A DNA stretch of 16,272 bases from Thermoanaerobaculia bacterium (GCA_044226625.1 JBGAGQ010000098.1:1-16272), one strand, 5' to 3'; counted from the first letter of the stretch, positions 1-16,272 are shown. Notes: generated from the sequence alone by a model not told the origin. Program-made: numbers and translations.

Positions 1-836
1 TCGACTTCCGCCGCACCGAATGGAGACAGCCGCGAAAATCCATCGTCTGAGAAGCGCGCGACGATCGCCTCGAGCCCCCAGGCCTTCCGCTCGACGGCGA
101 CCGGCGCGAGATCAGCGAGGGCCGCCTCGATTCCCTCGCCCGGCCGGGCCCACCGCAGGCGGCGGAATCGCTCTTTGAGCGGCTCGAGATCTTCGTCGAG
201 CAGAAGCCTTCCCTCGGCGAGCAGGCCGACCCGGTCGGCGATGCCCTCGACCGCGGAGAGCTCGTGCGTGGTGAGGAAAACCGTCGTGCCCCGCTCCGCG
301 AGCTCGCCGATCAACTCCTCGAAAACGGAGCGCTTCGCGAGCGGGTCGAGGCCCAGCGTCGGGTCGTCGAGAATCAACAGGGCGGGCGAGGGAGCCAGGG
401 CGAGAGCGAGCGCCACTTGGCCTTTCTGCCCTTTGGAAAGCCGGCCGAACGGCCGGTCCAGCGGCACGCCGAAACGCCGCAGGCGATCTTCGAAACCGGC
501 GCGGTCGAAGCGAGGAAAGATCCGGGCGGAGAAGCGCGCGGCCTCCCCGGCGGAGAGGTTTGAGGGCACGTCCGGTTCTTCCGGCACCACGCCGACCTCG
601 GCGAGCAGCCGGGCGCGCTCGCTCCAGACGTCGCCGCCGAACAGCCGGACCCGGCCCCCGTCCGGACGCCGCTGACCGAGAAGGCAGCGCACGAGCGTGG
701 ATTTGCCGGCGCCGTTCAAGCCGATCAAGGCGTACACCGCTCCGCGAGCGACCGCCAAGGACACGTGATCGAGCGCCGCGGTCTCGCCGAAGCGAACGGA
801 GAGGTCTTCCGCGCTCAAGGGAATTTCGGGGCTCAT
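1..836 (-). CDS. ABC transporter ATP-binding protein (YtrB-like / ABC-2 type), 3' end truncated by the window edge
   Basis: Not in the ORF track because it runs off the window. ATG at 836 overlaps the GntR stop (ATGA). Manual translation gives MSPEIPLSAEDLSVRFGETAALDHVSL..., Walker A GLNGAGKST, signature LSKGQK, Walker B LLILDDPTLGLDP and H-loop VFLTTH. Confidence 0.9.
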   Translation of the reverse strand, partial: MSPEIPLSAEDLSVRFGETAALDHVSLAVARGAVYALIGLNGAGKSTLVRCLLGQRRPDGGRVRLFGGDVWSERARLLAEVGVVPEEPDVPSNLSAGEAARFSARIFPRFDRAGFEDRLRRFGVPLDRPFGRLSKGQKGQVALALALAPSPALLILDDPTLGLDPLAKRSVFEELIGELAERGTTVFLTTHELSAVEGIADRVGLLAEGRLLLDEDLEPLKERFRRLRWARPGEGIEAALADLAPVAVERKAWGLEAIVARFSDDGFSRLSPFGAAEV

Positions 837-1267
837 GCCTCTCCTCCTGCCTCGTCAGCTGCCGGGCCGGCCGCCTCTCCACGAGCCCGGCTCTCGAAAA
901 TCTCGTCCCACGCCGACTCGACGGCCTCGACCGTCTCCTGCCACGACGCGCCGAGTGTCACCGCCTGGCTCGCGAAGCGGACCGCCGCCTCGTCCAGGCG
1001 CCGCGCGCGCTCTTGCCGCGGGAAAGCCGGAGGTCGCTCCGAGACGAACGTCCCCTCACCGCGCCGCACGACGAGCACGCCCTGATCCGTCAGACGTTGG
1101 TAAGCCTTGGAAACCGTCGCCGGATTGACCTGGAGATCTCGGGCGAGGTCGCGCACCGAGGGAACGCCCTCGCCGGCGGGCAACGACCCGTTCGCCACCA
1201 GATGGCGGACCGACTCCTCGATCTGTCGCCAGATCGGGCGGGGGTCCGACGGATCGATCCTGAGCAT
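833..1267 (-). CDS. GntR-family transcriptional regulator, YtrA subfamily
   Basis: wHTH motif PIWRQIEESVR...LPAGEGVPSVRDLARDLQVNPATVSKAYQRL...RRGEGTFV with a short helical C-terminus. RBS GGAGGAG upstream. Translationally coupled to an ABC ATPase, as is typical of YtrA operons. Confidence 0.93.
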   Translation of the reverse strand: MLRIDPSDPRPIWRQIEESVRHLVANGSLPAGEGVPSVRDLARDLQVNPATVSKAYQRLTDQGVLVVRRGEGTFVSERPPAFPRQERARRLDEAAVRFASQAVTLGASWQETVEAVESAWDEIFESRARGEAAGPAADEAGGEA

Positions 1268-1308
1268 TCCGCTCCTCCAAGGTCACCGGCCGATGTCCGG
1301 CGTTCCGG

Positions 1309-1328
1309 TGTACTAATAATGTAGCACA
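1309..1328. promoter_or_regulatory. Putative YtrA/GntR operator (imperfect palindrome TGTACTA-N6-TAGCACA)
   Basis: AT-rich inverted repeat with 6/7 arm match about 40 bp upstream of the GntR start; resembles the TGTAyTA...TArTACA-type sites of YtrA regulators. Confidence 0.65.
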
Positions 1329-1416
1329 GCTTGAGTACGAAGCGAGGCTATGGGTGGAGAGCTCTGGAGGAGTAAGATCGATCGATAGGACTCAACACTC
1401 TCTTTCTTGCCGATGA

Positions 1417-1431
1417 ATAGGTAGTGCCTAT
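1417..1431. promoter_or_regulatory. LysR/OxyR-type box ATAG-N7-CTAT overlapping the LysR start codon (probable autoregulation)
   Basis: Sequence ATAG GTAGTGC CTAT at 1417-1431 fits the T-N11-A LysR rule and the OxyR ATAG-N7-CTAT unit; the ATG is at 1430. Confidence 0.6.
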
Positions 1432-2395
1432 GGAAATTCACCAGCTCCGCTACTTTGTCGCGGTCGCCGAGCTCGGCAGCATGAGCCGCGCCTCGGTCCG
1501 CTGCGGCGTCGCCCAACCGTCGATCAGCCAGCAGATCCAGAAGCTCGAGCGGGAGCTTTCCTGCCCGCTGTTCGAGCGGATCGGACGTCGAATCCAACTC
1601 ACCGACGCCGGGCGCTCTCTCCTGCCTCGTGCCCGGGCGATCCTCGAGCAGGTGCAGGAGATCCCCCAAGGGCTGGAGGATGACGCGCGGAGCGGCCACG
1701 GCCGCTTGGTGGTCGGCGCCATTCCCACCATCGCGCCGTATCTCTTGCCCGCGGCGATCCGTTCGCTCACCGAGACTTTTCCGGCTGTCGACCTTCACGT
1801 CCGGGAGGATCTGACCGAGCGCGTGCTCGACGCCTTGGAATCCGGAGAGCTTGATCTCGCAGTCACCAGCACCCCGATCGTGCGCGAAGGGCTCGGCGTC
1901 TCGGTCATCGGACGCGATCCGTTCCGGCTGGCGGTCGCTGCCAGCCATCCGCTGGCGTCCCGGGACAGCGTCTCGCTCGTCGAGCTGGTCAGCCCGCCGA
2001 CGATCCTGCTCGACGAGCTGCACTGTCTGGGACGCCAAGTCGGAGAGGTCTGCCGCGCGATGCGCACCAACTGCAGGGTGGTCTGCCAGGCGAGCCAGCT
2101 CGACTCGCTGCTCCGGATGGTGGGATTGGGCCTCGGGGTCGCCCTGGTTCCCGAGATGGCGACCCACGACGAGGCGCGCGAAGGCATCCGGTTCGTGCCG
2201 ATCGAGGAGGCCTTCGCCATGCGGGAGATCGCCGTGGTCCAGCGCGGCGATCGGGCGGGATCCCACCTCGTCCAGGAGTTCGTCCGGCGGCTCGAAGCGA
2301 CGTTTTCGCCTGGCGCCGAGCCCGCGGCTCCTCCTCCCCCGGCGAGCGAAACCGTAGAAATGAAAAAGTCACGGCCGCGTCGCGCGCGGCCGTGA
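1430..2395 (+). CDS. LysR-family transcriptional regulator, OxyR-like
   Basis: N-terminal HTH MEIHQLRYFVAVAELGSMSRAS...QPSISQQIQKLE, then GAIPTIAPYLLP and an H-C-x8-C motif (LDELHCLGRQVGEVC) matching the OxyR redox cysteine spacing. ATG 1430 is preferred over GTG 1424. Confidence 0.9.
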   Translation: MEIHQLRYFVAVAELGSMSRASVRCGVAQPSISQQIQKLERELSCPLFERIGRRIQLTDAGRSLLPRARAILEQVQEIPQGLEDDARSGHGRLVVGAIPTIAPYLLPAAIRSLTETFPAVDLHVREDLTERVLDALESGELDLAVTSTPIVREGLGVSVIGRDPFRLAVAASHPLASRDSVSLVELVSPPTILLDELHCLGRQVGEVCRAMRTNCRVVCQASQLDSLLRMVGLGLGVALVPEMATHDEAREGIRFVPIEEAFAMREIAVVQRGDRAGSHLVQEFVRRLEATFSPGAEPAAPPPPASETVEMKKSRPRRARP

Positions 2396-2429
2396 CCCCT
2401 GCGAAGAAAACCGAAGCTTCGGCCCCGGA

Positions 2430-3677
2430 TCAGGCGTAGAAACCGCGGTGGTGCATCACCTGGCTCACCCGGTCGAGGGCCAGGATGTAGGCGCCGATGC
2501 GCGGATTCGTCTTGTACTTGTCGGTCGTGGCGAAGGTCGCCTCGAACGCGCGGGTCATGTAGTCGGTCAGGCGCTCGTTGACCAGCTTTTCGCGCCAGTA
2601 GAAGCCCTGCCGGTTCTGCACCCACTCGAAATAGGAGACGGTGACTCCGCCCGCGTTGGCCAGGATGTCGGGCACCACTAACACCTTGTTGTCGAGCAGG
2701 ATCGCATCGGCCTCGGGGGTGGTCGGCCCGTTCGCCCCTTCGACGATCACCTTGGCACGGATGGCCGCGGCGTTCTCGTTCGTGATCTGGTTTTCGAGCG
2801 CCGCCGGAACCAAGATGTCGACGTCCTGGGTGAGCAACTCGGCCGGATCGAGCGCCTCGGCGCCGGCGAATCCCGCGACCGACCGGGTCTCCTTGACGTG
2901 CTGGAGGAGCGCGGGGAGGTCCAGCCCCGCCGGGTTACGAATCGCCCCGCCGATGTCCGAGACGGCGATCACCCGCGCCCCCGCCTTGTGCAGCAGGCGA
3001 GCGCTGTGCGAGCCGACGTTGCCGAAGCCCTGGACGGCGACCTTCGCGCCGTCGAGCTGTCGCCCCAGGCGTTTCATCGCCTCGACCGCGACGATCTGCA
3101 CGCCGCGGCCGGTCGCGGCGTCGCGCCCCAGGCTTCCGCCGAGCGGGATCGGCTTGCCGGTCACCACGGCGGTCTCGGTCCGGCGGACGTGCATCGAGTA
3201 GGTGTCGAGCACCCAGGCCATGGTCTGGGCGTTGGTTCCCACGTCGGGAGCCGGCACGTCCCGCTCCGGTCCGATCACGTCCATGATCTCGGCGATATAG
3301 CGTCGGGTGAGCCGTTCGAGCTCTCCCGCGCTCATCTTCGACGGATCGCAAATGACACCCCCCTTGCCGCCGCCGAACGGGACGTCGACCACCGCGCATT
3401 TCCAGGTCATCCAGGCCGCGAGCGCCTTGACCTCGTCGAGGGTGACCCCCTTGTCGTACCGGATGCCCCCCTTCGCCGGCCCTCGGGCGAGACTGTGCTG
3501 GACGCGGTAGCCGGTGAAGACCTCCCATCGCTTGTCGTCCATCTGGACGGGCAGGCTCACGATCATGGTCCGGCTGGGCGCCATGAACACCTTGAACAAG
3601 GTGTCGTCCAGCCCGAACAGCTCGGCGGCGGTACGCAGGCGAGCCTGCATCATCTCAAAGGGATTGAGGTCGCTCAT
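2430..3677 (-). CDS. gdhA: Glutamate dehydrogenase (Glu/Leu/Phe/Val dehydrogenase family)
   Basis: Motifs GYRVQH, RGPAKGGIRY, MTWKCA, PFGGGKGG, DVPAPDVGT, VTGKP, QGFGNVG, EGANGP, ANAGGVTVSYFEWVQN. Start placed at ATG 3677 (MSDLNPF) after a GGAGAG RBS rather than 3779. Confidence 0.93.
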   Translation of the reverse strand: MSDLNPFEMMQARLRTAAELFGLDDTLFKVFMAPSRTMIVSLPVQMDDKRWEVFTGYRVQHSLARGPAKGGIRYDKGVTLDEVKALAAWMTWKCAVVDVPFGGGKGGVICDPSKMSAGELERLTRRYIAEIMDVIGPERDVPAPDVGTNAQTMAWVLDTYSMHVRRTETAVVTGKPIPLGGSLGRDAATGRGVQIVAVEAMKRLGRQLDGAKVAVQGFGNVGSHSARLLHKAGARVIAVSDIGGAIRNPAGLDLPALLQHVKETRSVAGFAGAEALDPAELLTQDVDILVPAALENQITNENAAAIRAKVIVEGANGPTTPEADAILLDNKVLVVPDILANAGGVTVSYFEWVQNRQGFYWREKLVNERLTDYMTRAFEATFATTDKYKTNPRIGAYILALDRVSQVMHHRGFYA

Positions 3678-3750
3678 CGGTCTCTCCGAAAGAAAAGGGG
3701 ACGAGGGAAACGGCGGGTGGCTCGACCGTCCGGAAGCATGGGGTGCGGCG

Positions 3751-3779
3751 AGAATAGGTCTCGGCGTTTCCGCGGTCAA
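3751..3779 (-). promoter_or_regulatory. sigma70-type promoter for gdhA (TTGACC-N17-TATTCT)
   Basis: On the minus strand, -35 TTGACC (3779-3774), a 17-bp spacer and -10 TATTCT (3756-3751). Confidence 0.6.
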
Positions 3780-3792
3780 GGGAAATCCTGCC

Positions 3793-3818
3793 TAAACCCC
3801 CTCCCGCGCTGAGACGTC
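3793..3818 (+). promoter_or_regulatory. Candidate ECF-sigma promoter for the peptide gene (TAAAC-N17-CGTC)
   Basis: AAAC at 3794-3797 and CGTC at 3815-3818, 17 nt apart, about 50 nt upstream of the ATG; matches the generic ECF AAC...CGT consensus. Confidence 0.35.
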
Positions 3819-3869
3819 GATCCTCCTTGGGGTGGGAAGGGCCCCGCTCCGATTCCGGAAGGAGAGATC

Positions 3870-4079
3870 ATGAGGAAGAAGCTCACGCTCCATCGCCAGA
3901 CGCTGCACCGACTGGACGGTCTCGACGGCATTGTGGGAGGCGCCCCGACTACGGTACCGACCCACTGCTACACCTGTGCCGTTAGTTGCCCGGCGACCTG
4001 CCTGCCGACCGCTTGCATCCCGGCCGCCTGCTCGTATCAGCTCGGCTGCGGGCTCACCGTCTCCTGCCAGATCTGTTGA
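3870..4079 (+). CDS. Putative RiPP (lanthipeptide-like) precursor peptide with double-glycine leader and Cys/Thr/Ser-rich core
   Basis: RBS AAGGAG at 3859-3864. Leader MRKKLTLHRQTLHRLDGLDGIVGG, then a 45-aa core APTTVPTHCYTCAVSCPATCLPTACIPAACSYQLGCGLTVSCQIC (9 Cys, 7 Thr, 3 Ser). It fills an otherwise empty intergenic gap and is followed by a perfect hairpin. Confidence 0.82.
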   Translation: MRKKLTLHRQTLHRLDGLDGIVGGAPTTVPTHCYTCAVSCPATCLPTACIPAACSYQLGCGLTVSCQIC

Positions 4080-4082
4080 ACA

Positions 4083-4113
4083 GACAAGGGGCGGGCGCCG
4101 CCCGCCCCTTGTC
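4083..4113. terminator. Perfect GC-rich hairpin, probable terminator between convergent genes
   Basis: GACAAGGGGCGGGC-gcc-GCCCGCCCCTTGTC, a 14-bp perfect stem starting 3 nt after the peptide stop. No clear U-tract. A second small hairpin lies at 4132-4150. Confidence 0.65.
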
Positions 4114-4160
4114 GGCGATCGAGTCTCTACACCGAGCCGATCGCGCTCGGGCTTCGAGCC

Positions 4161-5012
4161 TCAGACCCGCTCCAACCGAACGAGCTTGCCCATCTTGCGG
4201 AATGGGCGACGGAGGGCCTCCGGCATCAGGCGCCAGGAGGCGGCGGCGAAGCGGCCGACCGGAGGCATCCGGTGCAGGCGCTCTCCTTCGACGAGCGAAT
4301 ACCGGACCTCGGCCGGTCGCCAGCCGTAGCCCGAGAAGTACCGCTCTCCCGACGACGGGGCGAACCGGAGGGGCGCCTGCTGCATGTGCTTCGACCAAGT
4401 CCGGTTCGCAAGCTTGAGCAGGAGCGGCGACGCCATGTCGAACGCCCAGGAGCGGAGGTTTCCCGCCGCGTGGAGATCCCGCGCGAGCCCCGACGCCTGC
4501 TCGGCGGAGAGGTAGGTGATCAATCCCTCGGAGAGGACGAAGACGTTCCGCCCCGCCGCGGCGACCTCGGTGAACAACGCTTTACGCGCCTCGCGATCGG
4601 CTAGATCGACCGCGCGACGAACGAGGCGGCAGAGCGGCCGCTCGCCGGCGAGCGCCGCTTCCTTCTCGGCGAGGAGCGGCGGCAGATCCGCCTCGAACCA
4701 GGGAAAGTCGGGGGGAAGCGCGAGCCGATAGGGGCGGGCGTCGAAGCCCGCCGCGAGGTTGAGCACCGCGTCGGCCCCTCGCTCGATCGCGCCGAGGATC
4801 ATCTCGTCGAACACCACGGTGCGGACCACCATCGCCCACGCCGAGTCTTCGCCGCGCGGCATCTGCCGCACGATCTGCCAGCCGCGCTCCCCCGCCAGAC
4901 GCTCGGCGAAAGGATCGCGAAACAGCGCGTCCTGCCGCGCCGTCTCCATCGCCCGGTAGGTCGCGACCCACCGGGCGGTGTCGGAGACGTTGCGGATCAG
5001 GGGCTCGGTCAC
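4161..5012 (-). CDS. SAM-dependent methyltransferase, leucine carboxyl methyltransferase (LCM)/TIGR00027-like family
   Basis: Motifs VSDTARWVATYRAMET...LFRDPFAERLAG, VRTVVFD, VLNLAAGFDARPYRL, WFEADLP, VDLAD, LSEGLITYL. GTG start overlaps the toxin stop (GTGA). Confidence 0.88.
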   Translation of the reverse strand: MTEPLIRNVSDTARWVATYRAMETARQDALFRDPFAERLAGERGWQIVRQMPRGEDSAWAMVVRTVVFDEMILGAIERGADAVLNLAAGFDARPYRLALPPDFPWFEADLPPLLAEKEAALAGERPLCRLVRRAVDLADREARKALFTEVAAAGRNVFVLSEGLITYLSAEQASGLARDLHAAGNLRSWAFDMASPLLLKLANRTWSKHMQQAPLRFAPSSGERYFSGYGWRPAEVRYSLVEGERLHRMPPVGRFAAASWRLMPEALRRPFRKMGKLVRLERV

Positions 5013-5323
5013 GGGAGGCCGGGGAGGTCCGAGAGATATCGCCCCATGTCGAGAGCACCGTGGAAAATCCCCAAGATGTCGACGTCTCCGGCCGGCCTGA
5101 GTAGATAGGCAATCCGGTAGTGGCCGTAGAGTACTACCCGAATCTCACGCTCCTCCCTTTCCTCGAGGCGATACCCGCGCTTCGGAAAGGACGAAAGAGT
5201 AGAGGCTAACCGATAGATTCCCTCGACCGTCTTTCGGGCAGCCGAGGGGTTGCTCAGCGCGATGTAGCCGTGAATATCTTCAAGCCAGCGAGCGGCCTCA
5301 TGCGTCCACCTCACCTGCCCCAT
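5009..5323 (-). CDS. Type II toxin, RelE/ParE family
   Basis: 104 aa: VRWTHEAARWLEDIHGYIA..NPSAARKTVEGIY...LSSFPKRG...IRVVLYGHYRIAY...VDILGIFHGALD, the typical ParE-like pattern. Confidence 0.88.
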   Translation of the reverse strand: MGQVRWTHEAARWLEDIHGYIALSNPSAARKTVEGIYRLASTLSSFPKRGYRLEEREEREIRVVLYGHYRIAYLLRPAGDVDILGIFHGALDMGRYLSDLPGLP

Positions 5324-5493
5324 GAAGCGATGATCTCCGCCATCTCGTCATGGCCGATTGTCCGGCCCTGCTCCGAGTCAGAGATTCCGCGGTCGACCAT
5401 CCGGGCGAACGCGATCTCGCGCAGCAACTCATCGGCGCTGCTGTCGTCTGGCTGCCTTTCGAGCAAATCGATCATCGCCTGTTTCGCTGTCAC
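5311..5493 (-). CDS. Putative antitoxin of the RelE/ParE module (~60 aa)
   Basis: GTG at 5493 preceded by GGAGGT. Sequence TAKQAMIDLLERQPDDSSADELLREIAFARMVDRGISDSEQGRTIGHDEM...W is small and acidic, with a 'RG..D...GR....E' tail common in ParE-associated antitoxins. Overlaps the toxin start by 13 nt. Confidence 0.8.
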   Translation of the reverse strand: MTAKQAMIDLLERQPDDSSADELLREIAFARMVDRGISDSEQGRTIGHDEMAEIIASWGR

Positions 5494-5536
5494 GGAACCT
5501 ACCTCCAACTGCCTCTGCACATCCTCATAGAAGATT

Positions 5537-7255
5537 CTACGCCCGGTCCAGCAGCTCCATCACCTTGCCCACCGCTTCGGCGACCGGGATGGCGAGCTTC
5601 TCGCGGTCGCGGCGGAGGGAGACCTCCACTTTGCCGTCGGCGAGCGACTTGGCGCCCACCGTGACGCGGACCGGCAGACCGATCAGGTCGCCGTCCTTGA
5701 ACTTGACGCCCGGGCGCTCGTCGCGGTCGTCGTAGAGAACGTCGACACCTTTCTCCCGCAAGTCGGCGTAGATGCGCTCGGCCGCCTCGACCACCGCGGC
5801 GTCGTTCGGGTTGAGCGCGGCGAGCAGCACCTCGAACGGCGCGAGTGGCCGGGGCCAGATGATGCCGTCGGCGTCGTGATTCTGCTCGATCGCCGCGGCC
5901 ACCGTTCGGCCGACGCCCAGGCCGTAGCAGCCCATGATCATCGGCTTCTCCGCCCCCGCCTCGTCGGTGTAATTGCAGGCGAGCGCCTTCGAATACTTGT
6001 CGCCCAGCTTGAAGATGTGGCCCACCTCGATGCCGCGGAACAGCTCGAGCGCCGTGCCACAGCGCGGGCACGAATCACCGCCCGAAACGAGCAGCAGGTC
6101 GGCCCAACGAGAGGGCTCGGCGTCGCGCCCCCAGTGGACGCCCACGTGATGCGCGTCGGCCTGGTTGGCGCCGCAGACGAAGCCCGCGAGGCCGCGCACC
6201 GACGGATCGGCGATCAGCTCGACGTCCTTCGGCAGCCCGACGGGGCCGGCGAAACCGACCGGCGCGCCGGTCGCCTGGCGCACCTTCTCCTCGCTCGCGA
6301 GGTTCAAGTGCTGCACGTCGAGCAGGTTCAGGAGCTTGACCTCGTTGACCTCGCGGTCGCCGCGGATCGCAACCGCGACGATCCCCTTCTCCGTCTCGTA
6401 GATCAGCGTCTTCACCACCCGGGTCGGCTCGACGCCGAGGAACTTCGCGACCTCTTCGACCGAGGTGTGACCCGGCGTCGGAACGGTCGAAAACGCCGCG
6501 TCGGACGGCCCGGCGGCGACCGCTTCCGTCTCCTCGCGTCGCGTCTCGGCCTTCTCGGTGTTCGCCGCGTAGCCGCAGGAGGGGCAGCGGACGACCGCGC
6601 TCTCGCCGGTTCCCGCGACCACCATGAACTCGTGTGAAGCCGATCCGCCGATCGTTCCGGTGTCGGCCTCGACCGCACCGAAATCGAGATGGCAGGCGCG
6701 GAAGATCCGGGTGTACGCCTCGTGCATCTCGCGGTACGCCACGTCCAGGCTCGCGGCGTCGACGTGGAAGGAGTACGCGTCCTTCATGATGAACTCGCGA
6801 CCGCGCATCAGGCCGAAGCGGGGACGAATCTCGTCCCGGAACTTGGTCTGGATCTGATAGAGGTTGAACGGCAGCTGCCGGTAGCTCTTCACGTCGCGGC
6901 GCACCGTATCCGTGATCACCTCTTCGTGCGTCGGGCCGAAGACGAAATCGCGCTCGTGGCGATCCTTGATCCGCAGCAGCTCCTTGCCGTAGCGCTCCCA
7001 ACGGCCGGATTCCACCCACAGCTCGGCGGGCTGGATCGCCGGCATCGAAAGCTCGATACACCCGGAGGCGTCGAGCTCGCGGCGGACGATCGTCATCAGC
7101 TTGGACAGGCTCCGCCAACCGAACGGCAGGTAGGTGTAGATGCCCGCCGCGACTTTCTTGATCATGCCGGTTCGGACCATCAACTGATGGCTCACGACCT
7201 CGGCGTCGTTGGGAACTTCACGCGTGGTGAAGAGGTAATACTTGCTCCAGCGCAT
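5537..7255 (-). CDS. proS: Proline--tRNA ligase (bacterial type with INS editing domain)
   Basis: MRWSKYYLFTTREVPNDAEVVSHQLMVRTGMIKK, FGPTHEE, YQIQTKFRDEIRPRFGLMRGREFIMKDAYSF, IEVGHIFKLG, MGCYGLG, DDRDERPGVKF. ATG at 7255 with AGGAG RBS; the 7324 start is unlikely. Confidence 0.97.
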   Translation of the reverse strand: MRWSKYYLFTTREVPNDAEVVSHQLMVRTGMIKKVAAGIYTYLPFGWRSLSKLMTIVRRELDASGCIELSMPAIQPAELWVESGRWERYGKELLRIKDRHERDFVFGPTHEEVITDTVRRDVKSYRQLPFNLYQIQTKFRDEIRPRFGLMRGREFIMKDAYSFHVDAASLDVAYREMHEAYTRIFRACHLDFGAVEADTGTIGGSASHEFMVVAGTGESAVVRCPSCGYAANTEKAETRREETEAVAAGPSDAAFSTVPTPGHTSVEEVAKFLGVEPTRVVKTLIYETEKGIVAVAIRGDREVNEVKLLNLLDVQHLNLASEEKVRQATGAPVGFAGPVGLPKDVELIADPSVRGLAGFVCGANQADAHHVGVHWGRDAEPSRWADLLLVSGGDSCPRCGTALELFRGIEVGHIFKLGDKYSKALACNYTDEAGAEKPMIMGCYGLGVGRTVAAAIEQNHDADGIIWPRPLAPFEVLLAALNPNDAAVVEAAERIYADLREKGVDVLYDDRDERPGVKFKDGDLIGLPVRVTVGAKSLADGKVEVSLRRDREKLAIPVAEAVGKVMELLDRA

Positions 7256-7315
7256 ACCGACTCCTTGCCAATGAGACTTCAAAGTCCTTCGTCGTACCGC
7301 ACGGGCTTTCGATTC

Positions 7316-7437
7316 GGCGCTCACGCAGGCCCCTGGGGTGGCCTGCGCTGCGGGCGGCGCTCAAAACTCGCCCTTCGGGCTCAGACAGTTTCGCGCCGTC
7401 CTCGCTCAACCACCCCAGGGGCTGACGCGTGAGCGCC
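7316..7437. repeat. Long rod-like imperfect inverted repeat (REP/MITE-like or structured RNA) upstream of proS
   Basis: Nested stems: GGCGCTCACGC 7316-7326 / 7427-7437; GCCCCTGGGGTGG 7329-7341 / 7410-7422; GGGCGGCGC 7352-7360 / 7393-7401; AAACT / AGTTT; apical C(TTCG)G loop. Confidence 0.7.
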
Positions 7438-7488
7438 TCGGCACCGACAGGCGCCGGGAAGCACCGAGAAAACAGGCCGCCTCGTACG

Positions 7489-9384
7489 CTACTTGCGTTG
7501 ACCGCGCCGGACTCTCTCGAGGATGCGCGTCGAATCGCGCATGCACTCCATCATCCGGTCTTCGAGGCCGCCGCGGCGGCTTTCGAGGCTGCGGGCCCGG
7601 GCGAGCACGTTCTTCGCTTTTTCCTCGTCGCCCGAGGCGAGCAGCGCCATGCCGAGGTGGGTGAGCGTGTTCGACGAGGTGCCGAGCTCGGAGGAGCGGG
7701 CCAGGAAATCGATCGCCTTGTCGAATTCCTTCCGCTTGTAGTGAACCCAGCCGAGCGCCGCGAGCGGAAACGCCTTGAGCTCGTCGGGCGCGTTCTCGAG
7801 CGACTGATGCGCGTAGTCGAGCGCCTGGTCCAGATCCTCTTCCATCTCGGCGAGGTTGTAGGCCATCTCGTAGTAGGCGATCGTCTTCGAGAAGCTCGAC
7901 ACGCCCTCCTCGAGCAGCCGGGTGCCGATCCGGTTCCCCTCGCGGAACTTTCCCTGGCCGCGCAGCGCCTCGATCAACGCCGCGTAGGCGGTCGCGCGCA
8001 GCATCTCGCCGGGGTTCTGTTCGAGCACCTTGCGCGCCGCCGCCTCGAGCTCCTGGTTGCGGTCGAGGTGGAGGCAGAGCATGGCGTAGGACATCAGGAG
8101 CGTCGGGTTCTCCGGCTCGAGCGAGAGCGCGCGGCGATAGCAGGAGAGCGCCTGCTTGTCCGAGCCCCGGGCGCGCAGCTCCTCCCCCTTGCCGAACCAC
8201 TCGGCGGCCTCGCCGAGCACGCCGGGCAGCGGCATGCCCGCCTGGCCCGAGAGGTAGCGCACGATGTCCTGGTACTGGAGCTTTTTCGGATTCAGCCGCT
8301 GCGCGCGCCGGAACGCGGCAAGCGCCTTCCGGTGCCAATGGCGATCCAGATAGGCGAGGCCGAGCAGGTGGTAAGCCTCCTCGAACGCGGGATCGTGGCG
8401 CACCGCCTCCTGCAGGCGCTTGATCGCCGGCCCCAGCCGCCCCATCTCGTAGAAGCAGCTGCCGAGCAAATAGAGCGCCTGCGGCACCGGATCGACCTCG
8501 ACCGCACGCTCCAGGAACAGGACCGCCTTCGCGAGGTTGCCCAGGCTCGCGTGGACGGCGCCCAGGCTGAAGTGCGGCAGGAAGGTGTCGGGATAGAGCG
8601 CCACCGCCCGCTTGAGCAGCTCCTCGGCGCGCTCGTGCCCTCCCTGCTCGTAGTGGATGACGCCGCTGTAGACGAGCCCCTCGTAATGGTCCGGCTTCAC
8701 CTCGAGCACGCGCGCGAAGTAGACGAGCGCCTTCTCCGGCTGCCCCTCGTTGAAGCAGGTCTCGCCGAGGAAATAGGCCAGCTCGTAATTGTCGCGGTCG
8801 AGCTTGTAGGCCGCTTCGAGAGCCGCCACCGCCCGCTCGATGTCGAAGGCGAACAGGGCGTACTCGGCGTCGTCGAGATGCTGGAGGAAGACCTTCCGCT
8901 TGTCGCCGCTGTGGAGCGCCGCGATCCGCTCCTTGATCGAGACGAAGCGCTCCCGTTTTTCGAGCGCGAGCAGCTGGTAGTCCATCTTCGACTCCCAGAG
9001 CTCGCTCCATTCGTCCCAGCCGACGATCTTCTTGTGCTCCAGGATCTCGCGCAGGGTCGAGAGACCGGTCTGGCTGATCAGGATGTTCTTTTCCTGCTTG
9101 TGGAGCGCGGAGAGCAGCTGACGCACGGTCTCGGCCGTGCGCTTGACCGCCTCTTCGAGGATCGAGATCCGCTCCAGGAGGTGCTCGTCGAACGAGAAGC
9201 TCTCGTCCGGCCCCTCTTCGTACTCCTCCTCCTCCTCGAACACGGTGCCCGAGAGGACGAGAAGCTTCTGATGGCAGCGGACGCAGTACTCCCGCTCGTC
9301 GGGGTTCAATGCGCCGCAAACCTGACAGTACATATTCGTTCTCGCGCCGACGGGGGAAAGCGCCCCGACGTCCGATTCATTCAT
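7489..9384 (-). CDS. Tetratricopeptide-repeat protein with N-terminal zinc ribbon and coiled coil
   Basis: CQVCGALNPDEREYCVRC zinc ribbon, an acidic tract, a heptad-like segment, then many TPR-like repeats (AYFLGETCFNEG..EKAL..F..VLEVKPD; PHFSLGAVHASLGNLAKA; AYHLLGLAYL...). Start is either ATG 9384 (overlapping the hbd stop) or ATG 9333 (MYCQVC). Confidence 0.88.
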   Translation of the reverse strand: MNESDVGALSPVGARTNMYCQVCGALNPDEREYCVRCHQKLLVLSGTVFEEEEEYEEGPDESFSFDEHLLERISILEEAVKRTAETVRQLLSALHKQEKNILISQTGLSTLREILEHKKIVGWDEWSELWESKMDYQLLALEKRERFVSIKERIAALHSGDKRKVFLQHLDDAEYALFAFDIERAVAALEAAYKLDRDNYELAYFLGETCFNEGQPEKALVYFARVLEVKPDHYEGLVYSGVIHYEQGGHERAEELLKRAVALYPDTFLPHFSLGAVHASLGNLAKAVLFLERAVEVDPVPQALYLLGSCFYEMGRLGPAIKRLQEAVRHDPAFEEAYHLLGLAYLDRHWHRKALAAFRRAQRLNPKKLQYQDIVRYLSGQAGMPLPGVLGEAAEWFGKGEELRARGSDKQALSCYRRALSLEPENPTLLMSYAMLCLHLDRNQELEAAARKVLEQNPGEMLRATAYAALIEALRGQGKFREGNRIGTRLLEEGVSSFSKTIAYYEMAYNLAEMEEDLDQALDYAHQSLENAPDELKAFPLAALGWVHYKRKEFDKAIDFLARSSELGTSSNTLTHLGMALLASGDEEKAKNVLARARSLESRRGGLEDRMMECMRDSTRILERVRRGQRK

Positions 9385-10264
9385 ACGAGTAGAAGCCCCG
9401 GCCGCTCTTTCTCCCGAGCCGCCCGGCGTCGACCGTTTTCACCAGCAGCGGGCAGGGACGGTACTTGGGGTCGCCGAAGCCGTCTTGCAGCACCCGCAAA
9501 ATATCCAAGCAAACATCGAGCCCGATCAGGTCGGCGAGCGCGAGAGGCCCCATCGGATGGTTCATCCCGAGCTTCATCACCTGATCGATCGCCTCGGGCG
9601 AGCCGACGCCTTCGTAAAGGCAGTAGATCGCCTCGTTGATCATCGGCATCAGCACGCGGTTCGACACGAAGCCCGGGGCGTCGTGGACTTCCACGGGCGT
9701 CTTGCCCATGCGGCGCGCCGCGTCGGCCACCGCGTCGTAGGTCGCCTGATCGGTCGCGAGGCCGCGGATCACCTCGATCAGCTGCATCACGGGAACCGGG
9801 TTCATGAAGTGCATACCGATCACCCGCTCCGGCCGACCGGTCGCGGCGGCGAGCTTGGTGATCGAGATCGAGCTCGTGTTGGTGGCGAGGATCGCCCCCG
9901 GAGAGCAAACCCGGTCGAGATCGCGCAGCACCTCGACCTTGACGTCCAGTCGCTCGACGACCGCCTCGATCGCGAGGTCGACCGTTTCGAGCTCGGCGAG
10001 ATCGCTGGTTCCTGAGAGCCGGCCGAGCGCGGCGTCGCGATCTTCGGGTGACAGCTTCGCCTTGGCGACCAGCCTCTCGTACCCCTTGGCGACCGCTCCC
10101 AGCCCTTTTTGGAGCGCCGCGGGCGCCACGTCGACCAGGACGACTCGATAGCCGCTCTGCGCCGAGACCTGCGCGATGCCATGCCCCATGGTGCCGGCAC
10201 CGATGACCCCGATCGTGCCGATCGTCCGGATTTCGCCTCCCGATTGAACGTCCGACTGACTCAT
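9377..10264 (-). CDS. hbd: 3-hydroxybutyryl-CoA dehydrogenase
   Basis: Rossmann motif IGVIGAGTMGHGIAQ, IEAVVE, ATNTSSISIT, GMHFMNPVP, PGFVSNR, GMNHPMGPLALADLIGLD, GRLGRKSGRGFY. Start placed at ATG 10264. Confidence 0.93.
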   Translation of the reverse strand: MSQSDVQSGGEIRTIGTIGVIGAGTMGHGIAQVSAQSGYRVVLVDVAPAALQKGLGAVAKGYERLVAKAKLSPEDRDAALGRLSGTSDLAELETVDLAIEAVVERLDVKVEVLRDLDRVCSPGAILATNTSSISITKLAAATGRPERVIGMHFMNPVPVMQLIEVIRGLATDQATYDAVADAARRMGKTPVEVHDAPGFVSNRVLMPMINEAIYCLYEGVGSPEAIDQVMKLGMNHPMGPLALADLIGLDVCLDILRVLQDGFGDPKYRPCPLLVKTVDAGRLGRKSGRGFYSYE

Positions 10265-10325
10265 CGCTTCCTTTCGATTCGCGGTCGATACACTTTCTCC
10301 CTGCGCCGCGTCGCGGGAATGGGCG

Positions 10326-10354
10326 AGGTTATCGACTGGCTTCGGAAGGGTCAA
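10326..10354 (-). promoter_or_regulatory. sigma70-type promoter for hbd-TPR (TTGACC-N17-TAACCT)
   Basis: On the minus strand, -35 TTGACC (10354-10349), a 17-bp spacer and -10 TAACCT (10331-10326); same -35 hexamer as the gdhA promoter. Confidence 0.55.
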
Positions 10355-10360
10355 GACACG

Positions 10361-10401
10361 ATGGCGCGGCTCGGCCCCTCCTTCGGGCCGGGCCGCGCCA
10401 T
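10361..10401. terminator. 17-bp hairpin downstream of the DUF6526-like gene, probable terminator
   Basis: ATGGCGCGGCTCGGCCC-ctccttc-GGGCCGGGCCGCGCCAT, with one non-Watson-Crick position. Confidence 0.55.
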
Positions 10402-10464
10402 ATTGCGCCCTATTTCGGAATCTCGAGCCGCGCCGTTTCGGCGCCGTTCGAGTCGGCGATCTAG

Positions 10465-10929
10465 CTAGGCCCGCTGGTGATCCTCCCGCCAGGAGACGAT
10501 CGCACGCTTGATCTGATCGTTAGTCCGAAGCTCCCCCGCGAGCACACGGCGGACCAAATCGGCCACCTCGCCGTCGCTGGCGAAGCGGAGGCCGACCAGC
10601 TGCCCCGTGCGCAGCTCGCCGATCCGGCCACGTAGATCCTCGGGCAGCAGCCGTTCGAGCCGCATCCGCTCTTCGAGCCGAATCACACGATCCTGCACCG
10701 CGAGCGGAAACACCCGGGAGTACCAGGAGAGCAGCAGCAGACCGATCGCCACGGCGACGTTCATCAGCGCGTTGAGCCAGACCGTCCAAAATTCGCTGTG
10801 GGTCAACACTTCGTACAGCTGTACGAGGCGGAGGATGAAGTTGACGACGAAGATGCCGAAGGTGACGAAATGGAACAGCGGGACGAACTTCGCGTGGTTT
10901 GCGTAGCTCTGGGGAGCTCGGTCGCTCAT
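10465..10929 (-). CDS. DUF6526-like membrane protein
   Basis: QSYANHAKFVPLFHF, two hydrophobic helices, R.FPL.VQDRVIRLEE..R, QLVGLRFASDGE, IKRAIVSWREDHQR. Recognised from memory of the family, not by a search. ATGA overlap with the upstream permease. Confidence 0.75.
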   Translation of the reverse strand: MSDRAPQSYANHAKFVPLFHFVTFGIFVVNFILRLVQLYEVLTHSEFWTVWLNALMNVAVAIGLLLLSWYSRVFPLAVQDRVIRLEERMRLERLLPEDLRGRIGELRTGQLVGLRFASDGEVADLVRRVLAGELRTNDQIKRAIVSWREDHQRA

Positions 10930-12254
10930 GCTTCCTCCGAGGTCGAGGTTTGGGAAACGGGACGCCGCAATTTGAAGATGACCACACCGATCAGCGCCGC
11001 GACCGCTCCGGCGATCAGGTTCTTCGCCTCGGCGCTCGCCGCGAAGGCGACGCAGAGCGCGCAGGCGAGGATCGGGATCGTCGATCCGAACGGCAGCCGG
11101 AACGCGCCCGGGTTGGCGGGCATCTTCTTCCGGAGGATCGGCACGGAGGCCGCCGTGCCGACGTAGGTACCGAGCCGCGCGATCACCGAGAGCGTCGCGA
11201 GGCTCGCGAACGTCCCGGAAAGCGCGAGGGGCAGGGCGATCAGCGTCTGCGTGAGGATCGCCGCGGCGGGCGTGCGGAACCGGGGGTGGAGCTTCGCGAG
11301 GTAGGACGGACCGTAGCCGTCGCGCGCGAGCGCCCAGAGATAGCGCGGCCCGGCGAGCACCGTATTGTTGTTGGTCCCGAGGATCGAAAGCGCCCCGCCG
11401 ATCGTGAGCAGCACGACGCCGCCTGTACCGAGGAAGACCTGCGCCGCGTCAGCGAGCGGCTTCTTGGACTCGGCGAGATTCGGCAGCGTGCCGAGCGCCA
11501 CCCACTGGACCGCCGAGTAGATCAGGGTGACGATCGCGATCTGCGCGACCAGCGCGAACGGCACGTCGCGCTTCGGGTTCTTGAACTCGCCCGCGGGCGC
11601 CGCCGTGTTCTCGAAACCCGCGTAGGCGAAAAGGAGAAGAAGGACCGCCTCGCCGAGCTTCGTCCGGTCGATCGCGCCGCCGCCGGTGGCGAGCGCCATC
11701 GAGACGTGCGGCAGGCCGAACAGGATGAAGGCGACGAGCGGCACGGTCTTACCGAGCGCGAAGAAGACCGACGTCCGCACGCCCGATTTGACGCCCACGA
11801 TGTTGATCAAAGTAAGCGCAAGGAGCGACAGGACGATCGCCAGGTACCAGCCGGGCTCCCCCTCCTTCGCGCCCACCACCTGGGCGAAACCGGCCGAGAG
11901 TGCGGCGACCGAGGAAAGCCGGGCGAGCCAGGTCATCCAGCCGACCTCGAATCCCGCGAGATCGCCGAACGCGGTCTTTGCGTAGACGTAGCCGCTCCCG
12001 GGTCGATCGAAGTGGCTGGCGGCCTCGGCGAAGCAGAGCACCAAGAGCAGCACCGCGAACCCGGCGAGGATCACCGCCCAGACGCTCATCGCCCCGAGGT
12101 AGAGCGCCGCCGTCGCGGGGAGCAGGTAGATGCCGCTGCCGATCACGTCGTTCACCGAAAAGCCGACGATCTCCCAACGCGAGACGGCGCGGCGGAAGCC
12201 CAGGCCTCCCTCGGTTTTCGGCACGTCGGCGTCGATCGTCGTCAAATCGCTCAA
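10926..12254 (-). CDS. APC-family amino acid permease
   Basis: TM1 motif NDVIGSGIYLLP, CFAEAASHFDRPGSGYVY, FAYAGFE...AGEFKNPKRDVP, PRYLWALARDG, LHPRFRTP; about 12 hydrophobic segments; TTG start with GGAGGAG RBS. Confidence 0.92.
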   Translation of the reverse strand: MSDLTTIDADVPKTEGGLGFRRAVSRWEIVGFSVNDVIGSGIYLLPATAALYLGAMSVWAVILAGFAVLLLVLCFAEAASHFDRPGSGYVYAKTAFGDLAGFEVGWMTWLARLSSVAALSAGFAQVVGAKEGEPGWYLAIVLSLLALTLINIVGVKSGVRTSVFFALGKTVPLVAFILFGLPHVSMALATGGGAIDRTKLGEAVLLLLFAYAGFENTAAPAGEFKNPKRDVPFALVAQIAIVTLIYSAVQWVALGTLPNLAESKKPLADAAQVFLGTGGVVLLTIGGALSILGTNNNTVLAGPRYLWALARDGYGPSYLAKLHPRFRTPAAAILTQTLIALPLALSGTFASLATLSVIARLGTYVGTAASVPILRKKMPANPGAFRLPFGSTIPILACALCVAFAASAEAKNLIAGAVAALIGVVIFKLRRPVSQTSTSEEA

Positions 12255-12304
12255 GCGCCCTCCTCCCTTGCCCTCAAGTCAAACTCAAATTGGCTTCGTT
12301 GGAA

Positions 12305-13582
12305 TCAATTTTCGATCGCCGTCCCGGCGGTTTCCGGCAGAGTCCAGACCCACGCCCCGGCGAGCAGCGCGAAGCCCGCGGCGAGGGAGATGCCGCCACC
12401 TATGCCGGCACCCGGCGCCATCGACGCGACGGCGGCGATCGCGAGCGGCGCGAGATACTGGATGCCGCGCGTCGAATTCATGATCACCGACATCGCGGTG
12501 CCGCGCACGCGGGTCGGGAACAGCTCCGAGAAGTACGGCCCGTAGCAGGACCAGGTCCCCGTGCCGAGCCCGGCGACGAAAAGGCAGGCCAGGCCGATCT
12601 GCGGCCGCGCGGCGAATCCCGACCAGAACAGCGTGACCAGCGCGAGCCCGAGCGCCGTCACCGCGCAATAGAGCGCGAAGGCCGGCCGCCGGCCGATCCG
12701 GTCTGAGACCCAGCCGAACGAGAGGTAGCCGACGAGCGAGCCGGCGACGAACGTGAGCGTCCACCAGCCGGTGCCGAAGATCGTGAGACCTCGTTCTTTC
12801 TGGAGATACCGGGGGAGCCAGATCACCGCGAACCAATAGGCGCTCATGTTGAACGCGGTGAGCAGGAAGGCGCGGACGAACGTGGAGAGCTGATCCGGCG
12901 CGACGAGCTGAGCGAGCACCGGCCGGCGCGCCCGGGTGAGCTCTTCCGAGCCTCCCGCGTCGACCCGCGCGCGGTGGGCGAGCCAGAGATCCGACTCGGG
13001 CAGGTGGCGGAAGAACAGAAGCGAAATCCCGGGAAGCACGAGCAGGCCGAACGTCACACGCCAGCCGATCTCGGGAGAGAGGAACGAGCCGAGGATCGCC
13101 GCGAGCCCGAGGCCGACCGGCGCGCCCGATTGGGCGATCGCTCCGAACCGGCCGCGCAACGCCGCCGGGACCGTTTCGCCGATCATCGCCTGGCCGCCGC
13201 CCCAGGTGCCGCCGATCCCGAGACCCGCGACCGCTCGTCCCAAGGAAAGGAGCGCGCCGCTTCCCGCGAGAGCGCAGATCAGATTGCCGAGCGAGAACGC
13301 GCCGATCGCGAGCGCGAGCGAGGCGCGGCGGCCGAACCGGTCGCTGATCCAGCCGAACAGGAAACCGCCGACGCCGGTCATCCCGACGCCGATCCCGGTG
13401 AGCGCCGCGACGTCCGCGTCGGGAATCCCGAGATCCTTCTGGATCGCGGGCAGGAGGAACGAGAGGAGCATCAGCGAGCAGAAGCCGCTCGCCCAAGCTC
13501 CCCAGGCGAGGAGCAGGATGCGCCGGTGGGCCGCCCCCGGTCGCTCGACGTGCCGCAAGGCGGCGCTGTCGGATGCGGTCAA
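12305..13582 (-). CDS. MFS transporter (organic acid/aromatic acid symporter-like)
   Basis: MFS motif A twice (GWISDRFGRR, GWVSDRIGRR), GRAVAGLGIGG, ETVPAALRGR, PESDLW, SELFPTRVRGTA, C-terminal LPET. Confidence 0.9.
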   Translation of the reverse strand: MTASDSAALRHVERPGAAHRRILLLAWGAWASGFCSLMLLSFLLPAIQKDLGIPDADVAALTGIGVGMTGVGGFLFGWISDRFGRRASLALAIGAFSLGNLICALAGSGALLSLGRAVAGLGIGGTWGGGQAMIGETVPAALRGRFGAIAQSGAPVGLGLAAILGSFLSPEIGWRVTFGLLVLPGISLLFFRHLPESDLWLAHRARVDAGGSEELTRARRPVLAQLVAPDQLSTFVRAFLLTAFNMSAYWFAVIWLPRYLQKERGLTIFGTGWWTLTFVAGSLVGYLSFGWVSDRIGRRPAFALYCAVTALGLALVTLFWSGFAARPQIGLACLFVAGLGTGTWSCYGPYFSELFPTRVRGTAMSVIMNSTRGIQYLAPLAIAAVASMAPGAGIGGGISLAAGFALLAGAWVWTLPETAGTAIEN

Positions 13583-13672
13583 AGTGCTGGGGAGTCTAGC
13601 TTAAGGAGTGCTGGGCCATAAGCCTCCGCGGGGAGTTCCGGTTACGCCTCGGCACGTCCCCGCACGTCACGA

Positions 13673-15665
13673 TCAGCCGGCGAGGTCGGTGAGCTCCGAT
13701 TCGACCGACTCCCAGTCGGACATCAGGCCCGCAATCTTCTCGTTGAGCTGTTGCTGCTCGTTCTCGAGCTTTTTCACCTGGTCGCGCGAGGTCTTGTCGA
13801 AGAAGGTCGGATCGCAGAACAGCTCGTTGATCTCGTGGACCCGGTTCTCGGCTTTCTCGATCGCGGCGGTCAGCTCGTCGCGCCGCTTGGTGAGCTGGCG
13901 CTCGCGCTTCTCGCGCTCCTTGTCGTCGAGGCGCGGGGCCTCCTTCGCCTTCTTCTGTTGGGCACGCCGCGCGCGCAACACCGCTTCGGCGTCGAGGTGG
14001 TCGTCGCCCATCGCCTCGATGTATTCCTCGTACGTCCCCTTGTAATCGCGGATGCCGTTCGGGGTGATCTCCAGGATCCGGTTCGCGAGGCGCGAGACGA
14101 ACCAACGGTCGTGGGAGACGAAGACCAGCGTGCCGTCGTACTCCTTGAGCCCTTCGACCAACGCGTCGATCGCCTCGAGGTCGAGGTGGTTCGTCGGCTC
14201 GTCGAGCACCAGGACGTTCGGCTGGGTGACCGAAAGGCGGCAGAACGTGAGGCGTGCTGACTCGCCGCCCGAGAGGCTCCCCACCCCCTTCTTCACGTCG
14301 TCGCCCGAGAACAACACCATGCCGAGATTGCCGCGGATGAAGCCGATCGTCTCGGCGGGAACCGCCTCCCAGAGCCACGCCTCGACGCTCTGCTTGCCGG
14401 AGGCCTTGAGCTCGGCGTGATCTTGCGAGAAATAGCCCGGGTGGGTCTCGTACCCCCAGTTCACCGTGCCCGCGTCGGCGGTCACCTCGCCCACCGCGAT
14501 CTTGAGCATCGTCGACTTGCCGATCCCGTTCGGGCCGAGGATCGCGAGCCGCTCGCCGCGCTCGACGCGGAGGGTCACGTCGTTCAACACCTTCTTGGTG
14601 CCGTACGACTTCGAGATCCCCTCCATCACCAGCACTTCGCGCCCGCTCGGCCGGACCTGCTTGAACTTGAACGTCGGATACCGACGCGAGCTCTGGGGCA
14701 GGCGCTCGATCGTGATCTTCTCGATCATCTTGACCTTGCTCTGCGCCTGGCGCGCCTTGGTCGCCTTGGCCTTGAACCGGTCGATGAAGTCCTGGTGCTT
14801 GGCGATCTCCTTTTCCCGCTTCTCGATCTCGGCTTCCTTGCGCTCGCGGTTGCCGACCTTCGCCTCCGTGAACGCCTGGTAGTTGCCCGGGTAGAGGATC
14901 ATCGTCTCGTAGTCGACGTCCACGCTGTAATTGCACCTTCGCCTCCGTGAACGCCTGGTAGTTGCCCGGGTAGAGGATCATCGTCTCGTAGTCGACGTCC
15001 ACGATGTAATTGCAGACGTTGTCCAGGAACCGGTGATCGTGCGAGATCACCACCGTCGTCCCCTTGAACTCGGTGAGGAACTTTTCGAGCCATCGAATCG
15101 ACAGGATGTCCAGGTGGTTCGTCGGCTCGTCGAGCAACAGCGCGTCGGGAGACGACGCGAGCACCTGGGCGAGCAGCACGCGCAGCTTGAAGCCGCCCGA
15201 GAGCGTGGAGAGAGCGTTCCGATGAACCTCGGTCGGAATCCCCAAGCCCTCCAGGATCTCCCCCGCACGCGCCTCCAGCGTGTAGCCGTCGGAGTTGAGG
15301 ATCAACTCTTCGAGCTCGGCATAGCGCTCGTGGTCGAACTCCGACTCCGGAGCACTGAGCAGCCGCTCCTTTTCCGACATCGCCTCCCAAACCTCTTTGT
15401 TGCCCATCAGGGCCACGTCGAGGATCGGCATGTGCTCGTAGCTGAAATGGTCCTGACGCAAGACCCCGAGGCGGAGCCGCTTTGGAAGCGAAAGCGTCCC
15501 CTCGCTCGGCTGGTCCTCACCGGTCAGGATACGGAGAAACGTCGACTTCCCCGATCCGTTCGCCCCGACCAATCCATAGCGATTGCCCGGGTTGAACTGC
15601 ATCGAGACGCCGGTAAACAAAGTCTGCGGGCCAAACGACTTGCCCATTTCGGAGACGGCGATCAT
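13673..15665 (-). pseudogene. ybiT: ABC-F family ATPase (YbiT-like), frameshifted by a 79-bp tandem duplication (true lesion or assembly artefact)
   Basis: The N half (GNRYGLVGANGSGKST, LSGG, LLLDEPTNHLD, ISHDHRFLD) is in the 15665 frame and the C half (GPNGIGKST, LSGGE, LVLDEPTNHLD, VSHDR, coiled-coil tail) is in another frame. Removing 79 bp restores a single 637-aa ORF. Confidence 0.85.
14856..15013. repeat. 79-bp tandem direct duplication
   Basis: 14856-14934 and 14935-15013 are identical except C14925 vs A15004. Confidence 0.97.
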
Positions 15666-15824
15666 AGGGCCGGGGATGATAGCAGGTGCGGACGGAGGAG
15701 GCCGACCGGAGGGTAGGGCGGGCGTTTGGCGGGCGGGTTGGGATGTGCGGCAGGCGGCCGGATCGGGGGTGGGGCGGTCGATTCCGGCCGGCAGGGCACC
15801 AACGGCAAGAGCGAGGGATGGGGC

Positions 15825-15906
15825 GGGCTTTCAGCCCTTGGAACCGGGGTACGTGCCTTGGCCCTGGGGCGTTGCCCCAGGCTATTATCGGTCGGGCCTT
15901 CGGCCC
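15825..15906. repeat. REP-like three-hairpin extragenic element
   Basis: GGGCTTTCAGCCC (15825-15837), CCTGGGGC-GTT-GCCCCAGG (15863-15881) and GGGCCTTCGGCCC (15894-15906). On the minus strand this reads GGGCCGAAGGCCC..TAGCCTGGGGCAACGCCCCAGG..GGGCTGAAAGCCC, a layout resembling palindromes associated with Y1/IS200-like (RAYT) transposases. Confidence 0.7.
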
Positions 15907-16229
15907 GTATTTCTTCGACTTTTCGGTCTCAAACTCAGGGTTGCGGGTTTCCCGAGGTCTGAACGCCATAGGGGCCTGCGGTCGACAGCGCAAGTTCGAA
16001 ACGTCCGTGCGCATCGAGGCTGGGGCCCGTTCTTCCTACGACCATGCGCCAAGGTGGAGCCGTGAGCAGAGGATCTGCCAGGTCGGCTGGCCGGCCCGCG
16101 TATCACTCGCCTGAGCGCCAAAAGGCGCGTTTGATAATAGATGCTATGGAGGGTCGAGGCCCCCGGGTGAGTGAGGCTAGGCCGGCTGGATAATTTCGGG
16201 AACCACCATCGCTAAACGGGAGGCACCAG

Positions 16230-16272
16230 ATGAGCCAGACGGACCTACAAAACAGAGTTCTGGAAGCGGCCG
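16230..16272 (+). CDS. Start of an unidentified protein (MSQTDLQNRVLEAA...), truncated by the window
   Basis: GGGAGG RBS at 16218-16223, ATG at 16230, frame open to the window end; too short to assign a function. Confidence 0.5.
   Translation, partial: MSQTDLQNRVLEAA

Follow-up and report, generated by a model that had tools for sequence, protein, structure and literature searches.

Organization of the precursor locus

We examined a small open reading frame (ORF) encoding 69 amino acids. It lies in a window of 16.3 kb, which is the whole stretch of DNA that was analysed and corresponds to the entire contig C106 of the host genome (G000). The features in and around the ORF, in window coordinates, are as follows.

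2430-3779, minus strand: Glu/Leu/Phe/Val dehydrogenase gene (gdhA, glutamate dehydrogenase family; PF00208, PF02812)
3772-3869, plus strand: 5′ region of the precursor cassette, overlapped by a contig from an RNA library and aligning with the locus of the congener G002 from about 3838 onward
3857-3866, plus strand: Shine-Dalgarno sequence GGAAGGAGAG, its AGGAG ending 5 nt before the ATG
3870-4079, plus strand: putative precursor ORF, 69 amino acids (ATG at 3870, TGA at 4077-4079)
3870-3941, plus strand: leader peptide, 24 amino acids, MRKKLTLHRQTLHRLDGLDGIVGG, with an LxLxRx5L motif and a GG end
3942-4076, plus strand: core peptide, 45 amino acids, APTTVPTHCYTCAVSCPATCLPTACIPAACSYQLGCGLTVSCQIC, with 9 Cys, 10 Ser/Thr and one His
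4077-4079, plus strand: stop codon TGA
4083-4113, strand-neutral: GC-rich hairpin with a perfect 14-bp stem and a 3-nt loop, starting 4 nt past the stop codon
4161-5012, minus strand: LCM-type SAM methyltransferase gene (PF04072)

The preliminary description of this DNA had placed the ORF between gdhA and a methyltransferase gene, with which the domain matches agree. It had also presented the locus as a self-contained unit of ribosome-binding site, 69-amino-acid ORF and hairpin, and the Shine-Dalgarno sequence, the ORF and the 14-bp stem were all found. Recounting gave the same composition for the peptide: a 24-residue leader ending in GG, and a 45-residue core with 9 Cys, 10 Ser/Thr and no Asp, Glu, Lys or Arg, the one His being the sole charged residue. 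The leader motif can be written L5-x-L7-x-R9-x5-L15, with arginine replacing lysine, and G23 and G24 precede the core.

The hairpin at 4083-4113 has a folding energy of −32.6 kcal/mol (z = −5.4); none of 200 shuffled sequences folded as well. Placed where the precursor and methyltransferase genes converge, it is likely to be a bidirectional terminator; in a pattern scan it was terminator-like on the minus strand alone. A pattern scan of the plus strand at the precursor locus returned no sigma-70-like site.

The other ORFs scanned in the window encode an ABC ATPase, GntR and LysR regulators, a ParE toxin domain, ProRS, a TPR protein, a 3-hydroxyacyl-CoA dehydrogenase, DUF6526, an amino-acid permease, an MFS transporter and an ABC protein. 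No LanB, LanC, LanM, radical SAM, YcaO or C39 gene was seen among the scanned window ORFs, in keeping with the earlier statement that the 16-kb window holds no RiPP enzyme. As the window is a whole contig, this absence of adjacent enzymes covers 16.3 kb at most, the enzyme-free flanks spanning 3.9 kb and 12.2 kb. The gdhA-type gene is outside the peptide system, and the LCM methyltransferase is probably unrelated to the peptide.

Conservation and possible transcription of the ORF

One of seven congeners, G002, has a 69-amino-acid ortholog with 82% DNA identity and 12 amino acid changes. The ortholog keeps all nine Cys and all ten Ser/Thr residues, and dN/dS between the two genes is 0.21 (Nei-Gojobori). 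Within the core, there are 15.5 synonymous differences over 33.8 sites and 7.5 non-synonymous differences over 101.2 sites. The Shine-Dalgarno sequence is conserved in G002, and a hairpin is found at the equivalent position, with a change of a paired G-C to A-T. This comparison indicates that the ORF is a genuine, conserved gene.

Five of the seven congeners with the flanking genes lack the precursor in the syntenic spacer. The LCM gene has a DNA match in G001, G003, G004 and G006 and a weaker one (69-71%) in G007, and no precursor is present at the LCM loci of these five genomes. The locus of the G002 ortholog can be aligned with the window from about 3838, and G006 has unrelated sequence between gdhA and the LCM gene. 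Since congeners have the flanking genes without the precursor and this G006 sequence is unrelated, the cassette is gained or lost as a unit. The LCM methyltransferase itself was rejected as a tailoring enzyme, as it is present without the precursor in G001, G003, G004 and G006 and there is an intervening gene in G002.

In public data, an 81%-identical protein of 69 amino acids was present on 15 contigs. A search for homologous proteins gave two, one being the query peptide and the other 81% identical to it, and a search of genome contigs with the single peptide gave one locus. A Thermoanaerobaculia MAG was the sole named genomic relative found.

A metatranscriptome run (X5) contained one contig, of 236 nt, lying on 3772-4006. 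It has eight differences, of which four are synonymous and the other four fall in two codons (T6K and V22T). X5 contigs did not cover gdhA or the methyltransferase gene and are uninformative on relative expression. The preliminary description had proposed that expression be confirmed; this contig from an RNA library gives a weak hint that the precursor is transcribed, as it may derive from DNA in the library.

Leader type

The leader had been described beforehand as resembling those of class I lanthipeptide precursors. This holds for the LxLxRx5L...GG motif and for the paralogs described below, 16 of the 24 scanned matching the NCBIfam model NF038153 (lant_leader_L1a, class I lanthipeptide) with a best E value of 5.8e-6. 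The window peptide itself had no NCBIfam (NF038153 included) or Pfam match even at E ≤ 10. The window peptide misses NF038153 because it has RQTL instead of KETL or RETL, together with a short N-terminus. TIGR04149, a model for leaders of radical SAM targets, was weakly matched by 3 of the 24 paralogs (best E 0.0031) and not by the window peptide. According to the available text of a survey of lanthipeptides, class I LanAs from Bacteroidetes carry an LxLxKx5L leader, often GG-ended, and a C39 protease is encoded in the cluster (Walker et al. 2020, PMC7268733).

A profile built from a family alignment (A1) was run against 1.84 billion representatives and matched 11,074 proteins at E ≤ 0.001. 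When the best 10 of the 11,074 were looked up, one was named 'MAG: class I lanthipeptide [Acidobacteriota bacterium]' by NCBI and one 'natural product precursor' by IMG. The leader type and peptide class are already known and used in annotation. Although it has no match to the NCBIfam model, the ORF can be annotated as a putative class I lanthipeptide precursor.

A dispersed family of leader-sharing ORFs

Used alone as a query, the window peptide matched 22 sites across G000 at E ≤ 10, and a regular expression for the leader matched 41 small ORFs. A family profile was built from these 41 and run on 93,636 six-frame ORFs at E < 1e-3. It recovered 56 ORFs on 33 contigs, a count that may be off given the fragmentation and contamination of the assembly (133 contigs, 97.9% completeness, 5.5% contamination). 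The window ORF ranked second (E = 1.2e-14). Reversed sequences gave 0 matches to the same profile at E ≤ 1, and an independent whole-genome search with alignment A1 also gave 56 matches. The genome-dispersed precursor library that the preliminary description had postulated is therefore present, at least as a set of leader-sharing ORFs.

Ten pairs of neighbouring paralogs are less than 3 kb apart. A Shine-Dalgarno-like GGAG, GAGG or AGGA was found at −20 to −4 in 50 of the 56 paralogs, compared with 18% of random 17-mers; aligning the upstream regions of the paralogs by eye revealed no common promoter motif besides the Shine-Dalgarno sequence. The leader consensus is M-(K/R)n-KLxLx(R/K)ETLxxL...(GG/AG/GA). 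The cores are hypervariable, with little in common beyond Cys. The nearest paralogs of the window peptide include a LanC-adjacent peptide on contig C4, and both cores start with PTHC.

Core statistics were taken over the 54 paralogs in which the cleavage site could be called. Cys accounts for 16.4% of their core residues and Ser/Thr for 22.6%, and the Ser/Thr count equals or exceeds the Cys count in all 54 cores. The number of Cys is even in 25 cores and odd in 29; the window peptide has nine. Relative to Cys, Ser/Thr is enriched at −1 (39%) and −5 (43%), the other offsets from −8 to +8 giving 16-33%, mostly 20-26%. This pattern is unlike the nisin-type ring spacings.

All but three of the paralogs (53 of 56) are away from any Lan gene. 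We clustered the ORFs of at least 150 amino acids lying within 6 kb of 41 paralogs and saw no hidden maturase among the recurrent neighbours; the families that recur are generic, namely ABC ATPases, FtsX-type permeases, histidine kinases and S9 peptidases.

Candidate maturation enzymes elsewhere in the genome

The preliminary description had suggested that maturation enzymes be sought elsewhere in the genome, and such a search located one LanB, two LanC, one C39 exporter and four SPASM hits. The Lan and exporter genes are:

C93:86992-90363: LanB, single and full-length (PF04738 at 1.7e-171, PF14028 at 1.1e-67), between an ABC importer and gcvP
C93:132017-134380: C39 ABC exporter, single (C39, ABC membrane and ABC ATPase domains), with a HlyD-type partner
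C4:58629-59945: LanC, preceded by three tandem paralogs, the last of which ends 132 nt before its start, and followed by MBL hydrolase and 2-oxoacid dehydrogenase genes
C114:7232-8530: LanC, standing alone

LanB adjoins no precursor in this genome, the nearest being 68 kb away, and the exporter lies 42 kb from LanB on the same contig. The window precursor is beside neither LanB nor LanC; 3 of the 56 paralogs are, and these lie 132-813 nt upstream of the LanC gene on C4. Both LanC-like proteins are stand-alone enzymes of 432-438 amino acids, each with WCYGD and CHG, which we take to be the zinc-ligand motifs of NisC.

The LanM domain (PF13575/DUF4135) had no match in the genome, in a search that was also matchless in every control genome. 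There is one YcaO (on C5) and there are two hits to the GMC C-terminal domain (C58:167754 and C104:3978), the nearest paralog being about 47 kb off. Three of the four SPASM hits are on contigs without paralogs. The remaining one is a gene on C17 with Radical_SAM, SPASM and PCP_red domains, 175 nt upstream of the paralog at C17:5762-5983.

Co-occurrence of the leader with LanB and LanC

The comparative set consisted of 31 genomes (G000 and 30 relatives), which are kin and so not independent. Scanning the genome and its relatives with a leader profile, as had also been proposed beforehand, found paralogs in G000 and the leader in 19 of the 31 genomes. The seven congeners have 38, 56, 33, 24, 16, 24 and 52 leader copies, and other members of the family or order have up to 57. 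All 19 leader-positive genomes have both a LanB match (E ≤ 1e-83) and a LanC match, although this association is not a statistical test, the genomes being kin. Among the 12 leader-negative genomes, LanB was matched at that threshold in two (G009 and G023) and LanC in five; the presence of LanB is therefore not specific to this leader. C39 was matched in 29 of the 31 genomes and thus does not discriminate. Each congener has exactly one LanB match, and no Lan genes were seen on the 60.8-kb contig that carries the G002 ortholog.

In three relatives, precursors with this same leader lie in canonical clusters with the enzymes, as a separate scan of ORFs and profile matches confirmed:

G021:C7: exporter, six precursors, LanC, LanB
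G019:C13: two LanC, two precursors, LanB
G024:C127: precursor, LanC, LanB ... exporter

The LanB of G000 is 44% identical to the clustered LanB of G024 over its full length (1,128 aligned positions), and the LanC on C4 is 41% identical to the LanC of G024. As judged from these genomes, the leader and the enzymes are linked by both adjacency and co-occurrence.

Predicted complex of LanB and the precursor

The structure of a complex was predicted from LanB residues 1-760 (alignment of 4 sequences) and the precursor (alignment A1). The complex scored 0.63 (runs of 0.63, 0.66 and 0.63) against 0.01 for the best of three controls, a value that may reflect likeness to a solved complex, as the PDB contains structures of NisB and MibB. 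In calibration, 58 of 80 solved complexes and 2 of 110 mismatched pairs attained the mark for this score. Across the runs, contact agreement was at least 22% and partner pLDDT at least 34. The confident predicted contacts place peptide residues 3-17, which correspond to the conserved motif, against LanB residues 197-221 and 241-265. The predicted complex shows a likeness to the known leader-binding mode, which is short of proof of binding.

Alternative explanations

We favour the reading that the window peptide is a class I lanthipeptide precursor (LanA) processed in trans, with a probability of roughly 70%. The Ser/Thr and Cys counts of the cores are in keeping with it. Weighing against it are the missing model match of the window peptide, the lack of Lan genes on its contig and on that of the G002 ortholog, the distance of LanB from every precursor, the weak TIGR04149 matches and the radical SAM gene beside one paralog, the LanB matches in two leader-negative genomes, and the enrichment of Ser/Thr at −1 and −5 of Cys. 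Alternatively, the peptide could be exported and cut after GG by the C39 transporter with no action of LanB or LanC, yielding an unmodified, disulfide-bonded or metal-binding peptide with a bacteriocin-like or signalling role. The GG-ended leader, the single C39 exporter and the lack of a modifying enzyme near the precursor all suit such a route, and export is independent of Lan enzymes in that C39 extends to nearly all of the relatives (29 of 31). However, the number of Cys is odd and is conserved as such in the G002 ortholog, the family has no bias towards even Cys numbers, and no core has fewer Ser/Thr than Cys. The leader is moreover accompanied by LanB and LanC in every leader-positive genome, LanB-LanC clusters occur in relatives, and the LanB contact falls, by prediction, on the conserved leader motif. 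Export without modification is thus unlikely. A decaying copy or chance ORF with no function would fit the lack of a Pfam or NCBIfam match and the absence of the precursor from the syntenic spacer in five congeners, but is scarcely credible for a sequence with a dN/dS of 0.21, full conservation of Cys, Ser and Thr, a Shine-Dalgarno sequence and a hairpin, and a strong profile match with a clean reversed-sequence control.

Modification by enzymes other than LanB and LanC was also considered. The Cys-rich cores would suit a radical SAM/SPASM maturase making sactionine- or ranthipeptide-type thioethers, as in the TIGR04149 family, which three paralogs weakly match, and one paralog is 175 nt downstream of the C17 radical SAM gene. 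Cys-rich precursors beside class I enzymes have reportedly been misclassified as radical SAM targets, in what is accessible of PMC11118758. Orthologs of the C17 enzyme are present in the seven congeners, six of them full-length with 84-87% identity (G001-G004, G006 and G007) and that of G005 an 87-residue fragment (81%), but the fetched flanks of the six full-length loci contain no precursor. Outside the genus, this query recovered the enzyme from none of the 11 leader-positive genomes; among the leader-negative ones it did so in 5 of 12. The other three SPASM hits share no contig with a paralog. The C17 enzyme was rejected as the maturase on this distribution among congeners and other relatives, from which its adjacency to a paralog in G000 looks like one more random cassette insertion, and a radical SAM route is decidedly improbable. 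Conversion of Cys to thiazol(in)es, or another non-Lan modification, would call for a GMC oxidoreductase of the ThaO/TheO type or a YcaO. Both kinds of gene exist in the genome, the core contains Gly-Cys-Gly, and Cys-rich lanthipeptide-like precursors of Thermoanaerobaculia have been described, in the portion available of PMC13083261, as carrying thiazoles made by a GMC oxidoreductase. However, the GMC and YcaO genes are near no paralog (about 47 kb at the closest), the systems described there belong to class II (LanM) and DUF4135 had no match here, nor in any control genome, and the reported GGC motif is absent from the window core. GMC oxidoreductase, YcaO and LanM were rejected as maturases, being unlinked or not found, and we give very little credence to such a modification.

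Proposed mechanism

For a class I lanthipeptide precursor processed in trans, we propose the following sequence of events. The leader, KKLTLHRQTLHRL...GG, would be a handle that docks on the leader-binding region of the single LanB (C93). LanB would turn Ser and Thr of the core into dehydro-residues via glutamyl-tRNA, and one or both of the stand-alone LanCs (C4 and C114) would add Cys thiols to these to form (methyl)lanthionine rings. The single C39 ABC exporter (C93), with its HlyD-type partner, would then cleave after GG and export the product. We infer that the window peptide is a substrate, along with the number and pattern of its rings and its biological role.

One enzyme set serving about 56 precursors that share a leader and have hypervariable cores would amount to a natural combinatorial library. 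The simplest account of such a library is a class I system that has come apart: clusters persist in relatives, and in this genus the single LanB lies apart from the LanCs and from the exporter. Self-contained precursor cassettes, by the tens, are scattered among housekeeping genes and turn over between species, with the window ORF as one of them. On a wider scale, an order of Acidobacteriota whose nearest named relative is Thermoanaerobaculia could run a class I counterpart of the prochlorosins. In it, a single LanB, two or three LanC and a single C39 exporter, none of them clustered, would serve 16 to 57 hypervariable cassettes per genome, each with its own Shine-Dalgarno sequence and terminator and gained or lost between congeners. 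We are evenly divided on this wider proposal.

Comparison with known systems

The closest leaders are those of class I LanAs with an LxLxKx5L...GG leader, such as the pinensins and Ped15 of Pedobacter lusitanus, which have the same motif and GG end and a C39 exporter. LanAs of the NF038153 type likewise have a separate LanB and LanC and cores rich in Cys and Ser/Thr. In contrast to those systems, the host here belongs to Acidobacteriota, the roughly 56 precursors are spread over the genome, and the genes for LanB, LanC and the exporter do not form a cluster. TIGR04149 (GG_sam_targ_CFB) leaders are similar in their K-rich start, hydrophobic repeat and GG end; however, no radical SAM enzyme co-varies with the G000 family, which instead tracks LanB and LanC.

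The prochlorosins of marine picocyanobacteria (ProcA/ProcM) resemble the present family in having tens of precursors with a conserved leader and hypervariable cores. As described in the accessible parts of PMC7268733, PMC12328550 and PMC10783134, they also have one enzyme for many precursors remote from it, a GG leader end and an unknown function. They differ in being class II, with a single LanM and Nif11-type leaders, whereas the present family has a separate class I dehydratase and cyclase and a leader of another family. The ThaA/ThaM/ThaO and TheA/TheO systems (Nature 2026, PMC13083261, as far as its available text goes) share with the window peptide the bacterial class, as judged from its named relative, a lanthipeptide-type precursor and a Cys-rich core. 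Those systems are clustered and class II and have a thiazole-making GMC oxidoreductase, whereas the GMC genes here are unlinked.

No description of a class I library so large and dispersed, with unclustered LanB, LanC and exporter, was found in the literature, subscription journals and supplements lying outside the scope of the search, and its novelty is provisional. If the proposal is true, it would imply an unusually substrate-tolerant LanB/LanC pair and ring-dense products, with up to nine thioethers in 45 residues, and a second, independent origin of natural combinatorial lanthipeptide biosynthesis. Should LanB and LanC process the approximately 56 cores, they would be a class I counterpart of ProcM, a promiscuous pair useful for libraries of constrained peptides.

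With 53 of 56 precursors far from any Lan gene, such a family also falls in a blind spot of cluster-based genome mining. According to the text available, the RODEO survey was limited to seven genes on each side of a LanC domain (PMC7268733), and a survey of this radius would miss these remote precursors. The peptides would open up a large, so far unused source of ring-dense products in a phylum with few cultured members, with the 11,074 proteins matched above as family cluster representatives in public data. In an even sample of the phylum, with up to 32 candidates scored per genome, at least 10 of 201 genomes had a leader match at E ≤ 1e-4, one of the ten being the unpublished G173. Among the matches listed, large numbers were seen solely in G000, G019 and G140.

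Extent of the precursor cassette

Comparison with two loci, L034 and L037, showed that the precursor gene lies within a cassette (window 3838-4113) that is common to the source genome, G000, and its congener G002. The cassette begins ∼30 nt 5′ of the Shine-Dalgarno site and ends with the hairpin. In another congener, G006, the syntenic spacer between gdhA and the methyltransferase gene has a sequence unrelated to the cassette. When window 3838-4113 was compared with L034 and L037, neither repeats nor signatures of mobile elements were seen that could account for the movement of such cassettes.

On the far side of the adjacent LCM methyltransferase gene, a 104-aa ORF (window 5009-5323, minus strand) has a toxin domain of the ParE type (PF05016, E = 8.5e-13), and the end of this ORF overlaps the start of the methyltransferase gene.

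Spacing of Ser/Thr and Cys in the cores

Across all 54 callable paralog cores from G000, Ser/Thr was enriched at two offsets from Cys, occupying 39% of the −1 positions and 43% of the −5 positions. Values at the other offsets were 16–33%, and mostly 20–26%. The −1 and −5 signals may be a single signal, arising from (S/T)-C units at four-residue spacing.

Genes adjacent to other precursors

Within G000 C17:4217-5983 (loci L013 and L045), a radical SAM gene encodes SPASM and C-terminal PCP_red domains. It follows a gene for a ParA/NUBPL-type ATPase and is itself followed, after a 175 nt gap, by a precursor. Among the seven genus loci examined, this adjacency of radical SAM gene and precursor was seen in G000 alone.

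At G000 C60:6504-7010 (locus L019), a tandem pair of precursors lies directly 3′ of a long open frame:

G000 C60:7139-11557, minus strand, open frame of 1,473 aa, upstream of the two tandem precursors

At G000 C84:11464-17279 (locus L017), a PRMT-like methyltransferase gene lies between two paralogous precursors (15535-15693 and 17115-17279), whose neighbours are an ABC exporter gene and the gene for a divergent dioxygenase of the TauD family. This locus may be a small tailoring cluster (hydroxylation or methylation).

LanB in the relative G018

The relative G018 has 57 leader matches. Its best match to LanB, the class I lanthipeptide dehydratase (G018:C13:217907-219915), is broken across two overlapping frames covering Pfam model positions 1-399 and 392-647, which points to either a frameshift or misassembly.
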